A stretch of DNA of 63,429 bases, the filler included, from Perkinsus olseni (Eukaryota), in NCBI GenBank assembly GCA_013115125.1. It is 54 parts of 54 records of this genome, joined end to end, with 100 filler letters (N's around TTAATTAATTAA, not from the genome) between each part and the next. Parts side by side here need not be neighbours in the genome. Positions count along the whole stretch, not along the records: positions 7,212 to 8,311 come from JABANN010002110.1; 53 more parts are not named here. One strand, written 5' to 3'. Each line of letters starts with the position of its first letter. The stretch's first letter is position 1. Positions 1-63,429 of this stretch are shown here, in pieces. The notes beneath the pieces were generated by a model that saw only the letters and a list, made by a program, of their open reading frames with translations, made no database searches and was not told where the DNA came from. The position numbers and the translations under genes are program-made.

Positions 1-426
1 TCAGCAGTTCCGTCCGACAAGAAGCTATAGTTATTTTGGCCTATCGATCAAGTCCCCCGCACGTACGACATACCGAACCTGTCAATGGTAGAATCAAACG
101 TTTTCCTTGCTGATGATACGCTATTGGTTGGGCCCTTGCTATTGCGCATTCTCTCACCGTCTTACTATATTACAAGTATCTTGACTCGTGTTGTTAATCG
201 ACCTTGCTCGGGTGATTTCGTTCGCAGGCCTTTTGAATGCTGACTCGACTTTTGCCGTGGCAGCCCCTTTTCGCCGGAAATGAGAGTAGATGAATTTCTT
301 ATGTGCTCCCACTCTAGGTCCCTTCGGCCATGCTCCTTGGCATCCAGGGCCACCCTTGGCCCTTCGTTGTTGGTAGCGAGGTAGAGAGTTATCACGCTGC
401 TTTCTCAGCTCATTAGTCTGTCCATA

Positions 427-867
427 ATGGCCTCGAATAGCACCGGGCAGGCCACCGAGGCCACGTATGCTTCGTATGTACCCACGGATGAAGCATTACA
501 GAGAGCAGCTAACGCTCTACTCCAGGCTATGTTGCGCGAACGTAACGCAAATGAAGGACACTCACAACCGGCTCTGCAGCCATCTACCCCTGGAGACCAA
601 AACAACCGTCCGGTTGAGACCCCTAGAAAACCTAAGTCCAAGTATGTGACCAGCCCGTCACTCGTCTTTGACACTTTAGACGATGCAAAGAGGGCACTGA
701 ACATGTGCGCTGGATTTGGTGGAGACGGTTGCCAGGACGCTATGACACTGGACAATTACTATTCCCGCGTTAAGACCAACGATATGGTATATTGGTACCG
801 GTGTCCGTACCGTGGGGGTCGCAGGACTGGCTGGAAGAGTTGCAACTATTCTGGCCAGATCGTGGCC
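427..867 (+). mobile_element. Probable N-terminus of a MULE/Mutator transposase (first half of a WRKY/FLYWCH-like Zn finger), interrupted by an insertion
   Basis: YWYRCPY...KSCNYSGQIVA is followed abruptly by a CACTA terminus. A matching HxxH half and a MULE core follow the other terminus at 13262. Confidence 0.55.
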
Positions 868-1102
868 ACTACACCATTTCCAGACCTACTTAGTAAAACC
901 CCAGAGCAAATTAGTAAAACCTCAGAACAATTTAATAAAGCCCAGACCGAATTAGTAAAACCCCAAAACAATTTAGTCGGCACGCGAGACGCATCCGGAT
1001 CGTCCCACCCCCCGGCCCGGGGACTCCGACCCATGAGTGTCGGGAGAGGCGGTGGAGCGAAGGCAGAGTACCTCCTGCCGTACTGTGAGAAGTTGCTTCA
1101 AA
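867..1102 (+). mobile_element. Left end of a CACTA/CMC-like element with about 21-bp subterminal repeats
   Basis: Starts CACTACACCATTTCCAGACCTACTTAGTAAAA, then repeated ATTAGTAAAACCYCAR units. It is the reverse complement of 13190-13262. Confidence 0.75.
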
Positions 1103-1202
1103 NNNNNNNNNNNNNNNNNNNNNNNNNNNNNNNNNNNNNNNNNNNNTTAATTAATTAANNNNNNNNNNNNNNNNNNNNNNNNNNNNNNNNNNNNNNNNNN
1201 NN
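1103..1202. other. Synthetic scaffold spacer (first of 53 identical spacers, one about every 1.15-1.2 kb)
   Basis: N44-TTAATTAATTAA-N44, exactly 100 bp, repeated throughout. Contig lengths fall monotonically along the window. Confidence 0.99.
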
Positions 1203-2232
1203 GGTCAGTGACATCGCCATCCGTCAGTCATCACCCACCAAATATGGCCACCCGCTCGGGTCGCGGTCTGTCCGCTTCTCTCTCACCCATTGTTTGGACA
1301 GTTCGTGATTTCGTTGCGGGTATTGAGTTGCTTGGATAGCATTTACTCATATAACGAGTGGAAGTAGAACATTGTGGTGTAGGAAAAGGTTCAAGATGAA
1401 ATTCATCCGATGAATATCGGACCGTTGTCGTCGCTGATTGTTGATAGCATGAGGCCGCATATGGTGAGGTATGACAGGGGCAGTCGGTCATGATTATTTT
1501 CCATCTGGCAGCGCTTCTATTACTGTGGTGTGCGTATTCGGCTGTGTGGTCTAGTGGTATGATTCTCGCTTAGGGTGCGAGAGGTCCCGAGTGCAATTCT
1601 CGGCACAGTCCTTCTTGTGCATCATCGTCTGCTTGGATATCCAACTCGAGGCAGACATAACTAATTTCTGAAACTAGAGAAGCGCGCGCACTACGAGGTG
1701 ACTGTCGGCCGATTCCAGGCGACATATTTTGAGTAGAGCAACTATGAGGCTGCCGGGAGTTCGTTCCAAAACTATCTCCTGGGGGCTCTTTCACTATCCT
1801 GCTTCCTTCGTTGGGGCCTAGAGGCGGTGCAACGCTCACACTTCGATACTCGATGAAACGCCACGTACAGATCTACGTTGTTACGTCCCATCCCATTCAA
1901 TCGGCCGTTTTCATTCATTTTGTTGTTCCCTTGATCACCTGGACTTGATCTCCCTTCGCAGATGATCGCGTTTTCCTACATCTTCAACCCTACGACTTTT
2001 CCTCTCGTAACACGCTCGGCCCATGCGCAGAATCTTTCAAGGTTTATGTGAACCGTGAGTGTTATTCAATTCCTCAAATCCCATATTCACAGTAGACCTA
2101 TATAGTTTCGACGTTAGAATCCCCAGGCAAGAGTCACTCTCGGTATAAATTTGCAAGGAAGCCCACTCGCGTTCAGTCCTGCGTCATTATCGATGTCTGG
2201 AAGGGACAGGTGGTCCTAGTTGCGTGTCACCT

Positions 2233-2304
2233 ACGGGCTGTTCAATAGACAAGCGCGAGTTCGTTCCCAGGAACGTTCTTGAAGAACGTTGTTCAAGAAC
2301 GTTC
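2233..2304 (+). mobile_element. Terminal inverted repeat of a DNA transposon/MITE with GAACGTTC subterminal repeats
   Basis: 2233-2273 is the exact 41-nt reverse complement of 33419-33459. Confidence 0.75.
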
Positions 2305-4526
2305 NNNNNNNNNNNNNNNNNNNNNNNNNNNNNNNNNNNNNNNNNNNNTTAATTAATTAANNNNNNNNNNNNNNNNNNNNNNNNNNNNNNNNNNNNNNNN
2401 NNNNAGAAGAACTGTGGTTCTTTTGTGCCGCGGTTAGCGCTCTGTCTCCAGGACCGCCACACGTAAAGGGCATCTTAGAATGGCACCAAGTTTGAACACT
2501 TCCCGCACGTCATCCCAGAATTCATAGGCGGTATTGAGATCGAGCTGGTTCAATAGTATTATGAATGCAAGTACTCCGGGCTATGTCCACCGGGACGGCT
2601 CGAACGACGGCAACGTCCACTCATATCCTTATGAATTACCACGCAGGAATTGCTCAAGCGCCATCTACGCCATGGATTGCACGGAGCCATGTCGCAGCGC
2701 TCGTGACGAGCGGTAATAGAAGACTGCGGGTGCAGCTAGCAGACGCAGTAGAGATGGTGGACATAGTGGCCGCAAAGCCAGATGGGATGAAGCCGACGGG
2801 AGTGAGTGAGACCGTTCGGCCCGAACGGTTCGGGCAGAAATACGACGGCAACCCGGGAGAGGGAGCCGAGTCGGACGGACAGAGAGAGGCGGTAAAGCCA
2901 GCGAGGGGCAGAGGGAGACGGTAAACCCATCCCGAGGGCGGGAGGGAGGGAAACCTCACCAGAATCTCTGGTGCTGATAGCAACCCACGCAACAACGACA
3001 CAATGATTGCGTGCCCGAACTGACGGGCAAATTTTTGATGCTATCACTGCTACGCTCCGCTAGGATTGACTTCCCTTGTCCCAGCTACACGCGCATTGAT
3101 AATCAATGATTGATTAGCCATGAACAAGTCCGAAGAACGTCACGTGGTTCTAAGGTTCGAGGGACGAGTCCCTCGAGGCCTTGAGCGAGACCCTGCCCAT
3201 CCCTCCCTTGATAAGTTATTCCGTAGGGGGATCGGATCAGCCTTCGTGGCGCTTCCTCCTCTGAGACGTTTACGCCCCTCTGTCTGCGGAGCTTGTTTGC
3301 TTGTGTCGCTTCCCACTGTCTAATGCGCGAGGTAGAGAAATCGCACTCGGTGTTTTATAGCGCGTCAGGGCAGTCCTTGGCGATGTCTTTGTGCTGTTGC
3401 ACAGAGGCAAGCGCCAATTCAGTGTATGCCAATGCGCAGCGGCCCGCAGTTGAAACCCATCAACCTTTGGCTGCCACTAATTCGCTCGCCCCGGCCACTT
3501 TTCTGCNNNNNNNNNNNNNNNNNNNNNNNNNNNNNNNNNNNNNNNNNNNNTTAATTAATTAANNNNNNNNNNNNNNNNNNNNNNNNNNNNNNNNNNNNNN
3601 NNNNNNGATAATTGAACACTCATAGATAAACGAGGGAAGATGCAACATGCGACCATGAGGCTGGTTGCAGAAAGCGTTAAGCACATGCTTGGGCTGAAGC
3701 TCCAGTGAAATTTAAGAAGTTCGAAAAGTGCCGTTGAAAATTTCCCGTGATGACTAGATGGACCGTACAGGGAAAGAAGTCTGCGAATAAACCAGAAATA
3801 CACGAGACATTGGCATTACTACTCTGTCGCCCAGGGCTGAAAGAAACGCGAAGCAGTCAAGTTACAATGCGAGTTTGTTAACGCTTTGTGCGATTCCCTC
3901 ATAACCTTGAAGTAGAGAGTGGTCGAATTGCTGTCGTACTCAGCATCCTTCCCCTTGTCCGATCTCGTAGACATAATAAAGCGGCATTTGACAAGAAGAA
4001 CGGACCCGTGGGAATGATCAATGAGGAAAACTGTATACTGCTGAATAATGACTCAGTGCAACACGATTCCCAAGGCCGAAATCACCAAAACACTCAGCCG
4101 GAGAGTGCCCCCTTTTCCACTGCATCGCGTTAGTCCCCGAGACGAAAGATATAGTCCCGACAAGACTGACCTAAGTTCGTGGCGCACTCCGAAAAACGTG
4201 TAGAACAAGGTAGTCCCGACCTACATAATGATAGAACCTCTTGTTACCCAGTCGACTTCGCGTAAGCAACAGGGTAGAAGATGTTTGTGGCGTACCTTGA
4301 GTTAGATGTATTTTCGCGGCGAGCTTTCGAAGAACATGATGGAAAATAGTACGAGAAATGGAACCCGATGTCTTAGACTAACTAAAGAGCTGCTCGCCGT
4401 GTTAAAGTAAAACTCTTAGAAAGAATATTCCACAATTTCAAAGTCTGCACTGTCAGCGGACCCCGTTCCGACGTAATTATCAATCTTCCTGTCGTCGCTG
4501 CAGAAAAATAGAGAGAAATACAACTT

Positions 4527-4592
4527 GCGAATTTCGAACCCGTGCCCTCATGCTTGCCAGTCGACCGCTCACCTTGCTCGACTAATTCTACT
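4527..4592 (-). repeat. tRNA-derived (SINE-head-like) sequence
   Basis: A-box-like TAGTCGAGCAAGG and B-box-like GGGTTCGAAAT at tRNA spacing. The acceptor and anticodon stems do not pair. Confidence 0.4.
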
Positions 4593-5205
4593 GTTGAGAA
4601 GTAAAGTGCTATGTTGTCCCCGCTAGCTGTAGGATAGCTATTTTGGGGCGCGTTTTCGCACGAAAATTCATTTTAGCTAAATTCTCGTACTTTGAATCGT
4701 TAATTTCTNNNNNNNNNNNNNNNNNNNNNNNNNNNNNNNNNNNNNNNNNNNNTTAATTAATTAANNNNNNNNNNNNNNNNNNNNNNNNNNNNNNNNNNNN
4801 NNNNNNNNTCGTAGGGAACCTCGACAGGGTATTGACATTACCCCCATCAAGTTCTGGAAGGGAACGTGTCCATATGGTGGGGACTGGAGAGGATCAATGG
4901 GAGATGTCTTCTATGGACAACAATCCTCTGTATGGTGGTGTTGGCGGTTCTGGTGGTGTCATGGGGAGAGTAGATGTTGGTAACGACGATGGTGCCGCTG
5001 TGAAGGGCACACCTTGTCCCATTGGTATGGCTGCGAGTAATACTGCTATCACTACAGTAATTCCTACTACAAGCTCAGTATGCTTTTATATGTTATCGAT
5101 TGGTAAGGCTGTCCGTGAGGGCGACCTGCCTCATACGTCGACCTCTGTGGGTCGGGGAGTGCAAGAGACTGCACCATTACCACTTGAAGAATTAAATGAT
5201 GCAAG

Positions 5206-5910
5206 ATGCCAAGGAAGGATAAAGAAGTAAGTATGGAAAAGGGACGCAGAGGTACCGCATCCCTTCAAGACCCCCCAAGCTCCCCGGTCACTCATCAAGA
5301 TCCGAGAGATAAGGATGAAGCCGAGAAGGAAAAGGATTATGTATCCTTGGATGGATCGGATAAGGATCAAAGTAAGCAACGCGGGCAACGGGATGGGGGA
5401 AGGAGGGATGGATCAAAGGATTGGCCACCTAAGGATAGGAGTGGCCGGAGCGAAGTTAAAAGAGCAAACGAACGAGCGATCGAACCATAGGGAACCGAAG
5501 GAGGGAGCGACGAAGAGGCGAGAAGTTGAGTAGAGGAAGTAGCCGAGGGAGATATAAGGAGGACTCTAGAGACGATAATCAAGGGTACCCCGTGCCCAGT
5601 GATGGGTCGAGTGAATATAGACGTGGAAAGAGACGAGGTAGAGCTACACGTCGGTCTCGCAAGAAGGGTTCGCCATCGCCTAGCGACTCGAGTTCCTCGG
5701 GCTATAGACGTGATAGGGCACGAAGACGTTATGAGAGCAGGAGTGGAGATTCCTCCGCGAGTAATTCGATCCCACAAAGTGATATGAGGTATAAATCGAC
5801 GAGAGGGTCGCATTATCGTCCGACGCGAAGGGTGCATAGGAAGAGAAGAAATTGTGATGATAGGGCTTTTACGGCCGGCGTCTTCCCGCGAGGAAGTTGG
5901 GTGAAACCGC
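5206..5910 (+). other. Interrupted R/S/D-rich low-complexity ORFs, possibly a retroelement gag-like region
   Basis: Two R/S/D-rich ORFs separated by a stop and frame change; no diagnostic domain. Confidence 0.25.
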
Positions 5911-6038
5911 NNNNNNNNNNNNNNNNNNNNNNNNNNNNNNNNNNNNNNNNNNNNTTAATTAATTAANNNNNNNNNNNNNNNNNNNNNNNNNNNNNNNNNN
6001 NNNNNNNNNNACTCAAGGTAGTTGAATTCGTTTTTTCT

Positions 6039-7111
6039 ATGGCACCCCCTCCCTCCTCCCCCGTCGCTCGTCGTCCTCCCGACATCGTGCAGCAGTGGAA
6101 GAGACCGCTTCCGGAGATTGATGATGATGAACTGACCAAGTCTGTACAAGATGCTATGATGGCCATTAAGAAGCTCGGACCAGAAGCTCTTAGAGATAAA
6201 ACCGGCTTGGTGGATATGCCATGGAAGGTTAAAAGCTTCCTTGACATTATAAGAGCTTGTAAAGGGCTTATTGATAAGAACATTGAGTATGGCAAGATCA
6301 GCACTGTGAGTGGCAACATACTTTATTCATTGGTCACTGAACTGACCATTCGGTCGGCTGAATTTCACCATCGTATTGATCAGCTTGAAGCTGAAAATGT
6401 TGCCCTCATCAAGACGGTTGGGCAACTTGAGGCTGTTCTGGATGGTGCGACCACTCAGGATAAGGGTATCTCTTCGAGCTCTTCCTCGAGTGCTGCTGAA
6501 GTAAGGAACAAGAAAAAGTCCTTTGCTGAGGCTGCTAGGCCTAAGAAGACTGGCCCAGCTCTGACAGCTGATGCTGGTAAGAAGACTGGTGTACAACTTA
6601 GACTGGTAAGGCATCCTCCTGGAGGCGGCTCGGGAAGTTGGTGTGATGAGAGCGAAGATGATGAACTTCTCCCTCCTCCACCTCCTTCGAGACTAAGGAA
6701 TGAACGGCAGCCATCGAGAGAGTTGAAGTCCACCTCCAAGGATTTTGTTGTGATTGTTATGGATAAGAGATGGCCTATGGCTCATAATGAACTTGTTGAC
6801 AAAAGAAGGAGGGATCCTTCCTATCAGACTGACTTGCCTGTGATCAAGGTTGATGACGTTAAGGCCATAATTAGGAAGAAGGGCATTCGAACTGATATCT
6901 TTCAGCTTGCTCGAGGAGTTGGGGTGGGTTGTCCTAACGTCTCTGAACGTGATAAGCTGTTGGAGCTCCTGCAAAAAGAGAAGGGTGGTACCTGGGATAT
7001 TCGAAAGGATCTTCCGAGTATGATAGATGTGAAGATTGCCAATCATGGATATGATACTGATCGTGGAGAAGAGCTTGTGGAAGATCTTCTATCTCTAAAC
7101 AATGTGAACGG
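6039..7111 (+). mobile_element. Non-LTR retrotransposon ORF1 (gag-like), 3' truncated
   Basis: Intronless frame of about 357 codons with a coiled coil, a KKSFAEAA motif and a downstream alpha/beta region typical of LINE ORF1. Confidence 0.6.
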
Positions 7112-7212
7112 NNNNNNNNNNNNNNNNNNNNNNNNNNNNNNNNNNNNNNNNNNNNTTAATTAATTAANNNNNNNNNNNNNNNNNNNNNNNNNNNNNNNNN
7201 NNNNNNNNNNNT

Positions 7213-7662
7213 GAACTGGGCGAAGAAATCACACTTGTTGACATCATTAGGGACAGGTTTAGAACCCAGGAGTCTGCGGGTGTCTGTGGGGATGTCGACA
7301 AGATACATCAGATAACAGGTTCTCCGGGGAAGGACACCAGCTCGGGTCAGAAGCAAGGACGGCCAGGCAATAAGGGGAGTTTAGAGGATTGGGCCAAGCA
7401 GTATCCAGCAGTGTGGGTGGTGACCATGAAACAGTTCAGGGAGGAAGAAGTTAGAGAGAACTTCAAGCCGGATGACATCAAACGAGTCGGAATGCGACCA
7501 AAAGGGGGTGTACGCAAGTACTATGCTGTGATAGGCTATAGGGATGCTGATAGGGGAGGCGCAGTGGTGAGAGAGGTCATGAAAGCGACGGAAGGGACGG
7601 ACCGCTTCAGGGCTAGGGAGTTCGTCTACAAGAAGTCGGGAAACGGGCAAGGCCGGGCATGA
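7213..7662 (+). mobile_element. C-terminus of an LTR retrotransposon Gag with an RRM-like domain
   Basis: Frame is open from the contig start and ends just after a G GGA AAC slippery site, overlapping the protease frame. Confidence 0.6.
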
Positions 7663-7699
7663 CCGAGGAGGGGCATGCGCCGGCCGATAAGACATCCTC
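7638..7699 (+). promoter_or_regulatory. -1 programmed ribosomal frameshift signal (slippery heptamer plus stem-loop/pseudoknot)
   Basis: G GGA AAC in the gag frame, 6-nt spacer, stem 7651-7661/7674-7685. Loop GAGGA can pair with TCCTC at 7695-7699. Confidence 0.8.
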
Positions 7700-8311
7700 T
7701 TATTCACTGCTCAAGGGCAAGGAACCACAAGGTCGGCACGACAGCGGCGAGGAGGGTCAGTCACCGATCCAGAGCTCAGCTGATCACACTGACTACCAGT
7801 GTGACCGGGTCTGCCTCGTATACCTGGAGGTTCCACAAGAGCTCAGGGTGGATGTAGAGCTGATCAGTGCACAGCAACCGACTCGAGCCATGAGGAAGTT
7901 GAAGGCTACAATAGATCCGGGAGCGGGTCGCACCTATCTTTGCGTCGAACCGGCGGACTGTCCGCTGCCGACGAAGGAGATAATGAGATGGGCTCAGTTG
8001 GCAGATGGCTCGAAGACGTCAATCGTTAAGGCGGCCGAGGTACACCTCACGTTGAGTTTCGCTGACGGCAATTCGGTGAGTATCGGACCTATAGAGGTGG
8101 GCCTGTTGCCCACGGGGTCGGCTGGGGAGGCCAGCATGCTTATCGGTAGGGACGTCGGGAAGCTCGTGGGCCTCAGGGTCGATTTGGCCTCGGGAAAGGT
8201 CACATGCGAAGCGTCGGGGCACGTGGAAACGGAAGGGGCCGTGGACCATGATGGGGTGGACTTGATCCGTTATGTTGAGTCAGAGGTTTGGCCGCTGGTA
8301 GGGAAACCAGC
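7659..8311 (+). mobile_element. Retropepsin-like aspartic protease of pol (-1 frame)
   Basis: ATIDPGAGRTYL active-site-like motif, LADGS flap and MLIGRD C-terminal motif. Confidence 0.75.
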
Positions 8312-8411
8312 NNNNNNNNNNNNNNNNNNNNNNNNNNNNNNNNNNNNNNNNNNNNTTAATTAATTAANNNNNNNNNNNNNNNNNNNNNNNNNNNNNNNNN
8401 NNNNNNNNNNN

Positions 8412-9507
8412 GTTCGCGCCATGTGGAGCTCATGCGCTGCTGAGTAGCATCCCAGCATCCGCCAGTAAGCTTCGCGGGGAGAAGCGCAAACGGCAGGGGC
8501 TGGGGGGTGTCGAACAGCACATCGGTGGTGGGGAAGTCTACTGGCAACGAGGCAGAATGGGCCAGCTCGCTGTTGGGGTCATCAAGGGTGACGGCAATGA
8601 GGACTACGGCAGACCATGATGCGGTGTTACTGTCGGTCAGCAAGACAGTGCCGAGTAGGCGATCACCCAGGGATGTAGCGAGGAGGCCGGGTAGTCCAGA
8701 GAGGTAAAAGGCAACCAGAGTGTAGAAACTCTTCTTCAGTCGGTCATAGAGGTCTTCGGGGATGTCCTCATCAACCTTCTGAAAGACTGATTGAGCCTTC
8801 TGTATCACGAAGAGAGCCGACATAGCGTCAGGCCCCAGGAAGCCTCGGAAGTAGTTGAACACACCGAACCACTTACGGAGCCATGTCGTCCTTGCCACTC
8901 GAGGGTTGCCACGATCCGACGGCTTGAGGGTGGGGTTCATGAACTCAGACCACGCGGTGGAGGCGGTGGTGTCAGTGAACTCGAACCGTGTCGGCTCCAT
9001 GGTGCAACAACCATTCGTCAACCTCAGACCACAGAAGTTGACCGATGATGATGGTGGTGTGGACTTGGCGTCATTGATCAAGAAGTGCAAGGCCTGGAAC
9101 TCCTCGCGGGCCACGGATACGGCACCTTCACAGTTGTTGGTGTCCACCGCCGCGATGAGGACATCATCTTTATTGTGGCGGGCTACTGCCCGGATGCCCT
9201 CCTTATCCAGACGAGCGTTGATCCTATCAATGGGTATGTGCATAGAGGAGTTGAAGAGCACACTGCTCCATACCCAGCCTTGGGGAAGAACTCGGAGTTG
9301 CCACCACACTAGCTCTCCCGAGGGGTCCCTCGTGACAAGGCCGAAGAGAGCCGATAGCCGAGGGGGAAGGAGGATGCATGAGTAGGCGTCCACCAAGTCG
9401 ACCTTAGCATACACGACGTAGTCGTAGCCTACGACTCGTAGGGAATGGACCCGAGCCTTGCCGATGGGCTGGGCTCCGACTGACGGTAGGCCGCTTTGGT
9501 AGCAGAC
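8412..9507 (-). mobile_element. Reverse transcriptase plus RNase H fragment of an LTR/DIRS-like retroelement
   Basis: KVDLVDAY, LPQGW, NKDD, FCG, WFGVFNYFR and LLTDSN. The frame is open across the whole contig. Confidence 0.85.
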
Positions 9508-9628
9508 TNNNNNNNNNNNNNNNNNNNNNNNNNNNNNNNNNNNNNNNNNNNNTTAATTAATTAANNNNNNNNNNNNNNNNNNNNNNNNNNNNNNNNNNNN
9601 NNNNNNNNACTTAGTTCCTTCAAAAGCG

Positions 9629-10380
9629 ATGGTTCGACATCCCGGGTTCAATTCCCAGCCCCCTCATTTTACCTTTCCTTTGCCCATTTGCAAATCCATT
9701 CGTACGGCGATGACCATCTTCAGCTCTTCTCCATTAATTTCACCATCACTACATGCCGAGGAAGTCTCGCTCGCATCACTGGAAGCGCTAGACGGAACTC
9801 TAGGCCGCCGGCCCTCCAACTTCGGAGGTGCCTACATTCACAGTCCGACAGGATGGGTTGGGTGAGCTTACCTGAGTATCTTTGCCGAGCATCCGAGCCA
9901 CCCTTCGAGCGACTCGGCGACCTGTCGTTCCACTGATCAACTTCGTGATGCCGAAAACTAATAGCAATCTGAAATGCAACGATAGAGGCCGTCCACTGGG
10001 CTCGCCCTCATTACGTCCACCAAGGGAAGTTGGTTACACTGTCGACGACGCCCTCGGACGGAGCAGTAGGGGAGGAAGGCATTTCTACAAACCCTTATCA
10101 ATAATTTCGTGGCGCAGTGACGAATGGGTTGTGAAGGCAAGTCTGAGCTAGAGGTGTCAGAAACGTTAACATGTCATCTACACTCATGCTCTCTGCCTCG
10201 ATCGCGTTCCTCCAAGCTTTCTCGCAGCTTCTCCTGTTCATCGAACATCTTCCGTATCTTATCACCTGCCAAACACCATCTCGACCTATGGCTACTCGAC
10301 CCGAAGAATCACATCGTGCAGTGCGAAAAGATTCATGGCGAACAGGACAAGCTGACGTGGAATTATTTCTCGAAGTAGGT
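9629..10380 (+). pseudogene. Degenerate non-LTR reverse transcriptase remnant
   Basis: PGSIPSPL followed, after a frameshift, by IHSYGDD; many stops downstream. Confidence 0.35.
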
Positions 10381-10802
10381 ATCCTATGTTGAGGCTCGTC
10401 ACAAACGAGTAGCAAAGATACTACCATTCTCCCATATGAACTGCATCTCTTCCTTAGTGAAGTACTCCAGCACTTTATTCTGCCCTCCTTTAGCGAAACA
10501 TATCAAAGTGAGCTCAACCTTCTCGGGAGGGTCTCGAGATCGCCTGATGGCTACGACGATCCGCGGGTCGGCCGAGTGATACTCGCGATTGATACCGGCA
10601 GCCAGATCCCGGAATGCTAATTGAGGGCAACCAGAAACCCGAAGAAGCTTTTTTGGAGTTTTTACTTCTCTCTCAGATTTTAGGGATTACCCGAATCCCT
10701 CANNNNNNNNNNNNNNNNNNNNNNNNNNNNNNNNNNNNNNNNNNNNTTAATTAATTAANNNNNNNNNNNNNNNNNNNNNNNNNNNNNNNNNNNNNNNNNN
10801 NN

Positions 10803-10873
<71 letters not shown>

Positions 10874-10930
10874 AACAACAATAATAATTCGATAATAATG
10901 ATGATGATTATGATGATGATGATGATGATA
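10803..10930. repeat. (AAT)n/(GAT)n microsatellite
   Basis: Direct inspection. Confidence 0.97.
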
Positions 10931-10950
10931 GTAATTATTGTTGTACTCAC

Positions 10951-11203
10951 GGTGCAAGTAGACCAGCCAGATAATGTTGTTCAGGAGTCATACCCTTAAG
11001 ATGATGATGTTGTGGTATACTCACATCAGCACTGAATAACGAAGAGTAGTAGTAGTGGTGGTGCCTGTTGTTGTTGTATTACTTAAGTAGTTGGAATATA
11101 TTCTCATCTGGTGATGCTAACATCACCCCAGCATTGATTAACCAGCATCTACCATTCATATGCTCACCATGTTGCAACCAGAATGATGGTGGTGGTGAAG
11201 AAT

Positions 11204-11252
<49 letters not shown>

Positions 11253-11288
11253 GCATCTACTACGTTACTAGGATAATATCATAGCATC

Positions 11289-11335
<47 letters not shown>

Positions 11336-11687
11336 GCTGTTGTTATTATTATTACTGATCTCCATCATCATCCCAGGAACCTTTGCTATTCTCCATGGCT
11401 GCCGGTGTTCTTACTTGGAATATATCATCGATCGGGTTAATCACACATATATCACAATCGAGGAAGAGTACGGTAGTGTAAGGTAGCACTGACGATCATG
11501 ATGATGAGAAGCACGAAAATAACAATAAGTAACAAGATAAGGATAGAAGACGACTATGATGATGGCTAAGATAAGGCGGATGATGAGTATTACCATGAGG
11601 ATTGAATATGTGTAGTTTGGTGAATACTTCCTTAAACCAATCCTTCTTATATAAAGATGATGCACCATATATTATAGGTAGACGTAC
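10951..11687 (-). CDS. Glycosyltransferase family 8 (glycogenin-like), partial, multi-exon
   Basis: Spliced translation gives VFTKLHIFNP / YTTVLFLDCDICVINPIDDIF (DxD) / INAGVMLASP / PEQHYL. Introns are filled with trinucleotide repeats. Confidence 0.8.
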
Positions 11688-11774
11688 CTGATCATCATAC
11701 CAGCAACAACAACAACAACAGCAGGATGATGATGATGATAATGGCAGTAGCAGTCATGATTATTATGAATGATA

Positions 11775-11896
<122 letters not shown>

Positions 11897-11998
11897 NNNN
11901 NNNNNNNNNNNNNNNNNNNNNNNNNNNNNNNNNNNNNNNNTTAATTAATTAANNNNNNNNNNNNNNNNNNNNNNNNNNNNNNNNNNNNNNNNNNNNTG

Positions 11999-12307
11999 AT
12001 GCCCAAGAACGGCGTTCTCGTCGATGCGGCCAGACATGAAGTCGTTGACGAAGATTCTATCATCTCCATCTTCCAGAAGCGTCCTGATCTTGGTTACATC
12101 TCTGATGTCGGTTTCACTAAGATGGACGAGTTGAGGGAGAAGATCAGCGCCGATCAGATGAAGAAGCAGCTTATTGTTACCCCCAAGAAGATGGGTGCCC
12201 AGACTCTCGAGTCTAATATCAATGCAGGTCTTGCTGCTGCGAAGCAGATTGCATCCTACTTCAAGGATGGCTCTGCCATTCATCAGGTCAATGGAAAGGC
12301 CTTTTAA
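11999..12307 (+). CDS. serA: D-3-phosphoglycerate dehydrogenase, lysine-type (type IIIK), C-terminal part
   Basis: MPKNGVLVDAARHEVVDE, YISDV and TPKKMGAQTLESNINAG. The protein ends without ASB/ACT domains. Confidence 0.85.
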   Translation: MPKNGVLVDAARHEVVDEDSIISIFQKRPDLGYISDVGFTKMDELREKISADQMKKQLIVTPKKMGAQTLESNINAGLAAAKQIASYFKDGSAIHQVNGKAF

Positions 12308-12845
12308 GTAGATTTTTCTATATAAAGCGCAGGATATGTGATCCTGCAACGGCCTAACACTGTTGCATATGCGTCTGTCTAGGAACAAAATTGGTGAAAG
12401 TTGAGTTCAGCAGTGTCATACATCGTGCAATCCCGTCATAGCATAGGAACAATAGTTTGGGATGTTTTCTCGCAGGATTTGGCCGGTCGGCGCTGTACTT
12501 CGATAGTTCGATACCTGATACATTTCGCTCAACTAGTTGAACTCGCTCTTGGCAGTGCCTAGGTGGCGTCGGTTGCAGTAGGCTCCGCCACCTGAACTGC
12601 GTCTTTGATGCGGGTCTGCTGGCAACCGCCGTTTGCCACCTGTCGTTGACACTGTTCACAATCACGATTGACTACTACTGCTCAACCATCTAATATATTC
12701 AAGGTCGTCTTAAGGGAGTAGTCGTGATGAACCAGAATAAGAAATGAAAGAAAAATATACGCAGGGTACTGAGTTGAAGATACTCAGACCCGACGGTTTA
12801 TAACAGCGGCATCTGAAGGTATCGTACGAATAAGAACCCGTAGCA

Positions 12846-13089
12846 CTAGAAGTTGCTGACGATATGAATAAGTAAAACTAGTATAGTCCCGACCACTGAA
12901 AGGCCGACGGCTCCGTGGGGAGCAGAGCTTGGTGTTGCCCTATCGGCGTAAGCCGGACAGTAGCCGAGGTCTTTGAATTGCGGGTTTGCTCTTATATCGG
13001 TCCAGCTCTTGTAGCCCACTATCTCGCTGTAGACGTCTGCCCTTTCTTCCAAGTTTCGTGCCCACATGTTCAAGTGCTTGTGGGCAGGT
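12846..13089 (-). CDS. C-terminus of a probable GPI-anchored surface protein
   Basis: Small-residue site (PSSA), a short spacer, then a terminal hydrophobic tail (VGLSVVGTILVLLIHIVSNF-stop). Confidence 0.45.
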
Positions 13090-13189
13090 NNNNNNNNNNN
13101 NNNNNNNNNNNNNNNNNNNNNNNNNNNNNNNNNTTAATTAATTAANNNNNNNNNNNNNNNNNNNNNNNNNNNNNNNNNNNNNNNNNNNN

Positions 13190-13262
13190 TTTTACTAATT
13201 TGGTCTGGGCTTTATTTAATTGCTCTGGGTTTTTACTAAGTAGGTCTGGAAATGGTGTAGTG
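13190..13262 (+). mobile_element. Right end of a CACTA/CMC-like element
   Basis: Ends GGAAATGGTGTAGTG. The terminal 32 nt are the exact inverse of 867-898, with the same subterminal repeats. Confidence 0.75.
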
Positions 13263-14282
13263 ATGGCAAGTATGTCGTGAACAAGTTGGCCTCGGGCCAT
13301 CTTGATCACGTTCCTGACGGCCGGCCGAAACCATTAAACCACGGCTTGGACAAAGAGATTCGCAACGTTATAGACGAGGGAGTTCTACAGGGAGTACCAG
13401 CCTGCCAAAGCATTGATCGTTGTCGTGAGAAGGGTCTAGCCTTACCAACTGAAAAGTTCCGCCAACAAGTGTACAAGCGAAGGCATACCGTTCGCACGGC
13501 CGAGAACATTGATAGACCACGCCCAGGACCGACGAAGATGGAGATGTCGGCCTTCTGTGAGAAGCACAAGAAGATGCCCCTCAACCCCCACGGGATACTT
13601 TGTCTGGATTATAACTTCGCCGATACGGACGCTTCGCGAAAGGACTTTTTCTGCTTCTTCACCACGCCCTCGCTGCTGCAGAGAAATTCAGTTAGAGGCC
13701 TTTTCGTCTGTGATTATACTTATAAAGCCAGTTGGCTCTCAGTAAGCTAGCTTGAAGCTTAATGCCGAACTATTGATTTCTCGATCAGGTGCCCATACTC
13801 CTGCTGGGGTCAATTCGAGAGCCAACGAGCTTCTCGTTGGTTGCCGTGGGGCTCACGGCTAGAGAAGATTCTCTTGCAGCGAAGCGGTTGTTCTCGTCCG
13901 TGAAGAAATGGAGTGCAGAAGTCTTGCCTCAAGAACAAGGAGGATGCCGGCCCTGGGGCCTGCTCAGTGACGCGGATGAGAGCCTCAGCGCTGGTTTCCG
14001 AGCGGTACGTCCCTGAATCTCCACTCATCTTTCACGCATTGGAGCCATGTATATACATTCTAGGTTTACGGGGAGACTCACCCGACAGGGCTTGACAAGC
14101 GAATGAGACTCCCGGAAGATCGTCAGGCGGCTAGGACCCACCGCTTCTACTGCTACGTCCACATGCTCCGGGCGACCTACAAGCTCTTCCAGAAGACCAT
14201 ACCCAACCCAGGCAGCAAGGGGTTCGTCCCACATCTGGAGGAACTGCGCTCCGCAGCTCGTTCGCGTCCTGCGATGGCCCTT
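13262..14282 (+). mobile_element. MULE/Mutator DDE transposase with two introns (13742-13788, 14005-14063)
   Basis: GHLDH, FVCDYTYK, LLSDAD and RFYCYVHM (CxxH). Removing both GT-AG introns gives one open frame. Confidence 0.85.
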
Positions 14283-14382
14283 NNNNNNNNNNNNNNNNNN
14301 NNNNNNNNNNNNNNNNNNNNNNNNNNTTAATTAATTAANNNNNNNNNNNNNNNNNNNNNNNNNNNNNNNNNNNNNNNNNNNN

Positions 14383-15475
14383 ATTATGGTATGACTAAGT
14401 CGATTAAACATCACGAAGTGCTCGCTAGTTTATCGTCTTCAAGTGTGGTTTACGATTATCGTGAGACACCGGAAGAAGGGAAGGTTGAGGTGAACGGTAT
14501 CGATAGCGAGGGCTTACGCGGAGTGATGGTTGTGAATAGTGATGGTATAAATGTTCCCGACTTGGATGGGTTAGAGAGTGAAGAGTACGAGGAGTTGGTT
14601 GAATTAGAGAGGTATGCGAGGCCGGATGGAAGAGTTGGAGAAGGGTTGTTGAATGATGAGGAGTTTACGACTTGTGTGAGGCGATGTGTGTTAAGATGTC
14701 AGGTGTCGGATGAGGATTTGCGACAATTCAGAGAGTACCTCCTGAAGAGGCTGAAGAGAAGTGAGTTAGGTATAAGAGCGAAGGTCCTACAAAGGTTGAG
14801 TAAGATTTGCTACGTCGACAATGATGGGTTGATACACCGTCACCCTAGCTCGGAGGATGAAGGGATACGAGAGCAGGGTAGAGGAGTAATCTATTTGGGT
14901 CAATCGGATTTTTCGGAGAAGTTTGTGAGGTTGATGGCGGTGGTGTATCACTATATTTATACTCATCTGGGGTCGAGAAGGGTGTGTCGGAAGTTGAAGA
15001 TGAAATATTATAGGAAAGGTATGGATAGGTTGGTTAAGAAGACGGTTGCATCGTGCATACCTTGTTTGAGGGCTAGGACTGCTCGAATGTTGGATTATGT
15101 GAACTCACAAGTGCAGCAGCTAGTTGTAGGAGGGTTGTGGCAAGTGGTAGGAGCTGATTTGGCTGGGCCGTATAATGAGGGTCCCGAGGTGAATGGTGAG
15201 GTTGATAAATATTTGTTGTTGGTTCACGATCACGTGTCTGGATTCACGTGTGTACGTCCCTTGAAAGATTGTAGGCCGAAGACGGTTGCCCTAGGGTTGC
15301 ATTCGATCTTTTGCGAGCATGGGTCGCCGAGGGTACTTCTCACCGATAACGATAGGGTTCATTTCATACGGAAGGATGTGAAGGTGACGTTGGCTAAGCA
15401 TGGAGTCAAGTATTATACCCTACCGGGGTATTCCCAGTACCTGAGTTTCTGGGAGAGACCCCATAAGGATTTTGT
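14383..15475 (+). mobile_element. Pol fragment: integrase Zn finger and rve core (BEL/Pao-like family)
   Basis: HYIYTHLG...CIPC, VGADLAGP, LLTDN and WERPH. The linker is homologous to the end of the 28673 ORF (VVYDYRE/VVFDYRE, ELERYARP/ELSRYAKP). Confidence 0.9.
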
Positions 15476-15575
15476 NNNNNNNNNNNNNNNNNNNNNNNNN
15501 NNNNNNNNNNNNNNNNNNNTTAATTAATTAANNNNNNNNNNNNNNNNNNNNNNNNNNNNNNNNNNNNNNNNNNNN

Positions 15576-15576
15576 G

Positions 15577-15644
<68 letters not shown>

Positions 15645-15645
15645 G
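15576..15645. repeat. (GTT)n microsatellite
   Basis: Direct inspection. Confidence 0.97.
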
Positions 15646-17117
15646 CTAACGCTCTTGAGAGCATCACCCGAGAGATCGCACTAGCCGCGGCAGCACTAGC
15701 AGCGGAGTGCGACGTATCACAAAACACGGCCCTATACAGCGACCGATTATCCCCAACGTTCGCACTTCTTTGAGAACGACCATCCGTTGGCCACTCGACT
15801 CGGGCCATGGCAGGAAACGAGTTACTGATCTGCTGTCACAGCTCATCATCAACATGTCGCGCATCATTTCCAGTATCAACTCTGGATGGAGGGACGGGCC
15901 CCGGCAGCTCCATCGGAATAAAGGGGAACGATGCATCAACCCCACGCAGAGCAGGCCCTGCACCGGTCTCAGAGGAAGCCTGTTGCACCTGCAGCAGGAC
16001 GACTGGTCGAGGCAAGCGCCCGTCGGGGTATAGGAGAAGAGTGCTCGCGGATACTCACCAGCTGAGTCAGCCTGGCTCGGCATCTGCGCCAAGTGCCCTT
16101 ATCGCACTCTCCCTCTCGAGGGGTGTCCCCGGTTACGTAGTGAAATCCAGCACAGTTGGACAAGACACCGAAGACCTCAAGGGCTCGGACGAGGGGCGGT
16201 GTGTCCTTGATAAGCTCTGAGGAGGCCGGTTTACAATGACGGCGGCGGCTACAGTCGTATACGAGAGAAACCCCTCTTCATCTCCTCAGCCATCCCGGAC
16301 TGCGCTCGGATCTCCTCATCATCATAGCAGAAAATCTTAGAGTAAACCCTGAAGCCGAGGAGGACGTGGAGCGCAGCAGTGAACCGCTCAATAATGAGAC
16401 TTGGCCTCCCGTTTGAAAACGAGTGAGTTGATGAGGTCCACGAGCCGCCCCTTGTCAGAAGGGTCCACATAGGGTTCCCGGACTGATATAGAGTCCTTGG
16501 TGGCAAGGGAGACACTCCAGAACTGAGACCAATGACAGAGGAAGTTCGCGAACTGTCGAAAATTCGTAGCTTACTCCTCTGGGAACGACGACCAAATCTT
16601 CTGGAGGTATGGACGAAGTCACATACCGTCGGTGAAGCCGGCCGTGTGGGGACATTCGACACAAAGGNNNNNNNNNNNNNNNNNNNNNNNNNNNNNNNNN
16701 NNNNNNNNNNNTTAATTAATTAANNNNNNNNNNNNNNNNNNNNNNNNNNNNNNNNNNNNNNNNNNNNACATAACGCTGTCCCGGAGGGAAAGGTACCTCG
16801 CCTTCTGGCAAGCGTCGGAGCTCAGAAGCATATCCTCGGTCATCCGGGCGGAAGGATACAACAGTGCATAGACCCTCACACAACTCTTCGCGAGGACGGG
16901 TAGCACTCGCGGGAAATGGAAGTAGACAAGCGAGTCCGCCGATCGTTGCACTACCCTCAAATCAGGTAATGGAGCCGTCTCGATGCATCGCAGATAATCA
17001 TGCACGGAGGAACATGCTGACGGTTCTTTACGTTATATCTGATCACCAAATAGGCAGACGCGGGATGAGGATACTCTTTCGCCACCATCGATAACCAGTT
17101 TGAAGGACCGCTGAAGG

Positions 17118-17420
17118 TCACGTCGCGAAAGGATAGATGGCACATGTGAGCTGCCTACACTGCTTCAGATTGGTAGGATGCGAATCTGACTCGCCTGAGG
17201 GGGAGTTACGACTTACCCATTGGAGTCTTTCAGAAATAACTGTCCACACCCCTGAGACCTGCACCTGCTCTCCATTAGCGACTTTAACGGCTACTGAGCT
17301 TGCTTTGCGAGGAATAAGCTTCATGCACTCCCCATCTACTCTAGAGATCTAGGAGAAGCCGGCATCAGAATCAACAACGAGCTGAACACTGTGGTTATCG
17401 AGAGATCCCGATATTACTAT
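17118..17420 (-). pseudogene. Degenerate retrotransposon aspartic protease
   Basis: VQLVVDSDAGFS(stop)...VKVANGEQVQVSG resembles the retropepsin active site and flap. Confidence 0.5.
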
Positions 17421-20329
17421 ATCCGGCAAGGACCCTGATGAGCCATAATTCGAACAATGTATTTCAGACTCGGAAAGTGGACCAACTAAGAAGGATTTTC
17501 CACTGGTATTCGAGAATGCGCCTTTGGTCTACTTGGTCTTGGGGTTTGATGACTGTTTCGATTACTCGTATGCATGGGAGGATCAAAAGAATTCTTGGAC
17601 GAATCAAAGCAAGTATTACAGCTTGCACTGGAATTGAAAGCGTGAGCGGTTTGTTCGTCATGCAAAGAAGAGTGAAGTGTTACAGAAACGCAGTCACACG
17701 GAGCAGCGAGTCCACAGTGATCGTAAGCAGTAGAGGCCTCACCACCCCCTCTTGGAGATGGAGTCCCAAGAAACCCCGAGTCAAATGAACCCCGAGATTG
17801 CGTCGATCTTCGTCACCTGCGGACTACTCAGGAGAGACAGGTTATTCTGGACAGCGCGNNNNNNNNNNNNNNNNNNNNNNNNNNNNNNNNNNNNNNNNNN
17901 NNTTAATTAATTAANNNNNNNNNNNNNNNNNNNNNNNNNNNNNNNNNNNNNNNNNNNNAGGGTTCTGCGTCTCCCGCATTGTTGTCGTTAGTTGAAGCAC
18001 TTTGCTAAGGCGAAGCTCAAGGCCGAGGGATATCCGGGATACGTGGTGGTTAGTTCGAGAATTCGCGATTATATTCAAGATTTCACTTAGTGACAAGGAT
18101 TTAGTGAATATTGAGTAGTGATGTTGATACCACTCTTTCCTCAATGCATCGATGATTCGGGTCTTACCGGCTCGAACGCTTTGACCGCATTCGATACAGC
18201 GGCGGGATGTACCAGCCGATAGCGACAAGAGTCCAAGGAACCTCTTACTAGCATCCATGGCAGCGCCATCAGGCGAACCAAAGTAAACTGTTGCCAGAAG
18301 CATTTCAACAAGCCTGGTGGGCGCACTTTTCCCTGCGAATGATGATCACGAAAGAGCCTGACCTGACCGAGGAGTCAAGCACTCCGAGCTGATAGGCGAG
18401 AGCACACCGTGATAACAAGTTCTCTCGGCTCTTCTTTGAGAACGCTCGAGTCGGCGAACAATGATCTTGATTCACGACAACTGACAAAGATACTCGATCA
18501 GTCTGACTGCTAATAATAGAATCGGTGCGCCACGGTTCTGCTAACCACCTGCGCAATGTGTCCCTCGAGGAGAGCTCAATCGATATTGCAGACAAAATAG
18601 TTGCTTTCAGGTCCTTACTAATGGTTTCGGGCAATCGACTGGTCTGAGAATTGAACAGAGATCCTCGACCGAACAAGCAAATCTAACTACTGGCGTCTTG
18701 GTTGGCAGAGAGGATCGGATCTCCTTAACGAGATGTTCTATCCTGCTACCATCGGGCTGACGAAAAGGTGGAGCTCACGGCCTATCAGCGCCGAAAGAGA
18801 GGAGGCCTGGCTACCTGCTTCGGGCCCTGACACAACCCTTCGCGCAATCTGAGTACCGCGTTTCGAACCTTGTCCTGTGAGAGCGATGACGCTGATTGAG
18901 AGCAGCATTGAGCTTACTCTTTCTCTATCAACAGCCTCCTCAAGGCGGGTTCTATCCTCCCTGAGACTATTCAAGCGATCATCGAGACGCTCGACTGTTC
19001 CTTCGGAATATACCATGTGGGAGAAGGCGCGTTAGAGTTAGAAAANNNNNNNNNNNNNNNNNNNNNNNNNNNNNNNNNNNNNNNNNNNNTTAATTAATTA
19101 ANNNNNNNNNNNNNNNNNNNNNNNNNNNNNNNNNNNNNNNNNNNNAGGGCCGGAACGATCGCCACCTTGTAGGTTTTGATCACTTTCTTTCCGGTGATCC
19201 CAGCACGTGCCCAGCCCAGGTGCCTCAGCCTGCCCAACTTGGCTTTGGCTTCGGCACATGTAACCTTGATGTGATGTTGGCTGCGACGCTGCTGTCAACT
19301 ACTTCGTTGGGTAACGGATTAATGCTGGAATTCAAATCACTGCGCGCCTGCCGCCTGCTTGGGGAGACGTTGCTCAGAATCGGTTGGTGATCAACCGGTA
19401 TCAGCGCGAGAAACTCGATACCAGGTGGGAATTTCATTTGGTATTTACAGCCCATGGCTGTACAGAGTCTTAACCGGCCTGCTGAATTCTGGTTTATGGT
19501 CGGAGGGAGTCTCGCGCACCTCGGCGGAGTTGGTGAGTGAGGCCATCGGTGCTTGCTCATGCAGCCCGTATGAACCCATGGACGATTTGAACGAGATATG
19601 ATCGTTTAAATTGACGGTCTTTACTTGTGGAACATGCGAGAGCATGTAACGAGGTTCGTGTTAATGTGCAGGAAGACGCATGGGGTTGTACTCACTGGTG
19701 ACCACTACAGGTAGGGTCTTGGGTCAAACTACTTATGACAGAGAGGGGAGAGTTATTCGAGGGAGCACGGAGAACGCCGGGACGATCAGGATCAGCATAC
19801 CGGCACGTATACACAACAATCGGCGCAGAATCTCATTGCAAGCGAGCACCCACGCTGGATGAGCAAGCACGGGATAAAGACGCATGACAAGTTCTTCGCC
19901 GCTTAAGGCAGCTCATCGCCAACAGGCTAGTCGTACGGCAAGCTCTTGATGCGAGCGGCAGAATATTCGCACGAAATCATTCTGTCTCCTTCGATAACGG
20001 ACTCACGCCAACTCAGATATGCTGTAGCATAACGATAAAGGCCGTCTGGGCGGAATTTCTCGAAACATGTCATCCTGCTCCGATGACCCCGCTCCGTTGA
20101 GGGACGCTTCTCGCGACTTCGTAGCCAATTGTGTCAAAAAAGGTCCATTCCCCAACTCTGCGCAGCCTCTCCCGCACGATGTTCATGCGTGCAGACTTGA
20201 AGACGATCTGTAGCTGTTGTATTCGCTAANNNNNNNNNNNNNNNNNNNNNNNNNNNNNNNNNNNNNNNNNNNNTTAATTAATTAANNNNNNNNNNNNNNN
20301 NNNNNNNNNNNNNNNNNNNNNNNNNNNNN

Positions 20330-21378
20330 AGACAATCAACAGCAAGAAGCACTTGGTGATCGAGGGTACTCGATATGAGTACAACGATAAATGGTAGGCC
20401 CAACTTCGCGAAAGTTCTCTAGGACGCCCCTGCTGTTCAGTCCCTTGAACTTGCCGGCCAGCTATGACGCAAAGTACATCGACCCGGCTTGTTCCCCGGG
20501 GACGCATGAAGGAAGCTGGGCGGAGACGTACGAGGGGAAGACTGACTTCAAAGCCCATGGTAGGCAAGTGTAGGTGACATTGGTCTCCAAGGTCCCCAGC
20601 TGTCCGAACATGGAGATGACCCATTTGCCTCTGATGGCGTTTCGGCGTGACAATCACTGCGCTCATTCTTAAACTATCAGGTCCGTCGCTGGTGGGCATC
20701 GACGTTACGTTTTCTGAGGCGGAGGCTGCCTACGGTCTGCAAGGGCGTGGGACCACCTCCTCTGAACTGAAGATTGGCGGTACCAGCGATCTGAGTTTGT
20801 ACAGGTCGGTGGAGGACTCATCAACGTGAGATCTAATCGCCTGTTCTGTCAGATTCTTCAATCTGGACTATGCTGGGTATCCCGTCGACGGGGACAGAGC
20901 CCAAGGAGCGATATACGGAGCTATACCAACACTTACCGCTGTGCAGGTGTGCTGAACGAAACCGTCATCTCTAGGCCAAGGGCCTCTGGAAGCCGACGTC
21001 GGTCCGCCTTTTTTCTTAGAAAGGAACTGGGCCCACGCCAACGACCTCCTCTTTGCTGTGGGTCAATCCGTCTGACACATTAGTGGCTCTAACTGGAGGT
21101 ACCCACCCACGAAAGGCGAGTCTAGTTCCGTTGAGATGATTTTCAAACGTCTGCAGGTCGCGGAGGAGATCTGACGAGCACTTTCGTGTCCGAGTCCGGT
21201 GTGATCGATCTGCTCCTCTACCCCGGCATGAAGCCTCAAGAAGTATTCCCTCTGAGCGTCGCCTGAGTCAGCATGATCCTTCGTTCAGTTCTCAACTGCC
21301 TACCATCGGACGACGGGGTTGCCGGCCCTCCCTCCACTATTCGGTTTGGGGTTCCATCGCAGTCGTTATGCCGTCGAG
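20330..21378 (+). CDS. GANAB: GH31 alpha-glucosidase (glucosidase II alpha subunit-like), partial, multi-exon
   Basis: Exons translate to WAETYEGKTDFKAH-GPSLVGIDVTF..AYGL, FFNLDYAGY..IYGAIP, WVNPSDT, SESGVIDL and YHRTTGLPALPPLFGLGFHRSRY. Confidence 0.85.
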
Positions 21379-21512
21379 GTGAGCTCGTGTATTTGGGCGG
21401 CTTCTGACAGTCNNNNNNNNNNNNNNNNNNNNNNNNNNNNNNNNNNNNNNNNNNNNTTAATTAATTAANNNNNNNNNNNNNNNNNNNNNNNNNNNNNNNN
21501 NNNNNNNNNNNN

Positions 21513-22397
21513 AATGGCCGAGTAGAACGAGCTCATCGTTCGTTGGGTCTTATCTTAGATACCATGCTACATACTGGTGATGGTAAGGACGCCGACGACT
21601 TAAGGGTTTACCTGGCCGCTGCTGAGAGCCGAGCTAACTTGAAGATCAACTCCAAGGATCAAGTGTCGGTTCATGGTGCTGTATATGGGCAGCAACCAAA
21701 CTCACTGATGACAAAGGCTATAGTGGAGGACATCCAGGACGTGGAGATCCAAGCCGAAGACGTCCAGCAGATTGCAAGGGTGGCAAGGTATGCTACTGAT
21801 GCTCTGGCTGATGAGCGTGACGTGAAGGCCCACTATAACGCCGGAGTCCGTATAGCTCAAGTTCATCAAGGACGAATTCCTGATATCTCCGAGGGTGACA
21901 AGATCCTACATCAAGGAGTAGAAGATGTGGTTGAGAAGATCTACATCGCTGACAACAGTGGTAAGCCTACGGTTGTCATACTAGGTTCAGGACTGAAGGT
22001 GCCTGTATCCGAGCTTCAACCTCTTCCGGATGATAGACCAGTACATCTACCCACGAACGCCATTGATGATGACAAGGTGACGGTGGATGACTATGCTCTG
22101 GTCAAGGCCAGTGACGACAGAGTCGCGGTGGTCAGGATAATTAACATCAAGCCCGGTAAGGAGGTCGAAGGCCATATCTATGACGCTGGAGAGAAGGGAG
22201 CAGTGTTCCTTCCTCTATGGAGCGTGGATGGTGTGTTCAAGCGGGGCAAGAGTAAACCGCCAAGATCAACGCCAGCTTTGCTAACCACGCCCTACGATAA
22301 GATCCTGTTCAAGGTGGAGCTGAATCTAACTGGACGGATGAAGCCTGCTAGCAGAGACAGGATGCACGCTGTGCACGTGCAGTACGCTGCGCAGTGA
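21513..22397 (+). mobile_element. LTR retrotransposon integrase C-terminal half with a long extension
   Basis: Begins NGRVERAHRSL (catalytic Glu motif). A PPT-like AATAGGGGG and TGT (possible 3' LTR start at 22492) lie downstream. Confidence 0.7.
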
Positions 22398-23482
22398 TGA
22401 TGAGTATGTAATTAGATTACTATTGAGTAGAGACAGCCAGTATGATTATTGTATTGACTCGCTATAAATAGGGTCGTCAATAGGGGGCTCCTGTACCACA
22501 CCGTCTGTCTCTAAGTCCCTGAGTATCGATTATCGCGGCTAGCGCGGCACAACCGTTTCATGTTGCCGAGTCTGAAACTGCTAGTCCGAGCACTNNNNNN
22601 NNNNNNNNNNNNNNNNNNNNNNNNNNNNNNNNNNNNNNTTAATTAATTAANNNNNNNNNNNNNNNNNNNNNNNNNNNNNNNNNNNNNNNNNNNNAGAGGG
22701 AGTGTTACACTCATTCTAGCCTCGACTGTGTCAGCTGATGTCTCCGACCGGTGTCCCTCTTTCGTGCAGTTCCACCGGGGCTCTTCTCCAGAACAACTTG
22801 TTAACTCCTATGTAATGATCATGAAAAACGTCTGTTAGTCACAGGGGCTCTATTAACCCCGATAGAGCTCGCCGACGACTGTTTAGGTTCCTCAGTCACG
22901 ACCAACTTTGGTGCCATACTGGGGACACTAGTCACGCAATCCTGGAGTGGTTACGCTAGCAGGCTGGGAGCAGCCTCCCCAAGATCATGTTCCCGGCCAG
23001 TATAGCGTCATACGGCTATGGTAGATCCCAGGTGGGCCATGAGACCTCGCCGCGCTATTTGAAAGCATAGAGACGTGCAGTGCTCGGGCAAGGGGGATTC
23101 AGCGAAGAAATCCACCACGTGGGCTCGAACGAGTAAAAACAACGCATCGGAAAACACCGTTTCGGTCGATTCGAAGAGGCCAGCCGTAGACTAACGGTCT
23201 GACTAGCTATTGAGAGTTCCTCGAGTCGCGGACATCGACCATTCGCTAGCGTGGAGAGTAGAATCGAGCACGAACTCGGTGCACTGCTGATTTGAAAATT
23301 TCACAAGTTTCTTCGTCCAATTTTTTTCGCGTTACTCAAAGCAGTGAGCACTAAGCATCTACTTGCCTCGGTGTATCGGGCACCCAGACAAACGCTTCTC
23401 GAAACTACGTAACTCAACGCCCAGAACATTCAGACAACCATGGTGAGCAAATGTCTCAGGTAATGACGCACGTGAAGCGATA

Positions 23483-23775
23483 TCAACTACAGCTCGTTTC
23501 AGCAGTCGCCGCGAGAATGAACTCCATCAAGCCCGCGTCGTTCAGGGGATAATTTCCAGCTTGCCGAAGCGCCGACTCTCCTGCTGTGTTGGGTTTAGTA
23601 GGCGACACACCCCTCTCCATGAGGAACCTTGAAGAAGGCTGGCACGGACCGACGAACTGACGTAAGCGCACTGTACAACAGATTCGCTTCAATCCCTCCC
23701 TGGTGTTGAGCAATGAGTGCTTGATGTGACCCTTATAGTTAACGCAAGCCATCGTACATAGTCATAGGTCTCAGT
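23483..23775 (-). CDS. Possible ankyrin-repeat protein C-terminus
   Basis: RFLMERGVSPTKPNTAGESALRQA resembles an ankyrin repeat junction. Confidence 0.4.
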
Positions 23776-23875
23776 NNNNNNNNNNNNNNNNNNNNNNNNN
23801 NNNNNNNNNNNNNNNNNNNTTAATTAATTAANNNNNNNNNNNNNNNNNNNNNNNNNNNNNNNNNNNNNNNNNNNN

Positions 23876-23943
<68 letters not shown>
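23876..23943. repeat. (CTA)n microsatellite
   Basis: Direct inspection. Confidence 0.97.
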
Positions 23944-23944
<1 letters not shown>

Positions 23945-24187
23945 CAGCACTCGATGTTGATTGAGTATTCGTGATGAACTCCATCACGTTGTTGGTGAAG
24001 ATGATGATGATCTCCTTACTACTATGTTATTACCATCATCGTCGTCATTATTCTTGTTTATCATTATTAGTGATCATCATGGACCGATCAGGATGACGAT
24101 TCTCAAATGGATGCACCTGATAATAATAATACTATTAACAACAATCGAGTAGCAATCGATAAGACTATGATTATGATGATTATTATT

Positions 24188-24650
24188 ACTGTTATGTCAA
24201 CGTCAGCTATACGATGTGTTGGCCCAGCTGCCAGTATACGTTGCACTGATTCCCTATCTCTCATCAATACAAACCCTAATGATGCTGGACGACAGCGGGG
24301 TGTACGCCTGAACAACAACAACAACAGCAGAAGTACTCCTCAGGAGGCAGCAACCCGGCCCCCTCAAAATCAACATTGTTGTTGTTGTTGTTGCTACCAT
24401 GGTGTGATCATCGATCATATTACATATTCTTATTGTTGTTCTTACCCGCCCCCTTGTTGTTGTTGTTGTCCTCTGTTGTTGTCGAATGTAACTGTTTTGA
24501 GTGAGCCACCAGAACCTTCCTAACTTCACCATAATCCTCAAAGTATTCTCTCAAGAATACCGGTGATCGGAAACCAAACTTATGGATGCGGCGTACTATG
24601 AATATGCATGATTCATCCTCTTTATCTAATTCTTGCAATAATGTCCTAAA
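24188..24650 (-). CDS. RRM-like RNA-binding protein, partial, spliced
   Basis: CIFIVRRIHKFGFRSPVFLREYFEDYGEVRKVLVAHSK, a GT-AG intron, then RPASLGFVLMRDRESVQRILAAGPTHRIADVDITV. Confidence 0.75.
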
Positions 24651-24886
24651 CACCGAAAACAACAAGAAGAACCCTGAACTACTACGAATATTGGCAAGAT
24701 AATAGTAACGTCAATATTACCTCAACGTCCGTCCCCCCTCGGTGGTTTGATGATGGTCCGCATTATCATCAGGAGGAGTTCGGGTATTATTGGATATCAC
24801 CCCATCACTCTGTCCCTTCTGCCCCACACTCGATGATTCTCCTCTTCTGCCTGCTGCTGCTGCTGGTTGTTGTTGTGGAGTAGCAC

Positions 24887-24887
<1 letters not shown>

Positions 24888-24956
<69 letters not shown>
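24888..24956. repeat. (GTT)n microsatellite
   Basis: Direct inspection. Confidence 0.97.
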
Positions 24957-25861
24957 NNNNNNNNNNNNNNNNNNNNNNNNNNNNNNNNNNNNNNNNNNNN
25001 TTAATTAATTAANNNNNNNNNNNNNNNNNNNNNNNNNNNNNNNNNNNNNNNNNNNNCGTCCGTCCGTAAGTACGTGCGTGAGCACAAATATCTGCACAAC
25101 TCGACGGTGTTTGGCAGCAAGCAAGGCATAGAAAAGCGCGTTCTACTGTTCTGATCACACTGTAAATATAGCGTGGTTTGAATTCTTCGCTCGCCCACTT
25201 TCTAGGGAAGATAACTGATTGTGCAATTCTCTATGACCCATAGTCCAGCAGGTTGAGGTTCGAGCGCTCTCGGAATGTTTTATCGGGCGCCCTAAATTTG
25301 TCATGGATGTCACAAATACCCTGCAGTTGTCAATAAACTAATCAGTGATATCACAATTCGCTTTCTGAGTTCTGAGAGGGTGTTTAAGTAGGGCCATCTT
25401 ACTAGAAGGTAGTGAGTTACTGACTCTAAGCACAAATAAATTTGTTACAGTTTTACTTGGCCTTAGAGTTCAACTGTTTGTTACAGTTTAACTGTATTAC
25501 TGATTCCAATATCAACTGCAGGTTAAAAATTATTTGTAAGACAAAAAAAGAAACAAAGGACTGCGTGTGAGTGCCAAGAAAGGGAAACCCGAAACCCCAC
25601 CCGAAACCCGGCAGGGCAACCAGAAACCCGAAATGTTAACCAAGGCCAAGCTGCTCCCAAGGGAACCAGGAAGCCGAGCTGTTAGGTGGGTGAAGGCGGG
25701 AGAACAAATTTGGGGCAAGAGAAGGAAAAAAGGCACGCGCTAAAAAGTTGCCTCCGGCAACAAAGTGTTGCCTTGGGCAACACATTTTCGCCCTCCGTCT
25801 CGACCATCCAGGCTCGATTTTCACCAACAATTTTTTCCGTCCTTTTTTTGTTGCACGACTG

Positions 25862-25916
25862 TTTCCGACTCGGACCGTATAGAGTCGGAAATTCCGACTA
25901 TATACGGTCCGAGTCG
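25862..25916. repeat. Nested near-perfect palindrome
   Basis: 25-nt arms with one mismatch (25866-25916); each arm can also fold on itself. Confidence 0.9.
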
Positions 25917-26236
25917 TTAACGCCAGCGAGCTCGGCCCCCTTCCCACCGAAGGCCTAGTATCATAGACATACTTTTACTAACCCAACAAGTTGGGGTCTT
26001 CCACACAACGGAAGAGACTACACCGTTTCCTGATGTAGACGACGCTGCATCATGATGTACATACAGCATCGTAGAGAAACTCTACTGGCTGTTATAGTCG
26101 ACGAGTGACGATGCTTGTTCACCCCTAATTCACTTANNNNNNNNNNNNNNNNNNNNNNNNNNNNNNNNNNNNNNNNNNNNTTAATTAATTAANNNNNNNN
26201 NNNNNNNNNNNNNNNNNNNNNNNNNNNNNNNNNNNN

Positions 26237-27316
26237 TTCTAAAGGCCTGTCTATACCCAGACTAAGGCCATGATCGATATCCTGAGCCAGCGTCACATCT
26301 TTGTCACGCAAGGCTCGAACCAAGGCACTCAGTAGCTCTACCTTGATGGGAGAGCCAGACGACGCAGAACGCTGTGAACACCGCAAATAAGAGGCGAGAC
26401 ATCGAGAGCACTTCGCCGCGGCCTGAACGACCTTGCTTTCGAGGAGAAGGGCTTGGTCCGGCGAAGGGGCACCGCTAATAGAGGCAACTGCTTCGTCTAC
26501 GCCGAACTCTCGGGAAGCATCGAGAATAATGGAGAGAACCTGGAGTGATTGTTCCTCCGGAGAAGAGCAAACGAACTCACTTGGCAGTGCGGAGCCCAGG
26601 CCAGTGCCATCACGTATGGGCGCTAGTGACTTCCCCTGCAAATGTTCCACACCTCTATCGAACAAATCCTGGACATGATCGAGCACACTATCCGCACTTG
26701 GGGCCTCAAACGACCTCGCGTGGGTAAGTGCTGTCCGAGGGACATGAGGGGGAGAACGCACTCTGGTCCTCTCGCGAAGGCGACTAGTGTAACGCCTCCG
26801 CTGGCGGTAACGGGCAGCAGACGAGCGACGAGAGCGGATAGACATAGGAGGAACTCTGTCAAGCAAACCAACGAGACTCCCATGCAACGAGCAACGCAAA
26901 GCCACGGAGGGTGAAACCTAGACTCGAGAACCTCGAGGAACAAACGGTGTCCCTCATCAAGCCTTGCCCGACTGAGCCCCCGCAGGAGGAGAAGTCTGGC
27001 GTGGTAGTTTACCCGACCTAACACGAGAAGCCTCGTAGTCCTCTGGAGGCCTTTTCTGACCACGTTGAGGACCGTCAGCCGCCCTAGAACGACCACCTTG
27101 GGGACGTTTGTCACCCGCAGCCGGGGACACCTTTACACTGCGAGAGTGTATATTGAGTCCTACAATCTCCGAGGCTGTCGACGTCCAGAGATTCCAATCA
27201 CGGTAACACGCACCGAGGGAAACCCCGCTCCCTCTGCATTCAGCTTCTATCCCTCGCCGCACGGCTTCGTCGACTTCCGAAGCCGTTTTAAAACCATACT
27301 GTGTAGCATACCACAG
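26237..27316 (-). mobile_element. Probable DIRS/Ngaro-like retroelement: gag C-terminus plus pre-RT region
   Basis: Staggered intronless ORFs. IKVELLSALVRALRDKDVTLAQDIDHGLSLG resembles the region just upstream of RT in tyrosine-recombinase retroelements. Confidence 0.45.
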
Positions 27317-27416
27317 NNNNNNNNNNNNNNNNNNNNNNNNNNNNNNNNNNNNNNNNNNNNTTAATTAATTAANNNNNNNNNNNNNNNNNNNNNNNNNNNN
27401 NNNNNNNNNNNNNNNN

Positions 27417-27783
27417 CAAGAGGACGCAGAGAAGCCACAACCAAAAACTTCCAAGTAACCCTTCCAAATCTCACCCTTTCATCATCCCGATGGAAGGTCA
27501 GTGTTACATAACCAGTAGTAGCCAGCTTCGAACCATTCACAGCTGTTAAGGAAGGTGACTGAGTAATCGAGTCAGATTCGATAACATGAGCGAGCGACAG
27601 ACGAGACAAGAGCTCAGAAGAAACCAACGAGACTTGACTACCTGTATCCACAGTAGCCACACAGCGAACAGAGCGTATATTAACATAAATACGGGGTAGG
27701 GGTGTATGTCGAACTGACGACACAACACAACCTATAGTGGGCTCCCGAAGCCCGTAGTCGACGGAAGCCCTGCCTCGTTTCCC
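27417..27783 (-). mobile_element. Ty3/gypsy-like aspartic protease (-1 frame relative to gag)
   Basis: ATVDTGSQVSLVS and LTAVNGS. The frame is open back to the slippery site. Confidence 0.9.
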
Positions 27784-28495
27784 GACACACTAGACTCTTG
27801 CGCACCACTAGCAGGAGCGCGAGATGCCGTCCCACCACTACCAGGCCTATCACCACCAGATTGAACTTGTCCATAGTAGTCACTATCAGCCATAGTAGGA
27901 GCAGTATTAGTAGTAGTACCATTCTTCTTACGAGGGCAGTCCCTGCGAACATGACCAGGTTGGCCGCAGTTAAAACAAATAATACGGCGTCGATGAGTAC
28001 TACCCTTCCCATCACGGGATTGGCGCTTATCATTAGCAGTCCTACTCGTCCGCATAGCTCCTACAGCAGCAACAGATTCTGAAGTTGAACCACCATTTTG
28101 CATACCTTGGGGAGAATGCAACAAAACCCTTGCACGGAGCAGACACTTAGTAAGATCCAAGGATCCTTCCGGTGCCGCACTCAATCTCACTTGAGCAGAC
28201 ACAGTCTCTGGCAACCCTGCACAGAACTTCTCAGATAAAACCGAAGGAGCAGACTCAGGTTGAGTACCCGAAAGAATAAGCAAGCGACGCAAGTCGGCAA
28301 GATAACCATCCACTGATTCACCTTGTTGGTATCTACGATCCTGGAAGGCCTTCCACGCTTCTGATGGCGACGGGTCGAAAGCCGACGCCATGGCAGAAAA
28401 CAAGGCCTCCTTTGTAGAAGTAGAACGAGGAGTCAACTGCGAGTACACATCCCAAGCTTGACCTTCTAAGAACAACGGTAAGTACTTGACCTGAT
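27732..28495 (-). mobile_element. Ty3/gypsy-like Gag with a CCHC zinc knuckle
   Basis: FLEGQAWDVY, QGESVDGYLADL and CFNCGQPGHVRRDC. Confidence 0.92.
27739..27783 (-). promoter_or_regulatory. -1 programmed ribosomal frameshift signal
   Basis: G GGA AAC (27783-27777), 6-nt spacer, 9-bp stem GGGCTTCCG/CGGGAGCCC. Confidence 0.8.
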
Positions 28496-28595
28496 NNNNN
28501 NNNNNNNNNNNNNNNNNNNNNNNNNNNNNNNNNNNNNNNTTAATTAATTAANNNNNNNNNNNNNNNNNNNNNNNNNNNNNNNNNNNNNNNNNNNN

Positions 28596-29671
28596 TAGAT
28601 ATTCAAGGACGTCTACTCTGGCGTGAGGTCTGTCAAACCTACAAGAGCTGGGACGACACGCTCAAGGAAGACTTGGTACATCGTATCAAGGCATGGGCAA
28701 CGTCGTGCACAGAGATAACTACGTCGATAGGGTTCGAGAGGTTCATTGACTTGGAGAACTACCCCCTGCTGGTCTCATCAGATGCTTCTGGTGAAAGTTG
28801 GGGTGTAGACGTGAGGTGCACTACTGGTGAAGGGACTACGACTAGGGTCATGGCACGTGGTGGAGTCTTTCCGAGCTCACAATCTAAGTGGAGTATTCCA
28901 CGTAAGGAGCTAGTGGCCTTGTACCACGCCCTCACTTGGATACGCTCTACGTCTGCCTATCTACCCGTCAAGACTTGTCTACGTCCTCACCAATCACCTC
29001 TTGAGCCTCTGGTACCCAACCTACCTGCTCGACAGGTCACCCTCCTATGCGACAGTGAGATCACCGTCTACCGTCTACGACGTCCCGGTAAAGATAAGAA
29101 GCTACCGATTGTTGAACGACGTCGACTGAAAGAGATAAGGGAGATGTGTCGACAACTTGACGTTATCGTCAAGCACATTCCCTCTGAGTTGAACTACGCC
29201 GACTCTATATCACGTGCTAAGTTCAACGACAAGTCTATCGACGGAGCTCATGTCTGCAAGGCGGTGTCTGTCAGTGAGGTTGTCTTTGACTACAGGGAGA
29301 CTACGAGTGACGAAGCGGCCGAGGACATAGCTAAGACCAACGACGAAGACCCCTGCCAGCGGTTGACTACTTCTCCCGTGGCTAACGCCACGAACACATC
29401 AACAACAACCACTACTGGTAGGGAGGGCCAGAACGTCACTACTTCTCCCGTGGCTAACGCCACGAACACGTCAACTACGACTATCATTGCCGGGGAGGCG
29501 GAGAACGTCACTACTTCTCCCGTGGCTAACGCCACGAACAACTCTCCAACGACTAAGGCTCTGGTGATGACCCTCAACTGTGACGGCATCGACTTGCCCG
29601 ACTACAACACCTTCACTACGGAGCAACAAGAAGAACTACGTGAGCTTTCGCGTTATGCTAAACCGGTGGAG
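28596..29671 (+). mobile_element. Pol fragment: BEL/Pao-like RNase H
   Basis: SSDAS, SIPRKELVAL, LCDSEI and HIPSELNYADSISR. Confidence 0.85.
29366..29540 (+). repeat. Three-copy 72-bp in-frame tandem repeat (TTSPVANATN...)
   Basis: ACTACTTCTCCCGTGGCTAACGCCACGAAC at 29366, 29438 and 29510. Confidence 0.95.
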
Positions 29672-29772
29672 GNNNNNNNNNNNNNNNNNNNNNNNNNNNN
29701 NNNNNNNNNNNNNNNNTTAATTAATTAANNNNNNNNNNNNNNNNNNNNNNNNNNNNNNNNNNNNNNNNNNNN

Positions 29773-30065
29773 CGGCAGAGCTGTTCCCGGACCACGCGAG
29801 AGGTTTGGCGTCGAGTCTATCCATCATGACCACATGGTTATTCGCAGCTGTATTCCTGCTGTCCCTAGACCACGCAATCGAGGCAACATCCATGCAAGCC
29901 GTCTTCTTTTTCTTCGTTGTAATCTCATTTGTATTGATGGTATTTATATGGTGGTTGCTGCCGGAGACTAAAGGCAAGACTCTGGATGAGGTCCAGCTGC
30001 TTTTCCGCGCTGAGCACCCTGTCAAAGCTCACAGCATGGGAAGCTCGAATCACGATGTAGAGTAA
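29773..30065 (+). CDS. MFS sugar porter, C-terminal part
   Basis: AELFPDHARG, two transmembrane helices and the PETKGKTLDEV signature. Confidence 0.92.
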
Positions 30066-31049
30066 GGCTCCTCTGGCAGGAGCACATAGTGCAGTCGTGG
30101 AAGACTGGGCTTGGGCCCTTGTCGACATATTAGATCTATTTTCCGTTCGGGTCTTCGTGCCCGGGCTTTCAGCTCACCACCTATACATTTCGTGGTGATT
30201 CTGTACCAATGATAGGCGTTCACTTTGTTGGGGTCGCTTGCGTTTTATGACGTTGTCGTTATAAGCGGGCCGTAGTCCGGAGTAACCTGTTAACCGCGTA
30301 TTATATCACTATTATCGACGTGTAATTATGAGTATTTGCGGAGGGCCACCGTAACGTGCACCTTCAGCAGTCTCACTTGCCCTCCATCAGGGTGCTTCTC
30401 TGCTGCTGCAAGCAGCCTGCTAGGCAAATGGCATTCCCAGGGTCCCGTAGCGTCGTCCTGATGCCTGACATGATGCGGTTTTCCAGGCACTGGAAGATTG
30501 CGAGCATCGTGATTTTCATCGTTGAATCGATTCAGAGGCGCCTAGTCTTAATCTTTCAGACGCACACAGTATCGAGGTCATCTTCGGGGAGAGCAGCACG
30601 TACCCCTTGGTTCGCGATTCAGCTTGTCTTGACGTCTACAGCCCTACCACTGGGGGTTTCTGCCGTACCGTGTGTCGCGGTGAAACGTCAGTCTCTGTGC
30701 GATTCAGTATACCATCTCTCTATCTTGCTCCTATGCAGTCTTCTTCTCAACTCCCATGCTCGCTTCGTTCAACGCATCTTCTGACCTATACGTGATTATC
30801 TGTTCTTGTATCAGTCTGCTTGGTGGTGTAGCTGTTGGTGTTGGTCTTGNNNNNNNNNNNNNNNNNNNNNNNNNNNNNNNNNNNNNNNNNNNNTTAATTA
30901 ATTAANNNNNNNNNNNNNNNNNNNNNNNNNNNNNNNNNNNNNNNNNNNNCTGACTATGGCTACCGCCCCACCGGTCTACCGCTGTCTCCGCTCATTAACC
31001 CGCTCCTTTGTCAGTTTATCCTTCCCCCCCCCTTCTCTCTCACCCAGAC

Positions 31050-32024
31050 ATGGCTGGAGGCGACGAATTGACCGCCGACGAGATCGAGGCAGCAAGAGTA
31101 GCAGCCGAAGCCGCCGCCGCTGCTGCCAACGGCCGCACTAACGAAGGCGACACCGAGGGCGACACCGAGAGCGACAAGAAAGAGAAGAAGGCTGCAGGCT
31201 GGAAGTCCACTGCCGACTCGCCCTCGGAGACCTCTGGTTCACCCCCGACAGACTGGGCAAGCAGCCTCGCGTCATTCCTGAGGATCAGTCAGGATGACGC
31301 CAACAGGCAAGCCGCCAAGGCTATCCCCAACCTGGAGGCCTTACTCCAAGGGACCCCTCATCTCAGAGGGATGTGCCACGACCTCCATCCCGAGGATTCC
31401 CTGGTCAAGGAGGTCCACTCTGGCAGTCTGACCAACAGTCGCCCCGACCGAATCAGACACGTGCTCGCTCTCCCGATCAAGCGGTTCCTGCGGCCTAACG
31501 AGGACGCTGGGCTCATGAGCAACGTCTTCAAGGCCCTTCTACGCTGGTCTACCACCGTTGTACTTATCAGCAACCACAAGGCCGAGTCCGACAGCGAGCT
31601 TGGCAGGGTAGACATCGGTCCCCTTCTCGCGCACCTGCTGAATTGCGCACAGGCTACATCCAGGAAGGCTTTCGGTCCTAATAGCCGAGCTTCCGGTCCA
31701 CAGGGTGCGGCTGAGTATCACAAGCTCGTCCAGGAGAAGATCGTCGACCTCTTGAGGCAGGGTAAACCTATGGCCACGGTACTGCCAAAGTTCGCCAAGT
31801 ACCACGACGACCTCAGCATACGAGCAAGTGAGACGGCCGCCGAAAATCGCTCCAAGCCCCAGCCCACCTCGCGGAGCAGTACTCACGCAGAAGCCAAGCG
31901 TCAAGGGCAGAAAGGGCGCCGCAAGGGGGAAGGTCGGCGCGATGCTCCCAACAAGAAGGCCCGCAATGGAGACAAAGGCACTGGCACGGAGTCCACGTCG
32001 TCCTCCAAAACCACGGCCCAGAAG
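31050..32024 (+). mobile_element. Gag-like ORF1, probably of a DIRS-like retroelement
   Basis: Intronless frame of about 325 codons with an acidic N-terminus, helical core and basic K/G/R tail; no decisive motif. Confidence 0.4.
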
Positions 32025-33298
32025 NNNNNNNNNNNNNNNNNNNNNNNNNNNNNNNNNNNNNNNNNNNNTTAATTAATTAANNNNNNNNNNNNNNNNNNNN
32101 NNNNNNNNNNNNNNNNNNNNNNNNGAAACTGAAGTGGCGATTGCTGAAGATTTTTCCGTTTTTTGATGTTCATTGTTGGCCTTATGTTACTTCTGAAGAT
32201 TAGCGTTTGTCGTTGCGTTGTAATTCGAGCTCTTCTTCGGAAAGGATGGCGTGTCGATAAGCTTGTCGGCGCGTGCGAAGCTTCGCGTATATTTTCTTCA
32301 GATGTTCGGGTGATGTCACCTCCATAAAGGGGTTGTCCCTTCCCCTGCCGTATATGAAGAGTAGCATCTCACTACTCAATGATTCTGCAGATGTTAAACG
32401 TTTGATATGAATGTGTTGACTAGGTTGAGGAGCGACCACACATAGCGGGGAGCTAGAAGGTCTGCCTCTCACGTTTTTACTCTTCTCTCTCGACCGGCAA
32501 TTGGGACAGCCTTACGATTTGGATCATTAAGTTCCGTTTCTATTCTCGGTCGTTTCGAGCCAATATTGCGGTGATTCTCTCGCCTTTGTGAACGTTCCGC
32601 TCCTTAACGGGGAATTAGTCGCGATCGCGCGGAAACTTCCGAGGTAAGTTCAAGGGAGTAGAGAGCACAACGGGTGAGAAGTTCTGCTGACTTTCTTCTG
32701 TAGTTCTTGTTAGATGAAGGGGCGACGCTTAGTTCAGCCCAAAATAGAGGTGAACAGCGTCCACTCCCCTGACGGTCGACTTTGCAATCTCCTGTGGTGT
32801 CTACGAGACGTGAGCCATTACGGTTCACCTCGTTATTCGCGTCGCCCGCATTTGCCTCCTCTCCCACCGACGGGCATCCATACATTAATGGGGGAGGTCT
32901 CTGACAAAACTGAAAACTAGGGCGATTCAAGCACTGCTAGTGATCAGCATTGATGGCCGATGCGTTTCTCCCATGGTGGAATAAAACTCAACAAAGAGTG
33001 AATGACGCAAGACAGCAGCAGAGTGTTTCTCTGCTGTTGTTGTTGAAGAAGGTCTCATAGGAGGCCCCACTAAGCCTTGATAATACAGCTTTATAATAAT
33101 GAGAGTAGATGGTAGCAACTACTACTGAATATCCTAATAATAGGCGGATACTACTGAATATTAAACAAAATATGAAGTTGTTGGTATTATTATTAATGNN
33201 NNNNNNNNNNNNNNNNNNNNNNNNNNNNNNNNNNNNNNNNNNTTAATTAATTAANNNNNNNNNNNNNNNNNNNNNNNNNNNNNNNNNNNNNNNNNNNN

Positions 33299-33459
33299 CG
33301 CCCTAGGAACGTTCCTGAGGCACGTTCTTCAAGAACGTGTTTGATGAACATGCCTGAAGTTCATGCCCAGGCACGTTCCCGAAACTTTCCAGGAACGTAT
33401 TTATTGAACACACGTATTTTCCTGGGAACGAACTCGCGCTTGTCTATTGAACAGCCCGT
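33299..33459 (-). mobile_element. Terminal inverted repeat and subterminal repeats, same family as 2233-2304
   Basis: Exact 41-nt inverse match plus repeated GAACGT/ACGTTC units. Confidence 0.75.
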
Positions 33460-33505
33460 GTGTGTTAGGCATCATCGTGTGTTACATACAGCTAAAACGA
33501 ACTTA

Positions 33506-33749
33506 CCTGATTTCGGTGGGAGTGGCTTGGCTGCTGCTGACTTTCATCTTCTTGAAGGCGTCGAGAAGCTTTTTCGGGCCGAAGGCTTCGGCTTGAAGGC
33601 TTTGACTCGAAGCCTTTGAGAGGTGCACGAGTTTTACGCGGGATAGATTTACCTCGCTCAACGGCTTTCCAGAGAATCTCTCGAACTCAGCGATCTGGTC
33701 AGAAGAGGCAGAAGCCTTGTAAAATATGTAGGTTGACGAACGCAACATA
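33506..33749 (-). CDS. First exon of a hypothetical protein
   Basis: ATG-initiated frame MLRSSTYIF...PTEI ending at an AG/GTAAGT donor. Confidence 0.4.
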
Positions 33750-34299
33750 CGTTGGATGTCGATGAAGACGATAAAAAGATGTATGAAAGAGTTGTGTTTG
33801 GCGGGCGTACTACGCCCGCCACTCCTTCGTACTTCGTACCACAACTCTTTCGTACCGTTTCACGATACCGTACGCCCGGCGTACGGTATCCTCGTCATCC
33901 TAGCGCACACAAGGGCTAAAGTCTATGATAGACTGTCTATCAATAAAAGGAGTCTGCAGATGGTCTACACGGGACTGCTGAATAGTACGTATGCTTGACC
34001 AGTGGTCAATAACCACACCTCTTCGTGGACTCGTTCCATGTATGCTTGACGGAACGGTGCATAGCAAATAGTATCAGCCTGATACCTGGGACTTCCCGGC
34101 TGGGAGGATCTTCAAGCTGGAGGACATCATTTCAGTGCTGCAAAATGATTGATCGGTCGGTGTCGCATGTTACGAATAACGGGAAGCCGAACGTCCAGCA
34201 GCAGCTCTGTTTGGAAGGGATCGATAATTTAAAAAACTTTAGCCGGAGAGCTTTTCCGGGAAAAGTGTGATACTTTAAGTATCCAGTCAACGAAGTTTG

Positions 34300-34371
34300 T
34301 ACAGGGTGTTCCAATTCGATATGCAAATCACTAAAATCAGTCTAATTCATGCCATATTGCGTGTTTGAAGC
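34300..34371 (+). mobile_element. Probable Tc1/mariner terminus
   Basis: TA followed by CAGGGTGTTCCA near the contig end. Confidence 0.5.
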
Positions 34372-35788
34372 NNNNNNNNNNNNNNNNNNNNNNNNNNNNN
34401 NNNNNNNNNNNNNNNTTAATTAATTAANNNNNNNNNNNNNNNNNNNNNNNNNNNNNNNNNNNNNNNNNNNNATCCGGTACAATGTACACAAGATTGGAAA
34501 TGGTGTGGTATGACATGCACACATACGTTTTGTGTAACATGTCCCACCTCAGTGTAAATTAGAGCTCTTACGCCTTCGCCGTTTCATCATTCGACCGCTA
34601 AAATTCAATGAAATGTGTTGTTTCCAAGGCGTTCAAAGTTGGGTTATGCCCTGCCAGCCCTGGGCGACACAATCTCATATCGGGGATCAGCTGTTGCGAT
34701 TCATGATGGTGAGGAATGCTCAATAAAATTTGCCAATTGAGGAAGCTCTAGCAACTGGGTACCTGACACGGAATATAATCTGGTGAGAACAGCTATGCTG
34801 CAACAGCATCGTCGCATTAGAATGGTTGACAAGTTGTCAATGACAACCACTGCTTGTCGTCTACAACTTGTCGATGCATTGGACAGGCGGGACCGCCACT
34901 GTCGGGCAGCCATGGTCCTGTGACTACAACGGCTGACGAACAAGCAGAAAAACTGGTAGTTCTCAATGGACGTTTGTTCAAGAAGATACTCCGCGAGGTT
35001 TGCAATTGGTAGACGTGATCTAGTTGAATTGGGACGCTCTTTCGAGCATAATCTACCAGAGTTCACGCCGTTGACTAGATAGCCTAGAGCTTGAACGGCA
35101 ATCCTGGTCTTTGCGGAGCGATAGTTGGCGATAGATTCGGAAGCATTGAATGAAAAATCTGAACTCTGTAGCACAAAACTGCTGCTGAACATCAGGAACG
35201 GCCCGATCATCACCAATTCTCGACGGGATGAGCGAGGTCCATTCCGGTAGCAGGGACAAATGCAGAAAAGTACATGGCGAATCAAGGGAGAAAGATTCAC
35301 TTTTCACTAGTATCAGGGCACACTCAGCTCATTGCTAGGTGGTTTGAGTCCGATTTGCGGGCCTCGTCTACGTATGAACTGTTGTTGGAAGCGGAAGACT
35401 TCTCGTCGTGAATATCTTCTAGTCCATTGCTGAAGTCTGCCGCATCATTACGTAGTTCTTCGAGAGAGTTTTGAGCTCACGAGAGGTCACTGGTGTCTAC
35501 CTTCTTCACCCTGAGCGTAAGTCCGGATCCCCGTAGTTGACAAANNNNNNNNNNNNNNNNNNNNNNNNNNNNNNNNNNNNNNNNNNNNTTAATTAATTAA
35601 NNNNNNNNNNNNNNNNNNNNNNNNNNNNNNNNNNNNNNNNNNNNGGTGGACAGTATAAGGTCCTTGCAGGACGTGAGCTCATTGACCGATGGGGGCTTGT
35701 ACTCTACGGTGTTCGTCAGGGTTTTATCAATGGGAGATGTGTTTTCCGTAGAAGTGCTCCCAGTGACGAACAGGGTCTGCCCGACGAC

Positions 35789-36716
35789 ATGGTTTGTCGA
35801 CTCATTGAGTCTGTCGGTTCGGTTGATGATGTCCTCTGTCACCTCACCCCATTGACAGGTATCGACGCTCCTTTACAGTCGTCAGCTGAGGCTAGTGGAA
35901 TCCTACTGCCCAAGCTAACGAAGGAGGAGAGTTCATGCGTCGATCGATCATTGAGCTCTGTTGTAGACGAAGGATGGGTACCATTGCCACGCACCAATCA
36001 GGCGTATCATAGCCGCGTGCGCAAGTTATTACCGTGCGAGTTCGTAGACCTCCCGGGTGTTCAAACTCACGTTTGTGAGGTCCGAGTCCCAGAGCCGAGG
36101 GGATCATCAAATCAGGGAGCCTCTTATGCACGGTCGTTGTACCTTCGTCTGCCGGCTGAGCTACAAAAGGAGTATAAAAGGTTGGTCTCCGAATACCTAG
36201 CCTCTAACTGGTGGGTTCCGGTCGCTCGTGATGCTGTGGTTCCGAGACAGCAGGGTACTTCACGCGCAGCCGCCCAGGTATTCCTCATTCCTCCGAATGA
36301 GACACGCAAAAAGGCTAGACTAGTGGTGGATTTCCGACCCTACAATCGTACCCTGAGTCCAGCAGGTAACGATCAACCTCCCATTTCCTTTGTGTTGGGG
36401 GCGTTACGAGCAGAGTCTCGGGAATGTATCGGCCTTGCCGATGCTAGGTCGGCGTTTTACAAGTGCCGTTTGGCAAACACCACCCTTCTGTTGGAGACCG
36501 GGGACAGCAATGAGTTCCTGTTCCAGAGCATCAGGATGTGCTTCGGAGTGGTCTTCGGACCTTCGGGCCTGAGTGGCGGTCTGGGTCGGCTGGGAGGTTC
36601 GCTGAGGTCATGCGACTTGTCCGTCGCGCTGCTCTGCCTGGTGCTGTTGTTCATTTTTGTTGATGATCTGTGCGTCTCGGGTCCGACCAGAGCCACGATC
36701 ATCCAGTTCAAGCTGT
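35789..36716 (+). mobile_element. LTR retrotransposon reverse transcriptase (BEL/Pao-like)
   Basis: KARLVVDFRPYN, LADARSAFY, RMCFGVVFGP and FVDD. Confidence 0.9.
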
Positions 36717-36980
36717 NNNNNNNNNNNNNNNNNNNNNNNNNNNNNNNNNNNNNNNNNNNNTTAATTAATTAANNNNNNNNNNNNNNNNNNNNNNNNNNNN
36801 NNNNNNNNNNNNNNNNCACTGCATCCTCTATGAAATTTTCTTGCCCTTCTTGAATTCTTCGCTGCCTTGTCAATTTTCCCGCTACTAATTTTGCTGTTAC
36901 GCCGGTTCCACCACGGGAAGTTCCGTTGTTTGATACTGTACATCGTGCAGAACAGCTAGAAAGGAACCCAGTACTATAGA

Positions 36981-37780
36981 TCACGCATAGGGTCGTGCTT
37001 TAATATGTCCACCACATGTGATAAAAAGTTTTTCTAGCCTTTTGTCGACAGAATCAGTGAGGTTCTCGACTTCAGCTGAGCTTATGGCCTTAGCCGCCTG
37101 AACCGCATCCCATAGCGTGCCAAGGCCGTTATACTGTCTGTTGTTCGCGTAAATCTTCCTGAAGCCCAATAACGACTGCCTGAATGGAAATTCAGGACCG
37201 GCTACCTCTTCAAGATCACCCAGTATTTTTTTACCGGATTTAAATCCGGCGAATTGCTGGGCCACGGCAGCCTTCTGTGCTCTTTAAGGCTTTCCTTGTC
37301 GAGGAACGCGTTAGTGTAGCGAGACGTATGGGACGGAGCGTTATCTTGTATCAGGACGTACTTCCTCCCTTCCCCGTGAGGCTCTTTTTTCAGACAGCCT
37401 GCCTGAGACAGGATATCAAGCTACCACCAAGCAACTCGGTGTATCTGAATTGACCCAAATGCCAGACTGAGTGTTGCTCAGTTCTACTTCTATGAGTTGA
37501 GTTTGACCCCTGGGTCCACGCGTTCCGGCCCAATCACTCTGCCGTCGTCGACGGCAGAGTTGGAATCCAACCCATATCATCAATCCGCCCCCTCCTTGTT
37601 GGCGCTTGTTGCGGGAAGGCATGCGGCTTTCACTCGTTATCCTTCCCCCATGCTCACGCGAGTCTCGTCAGTCCATATCACCCATTGGGCGAGACTCTTC
37701 TAATTCTCTTGGCAAGAGAAATCTCTTTTAAGGTTGTCCCTCGCCCAGGCCAGCCTTTTGAAAAGGCTGGCCTGGAAAGG
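36981..37780 (-). pseudogene. Degenerate Tc1/IS630-type transposase, DD37E spacing, with an intron at 37159-37205
   Basis: RLAWAR, IWTDETR, GGGGLMIW, QDNAPSH and WPSNSPDLNPVK (Glu replaced by Lys); frameshifts and stops. Confidence 0.85.
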
Positions 37781-37986
37781 AAAGGCCCTTTTCTCTCTAT
37801 GAATCTTCGTCAGAGGATTGACAGAAGTTTGTAGCACAATATAAATGCGACGAGACTCATCGCACTGTTCAGACGAGAGTGGAATGNNNNNNNNNNNNNN
37901 NNNNNNNNNNNNNNNNNNNNNNNNNNNNNNTTAATTAATTAANNNNNNNNNNNNNNNNNNNNNNNNNNNNNNNNNNNNNNNNNNNN

Positions 37987-39055
37987 TGAAGCACTTCCTC
38001 TCATCAGCGTCATCCTCTAAGTAGCACCTGACCTGCTTGTTGTGGCCACAGGGTAAAACCACATCCACCTTGGTGAAGCACTTTAAATGAGACTCATCGT
38101 TCTGGAGATGACACCGTGCGGCCTTCTTATGCGGCATAAGTTATGCCCACACGGTAGGTCAACCATTACTGTCTTCTTGCACACATAAGTGCACACGTCG
38201 GTTGGAGTTGCCGAAAAACCCCCGCAACCAGCGCATTGATGCGAAGGGCGGGAATGCTCACAGTTAGTGGGAGCCTGTCGGTTGCAGAGCTGCTTACAGG
38301 CAACTTGGTCGTGACCGAAGACGTGACAGTTCAGATGGCAGAGATGTCCACAGCGCGGGAGAAGTTTCCCGCAAGGCTGTCTGCAACCACCGTCCTTGAC
38401 CTTCACAAAATCTTCAGACTTAGCGATTGGTTCGCGCATGTCAGGGTGATTGCGACACGCGAGAGTAAGGACGGGGCCAATACGGCCTTGATTCGTGAGC
38501 ATCTCGATGACGGTTCTCCAACTGTTAGCATTATCAAACATCTCTGAGTTACCGATAATGTAAAGTCCTTCCCGAGCTCGGGATAAGGCAACTATCACTC
38601 TGTTTTCGATCCCGACAAAGCCAATCCTCCTGGAAGCATTCGAACGGACAAGTGAGAGGATGATCACCTTGTTCTCCTCCCCTTGGTAGTCATCAATGCT
38701 GACCACTTTCACGCCTTCGATGCCATTCGATGCTATTAGACCGCAACTCCGGGTTAAGATGGTTGCGCATGAGGCGTTTCTGCCCGATGTAGGGAGTGAG
38801 CAACGTGATATCCGCTGGCTTGTACTGCTAGGTACGGACCAGGTAGAATGCTAACCCGACGACGAGCTTCGCCTCATGCTCATTCCTCTTGGAGGTTCCC
38901 TCAAACGATTGTTCGGGTTGGCGATGGTCGAGGAAGTAGACATCAGTGGCGACGCCGCCGACTCTGTCATACTTCTTGACCCTCTCGTGGTCGATGAGCC
39001 CATCCATGTAGAAGTGCTTCACCAACTGGCTGGCCTCAGGCCGCATACGAAGTTG
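37987..39055 (-). pseudogene. ZNFX1: ZNFX1-like SF1 helicase with NF-X1 zinc fingers, disrupted
   Basis: RMRPE, NEHEA, LTPYIGQ, SIDDYQGEENKVIILSLVRSN, VALSRAR, GGCRQPC and LPCGH repeats. In-frame TAG at 38828-38830 and two frameshifts. Confidence 0.85.
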
Positions 39056-39155
39056 NNNNNNNNNNNNNNNNNNNNNNNNNNNNNNNNNNNNNNNNNNNNT
39101 TAATTAATTAANNNNNNNNNNNNNNNNNNNNNNNNNNNNNNNNNNNNNNNNNNNN

Positions 39156-40191
39156 ATATTTCGCCAGCAGTAAGTTCGTGAACCGCGCCCGTGAAGTATT
39201 AGGAGCCTCGGTGGAGCCTTTGAGTGCTCGAAGCCCATTTGAAGGCGGGAAGTACGAGAAGCTCCACGACTTAGGAGCGAGGAAAATGAGAGTGTTGTTG
39301 AGGGGATCCAGCGGCAGAGTGAGTACTCTCAGCGACTCTGCGGTCGATGATATGCTGCTGGAAGTGTGCTTCATACTGAACACACGGCCGACCCTCTACT
39401 ACAGTTTCGATGCCGAGAGTGGGAAGCGCTGCATCACGCCTGATCTGCTGTGCTTCGGTTATACTAGAGTGTGCGGTGGCCAGTTCGGATTCATATCAAG
39501 TGAGAAGTCGATTCGGCCCGCACGCGATGTTGCTAAGATTCGACGCGAGTTTGTCGACTACCACTGGCGTGCTCTGAAGGAACGCTCGCTGGGTGCAGTC
39601 AAATCTAAGTGTCCAGCTAGTAAGCTCGCGAAGAATTTGAGCATCGGTGCGACGGTTCTCGTCTATGCTCCAAATCGGAAGCTCGGTTACCCATGGAAGA
39701 TCGGGCATGTGCTGGCATTTCGGGGCGATCATACTGTTGATGTTATTTACCCCGGGAAAGCACAGCGAGTAGTCACTGAGAATATATTCAATCTAGTGGC
39801 TGTGGAGCATGAGAAGTCGTGTGATGCTGTCGACGATCCCGATGACCCGATGTTCGATTGTGAACGCGAGTCCCTGGATCGTCCGAGTCTCATCGGTATG
39901 CCATTGTGGATTCTTCTCAACGTCAGAGGCCAGCGTAAGAAGTTTTGGTACGCGGCTACAGTTGTCAGAGTCTTCAAGAGCGGCCACGTCGAAGTCGACT
40001 GGCATGACGGCGTCTCGGCTCGAGAGAGGCTTTGGCTCGACAGCGAGGAGTGGCAGCTCCGAGACTTCTCCGATGAAGATCGACAGAGAGCTGCAGCTGA
40101 AGATTCAAGATTGGCGGACGGTCCTGAGAAGCAGTCCCGCCGAGAGGGGCGTGATGTGGATTGTGTTAAAGGGCGAGCGATAGTTAATTAA
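39156..40191 (+). mobile_element. BEL/Pao-like integrase C-terminus with a Tudor-like domain, PPT and 3' LTR start (40155)
   Basis: GGKYEK, ILNTRP, ITPDLL and WKIGHV, followed by GAGAGGGGCGTGA then TGT. Confidence 0.85.
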
Positions 40192-40324
40192 CGTGATGAT
40201 CTGCGGTTGAGTTGATCGCTGTTCNNNNNNNNNNNNNNNNNNNNNNNNNNNNNNNNNNNNNNNNNNNNTTAATTAATTAANNNNNNNNNNNNNNNNNNNN
40301 NNNNNNNNNNNNNNNNNNNNNNNN

Positions 40325-40460
40325 TTCATCGATAAACGGGTCCGACATGATGAACTGGGCCTTCTGCAATGCCTGATCCAATGTCTTGGGGTTTGCAATA
40401 CGCACCTTACGAGCAAGAGATACAGAATGACCACGAAGTCCACGTATGAATGCCATCAGG
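40325..40460 (-). mobile_element. Gag fragment
   Basis: AFIRGL...ANPKTLDQALQKA is a typical Gag capsid C-terminal motif. Confidence 0.55.
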
Positions 40461-40801
40461 ACTATGGACGAAAGGACGAAAGTTAGGTGGATAGCTATTG
40501 GAATGACGCTCTTTCCATCGGTGTGCTGCAATGAACCGGGAGATTAATACTTGAGGTACTTACTGAGTAAAAACTGGTATTTCCCCCCGAATTTTAAGCC
40601 GTGTATTCCAAAATTATTTGGCACATTTTTCGAGGGACCCTCCGAGATCTCGGCACCCATTAAGAGTTGTGGTCTGAAACTTTGGGGTTATACTCGGTAG
40701 GGTCCTAGAAGGTATCTCTATGAATTTCGTTTCGTAATTCGTCCCAGTTGGAGCTGGCGGCGAGAAAATCACGATATTCCAAATTTATTTGGAGGGCTGT
40801 A

Positions 40802-41320
40802 TTCCCTATAAGGATAAGGCGGCCAGCGCGCGGCCAGGACTTCTACTACCAGCCCAAGTACAAGTCGCTCGTCATCAAAGTGCAAGCGGTAGTAGATCTT
40901 GTCGGTCGTATAGTTCATCTGAGCCTTCCCTGGATCGGTGCACGCCATGATCTACACATCTACCGAGAGACTCTAAGGACCCGCGTCCTGGCAGTACCCC
41001 ACCAACGGCGTCTTATGGCAGATCTTGGTTACGCTACTGGGCATAATCAGCTACTTAGGTTGATCACGCCCCACAAGCGGATTCCGGTGCATGGATTGAC
41101 TCCGTTGCAGAATGCTTTCAATCGCGTGCATGCTAGTAGGAGGAGTATAGTCGAAAGAGCCTTCGCATTCATCAAGCGTTTCGATATACTTTACACAAGA
41201 TGCAGGTGTCTCCTCGAAAGAGCCCACAACAAGCCTCCCAAGGCGGTCTGTGCGTGTATAATTATCGTTAATTTCGACTTCCTATATCACCAACAGACTG
41301 GTATTGGTGTCGCTCCTTGA
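40802..41320 (+). mobile_element. PIF/Harbinger (DDE_Tnp_4-like) transposase core, 5' truncated
   Basis: IKVQAVVD, GARHD, LMADLGY, LITPHK and FNRVHASRRSIVERAFAFIKRF. Confidence 0.9.
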
Positions 41321-41392
41321 TACAGTGCTCCAAATAATCTTAGAATATTTCCAAAAAGAGCGATATCTCGGTAACAATCACGAATCAGAAGC
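41321..41392 (+). mobile_element. Tc1/pogo-like terminus (related to the inverse end at about 40775-40801)
   Basis: TA-CAGTGCTCCAAATAA here versus TA-CAGCCCTCCAAATAA on the minus strand at 40801. Confidence 0.6.
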
Positions 41393-41492
41393 NNNNNNNN
41401 NNNNNNNNNNNNNNNNNNNNNNNNNNNNNNNNNNNNTTAATTAATTAANNNNNNNNNNNNNNNNNNNNNNNNNNNNNNNNNNNNNNNNNNNN

Positions 41493-42560
41493 TTTAGTAC
41501 AGAGCGCTACGGGACTATAGCGTGGGGGCGCTAGAGGGACAGCTCCATAGCACCAGCTTTGTGTGCTATGATACGGAATCTCCTGGACGGTGACAGCACC
41601 TCACATGCCCCTCTCTTCGAGCTTTGTAAGGAATGAAAATGAAACGCATCAGACTACTACGATGAGAGCGTATTCGACATCCGTCGAGCCGCTCTCGAAA
41701 GACTTACAGTGCCATTGGTCACTCTAATACCTGGGACTAAAAGGGTCTCAGTACAGAGCATATCAAATTCATAGACTTCATCGCTATAAATTAAAACTGA
41801 CTCTTCAATAGTCACCTTAACTGCTTTGATAGTAGCTTCGTTGTAATTGACCGATACAACTTGGTACAGCGAACCCTTGGCCAACAAGAAGTCATTCTGA
41901 GTAACGCCATCAAGCCTATGAAGCTCCTTAGGAGGGATATCACCAGTCTTTGTAGTAGATATATTGGCAGTCATAATGTCTCTGTGATAGATCTTCACAT
42001 TCGATAGAGCTTGGGGGCGCTTCAATCCTTCAAGAACAACTTGGCCTTTATCAGTGTAGCCATCACAGTATAGGGTCCCCGCCACGAATATTTAAACTTG
42101 TCACCAGTAGGGTCAACCCAAACCAGGACTTCATCACCAACTTTCGAGCGGGGTCTCGGTACATGCCCTCTCTTATCAACCTCGAGCCGGTCGGTTTCAC
42201 GGTTGTGCATCCACTGCGCATCATAGATGAGACGAAGCTTCAACTGTTCTCGCAAGTCAGTAGATCTAGCACCATCGTTGAGCGGAGAGAACCATAGCGA
42301 GAGAGCCGAACAGGGACGATACAAAAAGAACAGCATATCGGGGGTAAGCAGTTGATCTCCGCGTAGTAATGAGGAACTATTAATAGCCATAGTAGCCTCA
42401 TCAAGATGCTGAATCAGCATCAGCATTGCTCATGCCACTCGCTGGACCGACCAGATAATGCCAGAACCCTTAGCAGTTTAGATATCGCCGAATGCCTCCT
42501 TTCGACAGGGGCACGACTCCAGGGAGAATTTGGGGAGTCGTAGCAAACTTCAATACCTTC
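41493..42560 (-). mobile_element. Frameshifted LTR integrase C-terminus, PPT (41606-41618) and 3' LTR start (41605)
   Basis: APVERRH, MAINS, LTPDML and WRGPYTV (GPY/F), then GAAGAGAGGGGCA-TGT. Confidence 0.8.
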
Positions 42561-42660
42561 NNNNNNNNNNNNNNNNNNNNNNNNNNNNNNNNNNNNNNNN
42601 NNNNTTAATTAATTAANNNNNNNNNNNNNNNNNNNNNNNNNNNNNNNNNNNNNNNNNNNN

Positions 42661-43728
42661 GGTGAATCATAGCTCATGATTCAGAGAGTTCTCGGAGACA
42701 ACTCCTCAGATACCCTGCTCGTAGTTGCATCGATTCGCCAAATATCCCTATGGATAATACTCGTTACGGCCAACCCACACATTGGAATCGCTGGCACAGG
42801 GATTTCGATGGACACGATAGTTGTACGGATGACGCCTGGGAGAGTCATGGTTTCAATGGGACCTATCCATCGGATTCTGGTTATCATACAGGATCATGGT
42901 CGGATTGGGGTCAACACGGAGGTACTTCATCGTGGGATTGGGATCGAAGAGATGCTTGTTCTCGGAACTACAATGACTGGTACTCCGCCGAGGACGCCTC
43001 AGACGAATGGAGCTGGTATGACGATGGGTGGTCGTGGGAGAATGAATTCAGAGCTAACACGGAAGATTATTCGTGGTACGATGGTTGGCAGAGTTCCCGT
43101 GGGAATTGGTGGTCCTGGGAGGAATGGGATGAGCCCAACTCAATGGGTGATGGTGGCCCTGATCCTTCGCCTCAAGCTCCAGGAGTTCAAACATCTGCAC
43201 CCCATTGGGATGGCAAGCGTGCGAGCACAAAGGTGAGCGTCACGAATCGTGACCCACGATTTTATTCTCTCGACTCCTTGGTTTCTACTCCCCTAATCTA
43301 CCTGTCGATCAACTCTCTCCACTGAGTTCAGAATGACAGAGCGTGAATTCAATCGACTCGGCTGTTGGCAGTCTATCAACGACAGAAAGCTTTTACCTTT
43401 CGCTCTCGTACCCTCCGTTTAGCGAGTTTTTGGCGTTGTTGACTATCCTTTGAGCTCAGGTGAACGTTGGAGGGAGGTTGCCACCTGACAACTGGCGCGG
43501 CAGCTGGAGTTATATCGGGTCGTTGAAGCTGCAAGACGAGGAACTGAGCGGGATCAAGTCGCTCAACGAGGTCAGCGATTTGGCTGATCGGATTGCGGGG
43601 TCTATGGGCGACTGTAGTAATCTTCGGGTTGAGAATACCCGAAGAACTGGGGGTGAGGTTACGATGAAGAGTCTGGAGTGTCGAGATCATGATCGTTGTG
43701 GGGTCCGACTACGCGCTGTGCTCGACTC
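42661..43728 (+). pseudogene. Degenerate gag-protease region with a Trp/Asp-rich linker
   Basis: W/D/S-rich ORF 42750-43325. A downstream frame ends at LRAVLDS, a protease-like motif. Confidence 0.4.
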
Positions 43729-44209
43729 NNNNNNNNNNNNNNNNNNNNNNNNNNNNNNNNNNNNNNNNNNNNTTAATTAATTAANNNNNNNNNNNNNNNN
43801 NNNNNNNNNNNNNNNNNNNNNNNNNNNNTATATGCTCCAACTTTCTGCCTTACTCCCTTTCATACGTGGAGAAAGTGGGGTTAGTGTGGTTTTCTCGGCA
43901 TTTCGGCGAGCGTCGTTAGGCGTTCCCAAGATAGGCTTCGAGCTTATGGCCGCTAAGCTCGGTTTTTTTTCGCAAGTTGACTGGAATAGGTGCGCATTTT
44001 CGAATTCTTATACTTCTGATTCTCCTCACACGCCGCTTTCAATCCAAGCGGATGGCACGTCCATTTCACAAGGCACACGCGTTAGCGCGCGAGAAACATG
44101 ACTTAATCTGCTTATTGATTTTTCGTGAGTAAACCAAAATCGTTTTTGGTCGTGGGCATGGCTTCGTTTCTGACCTGTATTTGACTTGAGTATCTTGAGG
44201 TTGATTCAG

Positions 44210-44895
44210 GTCCTCGGTATTTCTCGAATAAGTCTTTCATCGTCAGCAGCAGATGGCAACGCGGATGGTGGTATCATTTACCCAAGCCTAGCCCTGATTA
44301 CCATCGGTAGGTTCACTTGTTCTCATGCTTGCATATCTGCTGTTTTGTCCAAAAGAAGGAGTTTCACCTGGATTGTTCGAAGTTCCGTTTTCGCAAAGTG
44401 AAAAACGGGACATGAAAGGCGAAATGTTCTTTCATGTCGCGGGTGAAAGAAAAAAATGGGGAAATAATTCTCTTTTTTTCGACGAATAGAAATAGTTATA
44501 TCGCAGGGAAAGAATCGCCATGAGCGATGTGAGACGCGAAACGTTTTTTCATTAGTGTTTTTCATACCGCAGGGGAAACTCCCAACTTTTCAAAGCATCG
44601 CGAAAAGTTGAATCGTGCTTGGCCGTGACGAGCATTCTTCGGTTGTCATCTCAGCTCCGGTTGTGCTCGAGGCTTACGGCGAGTGGTGGAAGGGACGAAA
44701 ATTGGGTAAAGATATCTTGCGCGTGTGTGCAGGTCGAGTATCTTTGTTAGATTTGTTATTCCGAGATGCAATCACCGGCTGCCCTCATTTGCGGTCACAT
44801 GTTCTGCTGGCGATGCGCTACTGAATGGCTGGAGGAGAGGTCGTCGAGTCTCGAAGGGTCCCGAGGATGCCCCTTATGTGCGCAACGGTTGATCG
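44210..44895 (+). CDS. C3HC4 RING-finger protein, partial (possibly PEX10-like)
   Basis: ICYSEMQSPAALICGHMFCWRCATEWL...CPLC after a TTAG acceptor; the upstream exon assignment is tentative. Confidence 0.65.
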
Positions 44896-44995
44896 NNNNN
44901 NNNNNNNNNNNNNNNNNNNNNNNNNNNNNNNNNNNNNNNTTAATTAATTAANNNNNNNNNNNNNNNNNNNNNNNNNNNNNNNNNNNNNNNNNNNN

Positions 44996-46062
44996 GGTTG
45001 CGCCCAGAACCATAAGCGATCAAATTGCTAATGGGGCTTTGAAGGATCTGAAGGACCACAATTCCTCAGATCAGACTACTGGCTCCTGTCTCTTGGCATG
45101 GCAAGATATCAATCATCAGTCTACTGCGAACCAGATGGCTGAAGCTTTTACACGTTTCATTGGTGGCTGCCGCAGGATGGTTAAGCAAGCGAAGGATGAT
45201 ATGATTGCTCTGAGTTCTGCTGAACGCCCTCACAAGCATAATCCTATACTGCTACTACGTGAGTATGTTGGTCTACCCGGAAAAATGAAAGATCATCCTC
45301 AGCCTTGGAGTCGTATATTTGCCCGTGAGAAGCAGATCATCGAGAAGATATCTGAACATTGTGATGGTACTGAAATCAACTGGTCAATGCGCCGTCTTCT
45401 CTATGTCGAATTGGTCGCCGCCAGCAAGCGCTGGCAATTGAAGAGGGAGTCCCTTATGGCCTGCATGGAACGTATCCGTACTGCCGATGACCCTGCTGGT
45501 GTGATGGAGATCCTGACTGATGTGGCTTATGAATCTAAGTTCACCAGTATCGACACCTTTCTCAACTTGAAGAGGCGCGCTGAGAACAGCACCAATGACG
45601 GCGATGTAAGAGGTACTCCGAGGCCAAGGTTGCATACTGATGATAAAAACCCCAGTTCTGCTAATGAGATCATCATGACCCCTAGGCAGACCGGGGATCC
45701 ATCATCTCACTCGGGCAATAAGGATGACTTAATTAGGAGAGCCCCTAGGTCCTTCAATCCTCCTGCCCGTATTAAAGCTGTTGCTACTGCCCATAACGTG
45801 AATCAGTATGATTTAATGACTAGAATGAATAAGAGGTTATGCATCATCTGTGGTGAGAGTGGACACATGTATGTGAACTGTGTGAAGTTTAAAGTTTCTT
45901 CTGATTATTCTGATGGTTGTTGTGCTGCTATGAAGAGTAATCATGACATACTTCTTGTCGAACCATTGACCGTATCTATCATTGGTCGTAAACCGGTCAC
46001 AGCAAGATGCGGTTTCGACACGATGGCGTCAGTAACGGTCATAAGCGAGGCCTTCGTTAATC
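44996..46062 (+). mobile_element. LTR retrotransposon Gag plus in-frame protease start
   Basis: CIICGESGHMYVNC knuckle, then FDTMASVTVIS in the same frame. Confidence 0.8.
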
Positions 46063-46502
46063 NNNNNNNNNNNNNNNNNNNNNNNNNNNNNNNNNNNNNN
46101 NNNNNNTTAATTAATTAANNNNNNNNNNNNNNNNNNNNNNNNNNNNNNNNNNNNNNNNNNNNTTCTGTCAGATTGCTTGATGCGATACCAGCGCGGCCGG
46201 GGAGAGACGTTCTCGTAAGTACTGGCAAGGGACAGAGAACACTTGAGGAGGAGCACGGCAATGCAGTGGGTGGGAGAGGAGCCTGACATGACTTTAATGA
46301 CGCTTAGACGACAACTCAACTGTTGACGATAATCGAGACTGAGGCAACATTGAGGCTCTCATCACGATCAAGGAACAAGAGACACCAACCCACCGCCGGA
46401 GACGTCACCCGTATGGCTCGCCCAAAAATTGGAGCCGGTGGAATCGCCTCTTGCCCGAAATAATCGCCGAGGCTCTGGCGAGCACAGCATGAAGCGAAGG
46501 AA

Positions 46503-46740
46503 TTCTAAGGGCACGAGATATCGGATGCGCCAGCGTGGCCCCTTCGCTAGCTGCACGATGCATAGGTCATGAGCAACTGGTCATTCAATTCTGTCGATGT
46601 CCACCTATCCCTCCGTTGCTCACAGAACTGGTGGGGGGGGGGAGGGTCGGTCTTCCAAGTAGAAGTTGGATTCGAGAATGAAGTAGCGGTCGGTAAGCAT
46701 CACTCCCTGCGTGGAGAGTGGCACGAGAGGGATCACAGGG
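46503..46740. repeat. Degenerate dispersed repeat, homologous to 54367-54603
   Basis: Shared collinear blocks, e.g. GCATAGGTCATGAGCAACTGGT and GCACGAGAGGGATCAC. Confidence 0.8.
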
Positions 46741-47328
46741 TATTCAGTCCTCGAATAGATATCCAGTATGATCCTCAAACTAACCCCATGGACATCACTT
46801 CTTATCTGCCAACATAAGCAATGTTCAACACATGAAACTGGCGTCGCAGCGCTTCTCAGTTAACCCCTACGCGATCTTGCCAAGGTGTACAAGAGAAGAG
46901 ATTACCTCATCCCCCATCACGACGTTTAGGGTCACGAAGTGAGAACGATTCCCTGGCAACCCCACCAGTAGTGGGAAACATTTCTCAGAATCAACGACCC
47001 TAGCATTGAGAATCCTGATCTGGGATGACGACAGGGAACTCTCTTTGGGCTATTAGACCAATAGTATCGGTACACTATGCGGGTCTGACAACTTCGCTAG
47101 CTGCTGAGGCAGCCAAATAGTCGACACTGAGGAAGTCTAACCCGCCGGTCATTATCCGCTCAAGTTGAGCCGCTCGACCGTGGGACGGTTGATTTGAAAG
47201 GAGCCGAACAAGAACAGGAAAAACTCCTNNNNNNNNNNNNNNNNNNNNNNNNNNNNNNNNNNNNNNNNNNNNTTAATTAATTAANNNNNNNNNNNNNNNN
47301 NNNNNNNNNNNNNNNNNNNNNNNNNNNN

Positions 47329-48391
47329 GGCGTCAAGGATGGTGGGGCCGAAGCAGGCGTCAATACCGGTGTACCTTGTATATCAGACACCCTAGAACCT
47401 TCAGAGTGAAGACTAGGAATATCAGGACCAAAGGCATCATCGACCAATACATCACCGAGTTGAGGGCTACGAACCTCGGGTACCAATGACGGAGCCGATG
47501 GTGCAGCAACAGAAGGAGCCGCAGGTATGGCCGGAGAGCCCAAAGGGTTCCCACGGTCTTGAGCCACCCAATACACTGGGGCCTCACCTTGTACTGCACT
47601 AAGGGGGGAGCCAATCTCAGCACAGTCTGAGGAAGCTTCATCACGGGCCGAACGATCACTCGGGGTTCTTCGCGCTTCCGAGGGAGCCGAAGAGACCTCA
47701 AGTAACGGGTACAGCGGCACGACCGGGGCTTCGTTCACAGGGGGGTCCATCCGGACGATGTTGAGCTGAGCTGGCACAATGTCGGGCTGAACCCGGTCGG
47801 CTAAGATATAGTCAGTGGAAATAACCTTCTCCTTCATATCCGGGAAATGCCGAACCACAACCGTCTTGTTGTTCGCACCCGCGACAAACTTGAAGATATA
47901 CCAGTCCGCTTGCCACTTAGGAAGCAGTTTACGGGCCGGAGCATTATTCCCATGAAAAATCTTCAGGCGAACTCGTTGCCCAACAAAATGACGTCGATGA
48001 GACAGCGGTTGATTAGCCGCCAACCGATGTGGAGCACCATTAGCAGTGACCCACTCGTCCACAACATCAGCAATCTTAGCACGGGCTCGGGCCAAATAAG
48101 CAGCATAGCTAGTCGGGTCATGCATCAACGAAGAGTATTGATACAGACTAGGAAGCAGCGTCTGAGGCGGGTCTCTCCCATACATAAGATAAAACGGGCT
48201 GAATCCAGTGGCCGAATGCGGGCAGGTATTATACTGCCAAAGTACTGAACGTAGATGACCTTGCCAATCACCGAGCGTCTGAGTCGCCGTCCTCAAGAGA
48301 TTGAGAATAGTAGAGTTGAAACGCTCGACATGACCGTTAGAGCTTGGATGATGCGGAGTTGACCGAACCTTCGATATCCCAAGGATCTTCA
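47329..48391 (-). mobile_element. Ty3/gypsy integrase C-terminal half
   Basis: STPHHPSSNGHVERFN, YNTCPHSATGFSPFYLMYGR and RKLLPKW. Confidence 0.93.
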
Positions 48392-48556
48392 NNNNNNNNN
48401 NNNNNNNNNNNNNNNNNNNNNNNNNNNNNNNNNNNTTAATTAATTAANNNNNNNNNNNNNNNNNNNNNNNNNNNNNNNNNNNNNNNNNNNNCTATCCATG
48501 GCCGGCACCTCGACACAAGCGTGAGGTAAGAGAATCCCGTCATGATCAGCCATACG

Positions 48557-49452
48557 ATGAAGCTGAGGCACGAGAACCTATCAAGGCTGGCTAGGCAGTA
48601 TGGAGGTGTCGAGCTGATCCCTGCAGACAAGCTAGCCAGGCTGGGTGAAGCTAGGCGACCAGCTCTCGCCTCATCCCAATCTCCATCATGAGCGCGGATC
48701 AGATCTTGCCATGGAGAAGAAACGCCAGTTCGAACACGGGCAAGCTCAGAGGTCCTTAGAGCGGGCTGAGGCTGCGGCCGGAAACAAGATGAGCCAGGTG
48801 AGTCGCATTTGTATGTGTCGAACATAAGCGCGCAGTGCTTGATAGTGGTCATCATCAGCTTAAGAAGACCAAGTCAATCGAGCTCCAGTTGAAGATGCTT
48901 GAGGAGAAGGTGTCCTTGTTGCAGGGAATCCAGGATAAGAAGGTAACGGACGCGATCAGACCGAGCTCTCGATGGCCATGCTACCGATTGGATAGGTCCA
49001 ACTTGGAAATGAAGCGGCAATACTGCAAGAGACAAGAGAGCTCTCCCTCACTTTGGCGCAGCTTAGTGCCGACATTCGTCTTAATGCAGTGGAGGTGCCA
49101 CACTGTGATGTCTTATCAGCAGTGGAGATGGGCAAATCAACTGTACAGCGTGCTAATAAAGTGAGGCAGGCTGAACTCTGCGTTCGACCTCGCACGAAAA
49201 TGAGCGGAGAATAGTGGAGGGTGGGAGGTCGTTACTCCTCTCAGTCCCTGCGCGGCGACCAGCGGCAGGCGCAGGCGGACATGCTGGCTGTGGGGAAGAT
49301 GCTTCAGGCGGTCCACGACCAGATAGACGGAGAGCTGACTCATCCGAGAGATGTAAACTCCGTGTGTGTCACGAAGTACCGCGCGGAAGTGACGCGTCCT
49401 ACTCATGGCCGGCGCGCGTGTCGCCAAGCGCAAGTCTACTATTCCTCCTTGA
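48557..49452 (+). CDS. Hypothetical multi-exon coiled-coil protein
   Basis: Heptad-like segments (QLKKTKSIELQLKMLEEKVSLLQ) bounded by GTGAGT/GTAACG donors; exon limits are approximate. Confidence 0.35.
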
Positions 49453-49502
49453 GGCGGTTCTGCAAGATCGTACAAATAACTCCAACGGCCATACACAGCA
49501 AA

Positions 49503-49552
49503 TGGTCGATGCAGGGCTCGAACCTGCGACCCTCGCGTTATTAGCACGATGC
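49503..49552 (-). tRNA. trnI-AAT: tRNA-Ile(AAT), 5' part cut off by the contig end
   Basis: GCATCGTG-CTAATAA-CGCGA-GGGTC-GCAGG-TTCGAGC-CCTGC-ATCGACC-A, with intact anticodon and T arms. Confidence 0.92.
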
Positions 49553-49652
49553 NNNNNNNNNNNNNNNNNNNNNNNNNNNNNNNNNNNNNNNNNNNNTTAA
49601 TTAATTAANNNNNNNNNNNNNNNNNNNNNNNNNNNNNNNNNNNNNNNNNNNN

Positions 49653-50712
49653 AGTATTTATCCTGGGAAAAATCGGGTCCAAAGGGCGGGATGAGGGTAG
49701 TGCGGACGACAAAGAGAGCAGAAATGGAAGTGATACTCGCCGTCGTCGAACCCCCATCCGTCCGAGAGATAGTCGTGAAGCTCAACCACTTGAACAACCT
49801 ATCACGCTAATCAATCACGGTGTATTGAGTCCCAGTCAAACTCGGGAGAACTGAGGAGTTGATTTCGATTCTGTCAAACGACGTGTGGAAGATTGGAACC
49901 GCATGCCTTACGATAGCTACGCATCACCCATACCCACTTCACCATTCCAACGTGAGAATCTTTAAGTGCTAGGATGACGTCTGCGCCAACAATTACTCTC
50001 CAAAACGATTGGGAAAATAAATGCCGAACGATTAATGTATCGATTACATGGGCGCGCTCTTCGGAATTGGGTAAATTCAGGATTGGGTAAAATCGGGAAG
50101 AGCCAATTGCGGTGAGGCGGCTATTCATTGAACTTGTAACAGCTTAGGACATGCGGGGCTGACAGTCTCCTACAGAGACTTTCTTCTCACTTCGTGGAGA
50201 GCTCGAGATGGAATTGCGCAGATATCGATCAGCTGGGCGCGCGCTGTTAATCTCGACGCCGGCTCTTCCCGATTTTACCCAATCCTGAATTTACCCAATT
50301 CCGAAGAGCGCGCCCATGTAATCGATACATTAATCGTTCGGCATTTATTTTCCCAATCGTTTTGGAGAGTAATTGTTGGCGCAGACGTCATCCTAGCACT
50401 TAAAGATTCTCACGTTGGAATGGTGAAGTGGGTATGGGTGATGCGTAGCTATCGTAAGGCATGCGGTTCCAATCTTCCACACGTCGTTTGACAGAATCGA
50501 AATCAACTCCTCAGTTCTCCCGAGTTTGACTGGGACTCAATACACCGTGATTGATTAGCGTGATAGGTTGTTCAAGTGGTTGAGCTTCACGACTATCTCT
50601 CGGACGGATGGGGGTTCGACGACGGCGAGTATCACTTCCATTTCTGCTCTCTTTGTCGTCCGCACTACCCTCATCCCGCCCTTTGGACCCGATTTTTCCC
50701 AGGATAAATACT
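49653..50712. repeat. Palindromic contig: 452-bp inverted arms around a 156-bp spacer
   Basis: 49653-50104 is the reverse complement of 50261-50712; the ORF track shows identical ORFs on opposite strands. Confidence 0.97.
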
Positions 50713-51972
50713 NNNNNNNNNNNNNNNNNNNNNNNNNNNNNNNNNNNNNNNNNNNNTTAATTAATTAANNNNNNNNNNNNNNNNNNNNNNNNNNNNNNNN
50801 NNNNNNNNNNNNCAGCAACACATTGATGAGATACGAATTTCTCTCGACGCCTTGCTCCTTATTACGCTCAAGTCAGGGAGCGGAAGTTCCCTCGTGATCT
50901 CTTGAGAGCCCTACTTCACATGCTCCTCCGGCGCTCGCTTCGGCATTCGATTGCATGAGACCGATCTTCTCTCAGCGATTTCTCAAAGATCGTTTGGGCT
51001 TCGGGAACGAGGAGAGTCAAGGGGACGCATTAGCATTGCCGTCAGGGAGTGCTTCTAAAGAGGAGATCGACGCGATTCTGGACTGGATCAAACATTGTTT
51101 CTTTCTACCGCCGAAGACGTTCTCGGAGAGCAAGGCGGTAAGATCATTCCTCCAGTGAAGCACCCGTTCTTCGGAATTCAGCGTTCGACAAGCAACTCTT
51201 TGCCGCGTAAGGTCGGGGCTTTAAATGATTCTGAACAACCAATGCAGAGCCGCCCACGATCTCAAAAGATCAGTGAATAACACATTTCGCCTTTCACATC
51301 GCAAAGTCGCATTCGGCTGACGAGGAAGGCGAGATCGGGTGACTCACGGCTGAAAGCGCGAATGGATTCGCGCTTCTCGAGAAAACGGCGAGGTCGCTCG
51401 TGTTCTCGCAATCGCAGCGAACCCGGCTTGGCTCGAAACGCATGTTTTTTGCTGAGGACTCGTGGAGGTAGAGAAAGTTGTCTCGCGCGAATGTCATTAT
51501 CAACGCCCTCTGGCGGATTCGTGTTATCGGGCTTCGAGGAACATTCGGCCGACCGCAAGGAGCTGTAGTTCTTTGGGCTTTGTCTCGAGTCTTGTACAAC
51601 ATCACGGTGGAGTGTCTTATTCGTCTTCGCTGAATCATTTAGGAAATCGTACCAGACTTGGTGAAGTCCCTCCTCGGGAGATGGACCACCACTATGCTCG
51701 AACAGCATGGTTACGTGAATTGGTATGAATGCGATAGAGAGATCGTAATGCTGCTGGAAGCAGGTGACGTGACACTTACGAAGTCGTGTGTGTCTTGAGA
51801 GTTCTGTTCTTACAGGCTTCCCTCAGCTACGTCTAGAGCCCCAGCATGCGAGGCTCATGCGTCTTCAGGACTNNNNNNNNNNNNNNNNNNNNNNNNNNNN
51901 NNNNNNNNNNNNNNNNTTAATTAATTAANNNNNNNNNNNNNNNNNNNNNNNNNNNNNNNNNNNNNNNNNNNN

Positions 51973-53031
51973 ACTTCTGTAAGATGATTGAGGCAGGGCT
52001 CAGATCAGCGTACCTTCTCTTCAACAGGAGTACTACCAGAAAAAAAGAGTTGAGGAAGTTGCAGAGTATCTATGGTAAGATTCAGTTACCAACGAGCATA
52101 ATCGAGATCAGATGGATCTCAAAATTCCAGGCTGTTGAGGCCCTGACAAATCCCAGCACTATGGATGCTATAACACACATGCTCAGGGATAAGGATCCTG
52201 ATGCTCTGACGGCAGACGAGTTCAATGTGCTCGACCTTCTGGAGGATCATCGTGAAGACCTCCTTGCGCTGAAGAAGTTCCTTATGCCCTTGAGGAGGCT
52301 CACTAAAGCGTTTCAGGCTAAAAATCTTAATCTCTGTGATGCGATGAAGCTTCTGAATGCTACTCAGCGGGAGGTCTCTCTAATGGAAGGGCTGCCGGTC
52401 GAAGTCGAATCCTTACGGCACGACTTCATCCAGTATTTGGGAAGCCGTTTCAAAGCAGATGAGGTGAGCTGGCTGGCCTTTAATAACGTCTCACAGAAAT
52501 ATCCCGATGAACTGGTGCGTATCCGGTTCAAACTCCTCAAGGACAAGTTCCATCAATTGGCCTGGGATGATGATGACGAAAGCTTTGTACTAGACTGCAA
52601 TCGTGTCATGGGAGCGGCGAAGGATGAGATCGATGGTGGACTTGGTCCCGACGACGTTGAGCTGGATGCCCTTGGAGACTCCTTGGGGGTTGGAATGAAC
52701 TGGAAATTATATCGTATGCTAGGGAAGACGGTTTCCCCTACATCAGTGGATGCAGAACGCACCTTCTCGTGTCTGACACGGCTGAGGAGCGACTATCGAA
52801 GGGCCCTTCACGTCAACCTTCCACATGCCCTCCGCCTTGCAATGGTGCGAGGCTCGACCGACGTCAAGGACAACGAGCTCGTCGCCGAGATTGTCAAGCA
52901 TTGGATGAATACGCGGGCCAGAAGGAATCGGCCTAAGGGGATCAAGAGGTCCGCTGGTGGCTCGATTAAGAAAGATGAGGTGCTCGGTGAAGAGGCTTCA
53001 TCTGATACCTCCGCTGATGAAGGCACTAGTG
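51973..53031 (+). mobile_element. hAT transposase C-terminal half with dimerization domain
   Basis: IRWISK, LTKAFQ and SPTSVDAERTFSCLTRLRSDYR. Confidence 0.9.
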
Positions 53032-53131
53032 NNNNNNNNNNNNNNNNNNNNNNNNNNNNNNNNNNNNNNNNNNNNTTAATTAATTAANNNNNNNNNNNNN
53101 NNNNNNNNNNNNNNNNNNNNNNNNNNNNNNN

Positions 53132-53661
53132 GGCACCGATGACAGACCGGCCTGAGCAGAATCAGGTGGCGGACCAGAGTCAGATGGCTGATCAGATTCA
53201 GATGGCAGACCAGATTCAGGTGGCGGACCAGAGTCAGATGGCAGGGCAGATTCAGGTGGCGGACCAGAGTCAGATGACAGGGCAGATTCAGGTGGCGGAC
53301 CAGAGTCAGATGCCAGACCAGATTCAGAAGGCGGACCAGAGTCAGATGGCAGACCAGATTCAGGTGGTGGACCAGAGTCAGATGACAGGGCAGATTCAGG
53401 TGGCGGACCAGAGTCAGATGGCAGGGCAGATTCGGGTGGCAAGTCAGAGTCAGATGGCAGACCGGAATCGGGTGGCATTTTAGAGTCAGACGAATGACCA
53501 GAGTCAGGCGGCGGAGCAGGGTCATCTGGCTGTTCATCAGGCTTAGATCGCCGCTCCCTCACAATGACGACGACACCGTCTGGCCCACCGCTGGCGGTAC
53601 AATGCTCGATAGCGACCAGCAAGCAACACAAGTGAAGGAGGAGGTTCATGACGCGGAACAT
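53132..53661 (-). CDS. Secreted Pro/Ser/Asp-rich repeat protein, 3' truncated
   Basis: Signal-peptide-like MNLLLHLCCLLVAIEHCTA followed by PPPES(A/G)LPSDSG repeats. Confidence 0.7.
53158..53515. repeat. 36-bp (2 x 18-bp) coding tandem repeat, about 10 units
   Basis: Recurring CAGATTCAGGTGGCGGACCAGAGTCAGATGRCAG. Confidence 0.95.
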
Positions 53662-53685
53662 CTGATGAGATGGAAAATGAATGGA

Positions 53686-54005
53686 GAATGAACAGTAGAC
53701 AATCTCGCACGCATGCTGTAGTTTTGCGTGTCGCACAGGAATAATCGATATCATTCCGGTCTGTGCGCCACGACGAGCTACGGGTGGCATCTTGCATCTG
53801 CGTTTGAGCGCTTCGACTTCTCACGTTTCTCCGTCGGAGGAGTACTCTGACTCACGTTGTAGTAGTACACGCATACGGACCCGAAGGGAATCGCTGAAGG
53901 GCGAACACGACAGCTGCGCGTGGCGGACTCACCTGAATGGCATCGATTACTCCTGCGCGGCACGCAACGCTACAGCATGCGTGCGAGATTGTCTACTGTT
54001 CATTC
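53686..54005. repeat. Imperfect inverted repeat (about 90-bp arms), MITE-like or an inverted duplication
   Basis: The outer 36 nt are a perfect inverse (GAATGAACAGTAGACAATCTCGCACGCATGCTGTAG). Confidence 0.85.
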
Positions 54006-56147
54006 CGTGCGCGGGTACTCATGCAAGAGGCGACTCAGAGTATTCCTCAGGCGGAGAAATTCGACCATGAGTATTGACCGCCGGTTTTCACTTTCAAGCC
54101 GCGTGTCGCAATCACAGAAGCACGATCCAGATCGCAAAAATAATTCAAGATTCAAGAGAATCTCAAGCGGTCGTTCGTCTTGCTTGGTCGNNNNNNNNNN
54201 NNNNNNNNNNNNNNNNNNNNNNNNNNNNNNNNNNTTAATTAATTAANNNNNNNNNNNNNNNNNNNNNNNNNNNNNNNNNNNNNNNNNNNNAACCTGGACC
54301 GATGGAATTTATTCTTGCTCGAACTGATCGCCGAGGCCCTCGTGAGCCCAGCATGATGTGGAGACATTCTAAGCGCGCGAGATATCGGCTGCGCCTGCGG
54401 GGCTCGTGTTACTGACGCATAGGTCATGAGCAACTGGTTATTCAATTCGGTTGATGCACATCCGTCTCTCTGTGGCTTACAAGACTGATGGTGGGGGGTT
54501 CGGTCATCTCGTTGGAGCTGCAGAAGAACTAAGAACTCGAGAACCAAACAGCGGTCTGTAAGCATTACTCCTCTGACTACAGACCAGCACGAGAGGGATC
54601 ACGGATGAGCCCGTCCTCAGAGAGACGTCCGATATCCTCAAACAAACCCCACACACAGCACTCCCTTTTCATCGACATGAGGAATTCACCGCGTCCGCTC
54701 AACGCAAATCACGGATACACCAGCAGTTCTTCTCAGTTATCCGCCACTGGAGGCTACCACTTAATGGGTCCCCAACGCAATCTTTCCGGGGTGTGCAAGC
54801 GCAGAGAGTATCTTTGAACTGAATGATACTACTCATCACTGCCCGTTGCCCCCAGCTGCGTCTTGTCTGGGCGGCAGAGCACGTTCTTGATAATAATCGA
54901 TTCGAAGAAAATTAAAGAGCCGAGACGGGAGGCAAGATTCCACATGCTGCGAGGGGCTCGTCGCCAACGCCATAGTTCGATCGCAAAGTCTCTGATTTGC
55001 AGCTCCCATTCAAGTGGTAGAAACGGCCTTTGTATCATCCGCTGTAACATGATCAAACTCGGCCACGGTGTTCCTGTGGAGAGTGAATGAGGGATCTCTC
55101 CTCTAGGAGCCAGGCTGACCTTCAACCTGGGATCCATCACGACTTCGCGAGTTCACGGTCCACGCTAGTTAGTGGGATGATGATGAACGACAACACCATC
55201 TAGCTGAGTACTTGGTACTGGTACCGAGACTCTGCTGAGCTATCAGAATGAACTGAAGGCTTGCTCAGCGAGCATGCGCCTTCGATCGGCTCTAGCCAAT
55301 TGTGTGGACCACCTTAGTACGAGGGCCTGCTGTAGCTAGGAAGGTGANNNNNNNNNNNNNNNNNNNNNNNNNNNNNNNNNNNNNNNNNNNNTTAATTAAT
55401 TAANNNNNNNNNNNNNNNNNNNNNNNNNNNNNNNNNNNNNNNNNNNNGAACGGAGTCGATTTACATATAGCGAACAATCGATATCTCGCAGCTAGAACAC
55501 TGGCCAACAGGAGCGGGCAGGTCCTCCTGTCACAAACTGCTCAAAGCAACAGACTCTGCACTACGGAGGCCTTTCAGAGACAGATCCCGCTTGCTAGACA
55601 AATGCGATAGAAATTCTCAACTTCATTGCTGTCGCTCATAGTAAATCGCATACGACAATCTTGGCGATGTTCCATCATCATAGCTGGAATCATTTCGTTT
55701 GGGAAATCCGGAATTGACGCGGAGGTTACCTTGTCATTATAACGGCTAACGTAACCATTAACAACAAAGAGAAGAAACTGAATGGTGGATAACATCCAGA
55801 GTAAGTAATAATGGTCGAATAATGAACTGGTAGAGTAGTAGTAACAATAATAAGTATTATCATCACTATCACTGCGACGTGTATATTACGCAGCAAACTC
55901 ATCAAGAGTAAGCTGTCGAACGTTGTTGTACATACGTGACTTCTTAAGAGCTTCACCCTTATCATGCGACGATGACCTGAAGATACTGTCCATCACTACG
56001 TGCACCACCGTTGATATTACCCGTCATTATCTTTCCCGTATTTCCTCTTCTTGCCATTCACACCGTCATGTGTTGACTTATTAGCCTGTGATACATCATA
56101 CGAGCTCTTCGGTATCTGCCAACGAAGCTTATTAAACACCCATTGCC

Positions 56148-56503
56148 CTACAACGACATTATTACTTGTCGAAGTCCAAAACCAGCCGAGAACAATCTAA
56201 AATCGATTTTCGAGAAATCGAAGATATCCCTCAGCTGCTGGGGATAGGTCCGATACGCTCTCAGTGAACTGAAATACGCCTTCCTCGCCGAATTGCTCAA
56301 TGATTCATCTCCTTCAATATGACGATTTATCATAGCCGACATGTATCTATCACGACAACAAAATCACAATCGTTGCCATGACGGCTCTCACTTTAGTACC
56401 CTCGGAGATCCCTGATACCAGCCTTCCGTACCTGTTTCCGCTGATACGGTGTAGCAGGCTTCGCATTATCACCCTCATTCTTGTCCTTCACTGCTGATGA
56501 CAA
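56148..56503 (-). CDS. C-terminus of a DEAD-box RNA helicase (DBP7/HAS1 group extension)
   Basis: ARKAYFSSLRAYRTYPQQLRDIFDFSKIDFRLFSAGFGL. Confidence 0.75.
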
Positions 56504-56689
56504 NNNNNNNNNNNNNNNNNNNNNNNNNNNNNNNNNNNNNNNNNNNNTTAATTAATTAANNNNNNNNNNNNNNNNNNNNNNNNNNNNNNNNNNNNNNNNN
56601 NNNAAAAACCGGCACGTACTCTGAACCGCCGAGCTAAACGACCGATGACTTGAAGTTGAGCACCTTTCATTCGGCCCGTTTTTTCTCTT

Positions 56690-57658
56690 TACTGAGAGGA
56701 AACCGAGTCTTACCAAAGGTCGAGTTCTCAGGAAGTCAACGAAGAAATACACTCTGAGGACGACCTCATTGAGGAAATGTCGAAAGTAGAGAAAGCACAG
56801 CGTCTGTCCTTCTTCAAGACCCAGGAAGGCGAGAAGCTACTGAAACTTGAGGCGGATACACTGCAGCTGCAACAGGAGCTTTCTAAAAGACGGAGAGACA
56901 AGTACGCAGTATTCGACGGCTAGCCTTGCGCCGGTGCTCCCTGCGCCCAGTGGTGTTACTCGCTCGTTGTAACGTCATGGGGGTAGCCTGGTGGGGGTAT
57001 CTCCACGGCTGATCGATTCGCGACACGAGCTCTATTCCTTATGTTACGCAAGGTCGCGGTTGCAAGGCGGGGATTTTAGTGATCAATACACTTCGTTTGT
57101 CTGCTGCATGAGACAACTAGAGACCTAGACCGCGTAAACATGTCCTTGAGAGTTTTGGAGATTGAACCCTCACCGCCTACTGTCGAGCATCAGTTGCTAG
57201 GCTAGAAAAGCTACGCCGCGACGAGGAGAGTGCTGCTGATGGAAAGTACCGGCTCCGCCTCACAGCTGCCATTGAAGAGCTTGATGGGCTCATACTTGGC
57301 GCTGAGGTTGCTCGGAGAGACCTCGAAGAGTCATTCACTGCGGAGATATCCGAGGTGAGAGTCTAGCGAGTGTGCTGGGGAGCGTTCCCGTTCGCTTTGA
57401 CGATACATTGTTCGAGGTGGAGCACAGGGTAGAGGAGCGGAAGAAGCGGCGCGAAAGAGAGCTCGAAAACAAGCGCTGCCTCTTCGAGTTTGACTTGAAA
57501 TTATTTACAGCGCAGGAGAAGATGTACAGTCAGTGGCAGGTGCGTCATTTCGAGACCACTGCACTTGACAGTTTGCTTTCAGGGCGGGAAATACAAGAAG
57601 GGGCCGCTCAAAGGCATACTACGGTCGGTGGTTGGATATGTGAACGATATCAACGCCT
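56690..57658 (+). CDS. Hypothetical multi-exon coiled-coil protein
   Basis: E/K/R-rich helical segments separated by short GT-AG introns; boundaries are approximate. Confidence 0.4.
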
Positions 57659-57849
57659 NNNNNNNNNNNNNNNNNNNNNNNNNNNNNNNNNNNNNNNNNN
57701 NNTTAATTAATTAANNNNNNNNNNNNNNNNNNNNNNNNNNNNNNNNNNNNNNNNNNNNACGAGCGGTAAAGCCGGCGCACGAATTCACGAAGATCAGACG
57801 GTCACAAGACTTCCAAAGATCACAGGACCACGCTCCTCCACTATTACTA

Positions 57850-58248
57850 CCCTGTCATCGAAGCTAGAGGTATTGAGAAGATTCTGCGCCCAGGCTGCAT
57901 CCTCTCGACACTCGTACTCGACGAAGCAGAACCCGCACGGAGACTTCTTGAATCGATTGAGGCCCATCGTAACCTGAACACCCCTGCCTCCAGCCCTCGA
58001 CACCGCCACGTCCGTACCTTCTTAACCTTCCCGCACTTCGAGAACAGCTCAAGGATCTGCTCTTCCTGAGGCAGTGACGATGATGAGGATGTCTCGCCGT
58101 GGACTACTACCGTAGTATAAAAGCTCAGGTTTCCGACGTAGAGGGTTAATGAGGTCTGCAGACTGTTGAACCATTCGTCTCGGGTCAAGCCAGACTTCTT
58201 ATCATAGTACTTCGTACTAGGTGTAAGGTCAACGTAGAGATGCGCCAT
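57850..58248 (-). CDS. NCBP2: Nuclear cap-binding protein subunit 2 (CBP20), first three exons
   Basis: [12 protein letters not shown] / [16 protein letters not shown] / [20 protein letters not shown]...FDDR, joined by two short GT-AG introns. Confidence 0.95.
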
Positions 58249-58913
58249 TCGACCAAAGGGGACGACAAAAAGTCAACTTAAAAGGGGCGAGGCAACCACG
58301 GTCATCGGTCGTGACCCAGTTCTCAACACGAGACACTGTTTTTGATAAAACAACAGGACCAAGGAAGGTGAAACACTATGCACATTTTGACGAGGCCGTG
58401 ATTGTGGGGCGGTGAAGGCTGCTCGGCTGCAAGTTTAAGAAGGCTCTGATGGCAACCTTGGAAACATAAGTCCACGGCTCATCACCGTTGAGGGCCTGGT
58501 CCATCCTCGCTAAGGGTACCTACTCAATGCCAGCTGAAGGTCTTAGTCGGCTATGACGAGAGAACAACGGCACTTCGATACTGGGCAATGGGGGGGGGCA
58601 TTTATGTCCCGAACTCCATTCGATAACCCCTACGCTACCCTGTCTGCGACATTAGAATGGTGCGTGGCAGTACCACACGCTCGACAATTCACACTAGTAT
58701 CATGGACAGCACTGACGAGAGCGCCCCCACCAAGTGCAGCTCGACCCCCGCAACACAACATGCCGATACTATACCGAAAAGGTCAATGACATACCGTATC
58801 CCGCATGTACCAANNNNNNNNNNNNNNNNNNNNNNNNNNNNNNNNNNNNNNNNNNNNTTAATTAATTAANNNNNNNNNNNNNNNNNNNNNNNNNNNNNNN
58901 NNNNNNNNNNNNN

Positions 58914-59968
58914 TTTACGGCCTCTCAGAATGCTATGGTGGGATCTATTACGAAGTTGGTGAACCAGATGAAGGATACTGGTGGTAATGGATTCGGCCCG
59001 AATGGTGGTAGGAGGTCTCAGAAGGGTAAAGGGAAGAAGCGTACCCCGACGTGTTACTTATGCTCTGATGCTCATTGGGCTCTCTCTTGTCCGTTCAAGA
59101 AGCATGATCGTGGTTGTTTCATCTGTGGTTCGTCTGACCATATGGCCCGGTCGTGCCCTCAGTACTCATCATTTGTGACCACTATTGCTAACAAGAAAGC
59201 TAGCGGTGTGTCGGGAAGCTGTTAGGGCGCTCGCCTGACAGCCCGCGAGTGCCGCAAGTTGGACTATATCCTTTTGGGAGGAACAATGGTTTGTTCCTCT
59301 ATGCTGATCTTCTCTTTGACCATCGCCGAGTTGGTCCGTTACGCTGCTTGGTGCATACTGGCTGTTGTTCTACTATGGTGGCAAGGCGGGTGGTTCCTCG
59401 TGAAGTCGAGATTCGGCCCGTTACCGGCCCTTCTCTTATGACATTGATCGTTCTACCTGTACGTTTTTGGGAATGACTCCTTTGACTGTAGAAGCTCATG
59501 ATGGTGACAAGGCTAGGAAAGGGATGGCCCCGGACCGCGTTGATCCTAGGTTCCCTTTCCGTGTTGAAGCTTTGGTGGTGGATTCTCTTGCTTATGACTT
59601 GATATTAGGGCATGATTTCATGTCTCATTATGGGTTGGATATTCAGTATTCGGCTACTCCGATTCAGATTGTTGGTAACCCCCCGTTGAAGGAGCCCTCG
59701 TCTCTTCCGTGGTTTGTGGAGCATCCTGTGCAAGCAGCCAACTTGAAGGGTAAGGCTGAGTCCTATTGCTTGTCGTCACAGCACACCTCTTGCGCTGCGA
59801 CTTCGCCCGATAACGACTCCTTCGACTTGTCTTGCCCGGAGTATTTGGTGGCTGGTGCTGGCGCGAAGATTAACGTAGTACCACTGACTGATGAAGAGTT
59901 ACGTGAGAAAGGTTGGCCCGTTCCAAGATCCAGTTCGGTCCCGACACCTTCTGCGACTTCGATACCGC
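58914..59968 (+). mobile_element. Degenerate Ty3/gypsy gag (two knuckles) plus protease
   Basis: CYLCSDAHWALSC and CFICGSSDHMARSC; LVHTG (Asp lost) in the -1 frame; YDLILGHDFM after a further frameshift. Confidence 0.88.
59213..59253 (+). promoter_or_regulatory. Mutated -1 frameshift signal
   Basis: G GGA AGC, 6-nt spacer, 9-bp stem GGCGCTCGC/GCGAGTGCC. Confidence 0.65.
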
Positions 59969-60984
59969 NNNNNNNNNNNNNNNNNNNNNNNNNNNNNNNN
60001 NNNNNNNNNNNNTTAATTAATTAANNNNNNNNNNNNNNNNNNNNNNNNNNNNNNNNNNNNNNNNNNNNGGGCTCTCAAGGATAGAAGAGTCCGAATGCCA
60101 TCGCTGCGAAAGTGTTCCTGCCAAAACTGAAGGATAGAAAGCAGGAGTACATTGAAGGAGTATTTTGAAGGCGGAGGTCTTGGCTATGGTTGAAGACGTT
60201 AATTATGCTGAGGCTGAGGCTATGGTCAAGATGGTCGAGGAAGCTAGGAACAATGGTATGGATCTTGCTGTTCGCTGCATGGCTGCTGGTATTAAGGTCG
60301 ATCCCCCGCAAACAGTCTAATCTGGTTATTGAGGATATTAGAGATTTTGTTTTGAAGGCTAACGTCGACTTAACGAACGTCGACGGTAAGCTGACGAAGA
60401 CGTTTATGTTTAAGGGTCCTGTGGTTCTCTACGAGTACTCTCGAGAGGTCAAGCAAGGTTGAAGGTACCGACTCCAAGGTCAAAGATCATCGGCTCGCCA
60501 GGGGGTGGTTTATCCTTCGCGGTTACGCCATTGATAAGGTTGGAGACGTTTGATGAGTTTGAAAGAAGGATCATGAGTTTGACTCTCATTAAGGGTAGTT
60601 CATTCGTTCCTGGAGTCTGGTCGGCGCTCTCTCCGGAGTTACGGCTTTTTATAGTTAGTGGAGAGACGGTATTTCCGGATGCTAAGGCGGGCGATGAACT
60701 CTCTGTTGAGGTTCTCGAGGAGGCTGGGATTTGGTATCCTGGTTCTGTTCTTACTGTGGGTCCTCTTTTACGATGCATCTGTGTTAAGATGATGTTGGAT
60801 GTTCGTCTCAGTGGGAAAACACCGAGAATTATCCTATTCTTCTTGTTCCGAAGGTTCCTTCTGAGGATTCGATGGCTGCGGAAGAAAGGTGTTGTCGTAT
60901 GGTTACCCATTCGTTATATTTTATGGCCTTGAGGATATTGACTGTGTATGAGGTTCTCTTCTATAGGACTTTATATATTGTTAT

Positions 60985-61122
60985 CAGACCTGCGCACCGG
61001 GACTCGGTCAAACGAGATTCTCGGTTCTCGCTCGTTCTCGGACCCGAGCCCGAAACGAGACGAGAGCTCTCCTTCACAACCGAGAACGAGACGACAAATG
61101 GCGGGTTATCTCGTTCTCGCAT
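60985..61122 (+). mobile_element. Probable hAT-type terminus with subterminal repeats
   Basis: CAGACCTGCGCA followed by many ACGAGA/TCTCG units in both orientations. Confidence 0.55.
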
Positions 61123-62376
61123 NNNNNNNNNNNNNNNNNNNNNNNNNNNNNNNNNNNNNNNNNNNNTTAATTAATTAANNNNNNNNNNNNNNNNNNNNNN
61201 NNNNNNNNNNNNNNNNNNNNNNCTAGCAACACTCGCAGCTGAGCTGCTAGACGTTTAACATAAGGTCCGGGGGTATTGGGCTGCGGTGGAGATCATTTAA
61301 ATCGGCGATAATTTCAGTCTCGTACAGTGAGCAGTCCATATGGCAATAGAACACGGCGGTGGATCATGGTTTCGAGGGAATTATGTGAAGGAGGTCAAGC
61401 AGAGGTTAAAGGAGAGAGGGCAATGAAGGGGTGATGACGATGTGGGAGGCTTGTGCGGCCCGGGCAGCTCTCCGATGGAGAATGCTGCCCGGGCCGCAAC
61501 ATTGACGTTGTGACCGTGTGGTTGCGCATTGACTCGGCGGGTTTCAAAATGGAGGACACTCAATCGCTGGGCCTCATTCGTACTAGCAGACATGTCATGC
61601 CCGTCTTCGCGACGAAACCGATAGGCAAAAACATGCGAGGCGGCACCTCCTAGCTCAACCAGGAACTGTTGGCCGGGCCAACTTGGCCCAAGCACTGCTT
61701 GGGTGCCATCGCGTAATGATGGTACATGACAGGGAGTGATTCATCAGTCGGAAGCATCACGCAATCACAGCTGTACACAGGACCACTAACAGAGTCGAGT
61801 TCGGAACCCGAACGCCGAACACCGAAGCCCAACCCGGCCGCCATGGCGTGCGCTTTCTTGTTTGTGTTGGCGCGCGCCTCCAAACACGGGTTTCGCAGGT
61901 AGAGGCGCATCCAACAAGCTTCAACCTCTCAGACAGTAGGACGCGGATCTTATCGCAGTTTGGGATATTCTTGCCAATTTTCGTGCGAAATATGCCTCAT
62001 TTAAGGCCTGCACAACTTGCGAACGAAAATTGTCAAACGTGCGCCATTTCGGCGGCGGAGCGTAGTTCTGTCTCTTTTGTGCGCCACGTCACCCGAATTT
62101 CCCATGAGAAATGGTTGGTTCGTGGGGTGGATGTTTTCGTTTGACATGAGCCTTCGCAGGATAACTTGTGTGCATGATAGAAGTGTTCATGCAAAGTTTG
62201 AGGAAAAAGTATCGGCGAATTTCGAAAATCGCTCTGAGTCGATGCAGATGTAATATGGTTGTTTCCGGTGGCAGAGNNNNNNNNNNNNNNNNNNNNNNNN
62301 NNNNNNNNNNNNNNNNNNNNTTAATTAATTAANNNNNNNNNNNNNNNNNNNNNNNNNNNNNNNNNNNNNNNNNNNN

Positions 62377-63297
62377 GTCATTGTAGGTAACATGAGGTCC
62401 CGTGATGATTTGCTCTATAGGCTCCCCTGACACCCTGTAAACCATCAGCTTCCCTTCCAGCCCTTCTGGAGTTCCGGTGATGTCTAATGCCATACCGTCG
62501 AATTCACTCGTGTCAAACTTATTCACCAACTTGCCAGTTCTTGGCAGGATGATCCGCGTTAACACTGAATGCCCTCGCAATAGAGCTGCTGACGGCGCAG
62601 CCGCAATAGCTGTGTCGTTGAGAAAGGCAGGTCGGAACATCGGGTGAACTTCCTTGAGACTTGTCGAGTTCAGACGTTTGAGTGGAACCGGGTGAACAAG
62701 CTTGATCCCCCCCGTGCTCAAATCTTTTTCTCTGCTCATGTATACAGTCCACTGAGTCCCTAAATTGCATATAATCATTCTTCTGGCTCCCTTCATCCTG
62801 TACATAGTGGGTATCATGAGTGCGGCGTAGATCCCTATCACTGCAGTGGAGAACCTGTCGGCTTCTTCCCCCCTAGCTGGCCGGAACGCCAGGCACTTTC
62901 CAGTGCTTGTAGTATTCCGATTAGATGATCCCGAATCTCTCTCATCTGCTTTGACCGCGAAATAATCGCTCATCGACAACAAGAGATCGTGTTCATATAA
63001 GGACCTTGCTAGCCTCAGCTTGACTTCACTGTGCTCCCCCTGTTCGTCGTCCCTCGCATGGAGTTGGATGCCTGTCAAACGTCCTATACCTTCAATCGGT
63101 CCCTGGTTAGCGTATATCCCAGCTGGGAGCTTCAGAGGGCGTCCGTCGCTTGAGATGACTACGGAGGCGAGAAGGAAGAACAAGACAGGGAACGACACTG
63201 TTGAAGGTTTGCAGATGATGGAAAGTTTTCCTTGGAAACCATGCATTACGCAGCTCGAAGAACAGTTCAAGCGCCCGCCCTGGTGGCAACCCTGCAA
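62377..63297 (-). CDS. Hypothetical secreted protein, 3' truncated, start codon uncertain
   Basis: Open frame of about 300 codons with the hydrophobic FPVLFFLLASVVISS segment before LPAGIY. Confidence 0.6.
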
Positions 63298-63429
63298 ATC
63301 CTGCAGTTGATCCTAGCATGGAAAGGTTCGATGAGTTGATCGATGTCGTTGACGTTAAATGTTTGCATGATGAAGGTATTGATTATTCGCCTCGTCTTGC
63401 TAATTTGGGCCAGTTCATAAGGTTCATGG

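Follow-up and report, generated by a model that had tools for sequence, protein, structure and literature searches.

A probable programmed -1 ribosomal frameshift signal at the gag-protease junction of Perkinsus olseni LTR retrotransposons

In a retrotransposon fragment of Perkinsus olseni, the gag reading frame terminates within a region where the -1 frame is already open and leads into a protease, which raises the question of how pol is expressed from this element. The fragment lies on one contig (G000:C1230, positions 7212-8311) of the window, a stretch of 63,429 nucleotides in which 54 separate contigs of approximately 1.1 kb are joined by N linkers; its ends overlap contigs C1894 (upstream) and C2256 (downstream) by approximately 70 nt each. 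Signals for programmed -1 ribosomal frameshifting are defined, in the part of PMC7618472 that treats them, by a heptamer X_XXY_YYZ in which Z is not G, a spacer of 5-9 nt and a stem-loop or pseudoknot, and in the standard model outlined there the structure slows the ribosome and both tRNAs slip one base back. The heptamer G_GGA_AAC is among the most shift-prone on mammalian ribosomes, according to the passage on this point in PMC5009743. All of these components are present at the main site (Table 1): the heptamer at 7638 conforms to X_XXY_YYZ, with Y being A or U and Z other than G, and the spacer is within the canonical 5-9 nt. A sequence-only reading of this DNA was therefore correct in describing a properly phased TCG GGA AAC in gag, followed by a 6-nt spacer and an 11-bp bulged stem. 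The overlap between gag and the -1 frame (7617-7659) contains the heptamer, and no stop interrupts the -1 frame between 7617 and the end of the contig. A search of Rfam with the signal matched no family (best E 4.9). It is highly likely that this site is a programmed -1 ribosomal frameshift signal of a Perkinsus LTR retrotransposon, the direct observations being the arrangement of its parts, the offset, the selection acting on both frames, its recurrence at other junctions and the covariation of the stems.

Table 1. Features of the main site and of the two further cassettes in the window
Feature	Position	Strand	Description
gag, 3' end	7213..7662	+	stop 7660-7662; zinc knuckle absent; upstream part in C1894 via 71-nt overlap
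Slippery heptamer G GGA AAC	7638..7644	+	in gag phase, reads TCG GGA AAC
Spacer, 6 nt	7645..7650	+	
Stem 1	7651..7685	+	7651-7661 pairs with 7674-7685; 11 bp, one bulged G
Candidate stem 2, H-type pseudoknot	7666..7701	+	7666-7672 would pair with 7695-7701; loops of 4, 1 and 9 nt
ATGA	7659..7662	+	-1 frame AUG overlapping the gag stop; inside stem 1
pol, 5' end, -1 frame	7617..8311	+	disordered linker, then retropepsin; continues in C2256
Second cassette	27739..27783	-	G GGA AAC, 6-nt spacer, 9-bp stem; zinc-knuckle gag to -1 protease; DUF7047-type element
Third cassette	59213..59253	+	G GGA AGC, 6-nt spacer, 9-bp stem; broken Ty3/gypsy-type copy

A frame offset of this kind could also result from an assembly error, or from a decay indel in a single-ORF element, with the motif being present by chance. 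Decay indels are common, single-ORF elements are the majority, and two junctions elsewhere in the genome (C407 and C3082) display a -1 offset without a heptamer beside near-identical single-ORF sisters. This explanation is nevertheless contradicted, because contigs of another sample (X7), approximately 3-5% different, keep the offset without any indel, and because the bias in silent sites changes frame at the junction. Of the 54 differences recorded over the stretch, 40 were listed. A total of 18 of these precede the heptamer, and 14 of them leave the Gag protein unchanged, as compared to 1 that is silent in the -1 frame; of the 22 that follow the heptamer, 13 leave the -1 product unchanged and only 4 are silent with respect to gag. 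Run X3, a possible source of the DNA studied here, was not counted in this comparison. None of the listed X7 changes (28 of the 30 on the covering contig) falls within 7591-7728, which holds the whole cassette, and the offset is identical and free of indels in nine other contigs of the clade. The offset at the main site is real and both frames are selected; an origin in error or decay is extremely improbable.

The claim that the -1 frame leads into a retropepsin was borne out, since the frame is open to the end of the contig and the predicted fold resembles that of retroviral proteases. A model of the protease, built with five relatives, has a core pLDDT of about 85-90, and its best structural matches are retroviral proteases, including that of Rous sarcoma virus (E 8e-4, probability 1.00); judged from this prediction, the main-site -1 frame encodes a retropepsin fold. 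The codon of the catalytic Asp is at 7914, in a D-P-G motif that replaces the usual D-T/S-G and is also present in relatives C2905, C468 and C768. Sequence searches were negative: the gag tail and protease gave no match in Pfam, the protease stretch retrieved no longer relative from a protein database, and the pol of C2905 gave no match in a PDB sequence search. The contig C1230 ends after the protease. Over the aligned part, the pol of C2905, the closest relative in the genome, does not differ from a protein recorded at NCBI under Perkinsus olseni, which places the host in Perkinsus. In C2632, of the same clade, matches to protease, RNase H and rve follow one another in a gypsy-like order, the last two being under the cut-off; an RT motif is present in C2905, and a search for RVT_1 in C2905, C468, C2632 and C3316 gave no Pfam match. 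Taken together, C1230 and the clade relatives C2632 and C2905 display the gene order of an LTR retrotransposon (gag, protease, RT, RNase H, integrase), and identical direct terminal repeats approximately 6 kb apart were detected in two of the four clade relatives examined (C1360 and C3316) and in neither of the other two. Gypsy-type Pfam models for RT and RNase H match C118 and C291, of the clade of the third copy, with E 1e-27 or better. A minus-strand reverse transcriptase frame (RVT_1, E 1e-8) at window positions 8413-9507 belongs to a separate contig and is adjacent to the main site by concatenation only.

The clade of the main element comprises ten contigs, whose gag has no terminal zinc knuckle and comes to its end right at the slip site; the terminal domain of the main-site gag is common to six relatives. 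The heptamer occupies the same place throughout, being GGGAAAC in six contigs and AAAAAAC in four, a swap that alters the amino acid and preserves the slip pattern. A run regarded as RNA by guess only (X10) covers 8139-8311 of the main-site contig, a part that lies downstream of the junction. One and the same 70-nt sequence is found at the start or end of six contigs (C1894 at L003:1-70, C74, C192, C382, C761 and C1134), and in each it adjoins a different retroelement sequence that starts with N-A-G; it has the appearance of a terminus of some small mobile element inserted into retrotransposons, including the gag of the main element in at least one copy.

A genome-wide search with the pattern GGGAAAC-N5-RGG displayed no enrichment (156 matches against 130 in the reversed control), and gag-protease junctions were therefore gathered by protein searches independent of the motif. 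Over all searches, 39 junctions with a -1 offset were collected, and a canonical, correctly phased heptamer is present in 31 of them, these counts being per contig, with close sisters included, and thus not independent. The chance of finding such a heptamer in a 14-30-codon overlap is 1-2% each (108 in 150,578 codon positions). Of the 31 cassettes, 28 came from the protein searches, two are the window's own and one (C1207) came from the sequence pattern; C875 and C1759 are counted although their contigs end before the protease. The heptamers are GGGAAAC (24), AAAAAAC (4), CCCAAAC (2) and GGGTTTT (1), and none ends in G. The remaining eight junctions are the copy at 59213, C72 (C GGA AAC, in a gag with stops), C130 and C3257 (G UCA AAC), and C1, C142, C407 and C3082, which have no heptamer. 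The spacer measures 4-8 nt over 30 cassettes, being 6 nt in 16 and within 5-9 nt in 26, and folding downstream of 23 junction GGGAAAC sites has a median of -17.8 kcal/mol, as compared to -7.6 for 95 other GGGAAAC sites in the same loci (p 9e-13); in C1207, C377, C118, C192 and C2595, the downstream folding is weak, with z near 0. The two bases that precede the heptamer are TC in 15 and CA in 6 of the 23 junction sites (6 and 6 among the 95 controls), and in unrelated clades the slip site mostly follows a UCG or CAG codon, a preference that is possibly an E-site effect.

Recoding is by no means the rule among these elements. Among 43 matches to PF13975, gag and protease share a frame in 31, seven overlap in the -1 frame and possess both an in-phase heptamer and a stem, one overlaps likewise but has no heptamer, one is unclear and three are not callable, so that most elements need no frameshift (31 of 40 callable protease matches, in a sample limited by the reach of Pfam). 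The suggestion that recoding operates across the LTR elements of this protist thus stands for several unrelated lineages, but not for the majority, in which gag and protease lie in one frame; a majority of single-frame copies had been named in advance as counting against the suggestion, and it does so when the suggestion is taken genome-wide, but not for the lineages considered here. The accompanying suggestion, that structure is kept while sequence changes, is supported in several unrelated LTR lineages. Four single-ORF elements (C10, C136, C161 and C172; L231, L233, L232 and L224, respectively) have a second long ORF in the -1 frame, overlapping the 3' part of the first ORF; it lies far downstream of the protease, without a heptamer, and may reflect decay or a later junction.

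These junctions also bear on two other routes to pol. The first would be splicing of the RNA such that gag and pol become one frame, leaving heptamer and stem without a role, for which 272 frame-restoring GT/GC-AG pairs are available around the junction and to which the public gene model P0003, from a relative, lends itself by presenting one protein that runs from gag into the protease region. Splicing, however, accounts neither for the in-phase heptamers (31 of 39 junctions) nor for the swaps between GGG, AAA and CCC or the fixed spacer; moreover, the GT near the gag stop of C2905 and C468 is missing in the main-site copy, and the join in P0003 is itself probably made by a predicted intron. 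This route is very unlikely. Two P. olseni protein models, P0002 and P0003, show one chain from gag to protease and apparently skip the junction. Gene finders place predicted introns at frame offsets, and the joins in both models are probably predicted introns over the frameshift site; frameshift junctions would explain such odd gag-pol joins in public gene models of Perkinsus elements.

The second route, termination followed by reinitiation at ATGA, would start pol as a separate protein, and had been put forward as an alternative for this copy because of the stop/start overlap; the AUG at 7659, which is in frame with pol, does overlap the gag stop. This alternative proved weak, since the main-site copy is alone among 27 junctions in having an AUG no more than 10 nt from the gag stop, and 18 of the 27 lack any AUG ahead of the protease, C2905 (the closest relative) being one of them. 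In addition, the AUG at 7659 forms part of stem 1, and a Pol that is not fused to Gag needs another route into the particle. Reinitiation is highly improbable as the way in which pol is expressed, and it could act as a minor extra route in the main-site copy. Frameshifting at the heptamer is the explanation retained here.

The nature of the stimulatory structure is a separate matter. A 45-nt segment of the main site folds at -25.1 kcal/mol (z -5.1), while for a 66-nt segment z is -3.2, with 2 of 200 shuffles being equally good. The proposed pairing of the loop GAGGA with a downstream TCCTC does exist (5 bp, -5.6 kcal/mol, 4 nt between stems), but a register one base over fits better, involving 7666-7672 and 7695-7701 (7 bp, -7.5 kcal/mol, 1 nt between stems). 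Comparison with C2905 reveals covariation in both stems, in the register shifted from the one first suggested: stem 1 has three two-sided and two one-sided changes among 11 pairs, stem 2 has three and two among 7 pairs, and every pair is kept; in C468, a stem 2 of 6 bp is found at the same place. This covariation comprises three sequences, with pairs set by hand.

A frameshift could also be stimulated by a plain stem-loop in which the second stem is not formed, a reading that concerns the structure only and is compatible with frameshifting as the best explanation. Known cases work with stem-loops alone, as stated in the relevant part of PMC7618472, and at the main site the lowest-energy nested fold places the 3' strand of stem 2 in a hairpin of its own (7686-7704, -3.2 kcal/mol); 14% of swapped partners score as well as stem 2 taken alone. 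A strong second stem is present in only 9 of 30 cassettes, the excess over all 30 being mild (permutation p 0.012). The two-sided changes that keep stem 2 in C2905, its presence in C468, the H-type geometry and a stem 2 duplex (-7.5 kcal/mol) stronger than the competing hairpin (-3.2 kcal/mol) speak against a plain stem-loop, which appears rather doubtful at this site, and a pseudoknot in the main-site copy is likely. The other cassettes, including both further copies in the window (27783 and 59213), resemble plain stem-loops, so that a pseudoknot common to the three, as had been suggested, was not seen; it characterizes the main-element clade and some other clades. A general pseudoknot rule for Perkinsus cassettes was also considered and rejected, a strong second stem being limited to the 9 of 30.

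The same layout had been reported to recur at 27783 and 59213. This applies to the copy at 27783, which is canonical and on the minus strand, but the heptamer at 59213, G GGA AGC, breaks the AAA triplet and is not of the X XXY YYZ type, and this copy is itself broken: its protease has a His where its sisters have the catalytic Asp, and its frame is interrupted further on. The sisters C698, C1759 and C3019 have G GGA AAC and an identical stem, and the 59213 copy is best read, from these comparisons, as a decayed copy with a variant heptamer, not as a second type of signal.

The relationships of the elements were assessed through an RT tree, a quick version of 65 rows with SH-aLRT support only, no bootstrap and several long branches, in which the labels C3320_p1205 (a different element on that contig) and C469 (a contig without gag) were ignored. 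Frameshifting elements fall into at least four separate groups, interspersed with single-ORF elements: the main-element clade, a Ty3/gypsy group that includes the sisters of the 59213 copy, and the DUF7047 clade, which includes C3213, a relative of the 27783 copy (support 99 for each), as well as C3194 with C725 (support 95). The three window elements are placed in separate RT groups and hence, by their sequences, come from three deep lineages, which supports the comparative point made earlier. The observation that three LTR families share the signal within one window thus holds in that three different RT clades are involved, but the sharing of the window means nothing, because the sites are on three physically unlinked contigs joined by linkers.

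Some junctions depart from the canonical arrangement. Two distant elements of the DUF7047 clade, C130 (L087, near 2450) and C3257 (L084, minus strand), have an in-phase G UCA AAC and a protease in the -1 frame, with strong stems 4-6 nt downstream of the heptamer (z -3.3 and -2.8) and a D-P-C protease motif; a search for a third G UCA AAC junction found none. Both may be decayed, because each has one further break in the pol frame, at different places. Should G UCA AAC be functional, Perkinsus ribosomes would seem to allow slippage of a single tRNA, because re-pairing is impossible at the codon in the P site. In C176 (L085:1048-1053), a gag of 349 aa and a pol of 1176 aa share a frame that is interrupted between them by a single UGA followed by CUA, an arrangement seen in one copy only. 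UGA CUA is a readthrough-prone context. It is conceivable, as a tentative proposal, that Perkinsus LTR elements switched repeatedly between single-ORF expression and recoding, and that the DUF7047 clade uses rarer forms (G UCA AAC and in-frame UGA CUA).

In the proposed mechanism, the majority of ribosomes would translate gag and terminate at 7660, while the stem 6 nt downstream of the heptamer, probably as part of an H-type pseudoknot, would slow a minority at the point where GGA occupies the P site and AAC the A site. In these ribosomes, tRNA-Gly and tRNA-Asn would slip from GGA AAC to GGG AAA, one base back, and translation would continue into protease, RT, RNase H and integrase, so that less Gag-Pol than Gag would be made. 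For Perkinsus, the slip, the rate at which it occurs and the ratio of Gag to Pol are expected by analogy with known systems. The mechanism is a textbook one, and what is new is its extension to another group of organisms; a literature search that covered few subscription journals found no paper on a -1 signal in Perkinsus or alveolate retrotransposons. The junctions provide sequence-level indications of classical -1 frameshifting by the cytoplasmic ribosomes of a Perkinsozoan, and the approximately 30 natural stimulators, of unrelated sequence behind one slip site, could serve as a panel for the comparison of stem-loops and pseudoknots.

Several known systems resemble the Perkinsus signal. The Ty3/gypsy-derived genes PEG10, PNMA3, PNMA5 and Rtl3/Zcchc5 have GGGAAAC with a structure 5-8 nt downstream, according to the sections of PMC11299033 and PMC5009743 that describe them, and in these genes, as in Perkinsus, GGGAAAC ends a gag-derived frame and is accompanied by a pseudoknot or stem-loop. 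They are, however, domesticated host genes of mammals, whereas the Perkinsus sequence is a full alveolate LTR element with an unrelated stem sequence; the features of the C2905 Gag weakly resemble those of clusters of retrotransposon Gag and of PNMA (0.80-0.82, a lead only). The retrovirus SRV-1 also uses GGGAAAC, with a stem 1 shorter than the 11-bp stem 1 of Perkinsus. In gag-pro signals of the SRV-1 type, a heptamer and an H-type pseudoknot precede a retropepsin, as indicated in portions of PMC2995055 and PMC3203594, and the same arrangement is seen here with a candidate pseudoknot, in an element that is not a retrovirus. Decoding across frameshifts is also described for mitochondria of the same genus, but the passages in PMC2952869 and PMC9550989 concern mitochondrial ribosomes and codon-specific sites in organelle genes, which are unrelated to a nuclear heptamer with a structure. 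A further parallel is gag-pol frameshifting in LTR elements, where pol in the -1 frame is associated with a classical heptamer as in Perkinsus; a 2003 survey, in the passage summarized in PMC5009743, gives a -1 pol frame for 28 of 51 animal LTR elements. That passage deals with animals, fungi and plants, whereas the elements described here belong to a Perkinsozoan and form at least four RT clades mixed with single-ORF elements. One of these clades is divergent, with a pol that is barely recognized by Pfam.
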